A stretch of 64,000 nt of DNA from Thermodesulfobacteriota bacterium. Its GTDB lineage: Bacteria; Desulfobacterota_D; UBA1144; Nemesobacterales; UBA2774. A program made the translations under genes and the position numbers. Position 1 is the stretch's first letter. Each line of letters begins with the position of its first letter. The stretch spans positions 1,568,001 to 1,632,000 of the forward strand of contig OY729416.1 in NCBI GenBank assembly GCA_963422265.1. The letters are read 5' to 3'. The notes below the pieces were generated by a model. The model saw only the letters and a list, made by a program, of their open reading frames with translations. It was not told the origin of the DNA and made no database searches. Shown here piece by piece: positions 1 to 64,000 of this stretch.

Positions 1-261
1 TCTATCCATTTTACGACGCCAAAACTCATGCCATTCTGGTGATATGCTTTTTCTAGGCACGCCCGTATAAAAATGAATAGAAACTGGAATGCCCCATCCT
101 TGTTTTTCAGATATGGAGTGAGCTAGCTTCTGAATATCGTAGTTGGGGTATCGGTAGTTGAAAGCTTCTTTGATACTGTGAAAGAAGTTTTGATCATCAA
201 CGAAAAAAGAATCCCTTTCCCTGCTCGGAGGCAGGGACATGTTACTTTGAGGTTCGATCAT
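1..261 (-). CDS. NYN/LabA-DUF88 (PIN-like) domain putative ribonuclease; 5' part only, runs off the window edge
   Basis: Not in the ORF track. Manual translation from ATG 261 (SD GGGAGG at 274-269) is open to position 1: MIEPQSNMSLPPSRERDSFFVDDQNFFHSIKEAFNYRYPNYDIQKLAHSISEKQGWGIPVSIHFYTGVPRKSISPEWHEFWRRKMDR. The FVDxQN...YD...L...FYTG pattern is typical of NYN-domain N-termini. Confidence 0.75.
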   Translation of the reverse strand, partial: MIEPQSNMSLPPSRERDSFFVDDQNFFHSIKEAFNYRYPNYDIQKLAHSISEKQGWGIPVSIHFYTGVPRKSISPEWHEFWRRKMDR

Positions 262-281
262 GACTGAACCTCCCAAGGGGC

Positions 282-329
282 AAAAAATAACCCCGACGGG
301 CCCTTCCAAAAAGGAAGAACGCGGCGGGG
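282..329 (-). terminator. Intrinsic terminator-like hairpin (second repeat) just before the NYN RBS
   Basis: GC-rich hairpin 329-291 followed by TTATTTTTT (290-282). Confidence 0.55.
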
Positions 330-443
330 ATGCAGATGTCTAACCGAAAACTCCTTAGAGCAAATAGTAATTGTCCGAGGAGGTATATTTGGCTTAGATG
401 ATAACCCCAACGGGCTCTTACAAAAGGAAGAACGCGGCGGGGA
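287..443 (-). repeat. Two imperfect ~43-44 bp direct repeats (287-330 and 401-443), each self-complementary
   Basis: Minus strand: TCCCCGCCGCGTTCTTCCTTTTGTAAGAGCCCGTTGGGGTTAT vs TCCCCGCCGCGTTCTTCCTTTTTGGAAGGGCCCGTCGGGGTTAT; 3 substitutions and 1 indel. Confidence 0.95.
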
Positions 444-458
444 GCAAATGTTGCTATG

Positions 459-488
459 ACTGTATATGATTTTATAAGTGCTTGTCAA
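459..488 (-). promoter_or_regulatory. Putative sigma70 promoter for the repeat RNA/NYN unit
   Basis: TTGACA (488-483), 18 nt, TACAGT (464-459), just downstream of the hsdM stop. Confidence 0.5.
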
Positions 489-510
489 ATAGTTTTTTTG
501 TAACATAGTT

Positions 511-2067
511 TCATTTCTCACTCCCCATTTTCCTGAAAATACTTTCAATCTCACCATCAATTGTTTTAGACTCCTTCTCAAGTTCTTTTAGCTCTTTCCA
601 TATCTCCGGTATAGGTCTAAGGATTTCTTTTTCCGTCGTGTCAACGTAGCGCGACGGTGAAAGGTTGTAGTCGTTTTTCGCTGCCTCACCCGTAGTTATA
701 ACCTTTGAGAAACGCTCAATATTCTCTCCCTTGGCAAAGGCATCTGCTATCTTCTTTATGCCTTCATCGGTCAGGTAATTTTTAGGTCTGCCCTTCTTAA
801 ACTCTCCACTTGCATTTATAAACGTTATCCTGCCCTTTTGCTCCTTAGGCTTATTTCTGCTTAACAGTATGATTATTCCCGCTGCGGTTGTGTTGTAGAA
901 AAGGTTTTCAGGAAGAAGGATTACGCCGTCTATAAGGTCGTTTTCCACAAACCACTTGCGAATTCTCTTTTCTTTGTCCTCACCTGCCGCCCCGCTTCCG
1001 CGAGTTACAGCTCCGGTATCTATGACGACCGCAGCCCTTCCTTTAGGGTTAAGCGTCTTCGCCGTGTGCTGAAGCCATGCCCAGTCTGCCTTTCCAGTTG
1101 TTATGCCCCCCTGTGATTCAAATCTATCAAACGGGTCGTCCTCGTATGTAGAGACATTGAAGGGCTGGTTCCACATCGGATTGGCTACTACTATGTCAAA
1201 CTGCTTTAGACTACCGTCTTCGTTACGGAATTTTGGATTAGTCATTGAGTTTCCGCGTGAGATTTTGGATTCCATATCGTGAATAATTGTATTCATAAGT
1301 GCCATGGCGTAGTTGTCGCTCCCAAGCTCCTGCCCGAACAGCTTGAGGGGCTTTCCCTTTTTGGCATCAGGGTCGCGCTCTAGCAGGGCAAGCTCGCATT
1401 TGACAAGCAGGCCAGCTGATCCGCAGGCGTAGTCATGGACGGTTTCCCCCTGACGGGGTTTCATCATCCTCGCCATAAGCCAGCCCACTTCGGTAGGCGT
1501 AAAGAACTCCCCGGCGCTTTGGCCAGAGTCCTCGGCGAATTTTCTCAGTAGGTATTCATAGCAGCGTCCTAGAAAGTCCGGCTCAACGTTAAAAAGCCCA
1601 AGTCGGTATCGCGGGTCAGAAAGCGTCTCAATCACGACTTTAAGGGCAGAGTCGCTTACCTCACGCTCCCCGCCTTTTGTTTCGTTGTAATCAACAAGGT
1701 TTATCACCCCCTCTAGAGAGGGGTTTTCTCTTGCAACTGTCCGCATCGCGGTAGTTATTTGTTCTCCGAGGTTATTCGTGTTCGGGCCTTTACCCTGTGG
1801 CGAGTCAAGCTGCTCGCGTCCGCTAAGAACTGCCCAGTGGGTTTCAGGCGGTAGATAAAAGCGCGTCATTTCTCTATCTTCACTGGCGATTCTCAGTGCT
1901 TTTTCCACTCCTCCTTGCGACTCGGCAAGCCGTGAAATTTCATCTTCAAACACGTTGGAAAGACGCTTTAAGAAGATAAGAGGAAGAAGGTAGTCTTTGA
2001 ATTTAGGGGCATCCTTTTCACCTCTGATTGAGCAGGCGGCTTTCCACAGCATTTGTTCCATCATCAT
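511..2067 (-). CDS. hsdM: Type I restriction-modification methyltransferase subunit M
   Basis: HsdM N-terminal LW..A..IRG...FKDYLLPLIFLKRL; GEFFTP; DYACGSAGLL (motif I); NPMW at motif IV; YNLSPSRYV near the C-terminus. Confidence 0.93.
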   Translation of the reverse strand: MMMEQMLWKAACSIRGEKDAPKFKDYLLPLIFLKRLSNVFEDEISRLAESQGGVEKALRIASEDREMTRFYLPPETHWAVLSGREQLDSPQGKGPNTNNLGEQITTAMRTVARENPSLEGVINLVDYNETKGGEREVSDSALKVVIETLSDPRYRLGLFNVEPDFLGRCYEYLLRKFAEDSGQSAGEFFTPTEVGWLMARMMKPRQGETVHDYACGSAGLLVKCELALLERDPDAKKGKPLKLFGQELGSDNYAMALMNTIIHDMESKISRGNSMTNPKFRNEDGSLKQFDIVVANPMWNQPFNVSTYEDDPFDRFESQGGITTGKADWAWLQHTAKTLNPKGRAAVVIDTGAVTRGSGAAGEDKEKRIRKWFVENDLIDGVILLPENLFYNTTAAGIIILLSRNKPKEQKGRITFINASGEFKKGRPKNYLTDEGIKKIADAFAKGENIERFSKVITTGEAAKNDYNLSPSRYVDTTEKEILRPIPEIWKELKELEKESKTIDGEIESIFRKMGSEK

Positions 2068-2276
2068 GGATGCGGGTCCGATTTTGTCCCTTCGGTTTCC
2101 TCTGCCATTGCCATTATTGCTCTTGCGTGTTTAGCGCGGGGCGTCCGACGTCCATTTTCCCAACCGTTCAAGGTAGAAAAAGAAACCCCAAGTCTTGAAG
2201 CCATCTCTTCCTGAGACAGATTGAGTTTTTCCCTAATGCTTACTATGATAATGGTAAAGTCTTCTTTATCAGCCAA
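2064..2276 (-). CDS. XRE-family helix-turn-helix regulator, stop overlaps hsdM start
   Basis: IREKLNLSQEEMASRLGVSFSTLNGWENGRRTP; SD AGAGGAG before TTG; ATGA overlap. Confidence 0.85.
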   Translation of the reverse strand: MADKEDFTIIIVSIREKLNLSQEEMASRLGVSFSTLNGWENGRRTPRAKHARAIMAMAEETEGTKSDPHP

Positions 2277-2316
2277 AGCACACTCCTCTTGCTTACTATA
2301 ATTGCTATAGAATATA

Positions 2317-3759
2317 TTACATTTGATTTGTCAAGTCTGACGCAGGTTGCAACAAGGCTTCCCTAAATTTCTTACCTGTCAAAGATCTTCCTGCATCATA
2401 GCAGGCGATGCTTATGGGACTGAAGAGGACCGTTCCACTATCATATCTCCGGTAGCTACGTTTGGTAAGTGTAAAGCAGACGCAACCTGGTGAATAAGGT
2501 GCATTTCCGAGCTTCTGCTCCGTGGCAAAATCAAGTAGCCCCTTAATCTCAGACAAGTTTTCAAAGGGTCTGTCAGACCATTTAATTTCAATTGCTAGCT
2601 TTGCTTGTGTTCCCGTTTCATCCATAATTACTAAGTCAACCTCTCCGTTTCTCCAGCGAGCGTAACACAATCTTTCAAACTGCTTTGTAAGGTGAAATAG
2701 GTGGCTGAAGACGGCGGTTTCCGCGAGTTTTCCCAAAACGGTTTTGTTATCCTCACTCACCGGTCCAAACAGCGCTGCATACATTGAGGGGTTTGTAAGA
2801 TAGACTTTGAATTTATGCTCTCGTTTGAACCTTCTAGCGCTCTTGTCTATTCGGTTGAGGCGTTTTATCAGGAAGGCGGCTTCAAGATATTCTAGATACC
2901 TATATAGTGTACCCTTAGCTACATTTGATCCTTGAGAGAGTCCAGGAAGATCAATCTCCTGTCCCGTGTTGTGAGCGAGCGTCATAAATAGCCGATTGAG
3001 TTCTGGAATATCGCTGATTCCATAAAGGCTTGGCAGGTCGCGCAGAAGCACCTTGTCTATGATGTCGTTTCTGATAAAGCGGCTTGGATCCTTTCTAATC
3101 TCTTCTGAGAATACGGCTTCTGGATAACCTCCAAAGTTTATGTAGTTCACAAACTCTTTGTTGACTTCTTCAATCTCCGTTTTCACGGTGATGCTTACTT
3201 CTCTGAATTTCATGTATTCATAAAACGTCAAAGGGCGCAGGGTAAAGTCGGTGAATCTTCCTGCGCCGGACTCATCACTTTTCAGTTTTAGAGCGGCAGC
3301 CGCCGAACCTGTGGCTATGAAGCGGTGCTGTGGGTAGGAGTCAACCAATGATTTCAAGTGTTTCTCCCAGTCTTTCAGGTATTGGATTTCATCAAAAAAG
3401 AGATAGGCGGACCCATTGTGGGGAATTGTATTCAATTCGATGAACGTCAGAAGTATATTTTCAAGCGACAGTCCAGCATACAGCGGGTTGTCTAGAGGGA
3501 CGTAAAGAACGTTTTTCGGGTCAATTCCTTCCTTTATAAGTTGGGCTATTGCCTGATGAACCATAACGGTCTTGCCCACCCTGCGGGGTCCCATCAAGAC
3601 AACCGCACGGTTAATCTCCGTTTTAGCTATTAGTTCGTAAAATGGGGAGAGATAGCCTCGTTTCGGTTTATCTTTCCACCTAACGTCATTGCTGTCTTTC
3701 CACCAGGGACTGTCCATGCGAAGGCGCTGGAGGATTTCTTCTTTTGAAACACTTAACAT
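2317..3759 (-). CDS. AAA_14/DUF4143-type ATPase with C-terminal PD-(D/E)xK-like domain
   Basis: Walker A GPRRVGKT, Walker B LFFDEIQ, TGS, GGYPE, C-terminal EVDLV...IEIKW. ATG 3759 preferred over TTG 3795. Confidence 0.85.
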   Translation of the reverse strand: MLSVSKEEILQRLRMDSPWWKDSNDVRWKDKPKRGYLSPFYELIAKTEINRAVVLMGPRRVGKTVMVHQAIAQLIKEGIDPKNVLYVPLDNPLYAGLSLENILLTFIELNTIPHNGSAYLFFDEIQYLKDWEKHLKSLVDSYPQHRFIATGSAAAALKLKSDESGAGRFTDFTLRPLTFYEYMKFREVSITVKTEIEEVNKEFVNYINFGGYPEAVFSEEIRKDPSRFIRNDIIDKVLLRDLPSLYGISDIPELNRLFMTLAHNTGQEIDLPGLSQGSNVAKGTLYRYLEYLEAAFLIKRLNRIDKSARRFKREHKFKVYLTNPSMYAALFGPVSEDNKTVLGKLAETAVFSHLFHLTKQFERLCYARWRNGEVDLVIMDETGTQAKLAIEIKWSDRPFENLSEIKGLLDFATEQKLGNAPYSPGCVCFTLTKRSYRRYDSGTVLFSPISIACYDAGRSLTGKKFREALLQPASDLTNQM

Positions 3760-3787
3760 AAAGTTCAATCTTACTAAAAAGAAGTTG

Positions 3788-3827
3788 ATTGTCAAATAAG
3801 ACTAATTGATTAGTCTTATTTGACAAT
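3788..3827. repeat. Perfect 19-bp inverted repeat with 2-nt spacer, carrying outward-facing TTGACA hexamers
   Basis: ATTGTCAAATAAGACTAAT-TG-ATTAGTCTTATTTGACAAT. Confidence 0.9.
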
Positions 3828-4043
3828 AAGGCAAATAGTTTAATGAAAACGGTAAGTTAGAAGTGTCAAATAGTCATGCTCCGAGTCTCATCGGGGAAGC
3901 ATCAGAGAGAAAGTCCAATAATCATAATCAATTGTTCTTAATTTAACATTATCCTGAATTAGTTAATAAAACTAGTAGGTTAGCATATGCAAATAAGCGC
4001 ACGGCGTTGGTAGATTTCCAATTATGATGGTAATTTACTTTCT

Positions 4044-5045
4044 ATGAAAAAGACTATTCAAGATTGGGTTCACGTTCCCGGTATTCATTGTGGTTCCGTG
4101 ACGTTGCGCGACGTTATGACCTATTATGGCTACAACTGGTCTGAGCCTATGTGCTTTGGTATCGGTGGCGGGCTTGGCTTCTATTATACGAATAGGGATG
4201 ACATCAGTCCGACGCGCATGATATTCGTAAGGGGACCTAATATGGAAACCTCTTTTTTCGATAACCTGGGAATACCAACCGAATGGAAGCATGCTGATCA
4301 GAACGTCATAGATATTATTAGGGCATGTATAGACAGGGACATCCCCGTCATCATACAAACGGATATTTACTATCTAGCGTATTATAATTCTCTTACGCAC
4401 TTTCCGGGACACGTTGTATCCGTATGGGGCTATGATGATGAGAAAGAGACCGTGCTCTTAGCTGACACGCAGTTCGCTGGATTGAAGGCAGTCGATTATA
4501 CGAGTTTGAAGAGCAGTATGGCGTCTAAAGATCCTTCCAACCCTTTGGATAATAACTTCATTGAGGTGAAAGTAGGAACTCATCCGATAGGACAGCTATC
4601 AGAAATCATTCCACAAGCCATCAGACGTAACGCTCGTAGAATGATTGAGGGTGCGGTAGGAAAGAGGGGTGAGTCAGGCGTAAGGATGATTAAGGTCATG
4701 TCTGAGGACATAACTAGCTGGATAGATCTGCCCGATTGGAAATGGTCGGCAAGATTCGGCTATCAGGTTATAAAAAAGAGAGGGGTTGGCGGGGCTGGAT
4801 TCAGATGGATATACAGAGACTTTCTCAGGGAAGCAGAGAACATAGTTCCCTTGTTAAAGCAATTGAGGCTCTCAGAAAAGATGGACGCCATAGGGAGTAA
4901 ATGGAGTAGCTTAGCTCTGCTTCTCAAGAGAATTAGCGAAGGGGACGCCCCCGATGGTAGTCTTCTGTGCAAAGCCTCTAAGGATGCATACGAGCTGTGG
5001 GAGCTTGAGAGTGAATTTTACGCAACCGTGATTGAGAAGGTGTAG
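4044..5045 (+). CDS. BtrH N-terminal domain / DUF4872-like protein (putative Cys peptidase fold)
   Basis: HxxGxHC...SEPMCFGIGGGLGF, DIYYLAYY..HFPGHVV.V.GYD, GGAGFRWIY.DFL.EA. Confidence 0.7.
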   Translation: MKKTIQDWVHVPGIHCGSVTLRDVMTYYGYNWSEPMCFGIGGGLGFYYTNRDDISPTRMIFVRGPNMETSFFDNLGIPTEWKHADQNVIDIIRACIDRDIPVIIQTDIYYLAYYNSLTHFPGHVVSVWGYDDEKETVLLADTQFAGLKAVDYTSLKSSMASKDPSNPLDNNFIEVKVGTHPIGQLSEIIPQAIRRNARRMIEGAVGKRGESGVRMIKVMSEDITSWIDLPDWKWSARFGYQVIKKRGVGGAGFRWIYRDFLREAENIVPLLKQLRLSEKMDAIGSKWSSLALLLKRISEGDAPDGSLLCKASKDAYELWELESEFYATVIEKV

Positions 5046-5125
5046 GCGGGGAAATTGGGAGCACCTGCACTTCGACAAGTTTAGGATGTAGTTTCAGTAG
5101 TAGGCTATTAATAACTGAAGAGATG

Positions 5126-5164
5126 AAAAAAAGCGGGTAATTCTCCGAGAGAAAACCCGCTTTC
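5126..5164. terminator. Probable bidirectional terminator between convergent genes
   Basis: AAAGCGGGT..TTCTC-CGA-GAGAA.ACCCGCTTT with a flanking A run. Confidence 0.75.
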
Positions 5165-5203
5165 TAATTGCCTTAGTTTTTACGTTTGTGTTTTATCTGA
5201 AGG

Positions 5204-6883
<1,680 letters not shown>

Positions 6884-6926
6884 CTAAATGTCTTTTGCTT
6901 GATGTATCCCCATCCCCACTAACCCC

Positions 6927-7214
6927 CTACTCAATTACCGCTAATATCTCCTCTTCCCTTATTATCAAATACTCCTCCCCCTCTATGCTTATCTCCGTCC
7001 CACCATACTTGCTAAACAAAATCCTGTCGCCCTCCTTAACGTCAAGAGCCCTTACTCCACCCTCAGACGTTATCGCTCCTTTCCCCACTGCTACTACTGC
7101 ACCCTCCTGCGGCTTCTCAGATGCCGTGTCAGGAACTATTATACCACCCTTCGTCTTCTCAGGCGCATCTATACGCTTTACCAATACCTTGTCCTGTAGA
7201 GGCCTTACCTTCAT
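6927..7214 (-). CDS. groS: Co-chaperonin GroES
   Basis: [26 protein letters not shown]. Confidence 0.99.
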
Positions 7215-7595
7215 TGCTAACTTCCTCCTTGAATATATAAATTTAGGTGAATTACTATTGGATTGTAGAGTGAGCTTTTCACTTCATGCTCTACTCAATA
7301 TACTAAAATAATCATAAACTAAGCTTTGTCAAGCATAGCTACTTTGCGCTATAATCATGAGTATTTGAAGAAGAAACTACCTGCAGGTTATATTATGTCC
7401 AGAGATGATCATTTAATCAACGATAAGCTAAGCAGGTCTAATTATGTTCCCAAGCGCTTGTTTATTAAAACGCTTGGAAGTGGATCCTATTGGAGGTTGC
7501 TTAATATCCCTAATGATGAAATAATTAAAAGGGAGGTATTAAGGTATTAAGGCCTTAACTCAGTTCACTTCTCCTAAGGAAAACGAATACCAACT

Positions 7596-8222
7596 TTGAC
7601 TGAAGTAATAAAGCCCAACGATCCGGAGTCTTGTAAATACGCGGCGTCAATCCTCAAGAGTGGAGGAGTAATTATATATCCAACCGAAACGCTCTACGGT
7701 ATAGGGGCGCTCGCTACTAATGAACGTAGTGTGAAGAGCATATTTGAGATAAAGGGACGTCCGTATGGAAAGCCTTTCCCATTGTTAGTCAAAGATAAAA
7801 ATATGCTCGCGGATACAGCGGAACTCAACCAAACAGCCTCTTTGCTTGTGGATGCCTTTTTACCCGGTGCACTCACGCTCATTCTTAAAGACAAAAGCAA
7901 CTTGCCTAAGTTAACTGCATCTGACGCGGGAAAGATAGCGGTCAGAATATCAAATCACTTGTTTGTAAGGGGCTTATTTGAACACATCTCAGACCCTATA
8001 GTCTCGACCAGCGCAAACGCGAGCGGTGGTGATAACTTGCTCGACTTTGAAGAAATCTATCGGTTGTTTAATGGTAAAGTTGACCTTATAGTAAATTCTG
8101 ATAAGATTTCGCCCTCTAAAGGTTCCACTATCGTTGACGTGACGGTGATTCCCCCGGTTATCATAAGAAAAGGGGACATAAGCAGAGAGAAAATAGAAAA
8201 AAAGATAAAGGGGTTCATTTGA
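7596..8222 (+). CDS. tsaC: L-threonylcarbamoyladenylate synthase (TsaC/Sua5)
   Basis: YPTETLYGIG, IKGRP, PGALT, STSAN. Confidence 0.92.
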   Translation: MTEVIKPNDPESCKYAASILKSGGVIIYPTETLYGIGALATNERSVKSIFEIKGRPYGKPFPLLVKDKNMLADTAELNQTASLLVDAFLPGALTLILKDKSNLPKLTASDAGKIAVRISNHLFVRGLFEHISDPIVSTSANASGGDNLLDFEEIYRLFNGKVDLIVNSDKISPSKGSTIVDVTVIPPVIIRKGDISREKIEKKIKGFI

Positions 8223-9451
8223 TGGCTACCGTAAGGGGCTTTAAGAGCGTTAGATACAATCCAGAAAAGATTGAAGATTTTGGTAACGTGCTCGCTCCGC
8301 CTTACGACGTAATTAATTCAAAAGAACAAGATGAGCTCTATGCAAAGGATCCCAATAACGTCATCCGTCTTATCCTTTCAAAAGGGGAAGGTGACGTGAA
8401 ATATGAAGGAGCGTCCGCAACTTTCCAGCATTGGCTAAGTGAGGGCATACTTTTGCAAGATAAGGAACCAAGCATATATCCCTATTACCAAGAATTTGAA
8501 TGGGAAGGCAAAAAGCTCACGAGAAGAGGATTCATAGCAGCGGTTAAGCTTGAGGACTTTTCCACAAAAGTAATACTCCCACACGAAAGGACATTTCAAG
8601 AGCATAAACGAGACAGGCTAAAACTCATCACTGCTTGCAATGCTAATATGAGCCCGATCTTCTGCGTATATTCCGATCCTGAAGGAGCAATCGAGCAGGC
8701 AATCTCCGAAAAAACTAAAGAAGCCCCAATTTTCAATGTTTCGATCCAAGATGGGGTAAGAAATAAGCTCTGGAAAATTTCTGATCCAGAAATTCTTTCA
8801 CTAATTAGCGCGCGCATGCCTGACAAAAGCCTTTTAATAGCTGATGGCCACCATAGATACGAGACGGCGCTTGAATATAGGGACATGCAGATGAAAAACA
8901 ACGGGGCAGGATCGTGTGAGAACAAGCCATACGAATACGTTATGACGTTTCTCTCGCGCGGCGAGGACGAAGGGCTGATTATTAATCCTACGCACAGAGC
9001 TGTTAAGTCTTTAGCCTCGCTAGACAGAGAGTCTTTTCTGGAGCATTTAGGTAAGGACTTTGAGCTAGCGAAACTGCCACTAAACGAAGGAATATCAAAT
9101 ATTGGATACGGACAATTTACTATTGTTACAAAAGATAGGGAATTTGCTTACAGGGCCTCCCTAAAGAATGCCACTCACGATTCATCAGATAATCTTGGGG
9201 TTACGCTGCTTCATAATAAGGTTCTAAGTGAAATAATTGAAGAGGAAGAAGCTGGAATTTTATATACCAAATCTATTAGCGAGGCGTTAGAACTTGTTCA
9301 GTACGGGAAATATGAACTTGGCTTTATCCTTCCAGAACTGAGGGCAAGCGATATCTTCAAAGTCGTTGCGTCAGGTAGAAGGATGCCTCACAAAACCACC
9401 TACTTCTATCCCAAAATACTTTCAGGTCTCGTCTTTAACCCACTATGGTAG
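8222..9451 (+). CDS. DUF1015 family protein
   Basis: APPYDVI, PHERT, IADGHHRYETA, MPHKTTYFYPK.LSGL. Confidence 0.88.
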   Translation: MATVRGFKSVRYNPEKIEDFGNVLAPPYDVINSKEQDELYAKDPNNVIRLILSKGEGDVKYEGASATFQHWLSEGILLQDKEPSIYPYYQEFEWEGKKLTRRGFIAAVKLEDFSTKVILPHERTFQEHKRDRLKLITACNANMSPIFCVYSDPEGAIEQAISEKTKEAPIFNVSIQDGVRNKLWKISDPEILSLISARMPDKSLLIADGHHRYETALEYRDMQMKNNGAGSCENKPYEYVMTFLSRGEDEGLIINPTHRAVKSLASLDRESFLEHLGKDFELAKLPLNEGISNIGYGQFTIVTKDREFAYRASLKNATHDSSDNLGVTLLHNKVLSEIIEEEEAGILYTKSISEALELVQYGKYELGFILPELRASDIFKVVASGRRMPHKTTYFYPKILSGLVFNPLW

Positions 9452-9458
9452 GGTGGTA

Positions 9459-10084
9459 TTATCCATTTGTTATACGCCGTATCTCGCTTGTCTTTCCTGG
9501 TCTCGGTACCCGATAGATAGACGGGGTATAATTTGTTATTATAGCTTCCACCATAGGATTACGGTTTTTTTCACTTGCACCAACGTGATAATGATGCTCA
9601 TAGGTTAAGATATTAAACTCACTCCAAAGTGATCTGACGTATTTGTTCTCTCTAAATTGTTATGATGCCAAGTAGATAGAATGAATTTCGTAGATAGAAT
9701 GAATTTCCCCGATACTTTTGATAGTCCCTGCCCGATACTTTTGATAGTCCCTGCCCGATACTTTTGATAGTCCCTGATAGAGAGCTTTCTCACTATCTCC
9801 ATCCCAACCGTTATAATAATCTACGTGCCTATCAATGTAAGGTGGGTTACAATAAATAATCTCCTTCAATTCACCTTCAGCTATTGTTTTTTAAACACCT
9901 GATACTTAAAAGTAAAGTCTTTAACCTTAAATAAGTAACTTACGTATGACACATGATTCACAATTTTAGTCACATACGCTTGCACAAACCTTCGTGGTTT
10001 GCGGCAAAAAGGCGTATTAAACTGCCCTTTGCCGTTAAACCTAATCATCCCGTTGAAACCAGCTCTGTTAAGAAATAAGAAATC
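9459..10084 (-). pseudogene. Decayed D12-class adenine methyltransferase (M.EcoRV-like), N-terminus lost
   Basis: Fragments in different frames: [62 protein letters not shown]. Confidence 0.8.
9672..9776 (+). repeat. Adjacent perfect tandem repeats: 18 bp x2 and 23 bp x3
   Basis: GTAGATAGAATGAATTTC x2 (9672-9707); CCCGATACTTTTGATAGTCCCTG x3 (9708-9776). Confidence 0.97.
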
Positions 10085-10500
10085 TATAGTAGTTTTATTA
10101 TAATTCATCCAGTAACCATCGAACCAAGATTGGAAAACATGCCGTTTCCATTGAGGGTGTGCTGTATATTATTGATACTACCGATATTAGCTGTATTCCT
10201 GCTGCCGCTCTTATCACTAGCTATCCGCCACTTTTCCGTGACAAAGAACAGAAAATCTCTTACGACGGAGACAATAGACTGAAGCTTCTTAACATTATAG
10301 CTTTTTGTTTCGTCGTTTTTTGGTACGTCTGTTCAGTTATAGATAGTACCCAAGCAAAGGTGCCCAGAGTAAGAACCGTATGGAAACTGCATATTTTTTG
10401 TACTTGCCCGATCTTCAAAATATTTGCCGTGTGAGCCTAGCGTAAAGCCATTACAAAGATGTGGTTTTGATTTGTTTCTATCGAAATCTTTGAGTTGCGC
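10085..10500 (-). pseudogene. Decayed EcoRV-family restriction endonuclease (C-terminal part)
   Basis: Manual translation: NGFTLGSHGKYF..RASTKNMQFPY.SY..HLCLG.IYN*(TGA 10335-10333)...EKWRIASDKSGSRNTANIGSI...[frameshift]WFDGYWMNY. Resembles the EcoRV GSGNTTNIGSI recognition loop. Confidence 0.75.
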
Positions 10501-10533
10501 TTCAAATTCTTCTTTTGCTGTTATTTACCTATC

Positions 10534-12807
10534 TTAGTTTAAATACCCAGCGATGATCTTCTTAATACCATAACCTGGGAAAAAGACCGAAACTTTGGTC
10601 ATGTATCCCGTTCCTTCCACTTTCTCCACAATCCCTTGACCAAATTTTGCATGGCTCGCCTTTTGTCCTACCTTATACTTGACGTTCTTATCAGCGTTTG
10701 CGCCGCCATGTGGTTTCTTCGGTCTATTAAGTTCTCCTTTGTCTACATCCCTAAGTTCCATCGGGGATTGGGGGCTATCTTCACGTTTGCTGCCCCTATT
10801 AAGCACCTCCCATTTAAGAGCTTGCGCCGGAAGCTCGCTTATAAACCTCGAAGGCTTAGCCCTTTGCTCAGTCCCAAACACGCTCCTGCGCGATGAAGAA
10901 CTTAGATATAACTTGTCCATGGCGCGAGTGAGTCCGACGTATAACAATCTTCTTTCTTCCTCTACGTTACCGTCTTTAGTTGAATTAATATGGGGTAAAA
11001 GTTTTTCTTCAAGTCCAACGATAAAAACGACTGGGAATTCAAGTCCCTTCGCTTTGTGAAGAGTCATAAGAGCGACTCGGTCAGTCTCTTCGTCGTCAGC
11101 AGCCTCAAAGTCGCTTGCAAGGGATATCCATGCAAGAAAATCGTGAATATTTGTCCCTTCCCCGCTCAGAGTTGGGGACATGCCTTCTTCTTTCTCAAAT
11201 TCCGCGATGATATTTAACATCTCCCCTACGTTTTGCCTTCTATCTTCCTCTTTCTCAAGAATCTCGTCGTATCCCGTTTCCCGCAAAAGGTAATTGACAA
11301 ACTCACCTATTCCTTGCTTCTTTGAGAAACTGATGAGCGCGTTTATTAGATCATAAAAGCCTTTGACCCTCTTTAGTGGCAGTCCCGGTAAAAGCCCTTC
11401 ATTAATCGCCACCCTTATCGCATCAAAGAGAGACGTGTCATTTTTCTTGGCGATCTCGCCCAACATATAAGTAGTAGCTTTCCCAATTCCACGAGGAGGC
11501 ATGTTGATAATCCGTTTAAGGCTAATGTCATCTAACGGGTTTGCTATTATCTTGAGATAAGCCATTAAGTCTTTTATTTCGGATCGTTGATAAAACCCTA
11601 CTCCGCCCACCATTACGTATGGAATTCCGCTACGTGAAAGCTCTGCCTCAATCAATCTCGATTGGTTGTTTGTTCTAAAAAGCACCGCCACTTCGTTGTA
11701 TGAGTATTTCGAACGTGTCCCCAACTCTGATCGGGACTCGGTCTGCGGAGAGAGCAGCCGATCTGGCTCCTCGGTAGGGCTCGAGAACGCGCTTATCAGC
11801 CGAATCTGAGACGACACGTATTCGGCTTCATCTTTCTCGTCACGCGCCACATAATAACTTATTAAATCTCCCCCGACCCTTTCCGTCCAGAGCTCCTTTT
11901 CACTCCTGTTCCTATTCTTACATATCAGCTCATTCGCAGCGTTTAGTATGGTTTCCGTTGACCTGTAATTCTTCTCGAGCTTGACCGTTTTGGCGTCTGA
12001 AAAGTCTTTCTCAAAGTTGAGTATGTTTTGCAAGTCCGCCCCCCTCCAACCATATATTGACTGATTGTCGTCTCCTACGATAAACAGGTTCCTATGCTTT
12101 CTTGAAAGAATCTCAATTATTTTATACTGCACGTGATTCGTATCCTGATACTCATCAACTAAAATATGATGAAACTGCTCTTGATAGCTCTCAAGTATCT
12201 CTGGCTTTTCTAAAAAGAGCTTAACCGTGAGGCTAAGCAGGTCTCCAAAGTCTAGGGCGTTTGATTTTCTCATCTCTTTTTCATAGAGATCATATATTCT
12301 TGAAACCCTTTCATAATAGATATCTGATACGAACTCTTCCAGATCAAGCCCTCTGCTTTTAGCGCCATTTATATAGGACCTTGCAGACTTTGGCTCAAGA
12401 GAATTTTCTCCTATATTGAGGTCCGTCATGCACTGCTTAATTAACCTAATTTGATCGCTTTCATCGTAGATCACGAAATCTCGTCTGAATCCCTCCAGAT
12501 TACTTATGTCTTTTTTTAAGATTCTGAGGCATATAGCATGAAAAGTTCCTATCCACAGATGTTTGGATTGGTTTGATAAAAGTTGGTCGATACGCCCCTT
12601 CATTTCATTAGCGGCTTTATTTGTGAACGTAACGGCTAGGATGTTACGCGTCTTTACCTTTCGCTCACCTATAAGTAGCGCTATGCGCTCGGTGATAATT
12701 CTTGTTTTGCCTGATCCTGCCCCTGCCAGAACGAGAAGGGGTCCACCAGTGTGGTTAACGGCTTCCGACTGAGAGCTATTTAGATTGCTTTGAGGTTTAG
12801 ACAACAT
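10534..12807 (-). CDS. uvrD: UvrD/PcrA ATP-dependent DNA helicase
   Basis: LAGAGSGKT, TFTNKAA, VDEYQDTN, VGDDNQSIYGWRGA, TLHKAKGLEF, EERRLLYVGLTRA. Confidence 0.95.
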   Translation of the reverse strand: MLSKPQSNLNSSQSEAVNHTGGPLLVLAGAGSGKTRIITERIALLIGERKVKTRNILAVTFTNKAANEMKGRIDQLLSNQSKHLWIGTFHAICLRILKKDISNLEGFRRDFVIYDESDQIRLIKQCMTDLNIGENSLEPKSARSYINGAKSRGLDLEEFVSDIYYERVSRIYDLYEKEMRKSNALDFGDLLSLTVKLFLEKPEILESYQEQFHHILVDEYQDTNHVQYKIIEILSRKHRNLFIVGDDNQSIYGWRGADLQNILNFEKDFSDAKTVKLEKNYRSTETILNAANELICKNRNRSEKELWTERVGGDLISYYVARDEKDEAEYVSSQIRLISAFSSPTEEPDRLLSPQTESRSELGTRSKYSYNEVAVLFRTNNQSRLIEAELSRSGIPYVMVGGVGFYQRSEIKDLMAYLKIIANPLDDISLKRIINMPPRGIGKATTYMLGEIAKKNDTSLFDAIRVAINEGLLPGLPLKRVKGFYDLINALISFSKKQGIGEFVNYLLRETGYDEILEKEEDRRQNVGEMLNIIAEFEKEEGMSPTLSGEGTNIHDFLAWISLASDFEAADDEETDRVALMTLHKAKGLEFPVVFIVGLEEKLLPHINSTKDGNVEEERRLLYVGLTRAMDKLYLSSSSRRSVFGTEQRAKPSRFISELPAQALKWEVLNRGSKREDSPQSPMELRDVDKGELNRPKKPHGGANADKNVKYKVGQKASHAKFGQGIVEKVEGTGYMTKVSVFFPGYGIKKIIAGYLN

Positions 12808-12959
12808 CTGAGCAGCTTTAAGTTAATTCCTCTAATCTCTTAAGAAGGGAACAAGAAACGCAATAAGTTGTGAAAAACCTATACGCGCTACTGCAAAAAA
12901 CAAGATTTAGCCTAAAGCTAATAATTGATTTTAAGCAGGATTTAGTTTATTACTTGTCT

Positions 12960-13736
12960 ATGGCTACGAGTACTCTTATTTCTTACGAGCCTTTAGATAA
13001 TCTTAGGGGAAAAGCCTATTATTGGAAGGAATACGTGAACTTTTACGAAATGTATTGGGGCGGGCCTACCTCGCCTTTCGGCGTGTGGTTCGGTAATGAG
13101 TACAAAGCCTTTAGAGAGTCTTTAGCCTCAAACTTAGAAATGGATGAGCGGGAGATAGAAGACTGTTTCTTTATGAAAGATGAAGATGGAAAGCATTACG
13201 TCGCTCCAATCAATTCTAGGGCTAATCTGCTATTTTCTAAAAATACAATTCCACTTCACTGGTTCGTCTTGTTCAACAAGGAAGATAGGAAGATTTTATA
13301 TACGCATTGGGGTTTTAACGCTATTCACTACGACGCGAGGATTGGAACTGCCATTGATAGGGTTAAAGAAGCGATGGGCATACTGCAAAAGCTTAATGAA
13401 AATAACTATAAAGATTCTACCTTATCTAAGCATGGCGGGAGTATAAATGAAATTTTAAAAGGGTTGAATACGCTCAAAGACTGGCTTTGGGGTTTTGATC
13501 GTTCTGGATTTATAGTATTAAACTATGGAGAAGTCTGCTCGCTCATTCATCCTTCCACTCTTAAAAACGAGCGATCTGTAGAAGAGATTTGGAACGTTAT
13601 CCGATTCATTGAAAGAGGATATTTTAATGAGGCTAGCTCCTCTCTCATAGTCTTAATGCAAAAATGGGAAGAAATTAAGAGTAAGGCGGCGAGGGGGGGC
13701 GTAATGGAAGAAGACACCTCTCTACTGCTTAGTTAA
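12960..13736 (+). CDS. Hypothetical protein
   Basis: 258-aa ORF ending 2 nt before nth; ATG 12960 chosen as start. Confidence 0.75.
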   Translation: MATSTLISYEPLDNLRGKAYYWKEYVNFYEMYWGGPTSPFGVWFGNEYKAFRESLASNLEMDEREIEDCFFMKDEDGKHYVAPINSRANLLFSKNTIPLHWFVLFNKEDRKILYTHWGFNAIHYDARIGTAIDRVKEAMGILQKLNENNYKDSTLSKHGGSINEILKGLNTLKDWLWGFDRSGFIVLNYGEVCSLIHPSTLKNERSVEEIWNVIRFIERGYFNEASSSLIVLMQKWEEIKSKAARGGVMEEDTSLLLS

Positions 13737-13738
13737 AC

Positions 13739-14395
13739 ATGGAAACGAATGATATTCGCCTAGCGTTAAAAACTCTTAAAAAAGAGGGCCGCAATTGGGA
13801 CGTGCCAATTGTTACACTAGAAGCTGAGACTTCACGAGATCCTTTCAGGGTTCTTATTTCAACTGTTCTGAGTCTTCGCACTAAGGACGAGACTACGGCT
13901 GTAGCTTCTAGATCGTTGTTTAAGCTCGCCGATAGTCCCTCAGACATGGTCAAGCTAAGTGAGAAGGAGATTATTAAAGTGATTTATCCAGTCGGTTTTT
14001 ACAGAACCAAGGCGAAGAGGATCCGCGAGATTTGCCGCGACTTAATAGATAAGCACGCCTCTAAGGTTCCCGATGACCTAGATGAGCTTCTAAAACTAAA
14101 AGGGGTCGGTAGAAAAACTGCGAACCTTGTTATCACGCTAGGTTACAACAAACTCGGGATTTGCGTTGATACACACGTTCACAGAATCTCAAACCGTTTC
14201 GGTTATATAAAAACCAAAACCCCAGAGGAAACGGAAATTACTCTTAGAAGCAAGCTCCCAGAAGAATACTGGATTGATTACAACAGTCTTCTCGTAGCGT
14301 TAGGACAAAGTCTGTGCCGACCGCTTTCTCCTAAATGCTCAGTGTGCCCAGTTGAAAAATACTGTGGAAGGATCGGAGTGCTTAAGAGCAGATAA
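13739..14395 (+). CDS. nth: Endonuclease III
   Basis: HhH LKGVGRKTANLV, VDTHVHR, C-x6-C-x2-C-x5-C 4Fe-4S motif. Confidence 0.95.
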   Translation: METNDIRLALKTLKKEGRNWDVPIVTLEAETSRDPFRVLISTVLSLRTKDETTAVASRSLFKLADSPSDMVKLSEKEIIKVIYPVGFYRTKAKRIREICRDLIDKHASKVPDDLDELLKLKGVGRKTANLVITLGYNKLGICVDTHVHRISNRFGYIKTKTPEETEITLRSKLPEEYWIDYNSLLVALGQSLCRPLSPKCSVCPVEKYCGRIGVLKSR

Positions 14396-14559
14396 TGAAA
14401 CAGCCATATTCAACAAACCCTCACATTATCAAAACCCGCTTCAACGCAAGTTATTGACTATCTTTCCACAGCAAATATACTTCAACTATCTTATTCTATA
14501 AATACAATTCCAAATTAAACTGAAATAATTAAGCATAAACCCTTAGGGGGTAAAGAACT

Positions 14560-15078
14560 TTGGAAACGGTTATGTTCTATATCTTCGCAATTCTAGCCGT
14601 AGCAGGCGCGCTTTTGGTCATATCGCATGGAAACCCTGTTACAAGCGCCGTTTCACTAGTTCTTACACTATTCGCGACTGCAGTTCTGTTTGTTCTCCTG
14701 TCAGCTCATTTCGTCGCTGCCGTGCAGATACTAGTATATGCTGGCGCTATAATGATACTGTTCTTGTTTACCGTGATGTTCTTGAACCTGAGACCCGAAG
14801 CCCTTAAGTTTGACTCAAAGAATATGCCTTTTAAGGTAAGCATCTTGCTCATAGCGCTTTTATTCATAGGTTATTTAGCCAGTCTCGGATTCAGCAAGGG
14901 TCTTGCCGAACCCGCTCTACGAGGAGACGATGGAACGAAAATCGGAGACTTTGGCACAGTTCAGTCCGTAGGCACGTCTCTGTTTACACAACACCTACTA
15001 CCTTTCGAGCTTACGTCGGTATTGATCGCCGTTGCCATTGTAGGTGTAATTGCTATAGCCAAGAGGAGTGAGGGCTAA
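14560..15078 (+). CDS. nuoJ: NADH-quinone oxidoreductase subunit J
   Basis: QILVYAGAIMILFLF, PFELTSVL. Confidence 0.93.
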   Translation: METVMFYIFAILAVAGALLVISHGNPVTSAVSLVLTLFATAVLFVLLSAHFVAAVQILVYAGAIMILFLFTVMFLNLRPEALKFDSKNMPFKVSILLIALLFIGYLASLGFSKGLAEPALRGDDGTKIGDFGTVQSVGTSLFTQHLLPFELTSVLIAVAIVGVIAIAKRSEG

Positions 15079-15388
15079 AGAGTTGGGCGTCTCTATAGAA
15101 CATTACCTAGTGCTGAGCTCTATCCTTTTCGTAATCGGGGCTTACGGAGTCATAGCAAGAAAGAATTTGCTCATCGTGCTTATGTCCCTTGAAATTATGC
15201 TTAACTCCGCAAACCTGGCTTTCGTTGCGTTCTCAAGGGCTCTCGATGACGTTACTGGCCACGTATTTATGATTATGTCTCTTACCGTCGCGGCGGCAGA
15301 AGTCGCCGTGGGGCTTGCTCTAATAGTATCCATCTATTCTCATAGGGAAAGTTTGAATATAGACCTGCTAAAACTGCTTAAAGGCTAA
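15068..15388 (+). CDS. nuoK: NADH-quinone oxidoreductase subunit K
   Basis: SLEIMLNSANL, AAAEVAVGLA. Confidence 0.95.
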   Translation: MRAKELGVSIEHYLVLSSILFVIGAYGVIARKNLLIVLMSLEIMLNSANLAFVAFSRALDDVTGHVFMIMSLTVAAAEVAVGLALIVSIYSHRESLNIDLLKLLKG

Positions 15389-15394
15389 TTAAAA

Positions 15395-17398
15395 ATGATT
15401 GCTTGGATCATATTAACGCCTCTCATTGGCGCAATAGTAAATGGGCTAGTATTCGCGTCCGGGTTTTGGAGAAAGGCGCTCAATGGAGACGATCACAACG
15501 AAAAGAGCGCAGTAAATGTAATTGGTTCAGGCGCGGTGTTAATATCAGCCATACTCACGTCGTTGCTTTTCATAAAGTTGTTATCACTCGACCCCTCTCA
15601 GCGGCAGATTATAGAATCCTTGTTTATTTGGATACCTTCTGGAGCGCTCTCAGTGAGTTTTGAATTCATGTTCGACTCCCTATCGTGCATAATGGCTCTT
15701 GTCATCACGTGGATTGGTTTTTTAATTCACGTTTATTCAATAGGCTACATGCAGCACGATAAAGCATACGCAAAATATTTTACTTATCTCAATATATTCA
15801 TATTCTTTATGCTAATCCTTGTGCTTGGAAACAACTTCCTGCTTATGTTCGTCGGCTGGGAGGGGGTAGGGCTAGCTTCTTATTTGCTCATAGGTTTCTG
15901 GTATGATGACAGTGAGAAGGCTTACGCCGGAAGAAAAGCGTTTATTGTAAATAGGATAGGCGATTTTGGATTCATTTTAGCCATACTGCTCATATTTCTA
16001 GCGTTTGGTTCCGTGAATTACCAAGACGTATTTGGTAAGGCGATGGACCCTTCATTCCTAAGAGATATTTCCGCCGTCGAATTAATGGGCTTGGGGGCAG
16101 GAGCCACCATTACTTTAATTGGGATTTTACTATTTATAGGCGCCGCGGGAAAGTCAGCTCAATTTCCGCTCTACGTATGGCTTCCCGATGCCATGGCGGG
16201 ACCTACTCCCGTAAGTGCACTTATACATGCTGCTACAATGGTTACGGCAGGGGTTTATATGATGGCGCGGTGTAACGTCTTTTATTCTCAATCCCCTACC
16301 GCTCAGATTATTGTCGTATCCATAGCAGCTTTCACCGCCATATTGGCGGCAGCTATCGCAATTACGCAAAACGATATAAAGAAAGTCCTCGCTTATTCAA
16401 CGGTGAGTCAGCTCGGATATATGGTTATGGCTATAGGAGTGGGCGCCTACGCCGCTGGGTTGTATCACCTAGTAACCCATGCGTTTTTCAAGGCGCTTTT
16501 GTTCTTAGGTTCAGGAAGCGTCATACACGCTATGGGAGGCGAGCAAGACATAAGAAAGATGGGTGAACTTAGAAAATCTATTCCCATCACTGCTATAACC
16601 TTCTTGGTAGGCGTTTTAGCAATATCCGGTGCGCCATTCTTATCTGGCTTTTTTAGCAAAGATGAGATTTTAGCCGCGCTTTACGACAGGGGCTATACTT
16701 TGCATTGGGTGATAGCGCTCATCACTGCCGTCCTAACTGCCCTATACATGTTCAGGCTTTATTTGCTCACCTTCGAGGGTAAATCTAGGGTTGTTTATAG
16801 CCTAAAGCCATACGTTAACGAATCCCCTTATTCAATGACCATACCCCTTATGATTTTAGCCGCGCTTTCTATCCTGGGTGGTTACATGGGTGTCCCCGAT
16901 TTCATGTCTAAAGCGGTTGGGCTTCACGACGCTAATATATTTGAGAGATTCGTCTCAAGTTCTATCCTTAGTTATGATTCTAAGGAAACAATCCACCATT
17001 TTTTTGGCCATTGGACTCTAGTAGCATTCTCGGTTTCGGCAGCTATTCTAGGTTCTGCTGCGGCATTCTTCCTTTACTCCTTCAAGCCGGGCAGCGCAAG
17101 TAAAATTGCTGAGAGTAAAGCCGTCAAGCCCCTTTACAAAGCCTCTAGCAATAAATGGTATTTAGATGAACTCTATGATCACATATTTGTAAAGCCGTTC
17201 TTTTTCGTATCCAGTTGGGTCGCTAAACTTGACCTTGATTATATAGACGGGGCGGTAAATAGTATTGCGGTTATGTTAAAAAAGGCCGCTCAAACCTTAA
17301 AAACCGTTCAGAGCGGGGCTTTACGAAGCTACGTTACTCTTATGGCAATAGGAACCTTGGCAATTTTGGCGTTTATCTTCTTGCGGCGAGAATTCTAA
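15395..17398 (+). CDS. nuoL: NADH-quinone oxidoreductase subunit L
   Basis: GWEGVG, NRIGDFG, KSAQFPL..WLPDAMAGPTPVSALIHAATMV. Confidence 0.96.
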   Translation: MIAWIILTPLIGAIVNGLVFASGFWRKALNGDDHNEKSAVNVIGSGAVLISAILTSLLFIKLLSLDPSQRQIIESLFIWIPSGALSVSFEFMFDSLSCIMALVITWIGFLIHVYSIGYMQHDKAYAKYFTYLNIFIFFMLILVLGNNFLLMFVGWEGVGLASYLLIGFWYDDSEKAYAGRKAFIVNRIGDFGFILAILLIFLAFGSVNYQDVFGKAMDPSFLRDISAVELMGLGAGATITLIGILLFIGAAGKSAQFPLYVWLPDAMAGPTPVSALIHAATMVTAGVYMMARCNVFYSQSPTAQIIVVSIAAFTAILAAAIAITQNDIKKVLAYSTVSQLGYMVMAIGVGAYAAGLYHLVTHAFFKALLFLGSGSVIHAMGGEQDIRKMGELRKSIPITAITFLVGVLAISGAPFLSGFFSKDEILAALYDRGYTLHWVIALITAVLTALYMFRLYLLTFEGKSRVVYSLKPYVNESPYSMTIPLMILAALSILGGYMGVPDFMSKAVGLHDANIFERFVSSSILSYDSKETIHHFFGHWTLVAFSVSAAILGSAAAFFLYSFKPGSASKIAESKAVKPLYKASSNKWYLDELYDHIFVKPFFFVSSWVAKLDLDYIDGAVNSIAVMLKKAAQTLKTVQSGALRSYVTLMAIGTLAILAFIFLRREF

Positions 17399-17406
17399 CT
17401 ATAAAG

Positions 17407-17446
17407 ATTGCGAGCGCGGGCTGCTGTCTCGCAACCCACTCGCAAT
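17407..17446. terminator. Hairpin between convergent nuoL and glnA
   Basis: ATTGCGAG...CTCGCAAT with inner pairing. Confidence 0.6.
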
Positions 17447-17463
17447 TATTAACTCAATCGTTC

Positions 17464-18900
17464 TTACACGTCGTAATACAGCGTAAATTCATAAGGGACG
17501 GGTCTTAGTTTGATTGGGTTGACCTCGTTTTCCATTTTATACTCAATCCAGGTTTCAATCACGTCCTCGGTGAAGACGTCGCCTTTAAGAAGGAATTCAT
17601 GGTCATTCTCAAGCGCTTTAAGGGCGTCTTCAAGGGATCCCGGCACGGAAGGAATACCCTCGAGTTCCTCAGGACCCAATGCGTAAATATCTTTGTCTAG
17701 TGGATCACCAGCGTTTAGCTTTCTCTCTATTCCGTCAAGACCAGCCATCAGCATAGCTGAGAAGGCTAAGTAGCCGTTACACGACGGGTCGGGGAATCTA
17801 CACTCTATTCTCTTTGCTTTTGGACTCGGAGAATACATTGGAATTCTAACCGCGGCGCTGCGGTTTCTTGCTGAGTAAGCAAGATTAACGGGTGCTTCAA
17901 ACCCGGGCACAAGCCTTCTATAAGAATTGGTGGTAGGATTAGAGAAAGCACATATAGTAGGGGCGTGTTTTAGAATCCCCCCGATATAGCTCATAGCCAA
18001 CTCGCTCAACCCCGCATAGCTATTGCCGGCAAAGAGTGGTTTGTTTCTCTTCCAGATGGATTGGTGCACGTGCATACCAGAGCCGTTGTCTTCAAAAATG
18101 GGCTTAGGCATGAACGTAACGGTTTTACCATATTTTCTCGCAACATTCCTACACACGTATTTATACCACATCATTTGGTCGCCCATCGTGACCAACGGAG
18201 CGAACCTCATGTCAATCTCAGCCTGCCCCGCAGTTGCCACCTCGTGATGGTGAGCTTCTACTGCTATACCTAAGGACTGTAGGGTAAGAACCATCTCGGA
18301 TCTTAACTCCTGACAGGTGTCAGTTGGAGGAACCGGAAAATATCCCTCTTTATGCCTTGGTTTGTATCCCAAGTTAGGGTCTTCTTCGGCTCCTGAGTTC
18401 CATATTCCCTCTACAGAATCTACAAAGTAATATCCCGAGTTAGGAGTCTGGTCATATTTGACGTCGTCTAGTATAAAGAACTCTAACTCTGGCCCAAAAT
18501 AAACAGTATCTCCTACCCCGAGGCTCCTCATGTAAGTCTCTGCTTTTGTCGCTATGTTTCTGGGGTCTCTTGAGTATGGCTCGCGCGTTATAGGATCAAC
18601 TATATCGCATATTATAGCGAGGGTGGGAATATTCATAAAAGGATCCACTCTAGCGGTCGTCGCGTCTGGAACGACGAGCATATCGCTTGCGTGAATTGAC
18701 TGCCACCCTCTTATGCTAGACCCATCAAAACCCATCCCATCATCAAAACAGCTTTTATCAAACTCCGCTGCAGGGATGCTAAAGTGCTGCCACATACCTA
18801 TAAAATCTAAAAACCTAAAATCCACTATCTTGATGTTCTCATCCTTGACAAGCTTTAGAACATCTAATGGCTTTTTTGGAAACGTTTCAGCTTTACCCAT
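17464..18900 (-). CDS. glnA: Glutamine synthetase type I
   Basis: [39 protein letters not shown] 18900 with GGAGG SD. Confidence 0.98.
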
Positions 18901-19031
18901 TTTTACCTCCTCTATTATTTCTGTCTCTATATTTCTGTTCAAGTATTTTTTATTCGCGTAACTTTCTAACCTGTGGGCATCTTTAGAGAGACCTCGTTAC
19001 AGTTATAATTTTACGTCTTCCGGAGACTGTC

Positions 19032-19415
<384 letters not shown>

Positions 19416-19635
19416 TTAGAAAACCACATTTCAATCAATAATAATAGTAATTCTTGATAAGTTAACTACTTTATATGCCTTTTTTTTAAGCACAGAATTG
19501 TAAAAATTGAACATAAAGCTGATGAAACTGCCCGATTGATCATACTCGGGTTTATCTATTGCGATATAATGGTTGAGGATGTATATCGGATTACTTATTG
19601 ACAACGCCAGATTCAATAATTAAACATTATGTACA

Positions 19636-20754
19636 ATGAGAAGAACTTCACTATTTCCTATACATAAAGAGCTAGATGCTAAGATCGTAGAGTTCGCAGG
19701 CTGGGAGATGCCCGTTCAGTATGAAGGAGTCCGAGCCGAGCACTGCGTGGTTAGACGGCAAGCAGGTTTATTCGACATTAGTCACATGGGAGAGATAGAG
19801 GTTACAGGTAAAGAAGCGGCGAGGTTTTGTCAACTAGTTACGACTAACGACCTAGGCAGACTAGATAATTTTCAAGCTCAATACACGCTTTTCTGTAACT
19901 TTAGAGGTGGAGTAGTTGACGACGTAATTCTGTATAGATTTTCAGATGAGAGGCTGCTTTTTTGTGTAAACGCTTCTAATAGGACACAGGTTCTCGAATG
20001 GCTTAAGGGTCTAAGCCATATGTGCGACGTGGAAATCACGGATAGAAGCCATGAATTTGCTCAAGTTGCCATTCAGGGACCTGCATCTGAGCCTATACTC
20101 TCAAAAACCGTTGGTGAAGATTTAGGCGTTCTGCAGAGTTTTAGTTTTCGTTCCCTGAACTGGAGTGGAAAGGATTTGACTATATCCAGAACCGGCTACA
20201 CGGGAGAGGATGGGTTTGAGATATTTTTGCCATGGCAAGATGGTCAAAACCTTTGGACCGAACTAACCACTGTTGGTAAGCAATATGGACTAAAACCTTG
20301 TGGACTCGGTGCACGAGATACGCTTAGGATAGAGATGGGTTACTCGCTTTATGGGCATGAGATTAACGAACGTGTTAGTCCATTCGATGCGGGGCTTGGT
20401 AAATACGTAAAGATGTATAAAGAGGACTTTATCGGCAAGGAAGCCCTTCAGGACGCTTTGAGCAAAGGGAGTAAAAACAAGGTGGTGGGTTTTGAAATGA
20501 TTGCACGAGGGATTCCAAGGCAAGGATACGATATACTTAAAAACGGCGTTTCCTTGGGCAAGGTTACAAGCGGCACTTTGTCACCGACTCTTGATAAATC
20601 TATAGGTATTGGATACTTAAATAAGGAAGTTGAACACGGGGGTAGAATTGAAATATGGATCCGCGGTACCGCGAGAGAAGCCCTCGTAGTTGATCTGCCT
20701 TTTTATAAGCGTCAGGGTAGGGCTAGCATAAAGACACAATCAATAAAAAACTGA
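19636..20754 (+). CDS. gcvT: Glycine cleavage system aminomethyltransferase T
   Basis: FAGWEMPVQY, FDISHMGE, SRTGYTGEDGFE, GLGARDTLR.E. Confidence 0.96.
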   Translation: MRRTSLFPIHKELDAKIVEFAGWEMPVQYEGVRAEHCVVRRQAGLFDISHMGEIEVTGKEAARFCQLVTTNDLGRLDNFQAQYTLFCNFRGGVVDDVILYRFSDERLLFCVNASNRTQVLEWLKGLSHMCDVEITDRSHEFAQVAIQGPASEPILSKTVGEDLGVLQSFSFRSLNWSGKDLTISRTGYTGEDGFEIFLPWQDGQNLWTELTTVGKQYGLKPCGLGARDTLRIEMGYSLYGHEINERVSPFDAGLGKYVKMYKEDFIGKEALQDALSKGSKNKVVGFEMIARGIPRQGYDILKNGVSLGKVTSGTLSPTLDKSIGIGYLNKEVEHGGRIEIWIRGTAREALVVDLPFYKRQGRASIKTQSIKN

Positions 20755-20789
20755 AACAATATTGAGTTCTAAATGAAGGAGAATAAGCA

Positions 20790-21182
20790 ATGACGCAGAT
20801 ACCTGATGAGCCTAGATATACAGATGAGCATGAATGGGCTTTAGAGGGAAAGGGTCTATTGGTAATAGGTATTACTGATCATGCTCAGGAGGCCCTGGGT
20901 GAAATAGTTTATGTAGAGTTGCCAAGTGAGGGAGACGAAATTGCAAAGGGAGATTCTTTCGGCGCGGTGGAGTCAACCAAGGCGGTGTCGGATCTTTATG
21001 CTCCGGTAAAAGGTGAAATAATTGAGGTGAATGAAGCGCTTTTTAATTCCCCCGAGATTATTAACGAGGATCCTTATGGTGAGGGGTGGTTGATAAAGGT
21101 AAGACCTCATGATCCGACCGAGCTCGATGATCTAATGGACCATGAGGATTACGCTGAATTTCTTGAAAAAGATATAGGCTAA
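20790..21182 (+). CDS. gcvH: Glycine cleavage system H protein
   Basis: HEW, GITDHAQ, VESTKAVSD (lipoyl Lys), DPYGEGW. Confidence 0.96.
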   Translation: MTQIPDEPRYTDEHEWALEGKGLLVIGITDHAQEALGEIVYVELPSEGDEIAKGDSFGAVESTKAVSDLYAPVKGEIIEVNEALFNSPEIINEDPYGEGWLIKVRPHDPTELDDLMDHEDYAEFLEKDIG

Positions 21183-21198
21183 CAATTGCTATTTACCA

Positions 21199-21864
21199 TC
21201 ACAAGCGACCTCGCACGCTGCTAAGCAGAGCCTTTACGTTATTCGAGACGCTTCCATGCTTGTTATAAACGCTTGAGCCAGCAACAAGAATGGTGGCTCC
21301 TGCATCAACTACATCAGGCGCCGTTTTTACGTCTATGCCACCGTCAAGTCCGATTGGCACGTCAAGTCCTTGCTCTTCAAGCATGGACTTTAGGTCGCGT
21401 ATCTTGACCAACTGACTTTTTATAAACCTTTGTCCAGCAAATCCAGGGTTCACGCCCATAACCTGAACGAAGTCAGATAATTCAAGCACGCGTTCTATAG
21501 CACAGGCCGGCGTAGCAGGATTAAGCGTAACTCCCGACTCTACGCCTAATTCTTTTATTGATTGAAGCGTTCGGTGTAAACCGATGCAAGCTTCCTGATG
21601 CACTATTATTCTATCAGCACCTGCTTTCGCAAAGACCTCTATATGCCTTTCAGGTTCCATAATCATAAGGTGAACGTCTAGCTTTAGGTCCGTGATCCGT
21701 CTAATAGATGCGACTAACCCGGGCCCAAAATTTATGTTAGGCACAAAACGCCCATCCATAACGTCTATCTGAATAGAGGACAACCCTGCAGATTCAACTT
21801 CTTTCACCGCCTCACCTAGTCTGGTAAAGTCGGCGGACAATATAGAAGGCTCTACAATGACCAT
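21199..21864 (-). CDS. rpe: Ribulose-phosphate 3-epimerase
   Basis: PSILSADF, DVMDGRFVPN, VNPGFAGQ, DGG. Confidence 0.96.
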   Translation of the reverse strand: MVIVEPSILSADFTRLGEAVKEVESAGLSSIQIDVMDGRFVPNINFGPGLVASIRRITDLKLDVHLMIMEPERHIEVFAKAGADRIIVHQEACIGLHRTLQSIKELGVESGVTLNPATPACAIERVLELSDFVQVMGVNPGFAGQRFIKSQLVKIRDLKSMLEEQGLDVPIGLDGGIDVKTAPDVVDAGATILVAGSSVYNKHGSVSNNVKALLSSVRGRL

Positions 21865-21867
21865 CTC

Positions 21868-22593
21868 TTACGAGTCCATCCTTTTTTTATATCTTATTCC
21901 CTTTGACGTTGCTATTACGACCTCATCCGTAGTATCCAAGAATAATCCAAACTCCACTATACCAGCTTTTTGTCCTAGCTTAGCAGCCAACTCGTTGATA
22001 TCAGATATTGGTCCGAAATCACTGTCCAGAATATAATTGCTCTGATTTGTAGTATAAGGCTCACCGTTATTCTTAAGACGCAGCACTGGCTTAGAACCTA
22101 GCAGCCTAAGAAAATTAGAGACGGGCTCCCATGCGAATGGGATTACCTCCATTGGCACAGGGCAACGGGTGCCTAGCCTTGGAGATAATTTAGTCTCATC
22201 AACTATGATTATGTTCCGCTTGCTTGACTGAGCTAGCACCTTTTCTCTAAGTAGCGCTCCACCTCCCCCCTTTATTAAGTTGAGCTTAGGGTCAACCTCG
22301 TCCGCGCCGTCTATTGTTAGATCAATTCCTTGTTTCTGGTTAAAAGCAATTATTGGTATGCCTAGATTCCTAGACTGCTTCTCAGTATCAACTGAGCTAC
22401 AAATGCCTACTATATCCTTTAATCTTCCCTCCCTTAGCCGCCGCCCGATTTCTTCTAGTGCATAACGGGCAGTGCTTCCCGTCCCAAGACCCAACACCAT
22501 TCCCGGCTCAACAAAATCGACAACGCTTGCTCCAGCTTCTTTTTTAAGCGTGTCCTGGAGCTTATTCCTTCCATTGTTAGATGAAACTATCAA
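21868..22593 (-). CDS. rpiA: Ribose-5-phosphate isomerase A
   Basis: GLGTGST, DGADEVD, IKGGGGALLREK. Confidence 0.96.
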   Translation of the reverse strand: MIVSSNNGRNKLQDTLKKEAGASVVDFVEPGMVLGLGTGSTARYALEEIGRRLREGRLKDIVGICSSVDTEKQSRNLGIPIIAFNQKQGIDLTIDGADEVDPKLNLIKGGGGALLREKVLAQSSKRNIIIVDETKLSPRLGTRCPVPMEVIPFAWEPVSNFLRLLGSKPVLRLKNNGEPYTTNQSNYILDSDFGPISDINELAAKLGQKAGIVEFGLFLDTTDEVVIATSKGIRYKKRMDS

Positions 22594-22683
22594 ACAGTCC
22601 CCTCCTCATCAGTAAAGGATTTACCCCTTAAAACTTCTTTAATCCAAGAGCTTCGTCCGGATTGCACCATTCTTTCCTTAAGC

Positions 22684-25518
22684 TTATAAATTGTCCGTTA
22701 GTCTGTCTATCTCTTTCACAAAGTCATTTCCAAGATGGAGAGCGATAATATTTCTATTATTATTCAGTAAAGCCTGCCAATCACCCAAAGCCTGGGCAGT
22801 TTTCAACGTGCCGAAGCTGATTGACGAACCTTCCTTTCCAGCTTGGTCGGGTATAGGAAGATCTTCGGGCGTTTCCGATGAAAATTGGATAAAAAATCCA
22901 TTTCCCGCATCGCCCTTATGTAGCTGTCCGGTAGAATGAAGAAACGCGGGACCAAATCCCAAAGTAGTTGCCAGTCCGTAACTCGATCTGATCTTCGTTC
23001 GAAATTTCCGCATGGCATCAGAAATCTCCTGAGAAGGTTTTACAAAGGCTTGAAGAGCCACGTAGCTTCTGCCCTCAGACCCATTTCCACCATGTTCTGC
23101 TTGAGAAAGAAACTTTCGTAAGGCTTCCTCAATGCTACCGACCTTGAAGCTCGCGTAAACTTTAATACCGTCTTTTTGTAAGGTAGGTTTTATCTCCGGA
23201 AGCCTTCCACTTTTTCTGTACTCAGCGATCATACCTCTGGTAAGAACTTTAGTATCCTCCACGTTAGGCTGATTAAATGGATGAACGCCAATAATCATTC
23301 CCGCTATAGTGACTGCCATCTCCCATCTGAAGAATTCACCGCCAAGGTCATAGACGTCTTTCAGATTAATGCGCATGACAGGATGACCTGCGTCTTCGAT
23401 AGCATTAACTTTATCATCGTAAGTCTCATCAAGCCCAAGGCGTAGGTAAATGAAAAGCCTGTCTTCATTATAACTCTCAGGGGGACCTATACTCTCTTTA
23501 TTTATAGGGAGGATTCCTTTACCACTCTTTCCTGTGCTTTCCGCTATTAGCTGCTCAGCCCACGCGTTAAAACTTTCTATTGGCGGTGAGGTTATAAGAG
23601 TTACTTTGTCACGTCCGGATTTAGCGAGCTCGCCTAGTATAGCTCCGAACCATGCGCCCGAACAGTCACCCTGAGCTTCACGGCCATGCCCTCTCCGATA
23701 TCTTCCATTGTCATGCATCATCCTATTAGCCCGCTTCAATAGAAGTGGAACGTTCACCCCTTGCAATGCCGCAGGAACAATTCCTACAAACGAGAGGGCA
23801 GAATATCTCCCACCAATATTAGGATCGTTCAGGAAGGTCTTTCTAAATTTGAGTGACTTGGCAAGCCTTTCGAGCCCGCTGCCGGGGTCCGTGATAGCAA
23901 TAAAGTGTGCTCCCGCCTCTTCCCCAACCCCTTCTAGTGCCTCGTTATAAAAATATTTCATGCAGGAAAGCGTTTCGGTTGTGGACCCTGATTTAGTCGA
24001 GATAATAAACAGGGTTTTGGTTAAGTCGAGCCGTCTCCTATGCTCAAGCACCGCATCCGGATCTATGCTGTCAAGAACAGCCACGTCTAGGTACCCATCT
24101 TTAACCCCATAGACGTCGCTTATAACTCTAGGCGCCAAGCTTGATCCTCCCATACCTAGCAAAAGGACATCGGTATAGCCATCTTTAATAACCTGATCAA
24201 CCACAGCGTTAATGTCTGTAAGAGCTTTTTGCATTACTTCAGTAATACGTAGCCAGCCCAACCTGTTGGTTATCTCGGCTGGCTCCTCTCCCCAAACAAG
24301 GTAGTCAAGATTCCAAATTCTCTGAATAACGTTGTTGTCTCGTATTTTTCCCAAAGCATTGTCAATCAACGGTTGAAACTTTCCGAGATTCGCGGAGTAA
24401 GTCTCTTTATCAACAAGTGCGCTCTCTCTTTTCTCTTGGATGGCTAACATAAGTGCTCTGAAAGAATCAGAGAATTTCTTAACGCCATCTTCAAGCAAGT
24501 AATCAGTTATAGATTCTAAATCAATCCCCAACTCCGCAAGCTCCGACAGATGCCCTTTCGCCTGCTCTATCCCCTTTGTAAGGGTGATTTCTGGCTTGCC
24601 GTGATCCCGAAAGTTTTTATAGGTGGACGGAGGAACGGTGTTGACCGTATTGGGTCCTATAAGTTCATCCACGTAGAGCGTATCGGGATAAGTGGGGTTC
24701 TTTGTGCTGGTGCTCGCCCATAGAAGCCTTTGCGGTCTCGCCCCTAAATCGGCTAGGCACTCCCATCTGGGACCGTCAAAAATCTTTCTATATTCGTCAT
24801 AGGCTAGCTTAGCGTTGGCTACGGCGATTTTACCTTGCAGCCCATGGTTACCTATCTTTTGCAGCTCGGCATCCACGGCGCTGTCTATTCTACTTACGAA
24901 GAATGATGCGACTGAAGCAATCTGATTTACTTTACCCCCCTTAACAACTGAGGGTCCCTCCGCAGCAAGTCTTTCAACTCCTTTCATATAAGCTACTGCT
25001 ACGTCTTTATACTGCTTGACGCTAAACATCAAAGTAGCGTTAACGTTTATTCCTGAGGCTATTAGCTCCGTGATAGCAGGTATGCCAGCGCGTGTTGCGG
25101 GTACTTTAATCATCACGTTAGGACGAGCCAGCGCAGTGAAGTATCTCTTTGCCTCTTTAATGGTGCCTTCAGTATCATTAGCCAGCGTCGGACTTACCTC
25201 AAGGCTGATAAATCCATCGGATCCATTCGTTTCTCTATACAGCGGTCCAAACTCGTCGGCGGCTAAAGCAATATCTTTAAGCACAAGGGCTTCATATATT
25301 TCCTCAACGGACTTATTACTTCTGATAAGAGTTTTAACCTCTTCGTCATAGTCCGAGATATCCGCAATGGCTCTTTCAAGGATAGAGGGATTAGAAGTCT
25401 CTCCCCTTAGCCCTTCGTCAATCAGCGCTTTTAGCTCCCCATTAATAATAAAAGAACGTCCTATGTAGTCATACCAGATTGATTGCCCCAGTTTGGTTAG
25501 CTCACTGATTTTAGACAT
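22684..25518 (-). CDS. Bifunctional transaldolase / glucose-6-phosphate isomerase
   Basis: N-terminal TSNPSI, MIKVPAT, LLWASTS; C-terminal GMGGSSL, GGRYSALS, QLIAESTGK, HSTGQLHKG. Confidence 0.93.
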   Translation of the reverse strand: MSKISELTKLGQSIWYDYIGRSFIINGELKALIDEGLRGETSNPSILERAIADISDYDEEVKTLIRSNKSVEEIYEALVLKDIALAADEFGPLYRETNGSDGFISLEVSPTLANDTEGTIKEAKRYFTALARPNVMIKVPATRAGIPAITELIASGINVNATLMFSVKQYKDVAVAYMKGVERLAAEGPSVVKGGKVNQIASVASFFVSRIDSAVDAELQKIGNHGLQGKIAVANAKLAYDEYRKIFDGPRWECLADLGARPQRLLWASTSTKNPTYPDTLYVDELIGPNTVNTVPPSTYKNFRDHGKPEITLTKGIEQAKGHLSELAELGIDLESITDYLLEDGVKKFSDSFRALMLAIQEKRESALVDKETYSANLGKFQPLIDNALGKIRDNNVIQRIWNLDYLVWGEEPAEITNRLGWLRITEVMQKALTDINAVVDQVIKDGYTDVLLLGMGGSSLAPRVISDVYGVKDGYLDVAVLDSIDPDAVLEHRRRLDLTKTLFIISTKSGSTTETLSCMKYFYNEALEGVGEEAGAHFIAITDPGSGLERLAKSLKFRKTFLNDPNIGGRYSALSFVGIVPAALQGVNVPLLLKRANRMMHDNGRYRRGHGREAQGDCSGAWFGAILGELAKSGRDKVTLITSPPIESFNAWAEQLIAESTGKSGKGILPINKESIGPPESYNEDRLFIYLRLGLDETYDDKVNAIEDAGHPVMRINLKDVYDLGGEFFRWEMAVTIAGMIIGVHPFNQPNVEDTKVLTRGMIAEYRKSGRLPEIKPTLQKDGIKVYASFKVGSIEEALRKFLSQAEHGGNGSEGRSYVALQAFVKPSQEISDAMRKFRTKIRSSYGLATTLGFGPAFLHSTGQLHKGDAGNGFFIQFSSETPEDLPIPDQAGKEGSSISFGTLKTAQALGDWQALLNNNRNIIALHLGNDFVKEIDRLTDNL

Positions 25519-25519
25519 T

Positions 25520-27547
25520 TTATTTTTCCATATTCAATACGTCTTTCGCTTTGTCAACAACGTGCTTAACTGTAAATCCGAACTCGCGCCATATCTCCGC
25601 CACGGGCGCCGATTCTCCAAAAGTATCCACGCCTATTACTGCCCCTTTATCACCGATGTATTTACTCCAGCCCAAGGTTGAGCCTGCTTCAACGGATACC
25701 CTCGCTTTAACCGAAGAGGGCAAGACCTCTTCCCAATAATCTTGCCCCTGTTTTTCGTAAAGAGACCAGCATGGCATACTCACCACTCGGGCTTTAATCC
25801 CCTGATTTTTTAACTCCTCATAGGCTCCGAGGCATAATTGAACCTCAGAACCGGTCCCTATTAGTATAACGTCAGGCATTCCTTCGGCATCGGCTATTAC
25901 GTATGCACCCTTTAACGATGCGTCAGCCGGGGCGTATTCAGTTCGGTCAATCGTGGGCACGTTTTGACGAGTAAGAATAAGGGCTACGGGGTGGTCTTTT
26001 ACCTCCATAACGTGCTTCCACATGACTCTAAGCTCATTGGCGTCGGATGGTCTGATTACGTCTATATTAGGCATAGCTCTTAGCGAGGCGAGGTGCTCTA
26101 TAGGCTGGTGGGTTGGTCCGTCCTCGCCCAGACCTATGCTATCGTGCGTAAATATATAAATAACGGGAATCCGCATCAGGCAAGATAACCTTATAGTTGG
26201 TCTCATGTAATCGGAGAAAACAAAATAAGTAGAAGAGTAGGCTCTCAACTTACCTAAAACCATACCGTTAACAACGGTCGCCATAGCGTTTTCTCTGACG
26301 CCAAAGTGGAAGTTCCTCCCACTATACGCGTTCTTTGCGAAGCTGTCGGTTTCACTAAGATAAGTTTTCGTTGATGATCCGACGTCCGCCGCACCACCCA
26401 AAAGCCAGGGAATATTCTTGCCAATTGCGTTTAATATCTTGCCGTTTGAGCTCCTGGTAGCTGTTCCCCTAGGATCAGCCGAAAAAGATGGTAAACACTT
26501 CTCCCAGTCTTTCGGTATCTCTACGTTGTCAATCATCTTAAACTGCTTTGCCAAATCAGGGTATTCAAGCTCATACCTAGAAAACATCTTGTTCCACTCG
26601 TGCTCGGCGCACTTACCCCTCTCTAGTATCTCTTTTCTGTATTTACTTATCTCGTCAGGAACGTAGAAACTTTCTTCCACACCCCACCCGTAGTTAATTT
26701 TAGTCTTTTTGATTTCATCCTCTCCTAAGGGTTCTCCATGCGCGGATGAAGTATCTTGTTTATTGGGACTTCCATAACCGATGTGACTATCCACTATTAT
26801 AAGGGAGGGTTGTCCTTCCTTTCTCAATGCTCCGTCTAGTACTTCTTCAAGAAGTGCTAAGTTATTAGCATTTCCTACGTGCCTCACGCTCCAGTTATAC
26901 GCCATGAATCTGGCAGCTACGTCCTCACTAAATGCAAGCCCTATATTTCCCTCGATGGTTATACGGTTGCTATCGTAAATCCAGATTAGGTTGTCAAGTC
27001 CTAGGTGACCTGCTAGTGAAGCGGCTTCGCTAGAAATTCCCTCCATCATACAGCCGTCGCCACCTAGCGCGAAAACGCTGTAGTTGATTAGCTCGTGGTC
27101 GGGGCGGTTAAAATAAGCCGCAAGCCACTTCTCAGCAATTGCCATTCCTACAGAGGTGGCGTAGCCCTGCCCCAGGGGTCCGGTTGTGCTCTCAACTCCG
27201 GGTGCTAAACCATATTCGGGGTGACCTGCACACTTGCTATGCAGCTGCCGAAACGTTTTTAGATCATCCAGAGACACGTCAAAGCCGGTAATGTGAAGAA
27301 TACTATATAAAAGCATGGACGCATGACCTGCTGAAAGCACAAAGCGGTCTCGGTTGGGCCAATCAGGATTCTCAGGATTGAACCGCATAAACTTATCCCA
27401 GACGGAGTATGCTACCGGAGCCATCGACATGGGGGTTCCGGGGTGACCCGAGTTAGCCTTCTGCACGGCGTCCATAGAAAGGGTCCTTATCGTGTTGATA
27501 ATTAGCTGTTCAAGCTCACTTCGCTTCGTCGTCGGCTTAGCCTCCAT
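25520..27547 (-). CDS. tkt: Transketolase
   Basis: SGHPG, GDGCMMEG, THDSIGLGEDGPTHQP. Confidence 0.97.
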   Translation of the reverse strand: MEAKPTTKRSELEQLIINTIRTLSMDAVQKANSGHPGTPMSMAPVAYSVWDKFMRFNPENPDWPNRDRFVLSAGHASMLLYSILHITGFDVSLDDLKTFRQLHSKCAGHPEYGLAPGVESTTGPLGQGYATSVGMAIAEKWLAAYFNRPDHELINYSVFALGGDGCMMEGISSEAASLAGHLGLDNLIWIYDSNRITIEGNIGLAFSEDVAARFMAYNWSVRHVGNANNLALLEEVLDGALRKEGQPSLIIVDSHIGYGSPNKQDTSSAHGEPLGEDEIKKTKINYGWGVEESFYVPDEISKYRKEILERGKCAEHEWNKMFSRYELEYPDLAKQFKMIDNVEIPKDWEKCLPSFSADPRGTATRSSNGKILNAIGKNIPWLLGGAADVGSSTKTYLSETDSFAKNAYSGRNFHFGVRENAMATVVNGMVLGKLRAYSSTYFVFSDYMRPTIRLSCLMRIPVIYIFTHDSIGLGEDGPTHQPIEHLASLRAMPNIDVIRPSDANELRVMWKHVMEVKDHPVALILTRQNVPTIDRTEYAPADASLKGAYVIADAEGMPDVILIGTGSEVQLCLGAYEELKNQGIKARVVSMPCWSLYEKQGQDYWEEVLPSSVKARVSVEAGSTLGWSKYIGDKGAVIGVDTFGESAPVAEIWREFGFTVKHVVDKAKDVLNMEK

Positions 27548-27839
27548 TGCCAATCCCCTTGGAATGATTTTTATCCTTGAGATGAGTATTTATGAAACAT
27601 GTTAATTTATCGTTAAGAGTCAACAAATTAATAAGCTGTAGATGTTGTTTTCAATTATTTGGGGAGTATGCAAAATTACGATAATCAGCAGAACAACCCG
27701 CTAGTATCAAGAAAACGCCATATCCACAAACTTCATGGCTCATAAGTATTACCGTTCCTCAGTCCGTATTCGTTTATTCGGAGTACTAATAATGTTTATT
27801 GTAATTTACGTTTGAGCTTTTTCAAGAAAAGCCACGGAG

Positions 27840-28613
27840 CTAAAGTTCAACGGCGAGCGCTGCTCCTACAATACCAGCATTATTAAGCATTTCTGCAGGC
27901 GCTATATCAGCAGTTACGTCTAAATACTCAAAGAATTTATCTGAATGTTTGCTAACCCCTCCACCTATAATGAATAAATCTGGAGAAACGAGTTTTTCCA
28001 CAGCTTGCAAATACTTGTTAACCCTTTCACCCCATTTTTTCCAGCTCAGTCCTTCCCGCTTCCTTCGACTTGCCGCCGCTCGCCTCTCAGCATCCTTGCC
28101 ATCTATCTCAATATGACCTAATTCCGTGTTACTAACTAAATGTCCATCAACAAAAAGCGCGGTTCCTATTCCCGTTCCGAGAGTAATCATTAGCACAACC
28201 CCGCCGCCGTGACAGTTATGCTTCCTGCCTGCTCCAAACTTCATCTCGGCAAGCCCTGCCGAGTCAGCATCGTTTATTGCAACCACTTTGCGAGAAGACG
28301 TGCTCTCAATCGCTTTCTGAACGTTTATACCAATCCATTCCTGGGAAAGATTAGCGGTGAAATGAACATTGCCATCGCATTTGATTACTCCTGGAAAACC
28401 GCACCCTATACGCCCCTGCCACTTCCAGCGTTCAATAAGTTCTTCAAGCACAGAAAAGATAGCTGCTGGCTTTGGAGGCTGAGGAGTAGCGATACGAAAT
28501 CTCTCGTCAAGTAAAAACCCCTTCATTATATCAACGGGGGCGGCTTTAATTCCCGTTCCTCCGATATCTATTCCGAGGACGCCAGGTTCCACGTCAATAT
28601 TTTTCTTAACCAT
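27840..28613 (-). CDS. ppgK: Polyphosphate glucokinase (ROK family)
   Basis: [37 protein letters not shown]. Confidence 0.85.
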
Positions 28614-28733
28614 AATAAAGTTCCTGTGTAAGCTGCGCTTTTTAATTCTACACTAATCATAATCCACGTTGAAAAATCACGTGGTAAAGCTTTACATATT
28701 AGCGGTCTATTTCATTCATGCTATACTCATGCC

Positions 28734-29447
28734 GTGGGTAAAGCTGCATTAGTAACCGGTGGAAGCAAACGGCTAGGAAGAGCTATATCTCTTTACCTCG
28801 CTCGTAGAGGGTACGATATAGCCATTCACTACAACCAATCAAGTGCCAATGCTAAAGAAACCGCTAGTATAATTAAAGAAAAAGGCGGAAAGTGCAAAAT
28901 TTTTCAGTCGGACTTAAACGATGTAAAACAAGCTCGCGTCCTTGCTCTGGAGGTGCTCGAAGCTTTTCCACGATGCGCTATCCTCGTGAACAGCGCGTCA
29001 GTATTTGAAAACATAGGTTTTCACGAAACTACGGAGGAGACGTTTGATAGAGATTTTAACGTTAACTTTAAGTCCCCCTTTTTTCTCTCACAAGATTTTA
29101 GTAAAGGATCGGGTGCAAAACTAATTATCAACATGCTGGATACGCGAGTTAACAAAACTGAGACAGCTTACTTTACCTATAACCTTAGTAAGAAGGTGTT
29201 TAGGGACTTTACCCTTGCGGCGGCTAGATCGCTCGGCCCAAAAATCAGGGTGAACGCCATATGTCCAGGAGCTATCCTTCCACCACCAGATAAAGGCGTT
29301 GAGTATATCGAGAAGATGACGAGGCGCATTCCACTTCAATCACCGGGTGATCCAAATCACGTAGTCACTGCGGTAAAATACATACTGGACAATCCCTTTG
29401 TTACTGGAGAATGTCTATTTGTCGATGGAGGTGAGCGTCTCACTTAA
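28734..29447 (+). CDS. SDR oxidoreductase, pteridine reductase/FolM-like
   Basis: TGGSKRLG, NSAS, YNLSK; next to folB and folK. Confidence 0.85.
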   Translation: MGKAALVTGGSKRLGRAISLYLARRGYDIAIHYNQSSANAKETASIIKEKGGKCKIFQSDLNDVKQARVLALEVLEAFPRCAILVNSASVFENIGFHETTEETFDRDFNVNFKSPFFLSQDFSKGSGAKLIINMLDTRVNKTETAYFTYNLSKKVFRDFTLAAARSLGPKIRVNAICPGAILPPPDKGVEYIEKMTRRIPLQSPGDPNHVVTAVKYILDNPFVTGECLFVDGGERLT

Positions 29448-29458
29448 CTCTTAAAACC

Positions 29459-29806
29459 ATGATAATAAAGATTGAAAACCTAAGGCTAAAGACCATTGTC
29501 GGCATTTACAAATGGGAAAAGAAAATCAAGCAAGACGTTATAATAAACGTTGAGATGGAATTTGATGGCTCAAAAGCAGTAGAAACGGATAACATCAAGG
29601 ATACGGTTGATTACAAGACTATAACAAAAAAAATAATAGCGATGGTAGAGGAAAGGGAATTTAATCTTATTGAAAGGATCACGGGCGAAGTTATGAATAT
29701 AGTCACGGAAAATGAAAGGGTAAGAAGAGCTATTGTAAAAATTGATAAGCCCGGGGCGATTCGATTCGCTGACTCCGTCTCCGCTACGCACATTATGAAA
29801 CGCTAG
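29459..29806 (+). CDS. folB: Dihydroneopterin aldolase/epimerase (FolB/FolX family)
   Basis: VGIYKWE, DTVDY, LIE, KPGA. Confidence 0.88.
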   Translation: MIIKIENLRLKTIVGIYKWEKKIKQDVIINVEMEFDGSKAVETDNIKDTVDYKTITKKIIAMVEEREFNLIERITGEVMNIVTENERVRRAIVKIDKPGAIRFADSVSATHIMKR

Positions 29807-29821
29807 TCTAAATTCAAGGCT

Positions 29822-30223
29822 ATGAAGCTGAACAAAGTAGTGATAGGGATAGGATCAAATATTAATCCTGATAAGAACGTCGAACGGGCTAAGTATGCAA
29901 TAGCGCAAACGCACAAGCTCGTAAAGACCTCAAGATTCGTCAAGACCAAACCCGTTGGTTATGAAGATCAAGACAGCTTTATCAATGGTGCCTTGCTTAT
30001 AGAAACTTATATGGACATTGCTACTATAAAGTCATGGCTAAAGGGCTTAGAAATACGGTTAGGAAGAATCAAAACTGACAATAAAAACGGACCCAGAACG
30101 ATTGATCTTGACGTGTTATTATGGAACGGCACAGTAATTGACAGGGACGTCTATGAGAGAGAATTTTTGCAAATATCTATAAAGGAGCTGCTTCCGGATG
30201 CTCCCCTCATGCATTCCGCATAA
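29822..30223 (+). CDS. folK: 6-hydroxymethyl-dihydropterin pyrophosphokinase
   Basis: GIGSNI, GPRTIDLDVL. Confidence 0.93.
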   Translation: MKLNKVVIGIGSNINPDKNVERAKYAIAQTHKLVKTSRFVKTKPVGYEDQDSFINGALLIETYMDIATIKSWLKGLEIRLGRIKTDNKNGPRTIDLDVLLWNGTVIDRDVYEREFLQISIKELLPDAPLMHSA

Positions 30224-30234
30224 TATGCCTGGAG

Positions 30235-31956
30235 CTATTCGTAACTCTGTATGTTATATAAGCCTGAATAAATTCCATCATTAGCCATAAGGCTCTCGTG
30301 CCTTCCCATCTCAACCAGAATTCCCTTTTCAAATACAGCGATCGAATCAAAACTGCTTATAGATGGGACGCGGCTAGATATGACTAAAAGTGTTCTACCC
30401 CTCATTTCTCTCCTTAGGTTTCTAAGAACTAGGCTCTCGGTCTTAAAATCCAGTGAAGAAAACACGTCATCTAGTATTAGCACTCTTGGCTTCATAAGAA
30501 TCGCCCTTGAGAGTGCTATCCTTTGCCTCTGCCCGCCCGAAAGGCTAAGCCCCCTCTCTCCGACAATGGTGTCAAACCCTCCTGGAAATGCGATTATCTC
30601 CTCATATATGCTCGCTACCTTCGCAGCGCCCTCAATATCCGAATCCTTAACACTGGGATTCATAAATGCGATATTATCTCTTATTGTTCCGCTAAATACC
30701 GTAGTCTCTTGGGGAACGTAAACTATCCCGTTTCGCAAAGCCACCTTTTTTATCTTTTTTACATCTATTCCATCAATGAATAAGGAGCCTTCCGGAGGTT
30801 CTTTGATCCTCGTAAGAAGATGAATAAGAGTGCTTTTTCCCGAACCAGTTCTCCCAGTAATACCTACCATTTCTCCCGCGGGAATCTTAAATGACACGTC
30901 CTCTAATATCCTTTTACCGTTATAAGAAAAGTTGAGATTCTTAATTTCGATACTGCCGCGAACGTTGTGGTCTATCAGCCCCGGCTCGAGAGGGAATTTT
31001 GGTTTTATCATAAACACGTCGTTTATTCTATTTAAGGAGGCATTCCCACGTTTCATTATATCAACTGCCCACCCCATCGCCATCATAGGCCAGGTAAGCA
31101 TCGTCAGATAAACGAGTATGGCAGCAAAATCACCTAACGTTACACCAAGAGTAATAGTGCTTATTCCACCAATCCACAGGAAGATAGCCGTCGTGCTAGC
31201 TGCGAAAAAAGTTATTATCGGCTGATAAACTCCCCATATCTTAATTAAATGTAGATTCCTACTAAGGTAGTCTTCACTTGACCTCTCAAAATCCCTTTCT
31301 TCATTCTTTTCCCTCACGAACGCTTTAACAACCTTGATTGCCGATACCGATTCTCTAGCGCTTTCGGTAAGCGTTGAGAATGAATCCTGCACGCTCTGGA
31401 ATCTTTTCTCAATCATCTTTCCGAACTTATATATGATAAAGCCCAGCAATGGGAATGGTATGAAGGCATATAGGGTAAGTTCTGGCGAGATATAAAACAT
31501 GGCACAGAAGATAAAAATCAAAAGGAATACCCCGTCATAGGCGATAAGCACGCCTAAACCGCAAGCGAACTTTAACGTCTCTATGTCATTTACGGTATGA
31601 GCCATTAGGTCGCCGACTTTCCTTTCTGAAAAGAAGTCGAAATTAAGGCTCTGAAGGTGCGCGAAGAAATCATTTCTGACAGACTGCTCTATTTTTCTGG
31701 CTGAACCCATTATAAAGTAACGCCACGCAAATCTGAAGATCGACATCACTATGGCAATACCTATAATAACAAGCCCAAGTTGGCTTATACTATCAGCATC
31801 CGCGTTTTCCAACGTGAGAATGTCAACGATCCACTTAATCACAAGTGGGATTGAAAGCTGGCAAATATCTACGACGGAAAGCGCAAGTAGTCCCGCTAGA
31901 AATGAATATCTATAATTTAGTAGTAATGATAAGAGGGTCCTTTTTTTACTCATCAC
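30235..31956 (-). CDS. ABC exporter, fused permease/ATPase
   Basis: TM domain plus GRTGSGKST, LSGGQRQR, ILDD. Confidence 0.92.
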   Translation of the reverse strand: MMSKKRTLLSLLLNYRYSFLAGLLALSVVDICQLSIPLVIKWIVDILTLENADADSISQLGLVIIGIAIVMSIFRFAWRYFIMGSARKIEQSVRNDFFAHLQSLNFDFFSERKVGDLMAHTVNDIETLKFACGLGVLIAYDGVFLLIFIFCAMFYISPELTLYAFIPFPLLGFIIYKFGKMIEKRFQSVQDSFSTLTESARESVSAIKVVKAFVREKNEERDFERSSEDYLSRNLHLIKIWGVYQPIITFFAASTTAIFLWIGGISTITLGVTLGDFAAILVYLTMLTWPMMAMGWAVDIMKRGNASLNRINDVFMIKPKFPLEPGLIDHNVRGSIEIKNLNFSYNGKRILEDVSFKIPAGEMVGITGRTGSGKSTLIHLLTRIKEPPEGSLFIDGIDVKKIKKVALRNGIVYVPQETTVFSGTIRDNIAFMNPSVKDSDIEGAAKVASIYEEIIAFPGGFDTIVGERGLSLSGGQRQRIALSRAILMKPRVLILDDVFSSLDFKTESLVLRNLRREMRGRTLLVISSRVPSISSFDSIAVFEKGILVEMGRHESLMANDGIYSGLYNIQSYE

Positions 31957-32220
31957 AATAAATCCGTTGTAGTCTAGCAGCTTTGTTATAGACCTTAATG
32001 TATATTGTATCGCATCATCTGATTGATTAGAGTCACGTATATTATATGAGGATGAGAGCTGGCTGCTTACTCAGCCCACACTGGGAGAGCGGCTGGGCTA
32101 TACTGCTTTCCTAGTGTGGCGTGCGCCGCCGGGGGAATGACTATAGGCGCACGCCATAAGCACGCCATAATGAGTGGATGGAGAACAGCACTACTGGCTA
32201 ACTGATCGTATAATCCCAAT

Positions 32221-32613
32221 TCATCCGTAACGCTCTTGGAAATCCGCCCCTTGGTCGATAGTTCTTTCTCTGAATGAGAGCTTTACGCGGGGGGCGTCGG
32301 ACCAAAGACTTTCTAAGTCGTATAACCCTCTAAAGGTATTCTTAAAAACATGGGCGATGACGTCTCCTGAATCTACCAGAACCCAGTTTCCTTCGGAATA
32401 TCCCTCAACGTCTATTTGTTTCTCTCCAAGCGATCTGAGCTTTTTCTCAATGTTATCGGCAATGGTCCTTACTCCTCTGTCAGAATCGGCGCTGCAGACA
32501 AAAAAAAAGTCCGTTACGTCGCTTAAGGATCTAACCTCCATCAACACTGGGTCTTGCGCTCTCTTCTCCCAGGCGGCAACGGCAATAGACTCTGCCTTTT
32601 CCTTGGCTTCTAT
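32221..32613 (-). CDS. rsfS: Ribosome silencing factor RsfS; probable ATA start at 32613
   Basis: AAWEKRAQD, TDFFFVCSA, WVLVDSGDVIAHVF, YDLESLW; follows nadD. Confidence 0.9.
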   Translation of the reverse strand: MEAKEKAESIAVAAWEKRAQDPVLMEVRSLSDVTDFFFVCSADSDRGVRTIADNIEKKLRSLGEKQIDVEGYSEGNWVLVDSGDVIAHVFKNTFRGLYDLESLWSDAPRVKLSFRERTIDQGADFQERYG

Positions 32614-33287
32614 TGAGGTGCCTCCTGTAGATATAAGTTCTTAGCCATTATATATTCCTCTATTTCCTTCGGGGTTAGGTTGCTAATGGAACCACCCAAT
32701 CTGACTCGTTTTCTTATTTCAGTAGATGAAACCTCCACGCCCTGGATTTCTATAAGTGCTACAAGCTTGCACGCGCTGTTTTTATATAACGTCGCGTTCC
32801 CAGTCTGTTTATAGTATAGAAATTTATCTTCTATCGCAAGTGGTAGGGAACGCGGGCTTAAATTTTCAAATCCGGGTCTTGTTATTACGGCGAAATTAGA
32901 GATTTGAAACAGTTCCCTATAATTTTTCCAGCTTTCTATTGAGCTAAATAATTCATTTCCCAAAATGAAATAAAATTCGGCTTCAGGCTCAACTGATCTA
33001 AGATAAATTAGCGTGTCAATCGTATAGGAAATACCCTCTTTCCTAATTTCATAGTCAACTACGTCAAAAGAGGGGAATTCGCGAACGGCTAACTGTACCA
33101 TCTCGTATCTATCCTCTGGGGAAGTAACGTGAGCTATATTCTTATGAGGGGGACGTCCTGAGGGCACAAAAGACACCTTGTCGAGATTAAGAATCTCTCT
33201 TACCTCCTGGGCAGCGCGCAAATGACCCGTGTGTATTGGATCAAACGTGCCGCCAAAGAGACCGATTTTTTTTTGCTTTCCTAACAC
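32610..33287 (-). CDS. nadD: Nicotinate-nucleotide adenylyltransferase
   Basis: GGTFDPIHTGH, PPHK, SYTIDTL, VSSTEIR. Confidence 0.96.
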   Translation of the reverse strand: MLGKQKKIGLFGGTFDPIHTGHLRAAQEVREILNLDKVSFVPSGRPPHKNIAHVTSPEDRYEMVQLAVREFPSFDVVDYEIRKEGISYTIDTLIYLRSVEPEAEFYFILGNELFSSIESWKNYRELFQISNFAVITRPGFENLSPRSLPLAIEDKFLYYKQTGNATLYKNSACKLVALIEIQGVEVSSTEIRKRVRLGGSISNLTPKEIEEYIMAKNLYLQEAPQ

Positions 33288-33338
33288 AACAATCTCGCGG
33301 CGGCTCTTTTATTCATACGAGAGAATAGTATCCCAGCA

Positions 33339-34451
33339 TTATATCTTTTTTACGTCTGCCTCTACCATAAATTCTTCCCCGATCCTTTTTATTTTTACGT
33401 TCTCCAAGCCAAGTGAATTTTTTACCGATTTAATTCCAAGCTCCCCTATCATGTTTATACCTTCTCTACCCAAAATCCTCGGGGCATAGAAAATTGTGAC
33501 CTTATTTACGATCTGTGATTTTAATGCTTGCGCAGCCACCTGGCTACCTCCCTCAATAAGCAAATTCATTATCCCAAGCTTGCCCAGAGACTTCATTAGC
33601 CCCCGTAAATTAATAAGCCCATCTTTATTTGTTCTCTCCGTGAGAATTTTAGCACCGCTTTTTTCGAGCTTTTCTTTCTTTCGCAGATCACGCGACTTCG
33701 TCGTCGCTATTATCGAACGCTCGTGAATCAGTATAAGATTTGACTCAGGAGGAATCCTGAGCTTGCTGTCCAATACCACAGGCACGGGATGCCTAGATAT
33801 GCCCTTCTTAAGCCTAACGTCAAGCCGTGGGTTATCGTTAAGCACTGTGTTTATTCCTACCATAACAGCATCAGAGCGCGCTCTCAGCTTGTGAGCGTAC
33901 CTTCTCTGAACTTCGCTTCCTATCCATTTTGAGTCCCCTGTATAAGAAGCGATCTTGCCGTCCATGGTGGCGGCGAGCTTTAGCGTGACAAATGGCGTGC
34001 CAGTAGATATGTATTTGAAAAAGGCTTCATTTACCTCTTTTGCCTTTTCCTCTAGCATTCCAACTTCAACCTTTATTCCCTTCTTCCTTAATACATCTAC
34101 TCCTCCACCATTCACCTTCGGATTTGGATCAAGAACCGCCACGTAAACCGCAGATATCCCATTCTCGGCTATTGCATTTACGCAAGGGGGCGTTTTCTTG
34201 TCTTCATGGCAGCATGGCTCAAGCGTAACAAAAAGTGAAGCACCTTCTAAGCTCTTCTTATTCTTTGTAGCATCGTTAAAAGCCTCAATCTCGGCATGTG
34301 GAAAGCCTGCCTTCTTATGATAACCCTTGCCTATAATCTCACCGCCCTTTACCACCACAGCTCCGACTAGAGGATTGGGACTAGTAAAGCCTTCCGCTTT
34401 CTTTGCGAGCCTCAAGGCGAGCGACATATATTTCGCGTGTTCAGTCGGCAT
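33339..34451 (-). CDS. ribD: Riboflavin biosynthesis deaminase/reductase
   Basis: PNPLVGAV, HAE, TLEPCCH, IEGG. Confidence 0.96.
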   Translation of the reverse strand: MPTEHAKYMSLALRLAKKAEGFTSPNPLVGAVVVKGGEIIGKGYHKKAGFPHAEIEAFNDATKNKKSLEGASLFVTLEPCCHEDKKTPPCVNAIAENGISAVYVAVLDPNPKVNGGGVDVLRKKGIKVEVGMLEEKAKEVNEAFFKYISTGTPFVTLKLAATMDGKIASYTGDSKWIGSEVQRRYAHKLRARSDAVMVGINTVLNDNPRLDVRLKKGISRHPVPVVLDSKLRIPPESNLILIHERSIIATTKSRDLRKKEKLEKSGAKILTERTNKDGLINLRGLMKSLGKLGIMNLLIEGGSQVAAQALKSQIVNKVTIFYAPRILGREGINMIGELGIKSVKNSLGLENVKIKRIGEEFMVEADVKKI

Positions 34452-34502
34452 TAAACTATAAAGATAACAAGGTGATATGCGAGATTATTCGTCAGGTTGT
34501 TA

Positions 34503-35828
34503 TCAGTGTATTGTTTCATCGCCTGAATAAAATAACGCCTCGACGAATTCCTCTGCGTTAAACTCTCTCAAATCGCTAAGACCCTCGCCTATACCTATGT
34601 ATTTAACGGGAATATTTAGTTCATCCGCTATGGCTATGATCACGCCTCCCTTTGCCGTGCCGTCGAGCTTAGTAAGAACAATTCCCGTTACACCAAGCAC
34701 TTCGTTAAAGAGTTTAGCTTGCTGAATTGCGTTTTGCCCAGTTGTGGCATCAAGCACAAGAAGTATCTCGTGAGGGGCACCTTCAAGCGCGCGTCCAACT
34801 ACTCTCTTCATTTTCTTAAGCTCTTCCATTAAATTCCCTTTCGTGTGCAGCCTTCCAGCAGTATCTATAATAAGGACATCTACATCAGATGTTGAAGCAG
34901 CGTGAGCCGCGTCATAAGCAACAGATGAAGGGTCTTGACCACTCTGCCCCCTTATAAATTCCGTTCCTACTCTTTTAGACCACACTTCAAGCTGCTCTGT
35001 CGCCGCTGCCCTGAAAGTATCCCCTGCAGCGACCATGACTGCGCCTTGCTCCTGTTTGAACTTATGAGCGAGTTTTCCAATAGTAGTAGTTTTTCCAACT
35101 CCGTTAACGCCTGCTATCATAACTACGAATGGACTAGTATCAACGCTTATTGGATTTCCCTGCCCCTGTATTAATATCTCTCTCACTTCTTCCTTAAGGG
35201 TGTCTGTTAAGACGGATGGGTTACTTAGAGACTTTTTCTCAAGCTTTTTCTCAATTCTTTCTCTCAACTTCATAGTAGTGCTAACACCGACGTCCGCCAT
35301 AATCAGGGTCTCCTCGAAATCCTCCCACAGACTCTCGTCAACCTCTCTTTTCGATACTATCTCACTTAATCTGCTAAAAAGCCCCTTGTTCGTCTTTGAA
35401 AGCCCTGAACGAAGCCTAGCCAACAGTCCCTCTTTGGTATCCGCAATCTCTTCTTTTACTCGTTCAGGCTCAAGCTCTTCTACGCGAACCTCTTGAATTT
35501 TTTGGATAGTCGTTTCTTCAGCGATCTCTATTTCGGAAGTTAACCCTTCCGCTTGCTCAACTTCTTCGCTAGGCGCAATCTCTTCCGTTTTCTTACTCGG
35601 GGTTTCCTCTGGCTCCCCCACATACTCTCTCGTGGGGATTTCTCGTGTTTTGGGTTCAGCAAAGTCATCACTTTCGGGTGCTTCTACTATTTCTTTGGGC
35701 TTTTCTTCAAAGAAAAATAATATTATTAAAGATAAGAGGACTATTAAGCCGAAAATTAGGATAACAACCAGAAGGTCGGAATAAGGGCTGGGAATACTGT
35801 TTAGTAAGGACAATAATATTGCTTCCAT
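34503..35828 (-). CDS. ftsY: SRP receptor FtsY with N-terminal TM segment and acidic region
   Basis: GVNGVGKTTT, DTFRAAA, DTAGR, TKLDGTAKGG. Confidence 0.97.
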   Translation of the reverse strand: MEAILLSLLNSIPSPYSDLLVVILIFGLIVLLSLIILFFFEEKPKEIVEAPESDDFAEPKTREIPTREYVGEPEETPSKKTEEIAPSEEVEQAEGLTSEIEIAEETTIQKIQEVRVEELEPERVKEEIADTKEGLLARLRSGLSKTNKGLFSRLSEIVSKREVDESLWEDFEETLIMADVGVSTTMKLRERIEKKLEKKSLSNPSVLTDTLKEEVREILIQGQGNPISVDTSPFVVMIAGVNGVGKTTTIGKLAHKFKQEQGAVMVAAGDTFRAAATEQLEVWSKRVGTEFIRGQSGQDPSSVAYDAAHAASTSDVDVLIIDTAGRLHTKGNLMEELKKMKRVVGRALEGAPHEILLVLDATTGQNAIQQAKLFNEVLGVTGIVLTKLDGTAKGGVIIAIADELNIPVKYIGIGEGLSDLREFNAEEFVEALFYSGDETIH

Positions 35829-36105
35829 TGCTCATAACACTCCTAATTGGTTATCTGCATCACGGTATATATTAAGTCTATAATGGGATAAGGGCAAATA
35901 CTCCGACCCATGATGCTCACCTAACTCCGTGATAGAATACTGTCCGTGGTCAGAAGTCGTTAGCTATTATCTGGTTATGCACCGTAATTATTGTGTGCTG
36001 TTGTAAGTAGGTTCTAGCGTCTTATTAAGCGCTATTGGATTATTATGAGTAAGAAGGCTACAGTTCTTATAACAAATCTTTTTCGCTAATGCTAAATACT
36101 TTGCT

Positions 36106-37044
36106 ATGACAATTTTCACATCAACTGCACGCAAATTGAAGGATTTAGATTGGACTTTCAAAGGAATAACCTCTAGGCAATCTATTCATAGCTTGCATAC
36201 TTATCCTGCGATGATGGCCTGCCCTCTGGCTCAAAAATTAATAAGATATTTTAGTAGAAATGGTGAAACCGTGTTAGACCCATTCTGTGGCTCTGGAGTA
36301 GTTACTAATGAGGCGATTATGCAGGATAGAAACGTTTATGGATATGATATTAATCCGTTAGCGTTGCTCATTTCGAGAGTAAAATCGAAGCCCATTAACA
36401 AGAAATTCCTTATGGAGGCGTATAGAGAAACTATAAAATCGTATCATGGTTTGAATGCTATAGAGACGCCGTCTTTCAAGAATGTGGATTATTGGTTTAA
36501 ACCGAACGTTATTGAAGGGTTAGCCAAATTAAAATTCGCTGTGAGGCAAATAAGTAATTCTGATATTAGGGATTTTTTTAACGTTGTTTTTAGTAGAGTG
36601 GTAAGAGAAACGAGCAATACAAAAAACTCAGAATTTAAATTGTTTAGGATTAAAAGCCATAAATTGGAGTATCATCATCCTGATGTTTTACTAGCATTTG
36701 AGAAAAGGTCTTTAGAGGCTATACATGTTATGGATAGATTTGAGCGTGAGTATGGCAATAATATGGGTAAATCCGATTTCATATTGCACGATGCGAGAAA
36801 CGAGTTTCCCTTGCGAGGTGAAAGCATCGACCTAATGTTAACCTCGCCCCCTTACGGTGATTCAAGAACTACGGTGGCCTACGGACAATTTTCTAGGCTT
36901 TCCCTGCAATGGATGGATTTGTGGGAGAAAAACCTCGATGTCGAGGCCCTTGGCGGGAAAAAGCGTTCGGTAAAAAAACTCACGCCCATACTGACTGAGA
37001 CTATTGAAAAAGTCTCCAGTATTGATAGCAAGAATACTATTTAA
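36106..37044 (+). pseudogene. N4-cytosine DNA methyltransferase (M.MvaI-like), apparently C-terminally truncated
   Basis: HTYPAMM, DPFCGSG, TSPPYGDSRTTVAYGQFSRL; ends ~45 aa after these motifs, without the expected downstream part (inference). Confidence 0.65.
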
Positions 37045-37112
37045 GGTAAGACTTTGTAACTATGTTGGCGTTAAGTAGCATTGGGCAAAGGCGTTTAATA
37101 CTTGGTTCAATC

Positions 37113-37801
37113 TTATACTTCTATAATTTCTTCAAATAAATATTCTAGCTTGTTTTCATATACTCTGAAACCAGTTCCGTGATTATGTGCCCCCCCCTAG
37201 TCCCCGCGTCGTGCAACCTCAAATCAATTAGTATGTTTCCTTCATCTATCTGTTCTCTTATAATATGCGAATTCGTTCCCCTCATCAATCTAGCTCTATT
37301 GAACTTAAAATACTCCACGCCTCCTCTCATCTCAGAATGCGCATGGACGAGCATTAAAGCAGGTATCTTTTTGTTTAGTTGTTTGGAAAGGTCATCAAAA
37401 TTCCATTGCACAATAATATCTCCTTCAACATGGCGAACTGAAACAGTGTCCTGCTCTATATCAATAAACAATTTAGAACTATTGGGAATCTTCGACATAG
37501 TGAAGTATCAACCGAGTCGGTTATTGCCGTTAGGGGTTCCGTATTTAGATATAGCCTGTAGAGGAGGCATCTTCCAAGCTTTTCTATTAAAAGTGAAAAG
37601 GGTTATCATAGAGTTCACGTTGGACCGGTGCGCTTTTAATTCAATGCCTTCCAAATCAGGCAAATCTATGTTGTTTTCATCGATGTTGAGAAGGCACTCG
37701 AGCGTATAACCTACGCCAGTTGGCCCGCGTCTCAAGGTTTTCACATAACCCAAATTTCTAATATTACTAAAAGCAATCTTAAATTCATCAAGCGTCATCA
37801 T
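37113..37801 (-). pseudogene. MvaI/BcnI-family restriction endonuclease, interrupted
   Basis: GPTGVGYTLE, PDLEGIELK, ITLFT; in-frame TGA at 37510-37508; frameshift at a G8 run (37197-37190) before NHGTGFR. Confidence 0.85.
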
Positions 37802-37820
37802 AATGTTCTGATATTAAATT

Positions 37821-38433
37821 TCAGGAGTCAATTCCAATTAATATAAGTGGAACTCCCGGCACGCCTCTACCCTGCCGAACTACGTTATAGAGTTCTCCTT
37901 CGTAGTATGCTACACCTGAGCTCATCTGTTGTTGAAGGGATTTCATAGGAAGAACTTCTATACCGAGATCAATGTGGTCCCCTACATAAAAAGCTAGATG
38001 TTTAACAAATAAATCATAAGCGACGAATGAATACTTTCCAAATTGCACTTCTATCGCAACGCGATCCTTAACGAAATCCGTTTGATTATAGCTAGATATT
38101 GGAATGTCTCCAGCCTCCTCTATTTCTCTTCTCTGTTTATCAGGACTCATTGTCAATGTCTTTCTTATAAGTTTCTCGCTCTTCGTAACCCAGTATTTAA
38201 CCCTGCTTTCTTGCCATTGCCTTCCTTTAAGAAGTTTCTTAAAACTCTGGTTCATGTCACCCGGACTATATAAAAGCTTACCCTTCTTACTTCTCTCTTT
38301 TGAAATTTTTGTTTTGCAAGTTTCTGCATCAACAAGTTCAATTACCTGTTGTATTTCATTCCATAAATGTGGCTTGTGTACAGTTTAAGAACTCAATACC
38401 GTTCAAGTGTGAGTAAGTTTCTACAATGTTCAT
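37821..38433 (-). pseudogene. BglII/BstYI-family restriction endonuclease with one frameshift
   Basis: MNIVETYSHLNGIEFL/[+1 nt near 38385]/VHKPHLW...NQTDFVKDRVAIEVQFGKY; span is 613 nt = 3n+1. Confidence 0.85.
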
Positions 38434-39421
38434 TTAGGTTCGGGCTTTCTTTGATCCTTTAATAGCTCGGCCTGAGTTGTCATAACTTGCTGTTCCCAGG
38501 GCGATATAGACAAGTTGTTGCCCATCTTAACAGGATCATAAATCTGGCGATTCATCGGTCTTGTTCTTAAGGTTCCTTCAATTTCTTTCCGTATCCTATC
38601 GTTTGATATTCTTATATATTCTTCTACCACCTCAGATCCAACCCCCCCCTCCCGTGTCTTATCGCTGCCACTATTGAAGTCCCAACGCCTAGAAAAGGAT
38701 CAAGAACCCAGTCATTCTTATTGGTCAATGATAGAACTAAACGTTCTATTAATTCGACCGGATACTGACATGGATGCACGGTTTTCTCTACGTGATTACT
38801 CTTGACGTTAGGGATATCCCACACGTCGCTCGGATTTTTACCGAGAGGATTGCCGGAATATTGACCTTTTTTTGGGCCTTTGAAATACTTCTTGCCGGGA
38901 TATTTTTGAGAAACTCGCACAGGATCAAGATTAAATACGTAATTGTTACTCTTAGTAAACCAATTGATCGTTTCATACCGTCCAGAGAATCTTTTCCTGC
39001 AATGAAGCCCGTGTTCGAACCGCCACATAATCCTGTTACGCATCTTTAATCCAAGCTCTATAAAAATGGGATAAAGTATGGCGTCAAGAGGCGCTATAGT
39101 TCCCTTTTCTACGTAGTTGCCAACCTGCCAGCAAATACTGCCTTCTCTTTTTAATACGCGAGCACATTCTTTAATCACCCTAGCTTGTTGTTCTACATAT
39201 TGACTGAGTTTAAGCTTCTTCTCATATCGCTTGCCTATGTTGTATGGGGGTGAGGTAACGACAAGCTGAATGGACTCGTCGGGAATCTCTGTCAACAGGT
39301 CTAAGCAATCTCCTTTGAATACTAGGTAATTTGAATCTGTCCCCTGCTGATTAGCGCCGTTTAAGTTAATGCCGCTCAAAGTAAAGTGCCTCCCCTCCCC
39401 GTTTGAAACACGCGGAGACAC
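38430..39421 (-). pseudogene. Beta-class N4C/N6A DNA methyltransferase, frameshifted at a G8 run
   Basis: TSPPYN, HPCQYP, DPFLGVGT; G8 at 38649-38642 shifts the frame before GSEVVEEYI; span is 992 nt = 3n-1. Confidence 0.85.
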
Positions 39422-39644
39422 GGCTTAAACACGAATTATTGCTAAATAATATAACACATCGCTGCTGAGAAGCGCTGCGATCACCGCCTCTAAATTCAGT
39501 TTGAGGGATAATTGATCAGGGCTAACAATTAATTGCACAACCTATAAGCTGATAATTGGGATGGGGGGCTTTATCCTACTGACAACAAACAACTTTCTTT
39601 AATCATTTGCTAAGCTTAACCTCATTTAGATATAATAAGCTCGC

Positions 39645-42600
39645 ATGTCTGAAGGTTTTGTCCACCTACACTTACACTCGCAATACTCACTGCTTGACGG
39701 CGCCATAAAGTTTGAAGAGCTTTTTCTTCAGTCCAAGGAATTTGACATGGAAGCCGTTGCGCTTACCGATCATGGAAATTTGTTTGGGGCTTATGATTTT
39801 TACAAAAAGGCTAAGGAAGCCGGGGTGAAGCCTATTATAGGATGCGAGATTTACGTAACTCCCAAAATAAACCCTGATAAACCCTCAGAGGGAAAAACTT
39901 ACCACCTAACGGTTCTATCGATGAACTATGAAGGCTATCAAAACCTTTCAAGGCTTGTAACAAAGGGCTATTTAGAGGGTTTTTATAGAAAGCCTAGGGT
40001 AGATCACGACTTATTGGATAAACACAGCAATGGGCTTATTGCCCTAAGTGGTTGCCTAAACAGTGAGTTGTCTCAAACGATTTTTACCAAGAACGTGAAA
40101 GCCGCCTTGGGAGTCGCCGCACAGTATAGAGAAATATTCGGCGATAGATACTACCTAGAGGTTCAGGCTACGGGACTACCAGAACAAGCGAGAGTTAATA
40201 AAGACGTAAGAAAGATAAGCGATAAGCTCAGAATTCCAATCGTAGCGACCAACGATTGCCACTTTCTAAGAAAGAGAGATTCAAAACCCCACGATGCGCT
40301 ACTGTGCATACAGACAGGCTCTTCGCTTGGAGATTCTAATAGGTTTAGGTTTCAGGGAGATCAGTATTACCTCAAAAGCGAAGAAGAAATGCTCAACGAC
40401 TTAAAGGGTTTCGAAGAAGCAGTTCATAGAACCGTGGAGATAGCGAAGAGATGCGATATTGAGTTTAAGAATGAAGGTTACAAGTTCCCCGAGTTCGAAG
40501 TAGAAGGAGAACAATCGCTCGACGATTATATGGCTGATCTAGCTACTAAAAAACTAAAAGAAAAAATGCGTGAGAGCAACGTTTCAGAGGGCAAGACCAG
40601 CGAGTATGAAGACAGACTCGGCGCCGAGCTCGAGATTATTCAAGAGATGGGCTTCTCAGGTTATTTTCTCGTAGTAGCCGATTTTATTGGCTATGCAAAA
40701 TCAGTTGGGATACCAGTTGGACCAGGTAGGGGCAGCGCTGCGGGTAGTCTGGTTGCGTATGCGCTAGGCATCACGGAAGTCGATCCCATTTCCTATAATT
40801 TAATATTCGAAAGGTTTCTAAACCCAGAGCGAATCAGTATGCCTGACATAGATATAGACTTCTGCGCTGAGGGAAGGGATGAGGTAATAAAATACGTTAC
40901 TGAAAAATACGGCTCTGATAAAGTCGCTCAGATCGGAACTTTTGGGACAATGTCCGCAAAGGCGGTTATCAAAGACGTAGGCAGGGTTATGGGAATTCCC
41001 TATGCCGACGTAGATAAGGTAACAAAATTGATCCCCTCATTCAGGGGTAGGGTATTTAGCATTGAAAAGGCGATTTCGAGCGTTCCAGAGCTAAAAGCGT
41101 TAATTGATAATTCCCCCAATCTCAAGGAAATGATAGAGCTTGCGCGTCCCCTTGAAAATATGGTCAGACACTCCTCCACTCATGCAGCTGGCATTGTTAT
41201 AGCCAACGAGCCTCTGGTCGATCACATACCGCTGTATAGAGGTTCAAACAATGAGGTGGTAAGCCAGTATGATATGAATTCCATTGAAGACCTTGGGTTC
41301 GTAAAGTTTGACTTTCTCGGCTTAAAGACTCTCACCGTAATAGACAAGGCAATTAAACTGATACGTGCAATTCATGGATCGGAAAAGAGCAAGAATATGA
41401 GCGTTGATAATATCCCGCTCGATGATCCTAAGGTTTACGAGCTATTGGCTGCGGGAAATACGAGGGGGATTTTTCAGATCGAGTCCTCTGGGATGAAAGA
41501 AGTACTCGCTAGACTTAAGCCTACCGATTTTGGGGACATTATTGCCGTTCTTGCCCTTTACCGCCCCGGACCGCTGGACAGCGGAATGGTAGATGACTTC
41601 ATTAAACGCAAGCATGGAAAACAGGAAATAAAGTATCCGCTTCCTGATCTAAAGGACATACTAGAAGACACCTACGGACTATTTGTGTATCAAGAGCAGA
41701 TAATGAAAACTGCAAGCGTCGTTGCGGATTACAGTCTCGGAGAAGCGGATCTGTTAAGACGTGCTATGGGTAAAAAGAAGCCCGCTGAAATGAGAGCTCA
41801 GAGGCAAAGATTTCTTCGAGGGGCTAAGGCAAAAGGGATCAAGGATAAAAAGGCTAAAGAAATTTTCGACGCCATGGAAAAGTTTGCGGAGTACTCGTTT
41901 AATAAAAGTCACAGCACGGCTTATGCCTTAATTACGTATCAGACTGCTTATCTCAAGGCGCATTATCCGGCTGAGTTTATGGCTGCTTTGATGACAGTTG
42001 AATCAAACAATAAAGATAAAGTTATTTCCAGCATTACTGAATGTAAGCAAATGGGTATAGACGTGCTCGCCCCAGACGTTAATGAGAGCATGGACGGCTT
42101 CACGGCGTCTGGTGGAAAAATAAGGTTCGGACTCTCAGGAGTAAAAAACGTAGGCGATAGTACCGTTGAGGCTATAATTCAAGCCAGAGGGCAGCAAGAA
42201 CGCTTTGATTCTATATTTAGTTTCTGTGAAATGGTTGAAGCACGTAAACTAAACAGGAGAACCTTTGAGAGCTTAGTCAAGAGCGGCGCCTTTGATTCGC
42301 TCGGTATTAATAGAGCAAGTCTCTTTGAGTCAGTAGAGTCCCTTCTTAGTTATACTTCTATGAAGCAAAAAAGCTCAGCGGAGGGGCAGCATTCTCTCTT
42401 CTCTCTAAGCAATTCGTTCTATTTGCCCACGATTGTGGAAACCAAAGAGTGGAGCGAGAAAGAGCTTCTTACGAACGAAATGGAAGTGCTCGGCTTTTAC
42501 GTTACTACACACCCGATGGCTAAATATTCTTCTGAATTAAATAAGATGACTTCCATTGTAGATACCGAAGCAATTTTAGATATTAAGGAAAAAAGAGACG

Positions 42601-43085
42601 TGATCATTGCTGGAGTCGTGCGTTCACTGACTAGAAAGCACGCGAAAAGTGGTTCAGGCATATATGGAAACATGGTATTAGAGGATATGAAAGGTTCTTT
42701 AGAAGTGATAGTATTTAACGATTTGCTTGTCAAGTCGGGTGAGCTTTTAGAAGATAAATTCGAACCCGTGATTGTGAAAGGGACGCTTGAACCAAGCGAG
42801 GACAGAGCGAGATTAAGGGCTAATGAAATACTATCCTTGAGGGAGCTTAGAAAAGGATCAACTGTGCATATTGTTTTGGATGAAGAACACTCGAAGAGAG
42901 AGAATTATGAGGAGCTAAAAAACATCTTGCTCAATTATCCAGGGGAATCAATAGTCCATATCCACATTGGCACGCAAGATGGCAACGTGGTAGTCGAAGC
43001 GGGCGACGCACGCGTAGATGCGCAAGATAATTTTATTCGTGACGTTGAAAAACTATTAGGTAAAAACTCGCTTAGAGTCCTTTGA
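39645..43085 (+). CDS. dnaE: DNA polymerase III alpha subunit
   Basis: HLHLHSQYSLLDG, GRGSAAGS, PDIDIDF, FNKSHS. Confidence 0.98.
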   Translation: MSEGFVHLHLHSQYSLLDGAIKFEELFLQSKEFDMEAVALTDHGNLFGAYDFYKKAKEAGVKPIIGCEIYVTPKINPDKPSEGKTYHLTVLSMNYEGYQNLSRLVTKGYLEGFYRKPRVDHDLLDKHSNGLIALSGCLNSELSQTIFTKNVKAALGVAAQYREIFGDRYYLEVQATGLPEQARVNKDVRKISDKLRIPIVATNDCHFLRKRDSKPHDALLCIQTGSSLGDSNRFRFQGDQYYLKSEEEMLNDLKGFEEAVHRTVEIAKRCDIEFKNEGYKFPEFEVEGEQSLDDYMADLATKKLKEKMRESNVSEGKTSEYEDRLGAELEIIQEMGFSGYFLVVADFIGYAKSVGIPVGPGRGSAAGSLVAYALGITEVDPISYNLIFERFLNPERISMPDIDIDFCAEGRDEVIKYVTEKYGSDKVAQIGTFGTMSAKAVIKDVGRVMGIPYADVDKVTKLIPSFRGRVFSIEKAISSVPELKALIDNSPNLKEMIELARPLENMVRHSSTHAAGIVIANEPLVDHIPLYRGSNNEVVSQYDMNSIEDLGFVKFDFLGLKTLTVIDKAIKLIRAIHGSEKSKNMSVDNIPLDDPKVYELLAAGNTRGIFQIESSGMKEVLARLKPTDFGDIIAVLALYRPGPLDSGMVDDFIKRKHGKQEIKYPLPDLKDILEDTYGLFVYQEQIMKTASVVADYSLGEADLLRRAMGKKKPAEMRAQRQRFLRGAKAKGIKDKKAKEIFDAMEKFAEYSFNKSHSTAYALITYQTAYLKAHYPAEFMAALMTVESNNKDKVISSITECKQMGIDVLAPDVNESMDGFTASGGKIRFGLSGVKNVGDSTVEAIIQARGQQERFDSIFSFCEMVEARKLNRRTFESLVKSGAFDSLGINRASLFESVESLLSYTSMKQKSSAEGQHSLFSLSNSFYLPTIVETKEWSEKELLTNEMEVLGFYVTTHPMAKYSSELNKMTSIVDTEAILDIKEKRDVIIAGVVRSLTRKHAKSGSGIYGNMVLEDMKGSLEVIVFNDLLVKSGELLEDKFEPVIVKGTLEPSEDRARLRANEILSLRELRKGSTVHIVLDEEHSKRENYEELKNILLNYPGESIVHIHIGTQDGNVVVEAGDARVDAQDNFIRDVEKLLGKNSLRVL

Positions 43086-43107
43086 TGCTTACGCGGGCTA
43101 ATCCCTT

Positions 43108-43386
43108 CTACATGAGTTCCATAAGCTCTCTAAGCGTTCCAGGATCGCTTGTAACCACGAAAACCTCCTGAACGGAAGTTCCACTTCTAGCAATGAGTTT
43201 AGCACCAGCTACCGTGCTGTACTTGTATCGTATTACCAAATTCTCCCCCTTGGTTTTCCCAACTTTGATTTCCCCAGGTATTATCGTTTTAATAAAATCC
43301 AAAGGAGACAAATTATCCTCAAGAAATCTCCTTAGTCCCTTTATCATCCCATGCTGGCGTTTGATTTTGTTTTTTCTGTGTTTCAT
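43108..43386 (-). CDS. Small conserved protein, DUF2103-like
   Basis: KRQHGMIKGL, IIPGEI, KLIARSGTSVQEVFVVT. Confidence 0.7.
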   Translation of the reverse strand: MKHRKNKIKRQHGMIKGLRRFLEDNLSPLDFIKTIIPGEIKVGKTKGENLVIRYKYSTVAGAKLIARSGTSVQEVFVVTSDPGTLRELMELM

Positions 43387-43515
43387 ATCGTCCTTTACGT
43401 ATTAACGTTTGCCTCATCCCCGAAGAGGTATATTACAACAGCTTTTCCGTATTGTCATTTTAGCCGTAACAATCCTGTGTCTCATTCCGTTTTCTCAAAG
43501 GCTTCCCAACTTAAT

Positions 43516-43563
43516 TTGACTTAACCCATTCTACGGTTTATAATTGAGAAGTTTTCTCAATTA
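43516..43563 (+). promoter_or_regulatory. Sigma70 promoter overlapped by a Fur/Zur-type operator
   Basis: TTGACT-N17-TATAAT (43516-43544); perfect 10-3-10 palindrome TAATTGAGAA-GTT-TTCTCAATTA (43541-43563). Confidence 0.85.
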
Positions 43564-43579
43564 AAGAGGTGTGGGTTAA

Positions 43580-44011
43580 TTGTCCATAATTGAAGAGCCA
43601 GAGGGAATAAAAGATATTTTCAATAAGCGTGGACTCAGGTGTACGCCTCAAAGGCTAGCTGTGCTAAAGGTCCTTCACGATACTCAAGTTTACCTATCAA
43701 TAAGTGCTATTCATTCAAAGGTGAAGGAGATTCTTCCTTACACAGGACTCGCTACCGTTTACCGTTCCCTTGAAACTTTGGTCAGCTTAAGACTAGCTGT
43801 GAAAGTGCACCTTGATGATGGTTGTCACAGCTACGCGATAGCCCCACAGGGACACTGCCATCCGATATTATGCACGGAGTGTAATAGGGTGGTTGAATTT
43901 GCGGAATGCCCGCTTGAGGATTTGTCAAACAGAATATCGGAAAAAACAGGGGTTCAGATTGATACCCACTTTCTTCAATTATTTGGCAAATGCGAAGAAT
44001 GCCGAATCTAA
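43580..44011 (+). CDS. Fur-family metal-responsive repressor (Zur-like)
   Basis: TPQRLAVL, ATVYRSL, H.H..C..C, C-terminal C..C. Confidence 0.92.
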   Translation: MSIIEEPEGIKDIFNKRGLRCTPQRLAVLKVLHDTQVYLSISAIHSKVKEILPYTGLATVYRSLETLVSLRLAVKVHLDDGCHSYAIAPQGHCHPILCTECNRVVEFAECPLEDLSNRISEKTGVQIDTHFLQLFGKCEECRI

Positions 44012-44027
44012 GACGAGATAGAAAATA

Positions 44028-44750
44028 ATGTCGCATCTACACGTGCCAGATGGAGTACTGCCAAACTGGATAGTCCTTGCAAGCTGGATAATCACTATAT
44101 CAATCCTCGCTTTGTGCGTGCTCAGGGTAAGAAGAACGCATATGCTGAGGAAGATTCCACTCATAGGTATCATCTCGGCCATTATGGTCGCGTGTATGAT
44201 GCTACCAATTATACCGTTTGCGTATCATCTAAACTTGAGCGTAGTAGCAGGAATTATGTTAGGTCCATCCTTGGCTTTTATAGCAGTGTTTATAGTGGAC
44301 ATCATAATTGCGATGTTTGGTCATGGAGGCATTACCGTAGTTGGTCTTAACACTATAGTAGTGGGTGCAGAGGCGGTAATAGGTTACTACTTATTTCAGA
44401 TTGCTATGGCGATGCTAAAAAAACATTCAATAGCGTGGTCCTCTGGAATAGCAACTGTCTTGAGCTTGATGCTAAGCACTTCTTTACTTTTGGGTTTTTT
44501 GTATATTTCTCAGGTTGATGTGCAAATACTGTTTGAAGCTGATAAGGAAAGGGTATCCACAACAAGTTTTGAAGAGAAAGAGGTTTCAACGGCAGAGCAT
44601 AGCTCTAGTATAAACGTGCCCAAGTTCGCTAAGGTAGCTTTAATCCTGCTGTCTTTGGGATGGATATTAGAAGGGGTAATTACAGCATTAGTAATAAGGT
44701 ATGTATCAGGTGTAAGACCTGATCTACTTTTGCCTGACGCTGTCAAGTAG
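44028..44750 (+). CDS. ECF transporter substrate component, CbiM/NikM family
   Basis: HVPDGVL, HLNLSVVAGIMLGP, GHGGITVVGLN. Confidence 0.88.
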   Translation: MSHLHVPDGVLPNWIVLASWIITISILALCVLRVRRTHMLRKIPLIGIISAIMVACMMLPIIPFAYHLNLSVVAGIMLGPSLAFIAVFIVDIIIAMFGHGGITVVGLNTIVVGAEAVIGYYLFQIAMAMLKKHSIAWSSGIATVLSLMLSTSLLLGFLYISQVDVQILFEADKERVSTTSFEEKEVSTAEHSSSINVPKFAKVALILLSLGWILEGVITALVIRYVSGVRPDLLLPDAVK

Positions 44751-44760
44751 GAATGGGTCA

Positions 44761-45564
44761 GTGGACGTTACTTTAATAGATTATTACGCTAATCACGGAA
44801 CGAGTTTTCTGCATAGGGCAGGGGCTTACTCCAAAATACTGTTTGTGACCCTCCTGGTCGCTTCAGTGATTATCACAAGAGAATTCTATATGCTGCTAGG
44901 CATATATGTGACCCTGCTTATATTAGCTTTATGGACGAGATTGCCGTTGCTGAAAATCATTGCTATTTCAATTTACCCCACTGTTTTTACTTTATTGTTC
45001 GTCATTGCAAGCTGGGATGGAAGCTGGCTAAAGGCAGGCGTGGTAATGCTAAAAGCCTTATCCGCTGCGCTTACGATGGTAATTTTGATATCTACGACCC
45101 CATATCCCGACGTCTTTAACGTTATCCGGCCGCTTTTACCCGGAATAATTGCGGAAGGACTCTTCGTAGCCTACCGGTCTTTGTTTATTTTACTTAAATT
45201 GACGGATGATTTAGTAAAGGGTTTAAGTATTAGGGGAGGCTTAAAAAAAAGAAGATACGCAAACAATATTAAAAATTTTTCCTCAGGGATTAGCCTATTG
45301 CTAGTAAGGGGATTTGACATGTCAGAAAAACTCTATGGCGTAATGAATCTAAGGGGTTACAAAGGGGAAGCGCGCATGGTTAAACAAGACATTAAAGCAA
45401 GCGGCGGAGACTTAATACTCATTTCCATTGGAGTTTCGATTCTTGCCGCGTCTCTCGGAATCCGTATTGAGTCTGGTTTAGCGACTTATAGCACCCATCT
45501 TCTTGCTCTCTGCACTACTATATTAGCTACATCCGCTATTTATCTAATTCAGAGTGAGCTTTGA
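44761..45564 (+). CDS. ECF transporter T component (CbiQ-like)
   Basis: Membrane protein with xRG motifs (IRGG, LRGY), between the S and A components. Confidence 0.82.
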   Translation: MDVTLIDYYANHGTSFLHRAGAYSKILFVTLLVASVIITREFYMLLGIYVTLLILALWTRLPLLKIIAISIYPTVFTLLFVIASWDGSWLKAGVVMLKALSAALTMVILISTTPYPDVFNVIRPLLPGIIAEGLFVAYRSLFILLKLTDDLVKGLSIRGGLKKRRYANNIKNFSSGISLLLVRGFDMSEKLYGVMNLRGYKGEARMVKQDIKASGGDLILISIGVSILAASLGIRIESGLATYSTHLLALCTTILATSAIYLIQSEL

Positions 45565-46432
45565 GGTAACACTTTTGAAAGAGCTAGTAAGAGTAAAAAA
45601 CTTGAGTTTTACTTATCCAGATGGGATGAGACTGGCTTTCAGCGGCCATGACTTTACGGTGGCAAAAGGTGAGCGAGTAGTAATACTTGGTCCGAATGGA
45701 AGCGGTAAATCTACGCTGCTTTCTTTGTTGTTAGGATTGTCGAAAGCTTCCGATGGGGAAATTGAAGTGTTAGGGGTTAATCCAGCAAAGGACTATGAGA
45801 AGGTAAGGGAAAGGATTGGGGCATTACTACAAAACGTTGATCTTCAAATAATAGCGCCTAAGGTGTGGGACGACGTTTCGTTCTCACCTAGAAATTACGG
45901 TTATAAAGAGGAAGAGACTGCCAGATTGGTAGAAGGAATTTTACAAAAGCTAGATATTAAACATTTAAGGGACAAAGTTCCTCACTATCTAAGCGGTGGT
46001 GAAAAGGTTAAGGTGGCAATTGCGGGAGCGCTCGTCACAAAGCCAGAACTCCTTATACTAGACGAACCTTTTGAGCATATAGATCCCACCTGTAGAAGAG
46101 AACTTATCAATCTCTTAAATGCTGTGAATAAAGAGAATCAAACCGCTATATTGCTATCAACCCATAATATGAATACTGTGCCTCTTATAGCCGACACGGT
46201 TTACTTAATAGCGGAGGGAGGAGAAATAGTTAGTAGAAAAACGCCTAAGGAGATTTTCTCTCAAGCCGACATGCTATCAAAATGTCATGTTGAGCCTCCC
46301 GTCTTGGGCTTACTTTTTTCTGAACTGAGAAAATACGGTATTGACCTTGATGCGTCCCTTAGCGTTGAGCAAGCAGCTTGCACTATAGCGAATGAAGTGC
46401 TAATATCTAGAAAAGGATCGGGAGTAAGATGA
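45554..46432 (+). CDS. ECF transporter ATPase (CbiO-like)
   Basis: GPNGSGKST, LSGGEK, LILDEP. Confidence 0.9.
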   Translation: MSFEVTLLKELVRVKNLSFTYPDGMRLAFSGHDFTVAKGERVVILGPNGSGKSTLLSLLLGLSKASDGEIEVLGVNPAKDYEKVRERIGALLQNVDLQIIAPKVWDDVSFSPRNYGYKEEETARLVEGILQKLDIKHLRDKVPHYLSGGEKVKVAIAGALVTKPELLILDEPFEHIDPTCRRELINLLNAVNKENQTAILLSTHNMNTVPLIADTVYLIAEGGEIVSRKTPKEIFSQADMLSKCHVEPPVLGLLFSELRKYGIDLDASLSVEQAACTIANEVLISRKGSGVR

Positions 46433-46770
46433 AACCTATAAGAAAAGCTACTAAAAGCAGCTTGTCAAAAATTTTTATTTCGTGCTTAGCGGCGTTGTTT
46501 GTCCTTTCGCTAAGCTCACATAGCCACGCCGTCGGCATAGATATTGACGCATACGGATTAACGTCTCACGACCACGACGCAGCCCCTGGTCATTCTTCAG
46601 AGTATTGCTCGACCTGCCTGCTTCAGGGAAACCTGCAAATACCCCTTGTCGATGCAACCTTTAATGACGATTGCTCAGGGTCCTTAATAGCTTACATAGA
46701 CCTAGGATTTCTAATTCCCTGTTCATTTCTAACGCTTAATAAACCTTCCAGATCCCCTCCAATAGGGTAA
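46429..46770 (+). CDS. DUF2946/CruR-like small protein (signal/TM segment, His-rich, CxxC, C-terminal RSPP)
   Basis: Hydrophobic N-terminus then SHSH, HDHD..PGH, CSTC, PSRSPPIG*. Confidence 0.7.
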   Translation: MKPIRKATKSSLSKIFISCLAALFVLSLSSHSHAVGIDIDAYGLTSHDHDAAPGHSSEYCSTCLLQGNLQIPLVDATFNDDCSGSLIAYIDLGFLIPCSFLTLNKPSRSPPIG

Positions 46771-46879
46771 GTATATCCATTTACCCCATACTGCTTTCAT
46801 AGGAACGACTAGGACATAGTCGAAATAGTCTAGTCTGTACATATACTTGCCCAATCTCATATAAAATTGGAGGTAATAT

Positions 46880-48346
46880 ATGAATTACAAGAAAATTATT
46901 GTGGTTTTGTTGCTACTCTGCTTTCTTCTTCCACCTTTTGCGGTGAGAGAGGTTCGGGGGGAGGAGCGAGGTGAAGTAAAGACGGAGTTGAAAGACTTAA
47001 GAGAAATGATGGAAAAAATGCGAGAAAGGATAGAAGAACTCGAGAAACGCAACGGAGTTCTTGAACGGCAAGCTAAGCAAGAAGACGCCGTTACCGTGGA
47101 AGAGGGGGTGGATTTAGTGGCGGTAGAGGGTTCCACGACCACCATGGCTAAGGGTTTTCTAAGAGCGGCTTCAAATACGTTTAATCCCGACGTCAGCGTA
47201 ATAGGGACATTTACCCCCACTTGGTATTCGCTGGATGAGCCAGCCAAGCCATTAGCGGAAGTTGACCCACAGAATACCGGCGTAGCGCTTCCAGAAATAG
47301 AACTAGGACTTCAGGGAGTTGTGGATCCCTATTTCAGATACGATACTTTCCTGGTATTTGGTCCCCACGGAGTCGAGATTGAAGAGGCTTACGGGACTAC
47401 GCTGCTCAGCCTACCACTGAACTCTCAATTTCGTATTGGACGCTCAAGAGCTAAATTTGGAAGGATTAATCAGCTTCACAGACACAATCAGAATTTCGTC
47501 ACTCTTCCATTACCAGCCTCTCAGTTCTTAGGAGAGCATCTTAATCCTACAAGCGTAGAAGCGAATTTCTTAGTCCCAGCGCCATGGTTTCTCGAGCTAA
47601 GCGCCTCCGCTGGCAGCCCTGACGTTCATACACCCACGTTTGCGAGGGACGTAGATGGAAACAATATAAGTAAGCTGCTCTACAATTTCCACTTGGCCAA
47701 TTTTTTTGAGGTTTCAGAATCACTTGGAGTCAGCCTCGGAGGCTCATTCGCAACTGGCGCGAACAAACAAGAATTAGAGGGAGACGAGCCCTTTTTTGGA
47801 AGGTCTAAACTTTATGGGATTGACTTATTCGCAAAATATCGTCCATTGAAAAACAATCCGTATCAGGAGGTTACTCTTCAGTCAGAGTTTATCTATCTTG
47901 ACGCGGATAGGGCGCACGAGGCGCATGATGAGCCCGGGCATAAACACGAAGATGATCACGATGGGCACGAGGATGAAGTTCACGAAAGAAAACAAGAACG
48001 AATTAAGAACTGGGGCTGGTACTCACAGATGGTTTATAGGTTTGCCAAGAGATGGAACACGGGCTTTAGGTTTGGGATGATTGATACGGATACGCCAGTT
48101 GACGAAGAGGAACTACACGAGGACGGAGAAAACGGGCATGACGATGAACACGCCCACGGCGAAGGAACGCTAGGGTTATTGGGGAGGACCTATCGTCTAT
48201 CACCTATGCTGACTTTTAATCCGACTGAGTTTTCGAGAATAAGGCTGCAATACGATTATCTCAACCGAGACTTTTCGGAAAATCAGCACGCGGTCTTTCT
48301 GCAATTTCAGTACTCAATAGGCGCACATGGGGCGCATCCATTCTAA
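46880..48346 (+). CDS. Putative outer-membrane beta-barrel metal-uptake protein with His/acidic loops
   Basis: Signal peptide, coiled coil, NPDVSVIG, EFSRIRLQY, C-terminal GAHGAHPF. Confidence 0.75.
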   Translation: MNYKKIIVVLLLLCFLLPPFAVREVRGEERGEVKTELKDLREMMEKMRERIEELEKRNGVLERQAKQEDAVTVEEGVDLVAVEGSTTTMAKGFLRAASNTFNPDVSVIGTFTPTWYSLDEPAKPLAEVDPQNTGVALPEIELGLQGVVDPYFRYDTFLVFGPHGVEIEEAYGTTLLSLPLNSQFRIGRSRAKFGRINQLHRHNQNFVTLPLPASQFLGEHLNPTSVEANFLVPAPWFLELSASAGSPDVHTPTFARDVDGNNISKLLYNFHLANFFEVSESLGVSLGGSFATGANKQELEGDEPFFGRSKLYGIDLFAKYRPLKNNPYQEVTLQSEFIYLDADRAHEAHDEPGHKHEDDHDGHEDEVHERKQERIKNWGWYSQMVYRFAKRWNTGFRFGMIDTDTPVDEEELHEDGENGHDDEHAHGEGTLGLLGRTYRLSPMLTFNPTEFSRIRLQYDYLNRDFSENQHAVFLQFQYSIGAHGAHPF

Positions 48347-48377
48347 AACCAATTATAAAGAGGAGATAACTACTACT

Positions 48378-49364
48378 ATGAAAATACTTAAATTTATAAG
48401 ACAAGCTACAATAATGGTCGCTTTTGCTTTTATTTCTATATTTTTAGTGGTTCAAGGCGCATCGGCTCAAGTAAAAATAGTAACTTCAGTCCCCGACTTC
48501 GCCGCGATCGCTAAGCGCATAGGTGGTGAAAAGGTAGAGGTGGTCAGCCTAGCAAAGGGGTATCAGAATCCCCATTTCGTAGATGCGAAGCCGATTTTTA
48601 TAACAAAGCTGAACCAGTCAGACCTACTAATATACAACGGACTTGAACTTGAAATAGGATGGCTGCCTATACTCATTAATGGGGCTAGGAATTCGAATAT
48701 AGTATCCCCCAGCTCTTTGGGTAATTATAACGCCTCAACCTCCATTAACTCAATAGTTGAGGTGCCTACCTCCCCCGTTGATAGATCTATGGGCGACGTG
48801 CATCCCTCAGGAAATCCTCATTTCATGCTTGATCCAAGAAACGGCGTTCCCGTGGCACGGGAAATAATGACAAGACTGATACGAATAGATTCTGAAAATG
48901 CCGCGTTCTACGAAGAAAATTTTAACAGTTTCGCAAAGACCCTTAGGTTGAAAATAAGCCAATGGGAAACTGAACTAGCACCGTTTAAGGGGGCAAGTGT
49001 AGTTACGTATCACAAGGCTTGGGGCTACTTTCTGGGTTGGGCAGGCTTGAAAGAGGCGGGCGTTGTGGAGCCTAAACCCGGTATACCCCCAACGCCTTCG
49101 CACGTCGCTCAGCTTATACGGAGAATAGAGCAACGTCAGGACATAAAGCTCATTATAGCCACTAATTACTATCCTCGGAAAATCCCAGAAATAATCGCGC
49201 GGAAAGTGGGGGTGGACTTCCTTGCTCTACCTGCTTTCGTTGGAGGACGAGATGGCATACGCACATATATTGAGTTGTTTGACGTTCTTATAGGCGAAAT
49301 AACGTCCGCTCTTAAAAACAAAAAAGCTCATACGATTCAGAGCGCGCGATCGGAGGAGGAGTAA
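48378..49364 (+). CDS. Metal ABC transporter substrate-binding protein (ZnuA/TroA family)
   Basis: NPHF, GLELE, GDVHPSGNPH, YH, EPKPGIPPT. Confidence 0.9.
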   Translation: MKILKFIRQATIMVAFAFISIFLVVQGASAQVKIVTSVPDFAAIAKRIGGEKVEVVSLAKGYQNPHFVDAKPIFITKLNQSDLLIYNGLELEIGWLPILINGARNSNIVSPSSLGNYNASTSINSIVEVPTSPVDRSMGDVHPSGNPHFMLDPRNGVPVAREIMTRLIRIDSENAAFYEENFNSFAKTLRLKISQWETELAPFKGASVVTYHKAWGYFLGWAGLKEAGVVEPKPGIPPTPSHVAQLIRRIEQRQDIKLIIATNYYPRKIPEIIARKVGVDFLALPAFVGGRDGIRTYIELFDVLIGEITSALKNKKAHTIQSARSEEE

Positions 49365-49391
49365 AATCTATCGACTTGCAGAGAACTATTT

Positions 49392-50126
49392 ATGTCGTCC
49401 CGCCTAATTGAGCTTAGAGACGTAACGTTAGGATATGATAAGAGGTGGCTTTTAGGTCCCGTTAACCTTGCTGTAGAAAGAGGACAATTTTGGGTGATAC
49501 TAGGTCCTAACGGAAGTGGTAAGACTACGCTTCTTAAGACTATGCTTAATCTACTACCACCACTTGCGGGGAGAGTGACATCCGACAAAAATGGCGTAAC
49601 CTTCGGATACGTTCCCCAGTCTAAGGGCTTCGATCACATATTCCCCGTTTCCGTTTATGAAATAACGTCTATGGGAAGATACTGTCGCGTGCCTATGGGC
49701 AAAAGGCTGTCAAAAGAAGATAAAAAAATAATAGAGTCGTCGTTGGAGAGAGTGGATATCATCCACCTAAAAAATCGTGCCTTTAGGTCTCTTTCGGGTG
49801 GGGAAAAACAGCGTGCTTTACTTGCGCGCGCTATAGTTGGAGAACCAGACGTTCTGGTTCTCGACGAGCCTACCGCTTTTGTCGATATAAAGGGGGAGGG
49901 GCGAATGATGGAGCTTGTAAAGAATATTCAACCGGATAACAACCTCGCTGTTCTTATGGTGAGCCACTTTCTGGATGTGGCTTCCGGATTTGCGGATCAT
50001 ATTGTTTTAATGGATAAAGAGAACAATTTTTTTCAGGCAGGTGAAAAGAGTAAAGTTCTAGAAAGTAATAGTTTGGATAAATTATTTGGGGTAGAACAAG
50101 TAATGGATCGGGCTAGAAACGAATGA
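49392..50126 (+). CDS. Metal ABC transporter ATPase (ZnuC-like)
   Basis: GPNGSGKTT, GYVPQ, LSGGEKQR. Confidence 0.9.
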   Translation: MSSRLIELRDVTLGYDKRWLLGPVNLAVERGQFWVILGPNGSGKTTLLKTMLNLLPPLAGRVTSDKNGVTFGYVPQSKGFDHIFPVSVYEITSMGRYCRVPMGKRLSKEDKKIIESSLERVDIIHLKNRAFRSLSGGEKQRALLARAIVGEPDVLVLDEPTAFVDIKGEGRMMELVKNIQPDNNLAVLMVSHFLDVASGFADHIVLMDKENNFFQAGEKSKVLESNSLDKLFGVEQVMDRARNE

Positions 50127-51010
50127 CTCCTTTGGGAGAATTTATTAACGGCTATTTTCTATGGCGAGATCCAATGATAGTGGGAGCCGTGACTGGCGCT
50201 ATATGTGGATTCTTAGGCGTTTACGTGGCGCTTGCAAGAATGATTTTTGTAAGCGCTGCTCTCACTCAAATCTCAAGCTTCGGCGTCGCCTTGTCGTTTT
50301 ATCTTCAGCGGGTTGAGCTGGTGTTATTTTCTTCCCTAGTCGGGCCGTTTGCTCTATCTTTAATTCTGACCGTAATCGCCGCCGGATTTTTTGCGTTAAA
50401 AAGGGAATTTTCACGTATAAGTAACGAAGGAGTCATCGCTTTTGGATTTCTAACGGCGTCGGGAGCAGTAATCGTTCTTGGAGACAGAATAGCGAGGGGA
50501 GCGCATGAAGTAGCTTCAATCCTTTTTGGCAGCGCCGTAGTCGTAGCTCCTATGGACATTTACATAGTTCCCGGGGTCGCCGCTATAGCTTTTATTATTC
50601 ACCTAGTGTGCTTTAAGGATTTTATCTTCGTATCGTTTGACGTAGAGTCCGCTAGGCTGTTTAGATACCCAATTAGATTGCTCAATGCCCTATTGCTAAG
50701 CAGTATAGCGGTCGTCGTAGCAGTAGCCACAAGGGCGTTAGGGGCTCTACCGGTCTTTGCTTTGCTTACCCTACCAGCCCTAACGTCGCTTTATTTAAGC
50801 GAGAGATTAAAACTCGTATTCTTACTCTCAGTGATAATAGGCGTTCTATCAGCAATTTTGGGCTACTTCTTTTCATTCATATTATCAATCCCAACTGGGG
50901 CGTCAATAACATTATGCGCTTCCTTATTTTTTGTTGTAGGACTTGTATGGCGTGAGGCAGGTATGGGCTCTAAGCCTTTAGGAACTGACTACCTGTTCAA
51001 GTGGAATTGA
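50123..51010 (+). CDS. Metal ABC transporter permease (ZnuB-like)
   Basis: LGVYV, ILFGS, SFD..A, multiple TM helices. Confidence 0.88.
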   Translation: MTPLGEFINGYFLWRDPMIVGAVTGAICGFLGVYVALARMIFVSAALTQISSFGVALSFYLQRVELVLFSSLVGPFALSLILTVIAAGFFALKREFSRISNEGVIAFGFLTASGAVIVLGDRIARGAHEVASILFGSAVVVAPMDIYIVPGVAAIAFIIHLVCFKDFIFVSFDVESARLFRYPIRLLNALLLSSIAVVVAVATRALGALPVFALLTLPALTSLYLSERLKLVFLLSVIIGVLSAILGYFFSFILSIPTGASITLCASLFFVVGLVWREAGMGSKPLGTDYLFKWN

Positions 51011-51244
51011 TTCATCGATAAGTAGAATTGGTATATCACTCCTGATTGGGTATAGATACTTTCTATTTTCTTTTTGAATTAGCCCGCCGTCTATCCTATC
51101 CGTAACCTTCTGCTTAGCCCTATTCGTTAGCTCTCCACCGTCTATCATATCGTTTATCTTCTCAACGACGTCAGGTTCAGCTAAAACCAGGTCCTGCTTA
51201 GTCTCGGGACATGCAATAATGTCTAGCAGCGCTTGATCTATCAT
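50978..51244 (-). CDS. Trm112-like protein
   Basis: LLDIIACPETK...YPIRSDIPILL. Confidence 0.85.
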   Translation of the reverse strand: MIDQALLDIIACPETKQDLVLAEPDVVEKINDMIDGGELTNRAKQKVTDRIDGGLIQKENRKYLYPIRSDIPILLIDESIPLEQVVSS

Positions 51245-51267
51245 TTAATTACCGCCAAAGCTGAAAA

Positions 51268-53886
51268 CTAGTTGCACTTAGAATAGCCGCACCCTCTGCA
51301 CGTTACGCACCCCTGCTCAAATGCAAGCGCTCTGTCTCCGCAGTCAGGGCATCGTTCAAGGCGTAGATCATTGGTTTTAAGTTCTGAGTTTGCATCCAAT
51401 AGTGCTTCGTGTTTATCGGCGTCCGTCTGCCGTGTCCTGAGCCTGTTGAAGGGTGGATCAACGGTCCCGGTTGGGGGAATATTCGTCTTAGAGACAAATC
51501 GCTTCTTTAGAACAGTCGCGATCGCGTCTGGTATGGACATAACCAGCTTGCCTTCAGAGAATATGGGCGAGGCGCCGCCTATACCCTCAAGTTGTTCTAC
51601 TACGTCCTTTACGTTCACCCCTGACCGTAGAGCGAGTGATACGAGCCTCCCGGTAGCCTCCGCGTCCGCCATGGTGGAATAGCCAGACTTGCCAATTTGA
51701 ACAAAGACCTCAAAGGGCCTCCCCTTGTAAGTATTAATAGTAACGTATAAATTCCCATACCCCGTTTTTATAACCTCGGTAAAGCCCTCGAGCACCTGTG
51801 GTCTCTTTATCGGTCTTACCCAAGTTCTCGGCTCCGACTGGGCCACACTCTTTCCCTCGTTCTGGTTATTACTTATAACCTCTTCTTTTATGTTTGGGGT
51901 CGTGCTCGCCTCCCCTGATTCATCATTAGGGGAAGACGGGGGAGTTTTAGCGTTGGACTGATCCTCAGTAATTAAAATGCCTTTTCTTGAACCTTCTCTG
52001 TAAACGGTAATCCCCTTGCATCCTAACTTCCAAGCAAGGAAATAAATTTTCTCAACGTTTTCAAGGGTTATATCGCTGGGCAGATTCACGGTGCTTGAAA
52101 TGCAGGAATCTATATGCTTCTGAATCGCAGCCTGCATACGCACCCTCATCTCAGGCTCTATTTCATGGGCGGTAACAAACGTATCCGGTAATTGTTTTTC
52201 ATCAGTCAAATTGAATTTATCCATATATTCCATGACTAGGGGATGATAAACCTTGAATTCTTCCTTGGACAGCGATTCAGAACGCCTGAAATAAGACAGG
52301 GCGAACGTCGGCTCAATACCACTTGTGGTTCCAGCTAGGACGGAGCCACTTCCCACGGGTGGCACGGTAAGAATGCAGGCGTTTCTTATTCCCCGCTTCT
52401 TTATTTTATTAACAACCTGCTCGTCAATCGTCTCAAGAAACGGGAGTGATATGTGAGTATCTAGATCAAATGCCGGGAAGCTCCCCTTTTCAGAGGCAAG
52501 GTCAGCGCTTGCCTCATAGACAATGTTTTTAATGCGCCCAAATATCTTATCCGTAAACTGGATTGCTTCCTGAGTATCGTATTGGGTGCCGAGTTTTGCT
52601 AGCATGTCTCCGAAGCCTGTAAAACCAACGCCTATGCGCCTTGAGGTGGTAGAGGCTTCTGTCTGGAAGTTAAGAGGATGCTTCTCCATGTTATAGTCAA
52701 GAACGTTATCCAGAAATCTAACGGCGTATTGGAAGGCTTTTTCAAGATTGTCCCAGTCAATTGAGGCGGTATCGGTAAACGCATCCTTTACGAAAGGGGA
52801 AAAATTTATGTTGCCTAGGCAGCAATTACCGTAATCTTCAAGCGCCTGCTCACTACAGGGATTAACACCGCGCACCGACATACCGCCATACTCAGTCGGG
52901 GAGTGTTTTTTGACTGAGTCCCAGAAAATAAGCCCTGGCTCAGCAGACTGCCAAGCGGACTTTACAAGTTTATTCCAAATGTCCCTAGCCCTGACTGTCC
53001 TAGAAAACTTGACCTTTTCGTTTTCAAACTTTAGTTCAAAATCAGTGTCTTGCTCTACAGCTTGCATAAAATCGTCAGAGATTTTAATTGAAATGTTCGC
53101 AAACTGCACTTTCGATCTCGCAGCGTCGTTCTTTATGTCTATAAATTCCTGAACGTCAGGATGATTGACGTTCATAGTAATCATAAGGGCTCCGCGCCTT
53201 CCAGCCTGCCCAATCGTCCCCGTCGTCGTTGACAATAAATCCATAAAAGAGACGGCGCCGGTAGAATATACAGCCGAGTTGTTTACCGGAGACCCTTTGG
53301 GTCGCAAGATAGATATATCCGTTCCAACTCCTCCACCAAAGGAATACGTTCTGGCTGCCTCTTTGCACCATTCAAAGATTCCTTCTATAGAGTCCTCCTT
53401 AATGGGCATATAGTAGCAGTTCAGTAGCGTGGCTCTTCTATTCTGCCCAGCTCCGAATAGAATCCTACCGCCAGGGATGAACTTGAATTCCGATAAGAGC
53501 CAATAGAAATTGTTAGCCCACTCATCCCTTAGTCCTGCTGTCTTTTCTGGAGACGCAATTTCTCTGGAAACCCTACGCCACATGTCTTCGGGTGTCCGTT
53601 CTACAATCTCCCCAGATTTATCACGAAGAGCGTATTTTTCAAAGAAGACTCTTGCCCGAAGCTCATCTCCGCCAAATGCCTCAATAGTTTCAGAGGGAAT
53701 ACTTACTACTCCCTCAGGTTGCTTAACCACATCTGCTTCCCGCTCTGAATTCCCGCTGATTGATTGAGATAAAACCTCTTCAAACTCAGTCTCTATGTGG
53801 TCCTTATGCGCTTCTATTAAACCCATTCCATTTCTGCTACTACCGTTTCCATTAGCGTAAGCCGAACCAAACTTCTCTGAAGCCAT
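51268..53886 (-). CDS. nrdJ: Adenosylcobalamin-dependent (class II) ribonucleotide reductase with C-terminal TSCPD/Zn-ribbon domain
   Basis: PGGRIL, NPCSEQ, PVGSGS, GIEP, KGITVYREGSR, C..C...C..CGYSKC; no nrdB nearby. Confidence 0.92.
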   Translation of the reverse strand: MASEKFGSAYANGNGSSRNGMGLIEAHKDHIETEFEEVLSQSISGNSEREADVVKQPEGVVSIPSETIEAFGGDELRARVFFEKYALRDKSGEIVERTPEDMWRRVSREIASPEKTAGLRDEWANNFYWLLSEFKFIPGGRILFGAGQNRRATLLNCYYMPIKEDSIEGIFEWCKEAARTYSFGGGVGTDISILRPKGSPVNNSAVYSTGAVSFMDLLSTTTGTIGQAGRRGALMITMNVNHPDVQEFIDIKNDAARSKVQFANISIKISDDFMQAVEQDTDFELKFENEKVKFSRTVRARDIWNKLVKSAWQSAEPGLIFWDSVKKHSPTEYGGMSVRGVNPCSEQALEDYGNCCLGNINFSPFVKDAFTDTASIDWDNLEKAFQYAVRFLDNVLDYNMEKHPLNFQTEASTTSRRIGVGFTGFGDMLAKLGTQYDTQEAIQFTDKIFGRIKNIVYEASADLASEKGSFPAFDLDTHISLPFLETIDEQVVNKIKKRGIRNACILTVPPVGSGSVLAGTTSGIEPTFALSYFRRSESLSKEEFKVYHPLVMEYMDKFNLTDEKQLPDTFVTAHEIEPEMRVRMQAAIQKHIDSCISSTVNLPSDITLENVEKIYFLAWKLGCKGITVYREGSRKGILITEDQSNAKTPPSSPNDESGEASTTPNIKEEVISNNQNEGKSVAQSEPRTWVRPIKRPQVLEGFTEVIKTGYGNLYVTINTYKGRPFEVFVQIGKSGYSTMADAEATGRLVSLALRSGVNVKDVVEQLEGIGGASPIFSEGKLVMSIPDAIATVLKKRFVSKTNIPPTGTVDPPFNRLRTRQTDADKHEALLDANSELKTNDLRLERCPDCGDRALAFEQGCVTCRGCGYSKCN

Positions 53887-54018
53887 AAGAGCCGTCCTCC
53901 ATTATTGACTTATTACTTACTATTTGTTGTGTTGCTACTTATTGTGTTGCTACGTGTGTTATCGCAACCTAGCCGCGTACTCAGCCCAGCCGTTCGATCA
54001 ATGATAAGCGTCAAGTCA

Positions 54019-54065
54019 TGACGATATATCGTGCCACCGTCAAATTTCAACACAATATGTTGTGG
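54019..54065. promoter_or_regulatory. Tandem NrdR boxes upstream of nrdJ
   Basis: TGACGATATATCGTGC (54019-54034) and ACACAATATGTTGTGG (54050-54065), 31 bp apart; match acaCwAtATaTwGtg. Confidence 0.8.
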
Positions 54066-54272
54066 TTGTCAAGATTTTTGAGAAATTTATCAGCGAGAAG
54101 AAAGCTCGGTGAAATCAACAGATTATGGGGAAAAGAATTTTCCTCTAGGCAAAAATTGAGGAGGGGGCTGCTAATGCGGGATAAGAATCTACTGCGCGTT
54201 ATATCTCTAATGAAAGCAAGCCAATCGAGTTAAAGCTTGATCATGTTTTACATACATTGATATAGCGCCCCT

Positions 54273-54689
54273 TTATTCAACCATTTCCCTTTTCAGATTC
54301 TCCTGTATTTTACTAAGAATTTCTCTTGATAGGGGTTCATCACCGAGTACGCCAACGCGTATTTTTATCTCTGTTAGATTATCAGCGATCCTACTAAGTT
54401 CTATATAGAACCGTTTGCCTCCTGCGGTCTGACAGTTAAGCCTTGTGAAGACGGGTCCTTTCTCTTTATTTATGATTAGAAACCCAGCCTCATCCATAGC
54501 TCCCAAAGCAGCTTCCCAAGTCTTGTCAATAGAATATCTTTCTACCGCTTGCAACCCACCCTTAGTAAAAGCAATCGTCCCTGCACCCGCCGCCGCTCCG
54601 ACAATAGCCGCCGCGCACCCGCTCAGAATTAGGGGTGACGTTAGGCAGAACGCTAAAAAGATGACGATTTCTCGCGCTTTTACTATCAT
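54273..54689 (-). CDS. Lipoprotein, DUF3568-like
   Basis: Lipobox LSGC, GAAAGAG, TEIKIRVGVLGDE. Confidence 0.75.
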   Translation of the reverse strand: MIVKAREIVIFLAFCLTSPLILSGCAAAIVGAAAGAGTIAFTKGGLQAVERYSIDKTWEAALGAMDEAGFLIINKEKGPVFTRLNCQTAGGKRFYIELSRIADNLTEIKIRVGVLGDEPLSREILSKIQENLKREMVE

Positions 54690-54939
54690 AACAACCTCCG
54701 TCTTCCGTATCCTTAGACCTTAGTTGGAACCAAGTATATATGATAAAGATTGATAATGGTAGTAAAGTTGCGTCAATCGGGAAGGAGGGGAAAGCTGGAT
54801 ATAACGTTTATATTAATAGCTTTGACAATACGTAGTTTTGTAAGTTTACAAAATGAAACTTTTAGTTACAATAAAATGCTTCTAAGCTAGGATGAATAGC
54901 TAGATATTGGGAGCTGCACTAATCGCGGCTGTGCTAGTA

Positions 54940-54966
54940 TACCATGCTAGTACCATGCTAGTACCA
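54940..54966 (+). repeat. 11-bp tandem repeat x2.5 just before the symporter RBS
   Basis: TACCATGCTAG TACCATGCTAG TACCA. Confidence 0.9.
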
Positions 54967-54977
54967 AAGGGGAATAC

Positions 54978-56204
54978 GTGAATAAATTTCTTAAAGAGCA
55001 TTTTCTAGTAGTGGGGATCATCATCGGGGTTATTCTCGGCGGATTAGTCGGTTCGTTCTATCCCAAACTAGGAGTAAGCATCGGATTCCTAGGCACCCTG
55101 TTCCTAAACGCCCTAAAAATGATAGTTCTCCCCCTTATTGTGGTCTCAATTACGCTCAGCATTATGAAGGTAGGAAACCTGGGATCGCTAGGTGTTAAGA
55201 CCCTTCTTTACTATACCGCAACTACTGGCATAGCCGTCTTCATCGGTCTTGTTGTTGTTAATTTAGTTCATCCCGGGGACGGAAGCATGGTTCTTACGGG
55301 GCAGATGCCAGACATTGTTAGCAGCAAGGAAAACGTGAGCTTGGTAGAGGTGCTGGTCTTAAAATTCATCTCTCCCAATTTGTTTAACTCTGCAGAGGAG
55401 TTTGAAATACTACCTCTCATCTTTGCATCCATACTGTTTGGAGCAGCTTTTGCCACATTAGGTAAGCAAAGTGACGTTATAGTGGAAATCTTCACGGTGC
55501 TTGACAAAGCAATAATGAAAACCGTGCATTGGATTATGGTTTTTACTCCGATCGGTATTTTCAGTCTTATAGCGGAACGGATCGGCATTGCCGGCGGTGG
55601 TAGCGCTGTCATGGACATCGTTATGGACATCGCCAAATATGTACTTAGCGTTGTGCTTGCTCTGTTTATTCATGGATTTCTCGTATTGCCTGTCATATTA
55701 CTACTTTTAGCAAAGAGGAATCCAATTAACTACGTTTCCAATCTGGGAAAAGCCTTGCTTACGGCCTTTTCCACCGCTTCCTCGTCCGCCACGCTTCCCC
55801 TTACTATGGAGGGAGTGATAGACGAGGCGAAAGTATCTCCTAAAGTGGGGAGATTCGTCTTGCCCCTAGGTGCTACCGTAAACATGGATGGCACTGCCCT
55901 TTACGAGGCTGTAGCCGTAATGTTTATAGCTCAGAGCTACGGCATTGATCTCACGACGGCTCAAATGGTAATTGTGTTCTTCACGGCGACTCTCGCTGCA
56001 ATCGGGGCGGCAGGCATACCCGAAGCTGGTCTTGTTACTATGGTGCTCGTTCTTCAGGCGGTAGGTCTCCCACTAGAAGGGGTAGGAATCATTCTAGCTA
56101 TAGACTGGCTACTAGACCGATTTAGGACAACCATAAATGTCTGGGGAGATTGCGTAGGAGCCGCCTCAATCGACCGTCTTGAAGGTGTTCGTGCTGACTC
56201 TTGA
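54978..56204 (+). CDS. Dicarboxylate/amino acid:cation (DAACS) symporter
   Basis: TASSSATLP, GATVNMDGTALYE, GAAGIP, DRFRT. Confidence 0.95.
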   Translation: MNKFLKEHFLVVGIIIGVILGGLVGSFYPKLGVSIGFLGTLFLNALKMIVLPLIVVSITLSIMKVGNLGSLGVKTLLYYTATTGIAVFIGLVVVNLVHPGDGSMVLTGQMPDIVSSKENVSLVEVLVLKFISPNLFNSAEEFEILPLIFASILFGAAFATLGKQSDVIVEIFTVLDKAIMKTVHWIMVFTPIGIFSLIAERIGIAGGGSAVMDIVMDIAKYVLSVVLALFIHGFLVLPVILLLLAKRNPINYVSNLGKALLTAFSTASSSATLPLTMEGVIDEAKVSPKVGRFVLPLGATVNMDGTALYEAVAVMFIAQSYGIDLTTAQMVIVFFTATLAAIGAAGIPEAGLVTMVLVLQAVGLPLEGVGIILAIDWLLDRFRTTINVWGDCVGAASIDRLEGVRADS

Positions 56205-56281
56205 ACCCGTGCTGAATAGATTGTAAAAGCGCAAGACTGAATAACAACGTAATTTGGAACGCGCCATGGAGGCGTGGGATA

Positions 56282-57109
56282 ATGGAAAAGTGTAAGACGT
56301 TTACGCATGTGGCGATGCTAATTTTTGGGATTTCTTTATTGGCGTTAAGCTGTAAAAAGGAAAATGCCCAGGTAAAGGACAAAAGCGAAGAAGAAAGGGT
56401 GAATATAGAGATTGAAGAGAGGTCTCCAGCATTTCCAGAAGCTAAAGCAAGATTCCTAAACGTTCAAGACGGTGATACGATTCAAGATGATAACATATCT
56501 ATCGTGGTAAAAGTGGACAACTTCGAGCTTGGCATACAGACCGACACGGAAAGGGCTAAAGACGTCTCAAACTCGGCTAAAGGACAGCATGTGCACGTTA
56601 TACTGGATAACAAGCCGTATTTGGCTAACTATAAAGCGGGGATGCCTTTTGAGTTAGGGGTTTTGGATCAGGGACCTCACACGCTTGTCGCTTTTCCTAG
56701 TCGTTCCTACCACGAGAGCGTTAAATCGTCGGAAGCTGCTCAGGTAGTCAATTTTTACGTGAGGAAAGAAAAAGGACAGTTCCTACTGGACGCTACCAAA
56801 CCGACTATCATTTATAGCAGGCCTAAAGGCAAATACGAGGGTAAGGACGCTCGAAAAATTATGTTAGACTTCTATCTAAATAACGTTGAACTCAGCCAAG
56901 ATGGATATAAGGCTAAGTACACAATTGAGAGGAAGGACTCTGGTCAAGAGGTCGGGGTGATTACAATGGCTGAGTGGAAACCTGCCTTTGTGACCGGACT
57001 TGTGAGTGGAGAATACGTCGTAACCCTTCAGTTACTAGATAAAGATGGCAATATAGTAGAGGGTACTTTTAACAATACTGAAAGGGTAATAACCGTTGTT
57101 ACGCAATAG
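56282..57109 (+). CDS. Hypothetical lipoprotein
   Basis: Lipobox ALSC; His motifs GQHVHVILDN and HTLVAFPSRSYHES. Confidence 0.75.
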   Translation: MEKCKTFTHVAMLIFGISLLALSCKKENAQVKDKSEEERVNIEIEERSPAFPEAKARFLNVQDGDTIQDDNISIVVKVDNFELGIQTDTERAKDVSNSAKGQHVHVILDNKPYLANYKAGMPFELGVLDQGPHTLVAFPSRSYHESVKSSEAAQVVNFYVRKEKGQFLLDATKPTIIYSRPKGKYEGKDARKIMLDFYLNNVELSQDGYKAKYTIERKDSGQEVGVITMAEWKPAFVTGLVSGEYVVTLQLLDKDGNIVEGTFNNTERVITVVTQ

Positions 57110-57192
57110 TATAAAGGTGGGGTTCGGGTTTACAAATTTTTTTCTTATGTAATAATAATTGACTATTTTGGGATTTGCGTAGGGAGGTAATC

Positions 57193-57432
57193 ATGTCTCG
57201 GAAATGTATGGCAACTGGGAAAAAGCCGCTTGTTGGAAATCACGTCTCACACGCGAATAATAAGGTAAAGCGCCGCCAAAACCCCAACCTTCACTGGAAA
57301 CGGATTTATGTGCCGGAGCTTGACCGCACAGTTAGGTTGAGAATTTCCATGAGAGCTTACAGAACGATCAACAAAAAGGGACTTCTAGCTTTTCTAAAGG
57401 ACAATGGACTTACTATAAAGGACGTGACGTAG
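57193..57432 (+). CDS. rpmB: 50S ribosomal protein L28
   Basis: MSRKC..TGK...GNHVSHANNK.KRR..PNL; GGAGG SD. Confidence 0.96.
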   Translation: MSRKCMATGKKPLVGNHVSHANNKVKRRQNPNLHWKRIYVPELDRTVRLRISMRAYRTINKKGLLAFLKDNGLTIKDVT

Positions 57433-57469
57433 ATCAAAAAGTTAAGCGATCGCACCGCTTCTTAATCAA

Positions 57470-58264
57470 TCAAATAAGCCATAGGACGAGGAAAAGTTTT
57501 GATAGGAAAAAGTCACCTATGATAATAAGGAGTAGGGCTATAACGACGGTCGCCGTCGTAGCTCTCCCAACGCCTCGCGTACCACCATCTGATTTCATTC
57601 CCATATAGCAACCCGTTATCGCAACAATTATCCCAAAGAAGAACGTTTTAGATATTCCGCTAACGAAATCTGCAATACTCACCCATTTCAATATACTTGA
57701 TAGAAACAGCTGTGGTTCTACGTTCAGGTCCACTCTAGCCATAATCATAGACCCACAAATTCCGGCGAAATCGGCGATTATTGTAAGGAAAGGAAAAGAG
57801 ATTATGCAGGCGAGAAGCCTCGGTGCCACTAATTTTCTAATGGGATCAACGCCCATAGTTCTTATAGCATCTATTTGCTCCGTCACCTTCATTGAGCCTA
57901 TTTCAGCGGTTATCCCGGAGCCTACTCTACCGCCAACAAGTAATGAAGTAACAATGGGTCCAAGCTCCCTTAGAAAAGAAAGCGAGACGACCGGACCTAC
58001 TAAGCCCTTTGCCCCAAACCAGGCAAATCCCCAGGCGAGTTGCACTACCATGACCATGCCGATTGCCACTGCGGATACAATTACAATCGGGATTGACTTA
58101 AAGCCAATTTCCTCAATCTGTTCAATTACCAGCTTAAAATCAAATGGACGCGTAAACGTTGCGTAGATTGATCTGTATGAGAATATGCCAACTTCACCCA
58201 ACTGCTCTATAAGTGCGATGAAATAGGCTAGAAATCTGACAATATGGTTTCCGATCGTTCTCAT
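57470..58264 (-). CDS. mlaE: MlaE-family ABC permease
   Basis: RELGP, GRVGSGITAEIGSMKVTEQIDA, GVGRATT. Confidence 0.93.
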   Translation of the reverse strand: MRTIGNHIVRFLAYFIALIEQLGEVGIFSYRSIYATFTRPFDFKLVIEQIEEIGFKSIPIVIVSAVAIGMVMVVQLAWGFAWFGAKGLVGPVVSLSFLRELGPIVTSLLVGGRVGSGITAEIGSMKVTEQIDAIRTMGVDPIRKLVAPRLLACIISFPFLTIIADFAGICGSMIMARVDLNVEPQLFLSSILKWVSIADFVSGISKTFFFGIIVAITGCYMGMKSDGGTRGVGRATTATVVIALLLIIIGDFFLSKLFLVLWLI

Positions 58265-58812
58265 AGGACCCTAAACCGATGTATAAAATCGTCAAAACCC
58301 ATCTTGCCTCTGCTAAAACTCTCCGCAGACGAGGCGTAAGTAAGATCATATATACAGTTGCCCTTCTTAAATACTACTACCACAATTTTGATGGGAACCC
58401 CGCCAAATTCTCCATTATAAACCCTGTACATGGCAGGTTGGCTATCCACGGTCATGATCTTGGTAGCTTGGATTTCTTTATTTTGAATACCAATTAGAAG
58501 CGATTCGGAAAGAACCTCCAAGCTGTATTGGGACTTATTAGGACTGCACGTAGAATCTACGGTAATCGTAGCATTATAGAGTGCACTACGAAACGCCAGG
58601 TCTCCACCCTTGATGTTTACCCTTGTCCAGTCCCGGGGCAGACTCCCTATTTCATACGACGTATCATCTGATTGATACACCACGCCTTTTAGATCACCCT
58701 CTTTTAGATCGCCCGAAGAAGCATAATGTTTAACAAATTGCGCAACGGAGCAGGAATTCAGTATCAGTAGTGGGAAAACTATAATAGCTATGAAGAATAA
58801 GTGCTTACTCAT
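58261..58812 (-). CDS. Hypothetical lipoprotein
   Basis: Lipobox LNSC; overlaps the mlaE start. Confidence 0.7.
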   Translation of the reverse strand: MSKHLFFIAIIVFPLLILNSCSVAQFVKHYASSGDLKEGDLKGVVYQSDDTSYEIGSLPRDWTRVNIKGGDLAFRSALYNATITVDSTCSPNKSQYSLEVLSESLLIGIQNKEIQATKIMTVDSQPAMYRVYNGEFGGVPIKIVVVVFKKGNCIYDLTYASSAESFSRGKMGFDDFIHRFRVL

Positions 58813-58960
58813 AGGTGAGCATATCTAAAAAAGATAGTTGAAACATAATAAGCTGATGAATGATCTTTAAGCAATTGACTATAAATAATACTTGAATCTA
58901 TTAGGAAAATAAAGCATCCTAGATTGTGAATAACTCTTTATGCCCAAGAGGTAGAGTAAC

Positions 58961-59227
58961 TTGAACAAAATTGAGATATATGTAAGCAAAAACTGTCCTT
59001 ACTGCCATGCGGCAAAAGCGCTTCTCAATAGAAAGGGCGAGGATTTTACGGAAATAGACCTAACGACCAATCACGAGCTTAGACTCTCAATGGTAGAGAA
59101 ATATAATTGGAGAACAGTGCCTATAATTCTTATAAACGATGCGCTTATCGGCGGATATGACCAACTAGTGGAGCTAGAAAGAAAGGGGGAGCTTGATAAA
59201 CTGCTTTTGTCGGATCCGAGCAACTAG
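58961..59227 (+). CDS. grxC: Glutaredoxin (GrxC-like)
   Basis: CPYC, TVP, IGGYD. Confidence 0.9.
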   Translation: MNKIEIYVSKNCPYCHAAKALLNRKGEDFTEIDLTTNHELRLSMVEKYNWRTVPIILINDALIGGYDQLVELERKGELDKLLLSDPSN

Positions 59228-59340
59228 CTCTGGAATCTCCGCCTGCTCGCCCGACTTGCGGACGGATTACAAAACGGTAACGGGTCAATAAACAAAGATT
59301 CCACTAACGACAAACTTGAAACTAACCACTGACAACTACA

Positions 59341-60729
59341 ATGACTGTAAAAACCCGTTTCGCCCCTAGTCCTACAGGTTCGCTCCATATAGGAGGAGCA
59401 AGAACCGCTATATTCAACTGGTTATACGCAAGACGGAATAATGGCAAGTTCGTGCTGCGAATTGAAGACACCGACCGTTCGAGATTTACTAAGGAGTCAA
59501 TAGATGAAATAATCGGTGCTATGAGGTGGCTGGGGCTTGATTGGGACGAAGGTCCTGTAAGACAATCTAGCAGACTACGCGTTTATCAAGAGCTTGCCCG
59601 TGAGCTCTTGGAATCTGGAAAGGCTTATAAATGCTACGTAACCCCTGAAGAGCTTGAAGAGAGAAGGAAAGCATACCTAGAGAGGGGTGAAGTGCTCAGG
59701 TATAAGCGAGAGTGGGCAAATGAAAACGCCCACCCTGACAATTCATACTCAATTCGTCTGAAAACTCCAGATGATGGGATTATAGAGGTCAAGGATATTT
59801 TAAGAGGTGTCGTCCGCTTTAACGCCGACGAGATTGATGATTTCGTAATTTTAAGAAGGGATGGCTTTCCTACTTATAACTTCGCCGTAGTGGTTGATGA
59901 CGCAGACATGAAAATCACTCATGTGATTAGAGGCGATGATCATTTAATAAATACCCCACGGCAGGCTCTTCTTTTCGATGCTCTTTCTTACGACGTACCT
60001 AAAGTAGCACACGTATCCATGATTTTAGGCTCGGATGGAAAGAGGTTAAGCAAGAGGCACGGGGCTACATCGGTCTTAGCCTACAGGGATGCAGGCTACT
60101 TATCGGAGGCGCTTGTGAATTATCTGGTCAGACTGGGGTGGTCTCATGGCGATCAGGAAATATTTTCCAAAGAGGAATTGATTGACAAGTTCACTCTTGA
60201 TAGCTTGGGAAGATCTCCGGCAGTATCTAACCCTGAGAAGTTGAACTGGCTTAACGCATATTATATAAAGAAGAAACCTGCTAAACAACTCGCTGAATTG
60301 ATCTTGCCTATTATGCAAGAAAAAGGTTGCCCCGCTCAAGTTGATAACAAACTGGCAATGATCATAGAGCAGCTTAGAGAAAGATCTAAGACCCTTAACG
60401 ATTTTGTTGCGCAGTCTTCCTACTTCTACGCGGACGACATTGAATACGAACAAAAGGCAAAAGATAAATTTCTAAAAGAAGAGAATATTCCGCTGTTTAA
60501 TACCCTTATCGTGAAATTAACGTCTATTCAGAAATTTAATCACAGTTCAATTCATAAGGCGCTTGAAGAAGTAGTGAACGAGACGGGTCTTAAATTTGGC
60601 AAGATCGCTCAGCCAATGCGAGTAGCTTTGACGGGCGGGACAGTAAGCCCGGGAATTATTGAAGTTGCTGAAATTCTTGGAAGAAATAAGGTAATTACAA
60701 GATTAAACCGTGCAATTAGCAGTATTTGA
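59341..60729 (+). CDS. gltX: Glutamate-tRNA ligase
   Basis: RFAPSPTG.LHIGG, RIEDTD, LSKRHGA. Confidence 0.97.
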   Translation: MTVKTRFAPSPTGSLHIGGARTAIFNWLYARRNNGKFVLRIEDTDRSRFTKESIDEIIGAMRWLGLDWDEGPVRQSSRLRVYQELARELLESGKAYKCYVTPEELEERRKAYLERGEVLRYKREWANENAHPDNSYSIRLKTPDDGIIEVKDILRGVVRFNADEIDDFVILRRDGFPTYNFAVVVDDADMKITHVIRGDDHLINTPRQALLFDALSYDVPKVAHVSMILGSDGKRLSKRHGATSVLAYRDAGYLSEALVNYLVRLGWSHGDQEIFSKEELIDKFTLDSLGRSPAVSNPEKLNWLNAYYIKKKPAKQLAELILPIMQEKGCPAQVDNKLAMIIEQLRERSKTLNDFVAQSSYFYADDIEYEQKAKDKFLKEENIPLFNTLIVKLTSIQKFNHSSIHKALEEVVNETGLKFGKIAQPMRVALTGGTVSPGIIEVAEILGRNKVITRLNRAISSI

Positions 60730-60786
60730 AGTTAGTTGAAGCGATTTTCACACGTATAGGGAAAACAGGAGGGATATCACGACTTT

Positions 60787-61503
60787 ATGAAAGTATTCAT
60801 TATAGGTTTAGTATTAAGCTTGGGGTTAAGTAGTGTAGCTCTTGCCCACAGGAAACCAGATAATTTGGAGTACTCACTTCATAAGTATTACGAAAAAGTA
60901 ATGTTCCATAAATCATTTTTTGATAGGTTCGCTAAGGAATTATTTACAAAATTTCTATCTCGTGTAGGAATTTTATCATCTGCATTAGGTCGTGGCGACA
61001 GCGGTGGACTGACAACATTGGTATCTAGCTTAGGAACAGGGCTTGCAATGCATGGCATGGGTGGAAATTTTAACACGGGGGTCGCTATTGGGTTGAGACG
61101 CTCCGCTTCATATATACCCGCTGCGTTTCCGTATGATAATGGACATATCTACGCGTTTGGAAGGTGCTTTGTTGATGAGGCGCTGACTTATGCAGCTGAC
61201 GTAAGCTTTTGCGACCAATCTTTCATAAAGGTTCAGTATGATGATTATATAGATAGAGCAACTAGGAAAATGTCATTAGGAGGGAGAGATGGCAAATTCC
61301 AATCATTAAAAAGCACGGAATACGCTAAATGCAGAGATTGGGCTTTAGAATTACATAAGAGAAAATTAAACAAATGTAAAGAATATACAAGCCCCGATCA
61401 AATAGCTTACCTTAAGGCTATTAGCAATAGGATAAAAGATGAGCAGGCAAATCCCCATAGATACTGGGATAAGAGCGATGCTTACGAAACGCGGACGCAG
61501 TAA
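60787..61503 (+). CDS. Hypothetical secreted protein
   Basis: Strong SD, signal peptide (VALA|H), Gly-rich hydrophobic segment, four Cys. Confidence 0.65.
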   Translation: MKVFIIGLVLSLGLSSVALAHRKPDNLEYSLHKYYEKVMFHKSFFDRFAKELFTKFLSRVGILSSALGRGDSGGLTTLVSSLGTGLAMHGMGGNFNTGVAIGLRRSASYIPAAFPYDNGHIYAFGRCFVDEALTYAADVSFCDQSFIKVQYDDYIDRATRKMSLGGRDGKFQSLKSTEYAKCRDWALELHKRKLNKCKEYTSPDQIAYLKAISNRIKDEQANPHRYWDKSDAYETRTQ

Positions 61504-61510
61504 GAGGGCA

Positions 61511-62377
61511 TTAGGAATAATCAAAAAACCCCTTTCCAGACTTCCTTCCAAGCCAGCCAGCCCTTACCATTTGGCGTAGAAGGGGAGCGGCGCGGAATTT
61601 TGAATCCTGAAACTCTTTGTAGAAAACGTCCATGATATCCACCGTTACGTCAAGCCCTATCAAGTCCATGAGCGCAAGTGGACCTATGGGCTGGTTGGTT
61701 CCGAGCTTCATTGCCTTATCAATGTCTTCAGCGCTACCAACCCTGTCCTGATAAGCGAACACGGCTTCATTCAACATAGGAACCAGGATTCTATTTACTA
61801 TAAAGCCAGGGTTATCCTTAGTTTTGACAGGTTCCTTGCCAAGCGCAGCGGCGAAACCGCATGCGAACTGTAGAGTTTCTTCAGACGTCGTAAGGGCTTT
61901 AATCACCTCGACAAGCTTCATAACGGGCGCAGGATTGAAGAAGTGCATTCCTACAACCTTATCGGGTCTGCTTGTGCTTACGGCGATTTCCACTATAGAA
62001 AGCGATGAGGTATTGGTCGCAAGCACAACGTCCGAACCGGTAAATTCATCAAGCTTTTGATAAATCTCTCTTTTTACTTTCATATCCTCAAACGCCGCCT
62101 CTATTACAAGGTCAACATCCTCAAGTTTCTGAAAGTCCTGACTTGTCCGTATCAAAGATAAGATAGAAGATTTATCTTCTTTGTTAATGCGCTCTTTTTT
62201 TACGAGTCTTGAGAGGCTGTTTTCAATGCCTTTTACTCCCCTATCCAAAGCGGAGCCGCTAACGTCTATAAGAATGACTTCTCTATTATTTGAGCCTAAT
62301 ACCTGAGCTATACCAGCACCCATAGTCCCTGCCCCGATAACCCCAACTTTCTTTATATCCTCTACTCTTTTTAACAT
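61511..62377 (-). CDS. 3-hydroxybutyryl-CoA / 3-hydroxyacyl-CoA dehydrogenase
   Basis: GAGTMGAGIA, TNTSSL, GMHFFNPAPVM, PGFIVNR; ATG 62377 with AAGGAG SD. Confidence 0.93.
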   Translation of the reverse strand: MLKRVEDIKKVGVIGAGTMGAGIAQVLGSNNREVILIDVSGSALDRGVKGIENSLSRLVKKERINKEDKSSILSLIRTSQDFQKLEDVDLVIEAAFEDMKVKREIYQKLDEFTGSDVVLATNTSSLSIVEIAVSTSRPDKVVGMHFFNPAPVMKLVEVIKALTTSEETLQFACGFAAALGKEPVKTKDNPGFIVNRILVPMLNEAVFAYQDRVGSAEDIDKAMKLGTNQPIGPLALMDLIGLDVTVDIMDVFYKEFQDSKFRAAPLLRQMVRAGWLGRKSGKGFFDYS

Positions 62378-62523
62378 GATATTCTCCTTTTTGGAATTCT
62401 CTAATCTTCGCATTTGCGAATATGTATGCTTATTATACATAACTATTTCTTTTCTCAAGCCCTATACGAATCCTAGCGCCGAAATATTTGAATCAGAACC
62501 GTCAGCCAATTAAAATATCTCTT

Positions 62524-63123
62524 GTGAAAATAATCGGTCTCACTGGTAACATTGCCTGCGGAAAAAGCGTCGTGGCTGATATGCTTAAGGGGTTAGGAGC
62601 GAGCACTATTGACGCTGATAGGATAGCCCGATGCGTAGTAGAGCCTGAAAAGCCTGGCTGGAAGGATATAGTTGCGGAATTTGGACGGGGGATTCTCAAT
62701 CCTGACGGCGCTATTGATAGAAAAAAACTCGGAGAAATTATATTTAACAATGAAGCTAAAAGGAAGGCTCTAAACAGTGTTATCCATCCTAAAATTAAAG
62801 AAGGGATTCTAATAAATTTGAAGAAGCATGAAAACGCTAAAACCTCAGTCGTAATTATAGAAGCGGCGTTAATAATAGAGAACGAGGGCTGGCTAAACAC
62901 TCTAGTGAATGGCTTAATCGTTGTAATTTCCGACGACGAGGTACAACTCAAAAGGCTAATGGAACGAAGCGGTTTTTCAAAAGAAGAAGCCCTTGCGCGC
63001 GTTAGTTCTCAGATGCCCACGTCTCAGAAAGTGGCGCGTGCGGATTACGTTATAGATAATTCAGGTTCTCTAGATGAGACCATGCGTCAAGTCAAATCTA
63101 TATGGGGCAAGATTTCCGTATAG
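62524..63123 (+). CDS. coaE: Dephospho-CoA kinase
   Basis: GLTGNIACGKS, DAD, IHP, SQMP; GTG 62524. Confidence 0.95.
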   Translation: MKIIGLTGNIACGKSVVADMLKGLGASTIDADRIARCVVEPEKPGWKDIVAEFGRGILNPDGAIDRKKLGEIIFNNEAKRKALNSVIHPKIKEGILINLKKHENAKTSVVIIEAALIIENEGWLNTLVNGLIVVISDDEVQLKRLMERSGFSKEEALARVSSQMPTSQKVARADYVIDNSGSLDETMRQVKSIWGKISV

Positions 63124-63192
63124 CTCACTTTCTTGATATTTCGGATTTTACATAGTAGATTTCCCGTTCTGCGTTAAGCTTCAAAGGAGCTA

Positions 63193-64000
63193 ATGATGAG
63201 AGAAAAGATTGAAATTCTTGAACAAAGAGAAAGAGAAGCGGAACTCGGGGGCGGAGAGGCTAGGATAAAGAAGCAGCACGATACCGGAAAACTCACTGCA
63301 CGGGAGCGCATAGACTTTCTTTTAGATAAAGATACTTTCGTAGAGCTTGATAAATTCGTGGTTCATAGGTGTAACGATTTTGGGATGAATAACAAAAAGG
63401 TCCTGGGCGATGGCGTAGTAACGGGTTACGGGAAAATAGATGGACGCAAAATATTCGTTTACGCTCAGGATTTCACGGTATTTGGCGGCTCGCTGGGGAT
63501 GGGGCATGGAAGAAAGATATGCAAGATAATGGATCTTGCAATGAAAGTAGGGGCGCCGATAATTGGGCTTAGTGACTCAGGGGGTGCTAGAATCCAAGAA
63601 GGGGTGGAGAGCCTAGCGGGTTACGCCGAAATCTTCTATAGAAACGTAATCGCATCAGGGGTTGTGCCTCAAATTTCCGCGGTTATGGGTCCAAGCGCGG
63701 GTGGTGCGGTTTACTCGCCCGCAATCACCGACTTTACGTTTATGGTAAAAAACACAAGCTATATGTTTATCACTGGGCCAGACGTTATTAAAGCGGTAAC
63801 GCACGAGGAAGTAAATTCTGAAGAGCTAGGCGGAGCCATGGTCCACAATTCTAAGAGTGGAGTAGCGCACTTCGCCGCTGGGGACGATAAGGAATGTGTT
63901 ACGTTAATAAGGGAATTGCTAAGTTTCCTTCCATCAAACAATATGGAAGACCCACCGATGGTAAGCACGGACGACCCGATTGACCGCCGAGAAAAGGGTC
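63193..64000 (+). CDS. Acyl-CoA carboxylase beta (carboxyltransferase) subunit, truncated by window end
   Basis: Not in the ORF track: [11 protein letters not shown]...[47 protein letters not shown]. Confidence 0.93.

Follow-up and report, generated by a model that had tools for sequence, protein, structure and literature searches.

The NYN locus and its leader

The window (the whole 64,000-nt stretch of DNA that was analysed) begins within an NYN-domain gene, read on the minus strand, whose leader carries two similar hairpins. This module lies directly 3′ of hsdM, within a type I restriction-modification (R-M) operon. The NYN gene continues 425 nt past the window edge, and is flanked by hsdM on one side and by Fic, half hsdS and hsdR on the other. 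The features are as follows, in the direction of transcription.

511..2067, minus strand: hsdM, the type I R-M methyltransferase gene; context, outside the module (Pfam N6_Mtase, 1.1e-88; HsdM_N, 2.3e-21; ORF list)
459..488, minus strand: sigma-70-type promoter of the module; -35 TTGACA at 488-483, -10 TACAGT at 464-459 or TATACA at 466-461
443..451, minus strand: conserved single-stranded 5′ flank of the motif, preceding hairpin B; family pattern A-N-Y-U-G-C-U
405..442, minus strand: hairpin B, the promoter-proximal NYN-leader hairpin, without a U tract (fold; covariance model R1, 30.4 bits)
330..404, minus strand: inter-hairpin spacer, 75 nt of unique sequence (the repeat is present in 2 copies only)
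291..329, minus strand: hairpin A, gene-proximal, the stem of an intrinsic-terminator-like element (fold; model R1, 39.1 bits)
282..290, minus strand: U tract UUAUUUUUU, immediately 3′ of hairpin A
269..274, minus strand: Shine-Dalgarno (SD) sequence GGGAGG, 7 nt ahead of the ATG
1..261, minus strand: NYN-domain gene, first 87 codons, ATG at 261 (ORF in its own genome; Pfam NYN)

The first-pass annotation had placed a promoter, hairpin B, a spacer, hairpin A, a U tract, a Shine-Dalgarno sequence and an ORF here, and each was re-found at the same coordinates. The TGA stop of hsdM (513-511) is separated by 23 nt from the -35 box of the module. With TACAGT as the -10 box, the promoter matches the consensus at 10/12 positions in a consensus scan; a second scan favours TATACA, with a spacing of 16. 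From promoter to hairpin B is 16-18 nt, the usual range in the family being 13-22 nt. No convincing second promoter was found between hairpins B and A, where the best match in the promoter scan has 4+2 mismatches.

The two hairpins are close copies, spaced 113/114 nt apart. Their 5′ arms are identical across 22 nt and their 3′ halves are 88% identical, the differences being three substitutions, all in the 3′ half, and 1 nt of loop length. The identical arms and the three 3′-arm substitutions had been noticed before; the loop difference is an addition to the earlier account. Hairpin A folds at -24.0 kcal/mol (z -2.6) and hairpin B at -19.1 kcal/mol (z -3.5), and both fold as originally drawn, the CxU and CxC mismatches occupying equal stem positions. 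The U tract is indeed restricted to the gene-proximal copy, with 8 T in the 10 nt 3′ of the stem versus 5 for copy B. With up to 2 mismatches allowed, the 17-nt arm occurs 2 times in the 1.78-Mb genome, and a genome search with model R1 returns these 2 copies plus one match at E=2.4; we therefore reject a REP element or other genome-wide palindrome. Because the arm is found only twice in the genome, and because covarying versions of the hairpin precede homologous genes in many phyla, the pattern goes beyond chance.

In its own genome the NYN gene is an intact ORF of 228 aa, which removes the earlier concern that it might be broken downstream; proteins of the family measure ~210 aa. The sole Pfam match of the full-length protein is NYN (PF01936), at 31.9 bits versus a cutoff of 24.2, over residues 20-161. 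The structure prediction agrees with this assignment, made at first from the visible codons. With an AF2 model (pLDDT 84.7), Foldseek gives 2qip (E 3e-7) and the MARF1 NYN domain 5yaa (probability 1.0) as the best PDB matches. Searched against the sequences of solved structures, the family profile reaches E 0.09 at best, again with 2qip. Residues D22, D125 and D131 are invariant in the family, and D150 and D152, both present in the window protein, are at least 90% conserved. The window protein is thus predicted to have the NYN variant of the PIN-like fold with its acidic metal-binding residues, G23 being replaced by D. This replacement gives a first motif that reads DDQN, a deviation flagged at the outset which proves genuine and rare: DDQN occurs in 2/121 family proteins and DGQN in 108/121. 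Owing to it, the window protein may be attenuated. A conserved C-terminal extension of ~45 aa marks a tight NYN subfamily (2716 protein clusters in one search), and NCBIfam has no family that covers the protein.

Linkage of the hairpin to one NYN subfamily

In 80 of 80 homologue loci, drawn from many phyla and encoding proteins of 47-65% identity, the hairpin lies directly upstream of the gene and on its strand. One caveat is that model R1 was built from those 80 loci, so that their scores are circular, and that the independent sets are smaller. None of the latter was used in R1, and all carry the hairpin: 11/11 family members on IMG/VR viral contigs (three weakly, at 16.6-22.9 bits), a megaplasmid member that is 43% identical (30.1 bits), and the same-phylum genomes G028, G048, G038 and G095. 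All 8 intact NYN genes among 120 genomes of the phylum have it too. No intact family member without the hairpin was found among the 80 loci, the megaplasmid, the viral contigs or the 120 phylum genomes, and an NYN gene of another subfamily, 26% identical, has none. Weak matches, at 16.6-22.9 bits, are those of L003/G059, G095, L111, L119 and L120. The prediction that homologues would carry the hairpin upstream is thus borne out.

The twin arrangement described by the first-pass annotation is present in the window, but it is not the norm in the family, where a lone hairpin that doubles as the presumed terminator is usual. A single upstream copy is seen in 76/80 homologue loci. Tandem copies occur in the window and in L003, L018, L036, L063 and L086, and L009 has an additional orphan copy ~2 kb upstream. 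In L018 and L086 the tandem consists of ORF-less units, each with promoter, hairpin and U tract, ahead of the gene-proximal unit.

Several lines of evidence show that the fold itself is selected, as the first reading of the two copies had proposed. Compensatory changes, in which both sides of a pair are altered, occur at 11/12 pairs. Paired cells amount to 96.4%, versus 87.1% in shuffles (0/500 reach the observed value) and 37-59% in slid controls. Motif pairs include 88 G.U cells versus 9 A.C cells, an excess which implies that the sense strand is the selected strand. Mean pairwise identity is 72% in the motif versus 58.5% in coding DNA. Unpaired positions are almost invariant: the internal-loop A is found in 78/82 sequences, and the three best-kept columns of the 5′ flank (alignment A2, 82 sequences) have A in 76, U in 80 and C in 79. 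Such near-invariant unpaired bases argue for recognition of the hairpin by a protein. Judged from these alignments, selection on the hairpin as a sense-strand fold, specifically tied to the NYN gene, is supported.

The surrounding anatomy is similarly widespread. A near-consensus promoter lies at most 90 nt from 61/80 hairpins, versus 22/1348 control windows, and the -10 box is 13-22 nt ahead of the stem in 49/80. At least 7 T follow within 10 nt 3′ of the stem in 71/80. The order of promoter, structured RNA, terminator and RNase gene, read at first from the window, accordingly holds across the family.

A search of Rfam 15 found nothing at the hairpin in 8 loci (E up to 1) and nothing at positions 250-500 of the window (E up to 10). 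Sub-threshold matches of 12-17 bits in L014 are confined to the terminator parts of sRNA families. Since no covariance-model score reaches the gathering threshold in the loci searched, we reject membership in a known Rfam 15 RNA family. Bacterial NYN/LabA-like proteins are numerous, and one large subfamily of them gains a testable handle, namely an obligatory, covarying RNA partner absent from Rfam 15.

Genomic context and possible modes of action

These features suggest an undescribed RNA-controlled nuclease module. In a literature search whose scope left out subscription journals and bioRxiv supplements, we found no description of an NYN RNase as a type III toxin-antitoxin (TA) toxin, or of an RNA motif upstream of NYN genes. 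Our preferred reading, held tentatively and at somewhat less than an even chance, is an RNA-controlled NYN RNase module that is built like a type III TA locus and stands outside the known type III families. The module would be self-contained and spread horizontally, comprising a strong sigma-70 promoter, the hairpin, a ribosome-binding site and the NYN (PIN-like) ribonuclease. The conserved hairpin, of roughly 45 nt, would double as an intrinsic terminator. Most transcripts would end at its U tract and yield a small hairpin RNA, while a minority would read through to give the NYN mRNA. The hairpin RNA would be a specific ligand of the NYN protein that restrains the nuclease, either in trans, by antitoxin-like inhibition of the type III sort, or in cis, as an operator on its own mRNA. 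In the present genome the module appears to have been inserted between hsdM and the remainder of the type I R-M operon, and the hairpin to have been duplicated. Copy B, which follows the promoter, would have lost its U tract and copy A would have kept it before the gene, so that a two-hairpin RNA is expected from the window module. If the RNA does restrain the nuclease, the type III TA families would gain a member whose toxin has another fold and whose antitoxin is a minimal hairpin, and the movement of a single-gene nuclease cassette between phyla without a protein antidote would be explained.

A broader version of the proposal strikes us as unlikely. It would see here a phylum-spanning class of RNA antitoxins, in which an NYN ribonuclease is neutralised by a single ~50-nt terminator-hairpin RNA from its own leader. 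This would be the first type III-like TA or defence module with an NYN toxin and a non-repetitive hairpin antitoxin, a one-gene cassette often nested in R-M or other defence loci.

The genomic context bears on these readings in several ways. At 75 loci, nearest neighbours range from R-M, integrase, GmrSD and ThsA genes through ParB, Lon and RNase E, and no conserved protein partner, be it a protein antitoxin or the second gene of a two-gene system, recurs across them. A Fic gene 3′ of NYN is restricted to the window and two loci, L003 and L004, which are its closest relatives. Distribution is patchy: the hairpin occurs in 9/120 genomes of the phylum and in 0/32 other genomes of the organism's own family. 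A tblastn search of 50,697 phage genome records gave no match, and 14 related stretches were found in the IMG/VR viral contig collection; together these imply that NYN of this kind is not a typical phage gene. Among plasmids, 3 records matched, one of them in this subfamily. The patchy spread and the lack of a partner protein favour an RNA-controlled module, and so does an asymmetry of decay: hairpins are retained beside broken NYN genes (G054, G067, G061), while every intact NYN gene found in the phylum genomes has one. Genome G024 (95% complete), with three diverged hairpins before a Fic gene and no NYN that we could find, belongs to this pattern but also speaks against the module: either hairpins can work where NYN is missing, or NYN was lost recently. 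Also counted against it are the many loci that lie among housekeeping genes, the orphan hairpins, one ahead of hicBA (L009) and one ahead of an ABC permease gene (L093), and the usual single hairpin where known type III antitoxins have a repeat array.

It is also conceivable, if somewhat unlikely in our view, that the hairpin acts purely in cis. It would then work in the leader of the NYN mRNA as an attenuator of transcription, an operator for translation or both, and NYN might itself bind or cut it in negative autoregulation; there would be neither a trans antitoxin nor TA behaviour. Where NYN is intact the hairpin always lies between promoter and ORF on the same strand, and one copy is the norm. 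It abuts the ribosome-binding site, with 19-24 nt from hairpin end to start codon in 41/78 loci, which fits a cis-acting leader equally well; in the window leader, moreover, the arms of hairpin A can pair alternatively with the SD region and a C-run 3′ of the U tract. However, the ORF-less tandem units of L018 and L086, with their own promoter and U tract, are not needed by a purely cis-acting leader. Hairpins with intact pairing are kept where NYN is broken or absent, and a strong promoter followed immediately by a strong terminator would be odd for a simple leader. Even if only cis-acting, the hairpin would be a new and widespread regulatory RNA motif.

The position of the window gene raises the question of control by the R-M system. 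PrrC, an anticodon nuclease found in type Ic R-M loci, combines an ABC ATPase with a nuclease fold and is controlled by R-M proteins. By analogy, the window NYN might be mainly a retaliation nuclease, held latent by the R-M complex and freed by phage anti-restriction, the hairpins being an hsdM terminator plus an internal promoter cassette. Like the PrrC gene, it encodes a predicted RNase and lies within a type I R-M operon, between hsdM and the Fic, half hsdS and hsdR genes, and type I R-M genes are the nearest neighbours of 8/75 relatives (L004, L005, L008, L010, L016, L062, L066, L069). One study reports an excess of defence functions among genes nested in R-M loci (bioRxiv 10.1101/2024.01.29.577857). 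This explanation nonetheless seems quite improbable. About 67/75 loci are not beside R-M genes and all of them have the hairpin, so R-M cannot be the general regulator. In addition, the promoter lies upstream of the hairpin, where an insulator design would need it downstream. PrrC itself differs from NYN in fold and in being controlled by R-M proteins, versus the RNA control proposed here.

We consider it very improbable that a mobile cassette passively carries the hairpin as an ordinary terminator of the intrinsic kind, or as a 5′ stem that stabilises the mRNA, and that recent common descent explains its conservation. A GC-rich stem with a U tract is what such an element would show, and the sub-threshold Rfam matches are limited to terminator parts of sRNAs. 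Recent descent sits poorly, however, with the divergence of the proteins and their coding DNA, since the motif is more conserved than either would lead one to expect and its unpaired bases are near-invariant. The compensatory changes at nearly every pair, and the absence of the hairpin from the other NYN subfamily member, argue in the same direction.

Scarcely credible is a folded ssDNA site for recombination or transposition of the NYN cassette (cf. integron attC or an IS200/IS605 end), which could account for the many unrelated genomic positions without a conserved neighbour, the orphan and tandem hairpins, the tolerated G.T pairs (allowed in ssDNA too) and an IS200-like Y1 transposase near L009, but which is at odds with a hairpin on one side of the gene only (in none of the 80 loci does R1 match 3′ of NYN), with the lack of a recombinase consistently close by, and with the conserved promoter before and U tract after the hairpin, which indicate transcription.

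Relation to known systems

Type III TA loci (ToxIN, CptIN, TenpIN) consist of one promoter, a structured non-coding RNA, a Rho-independent terminator and an endoribonuclease gene. Known type III antitoxins are arrays of 36-45-nt pseudoknot-forming repeats. The present module resembles these loci in gene order, in the absence of a protein antitoxin and in its patchy, mobile distribution; a promoter before the RNA and a terminator-like element between the RNA and the nuclease gene are present in the window (488-459; 329-282) and in most loci. Likeness in having a repeated RNA unit is limited to the window and a few relatives. The nuclease is NYN/PIN-like, whereas the type III toxins have ToxN/AbiQ, CptN and TenpN folds. 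The RNA is usually one hairpin of ~34 nt that would itself be the terminator, in contrast to a repeat array, and the window copies are separated by a unique 75-nt spacer. Pfam finds only NYN, PADLOC only HEC-09, and the fold is NYN, which rules out the ToxN/AbiQ, CptN and TenpN toxin families. Thus, of the type III-like locus that the first-pass annotation proposed, the shared gene order stands, but the protein falls outside every known type III toxin family. In the known systems the toxin cleaves the RNA precursor, is inhibited in a complex with the RNA and arrests growth unless the RNA rescues the cell; comparable behaviour of the NYN protein would be conjectural.

By protein, the closest group is NYN.COG1432/LabA-like (PF01936; 2qip). 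The above-cutoff Pfam match, the best structural match and the conserved acidic residues are common to both, and the present subfamily is set apart by its ~45-aa C-terminal extension and its obligatory upstream hairpin. In a 2017 PIN-like superfamily classification (PMC5499597), as far as its text was available, NYN.COG1432 is entered without a known function and no RNA element is mentioned.

HEC-09, a PADLOC candidate from Hma systems, shares with the window protein an NYN domain and a place within a multi-gene defence locus. It is the only PADLOC model matched (E 1.1e-8, 33 bits, profile positions 3-160 of 203). We reject membership, because the match is weak and partial and because the host locus is type I R-M instead of Hma. 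The window protein is thus a distant relative of HEC-09, which, as far as the accessible text of its description goes, is the only NYN defence candidate to have been tested and comes with no mention of an RNA element; it did not protect against any phage in that test (bioRxiv 10.1101/2024.01.29.577857).

A further relative is the CRISPR-associated NYN protein of Bacteroides fragilis, described in the accessible portion of a recent preprint as a stand-alone, Mn-dependent, sequence-nonspecific ssRNA nuclease (bioRxiv 10.1101/2024.04.08.588522). According to the same text, its gene is part of a type III CRISPR locus and its suggested role is crRNA trimming, whereas the present locus has no CRISPR array or cas gene. 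The likeness, to the extent described there, lies in a stand-alone bacterial NYN that works with a repeat-derived structured RNA. If a stand-alone bacterial NYN is a sequence-nonspecific ssRNA nuclease, as that text indicates, then such an enzyme would need restraint.

The duplicated leader hairpin and its NYN gene

Between hsdM and the NYN gene, the minus strand carries a predicted promoter, two copies of a hairpin and a U tract.

Elements of the module in the window
2067–511, minus: hsdM (Pfam N6_Mtase, 1.1e-88, and HsdM_N), with its TGA stop at 513–511
488–483, minus: −35 box TTGACA, the first element after the hsdM stop
464–459 or 466–461, minus: −10 box, TACAGT by the promoter scan tool (10/12) or TATACA by a second scan
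Between the −10 box and hairpin B, minus: conserved single-stranded flank
442–405, minus: hairpin B, the promoter-proximal copy (fold −19.1 kcal/mol, z −3.5)
Between hairpins B and A, minus: spacer of 75 nt, unique sequence
329–291, minus: hairpin A, the gene-proximal copy (fold −24.0 kcal/mol, z −2.6)
290–282, minus: UUAUUUUUU, directly after hairpin A
274–269, minus: GGGAGG, between UUAUUUUUU and the ATG
261, minus: ATG start codon of the NYN gene

Every element described in the first-pass annotation, from the promoter to the Shine-Dalgarno sequence and ATG, was located on the minus strand, and folding reproduced the structures drawn there for both hairpins. With elements, repeats and folds found as described, that observation is confirmed. 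The two hairpins share an identical stretch of 22 nt and are 88% identical over the remainder; three substitutions fall in the 3′ half, one loop nucleotide also differs, and CxU and CxC mismatches occupy matching positions in both. A promoter scan of the spacer revealed no convincing promoter between the copies. The promoter and copy B match the layout seen across the family (−10 box to stem, 16–18 nt), while copy A keeps the family U tract and lies 29 nt from the start codon, close as in the family.

Folding of the whole leader (window 262–345) points to a possible alternative (anti-terminator) conformation, in which hairpin A pairs through its CCCC arm with GGGA of the Shine-Dalgarno sequence and through its GGGG arm with a C-run that follows the U tract. 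Several relatives also have such a C-run, which is not general.

The NYN ORF extends 425 nt past the window edge on a single contig of 1.78 Mb (44% GC), of which the window covers positions 1568001–1632000, and is intact at 228 aa, which answers the concern that the gene might be broken. As proposed, the full protein is a member of Pfam NYN (31.9 bits against a cutoff of 24.2). It matched no NCBIfam family, and its sole PADLOC match was a weak one to the defence candidate HEC-09 (33 bits). The AlphaFold model (pLDDT 84.7) best matches the LabA-like NYN structure 2qip (E 3e-7) and also matches the MARF1 NYN domain. A PIN-superfamily classification gives the function of the NYN group as unknown (PMC5499597).

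One search related 2716 protein clusters, among 2852 candidates, to this protein at E ≤1e-3; the best 120 of them are 51–67% identical to it, plus one 97% twin. The subfamily is tight and about 208 aa long. In a collection of species-representative genomes, relatives turned up in at least 531 of the 600 stretches scanned, and the best 80 loci span many phyla, among them Planctomycetota, Acidobacteriota, Verrucomicrobiota, Gemmatimonadota and Thermodesulfobacteriota. Residues invariant in the family include D22, Q24, N25, D125 and D131, and conservation reaches at least 90% at D150 and D152; all are present in the window protein. Its first motif had been flagged as reading DDQN rather than DGQN, a caveat that proved apt: of 121 proteins, 8 of which fell outside the search pattern, 108 have G immediately after the first Asp, 3 have A and 2 have D. 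The two with D (codon 23, window 193–195) are the window protein and its 97%-identical twin, so that the enzyme encoded here may be attenuated or altered.

A hairpin motif tied to one NYN subfamily

The finding is real and broader than the first-pass annotation could see: the hairpin is an undescribed RNA motif that is widespread and goes with a single NYN subfamily. In a sequence printout of 80 homologues, the same layout lies upstream almost everywhere. A TTGACA-type promoter is followed by a short leader with a conserved U-G-C-U at its end, a GC-rich hairpin, UUAUUUUUU and the start codon. In the hairpin, an asymmetric internal loop separates a 9-bp outer stem beginning CCCCG from a 3-bp inner stem, which is capped by a GNRA or UUCG tetraloop. 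No membership was found among Rfam 15 families, and the literature searched yielded no description of an NYN-linked leader RNA or an NYN type III system.

The hairpin's presence at homologues, with covariation, bears out what the earlier reading had suggested should be looked for. On an alignment of 82 rows (80 loci and both window copies), RNAalifold predicts 12 pairs, 11 of which show changes on both sides. Paired cells amount to 96.4%, against 87.1% in shuffled alignments, and the covariation score is 0.337 against 0.156; 0 of 500 shuffles reached either value, a control that overstates significance because the sequences are related. Stronger evidence for the fold comes from sliding the partner by 1–3 columns, upon which pairing falls to 37–59%, and from the many independent pair types (at one example pair, CG 35, GC 23, GU 7, UA 6). 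G.U cells number 88 and A.C cells 9, so selection on the fold acts on the strand that is co-transcribed with the gene. Almost no variation is seen at unpaired positions: the internal-loop A is kept in 78/82 rows, and the two U immediately 3′ of the stem in 82/82 and 80/82. Mean pairwise identity is 72% for the motif and 58.5% for coding DNA, the motif being the more conserved.

Promoters were surveyed at 80 hairpins with sufficient upstream sequence (79 homologue loci and window copy A), requiring within 90 nt of the hairpin a −35 box with at most one mismatch and a −10 box with at most two. Such a promoter precedes 61 of the 80, compared with 22 of 1348 windows drawn at random from these loci; window copy A lacks one. 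The end of the −10 box lies 13–22 nt ahead of the stem in 49/80, and 71/80 have at least 7 T among the 10 nt after the stem. Stem end and start codon, the latter assigned heuristically, are 19–24 nt apart in 41/78.

The covariance model of the motif, R1, scores all 80 loci, but this is circular, those loci having trained it. Sequences outside that training set give the same picture. Across 120 genomes of the window's phylum, R1 finds the motif in 9, own genome included, and in 0 of 32 other genomes of the window's family. Searching these 120 genomes at the protein level returned 8 full-length NYN genes (three of the loci aligned, L002–L004, probably derive from these genomes), and all 8 have the hairpin directly upstream, weakly in G059 (20 bits) and G095 (18.9 bits). 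A Methylobacterium megaplasmid NYN protein, 43% identical, has it as well (30.1 bits), with a compensated outer stem and without a U tract. All 11 IMG/VR family members at ≥40% identity have an upstream hairpin, three of them weak. No hairpin was found at an Acidovorax plasmid NYN gene of another subfamily (26% identical).

A genome-wide REP can be dismissed: a genome search for the 17-nt arm, allowing ≤2 mismatches, yields two copies and no more, and the covariance model finds the two window copies and one further match at E 2.4.

Extra copies, gene loss and the proposed role of the RNA

Extra hairpin copies are confined to a handful of loci: two full promoter-hairpin-U-tract units, spaced 99 nt, at L018; a pair of hairpins each at L036, L003 and L063; and three hairpins at L086, in genome G024. 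Because the first copy's U tract is weakened and the second copy has no promoter of its own, a two-hairpin transcript is expected in the window and from units 1–2 of L086.

Hairpins also persist where the gene has decayed. In G054 and G067 (L090, L091, L095, L096), only about 25 N-terminal NYN codons follow the hairpin; other pieces of NYN turn up 3.3 kb and 11.6 kb downstream, as would be expected of a gene split by insertions. G061 keeps the hairpin before an NYN gene with stop codons. The G024 site orthologous to the window, between hsdM and Fic (L086 1290–1600), holds three diverged, still-pairing hairpins and two promoters, with no NYN gene; a search with the NYN query P0001 found none elsewhere in this 95%-complete assembly. 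Orphan hairpins precede a hicB-hicA pair (L009) and an ABC permease (G038). At L009, a gene for a small membrane protein comes after the orphan hairpin and the hicB-hicA-like pair (1940–2600). About 1.7 kb on (3640–4960), the pattern recurs as a degraded hicB-like ORF, the NYN module and a membrane protein resembling the first; this recurrence suggests a segmental duplication with NYN replacing hicBA.

We read the module as a one-gene cassette that brings along a strong promoter of its own. The RNA hairpin it carries is sequence-specific, lies on the sense strand and resembles an efficient intrinsic terminator. As the sole protein inherited with the RNA, the NYN nuclease is the natural candidate for recognising it. 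In the model we favour, most transcripts would stop at the hairpin to yield a small RNA, which would bind the nuclease and restrain it, and rare read-through would supply the enzyme. A need for restraint is plausible, since one bacterial NYN protein was shown in a preprint to be a nonspecific ssRNA nuclease (bioRxiv 10.1101/2024.04.08.588522).

A somewhat less likely reading is that the hairpin acts purely in cis as an operator or attenuator in the NYN leader. Its fixed position beside the ribosome-binding site would suit such a role equally well. However, ORF-less promoter-hairpin-terminator units occur in tandem and hairpins outlast gene loss, and the converse is not seen: every intact family member among the surveyed loci, phylum genomes, and plasmid and viral members had a hairpin. 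For these reasons we favour a trans-acting RNA.

The favoured scheme, with a nuclease restrained by a small RNA and rare read-through, follows the same logic as type III toxin-antitoxin loci. The type III-like layout originally proposed stands, but the match fails on toxin family and is ambiguous on the repeat array, with two hairpin copies in the window and extra copies in few relatives. A toxin-antitoxin role may be regarded as plausible. Another preprint reports no protection by HEC-09 in tests (bioRxiv 10.1101/2024.01.29.577857), and HEC-09 is only distantly related to the window protein.

Genomic setting

The motif is duplicated in the window and nested in a heavily 'stuffed' type I R-M operon (window 511–2067 and genome 1560095–1568261, minus strand), where hsdM and hsdR enclose the NYN, Fic, half HsdS, TcmP-family and DUF5131 genes. 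With hsdM upstream, and Fic, a half HsdS and a putative HsdR downstream, the NYN gene is embedded in this operon along with other genes.

Neighbours of the module
Downstream of NYN, same strand: Fic protein, 509 aa
Downstream of NYN, same strand: half HsdS, 187 aa, one target-recognition domain
Downstream of NYN, same strand: TcmP-family protein (TIGR04474, 3.4e-61)
Downstream of NYN, same strand: DUF5131 protein
Downstream of NYN, same strand: 975-aa ORF, HsdR by eye
After hsdR, same strand: truncated YgjP-like metallopeptidase ORF
Upstream of hsdM: HTH_3 protein and AAA_14/DUF4143 ATPase

A Pfam scan of the nearest ORF on each side at L002–L076 (135 of 145 extracted ORFs; L077–L081 left out) found no conserved protein partner of NYN, with ORF calling crude and about half of the ORFs without a Pfam match. 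Type I R-M genes adjoin 8 of 75 loci. DUF1156 methylases, GmrSD, ThsA, integrases, transposases, and WYL, ORF6N and AAA_21 proteins are also among the neighbours, and many more neighbours have housekeeping roles (ParB, Lon, RNase E/G, CarB, aldehyde dehydrogenase). The window, L003 and L004 are the only places where NYN is directly followed by a Fic gene.

Also on the minus strand (window 5204–7214) lie ORFs of 554 and 95 aa, which by eye we take to be GroEL and GroES look-alikes. The 70-aa HTH_3 ORF (2064–2276) ends where hsdM starts (2067), and in L004, L016 and L069 an HTH_3 domain is fused to the HsdM N-terminus; the window pair appears to be either a split fusion or two tightly coupled genes.
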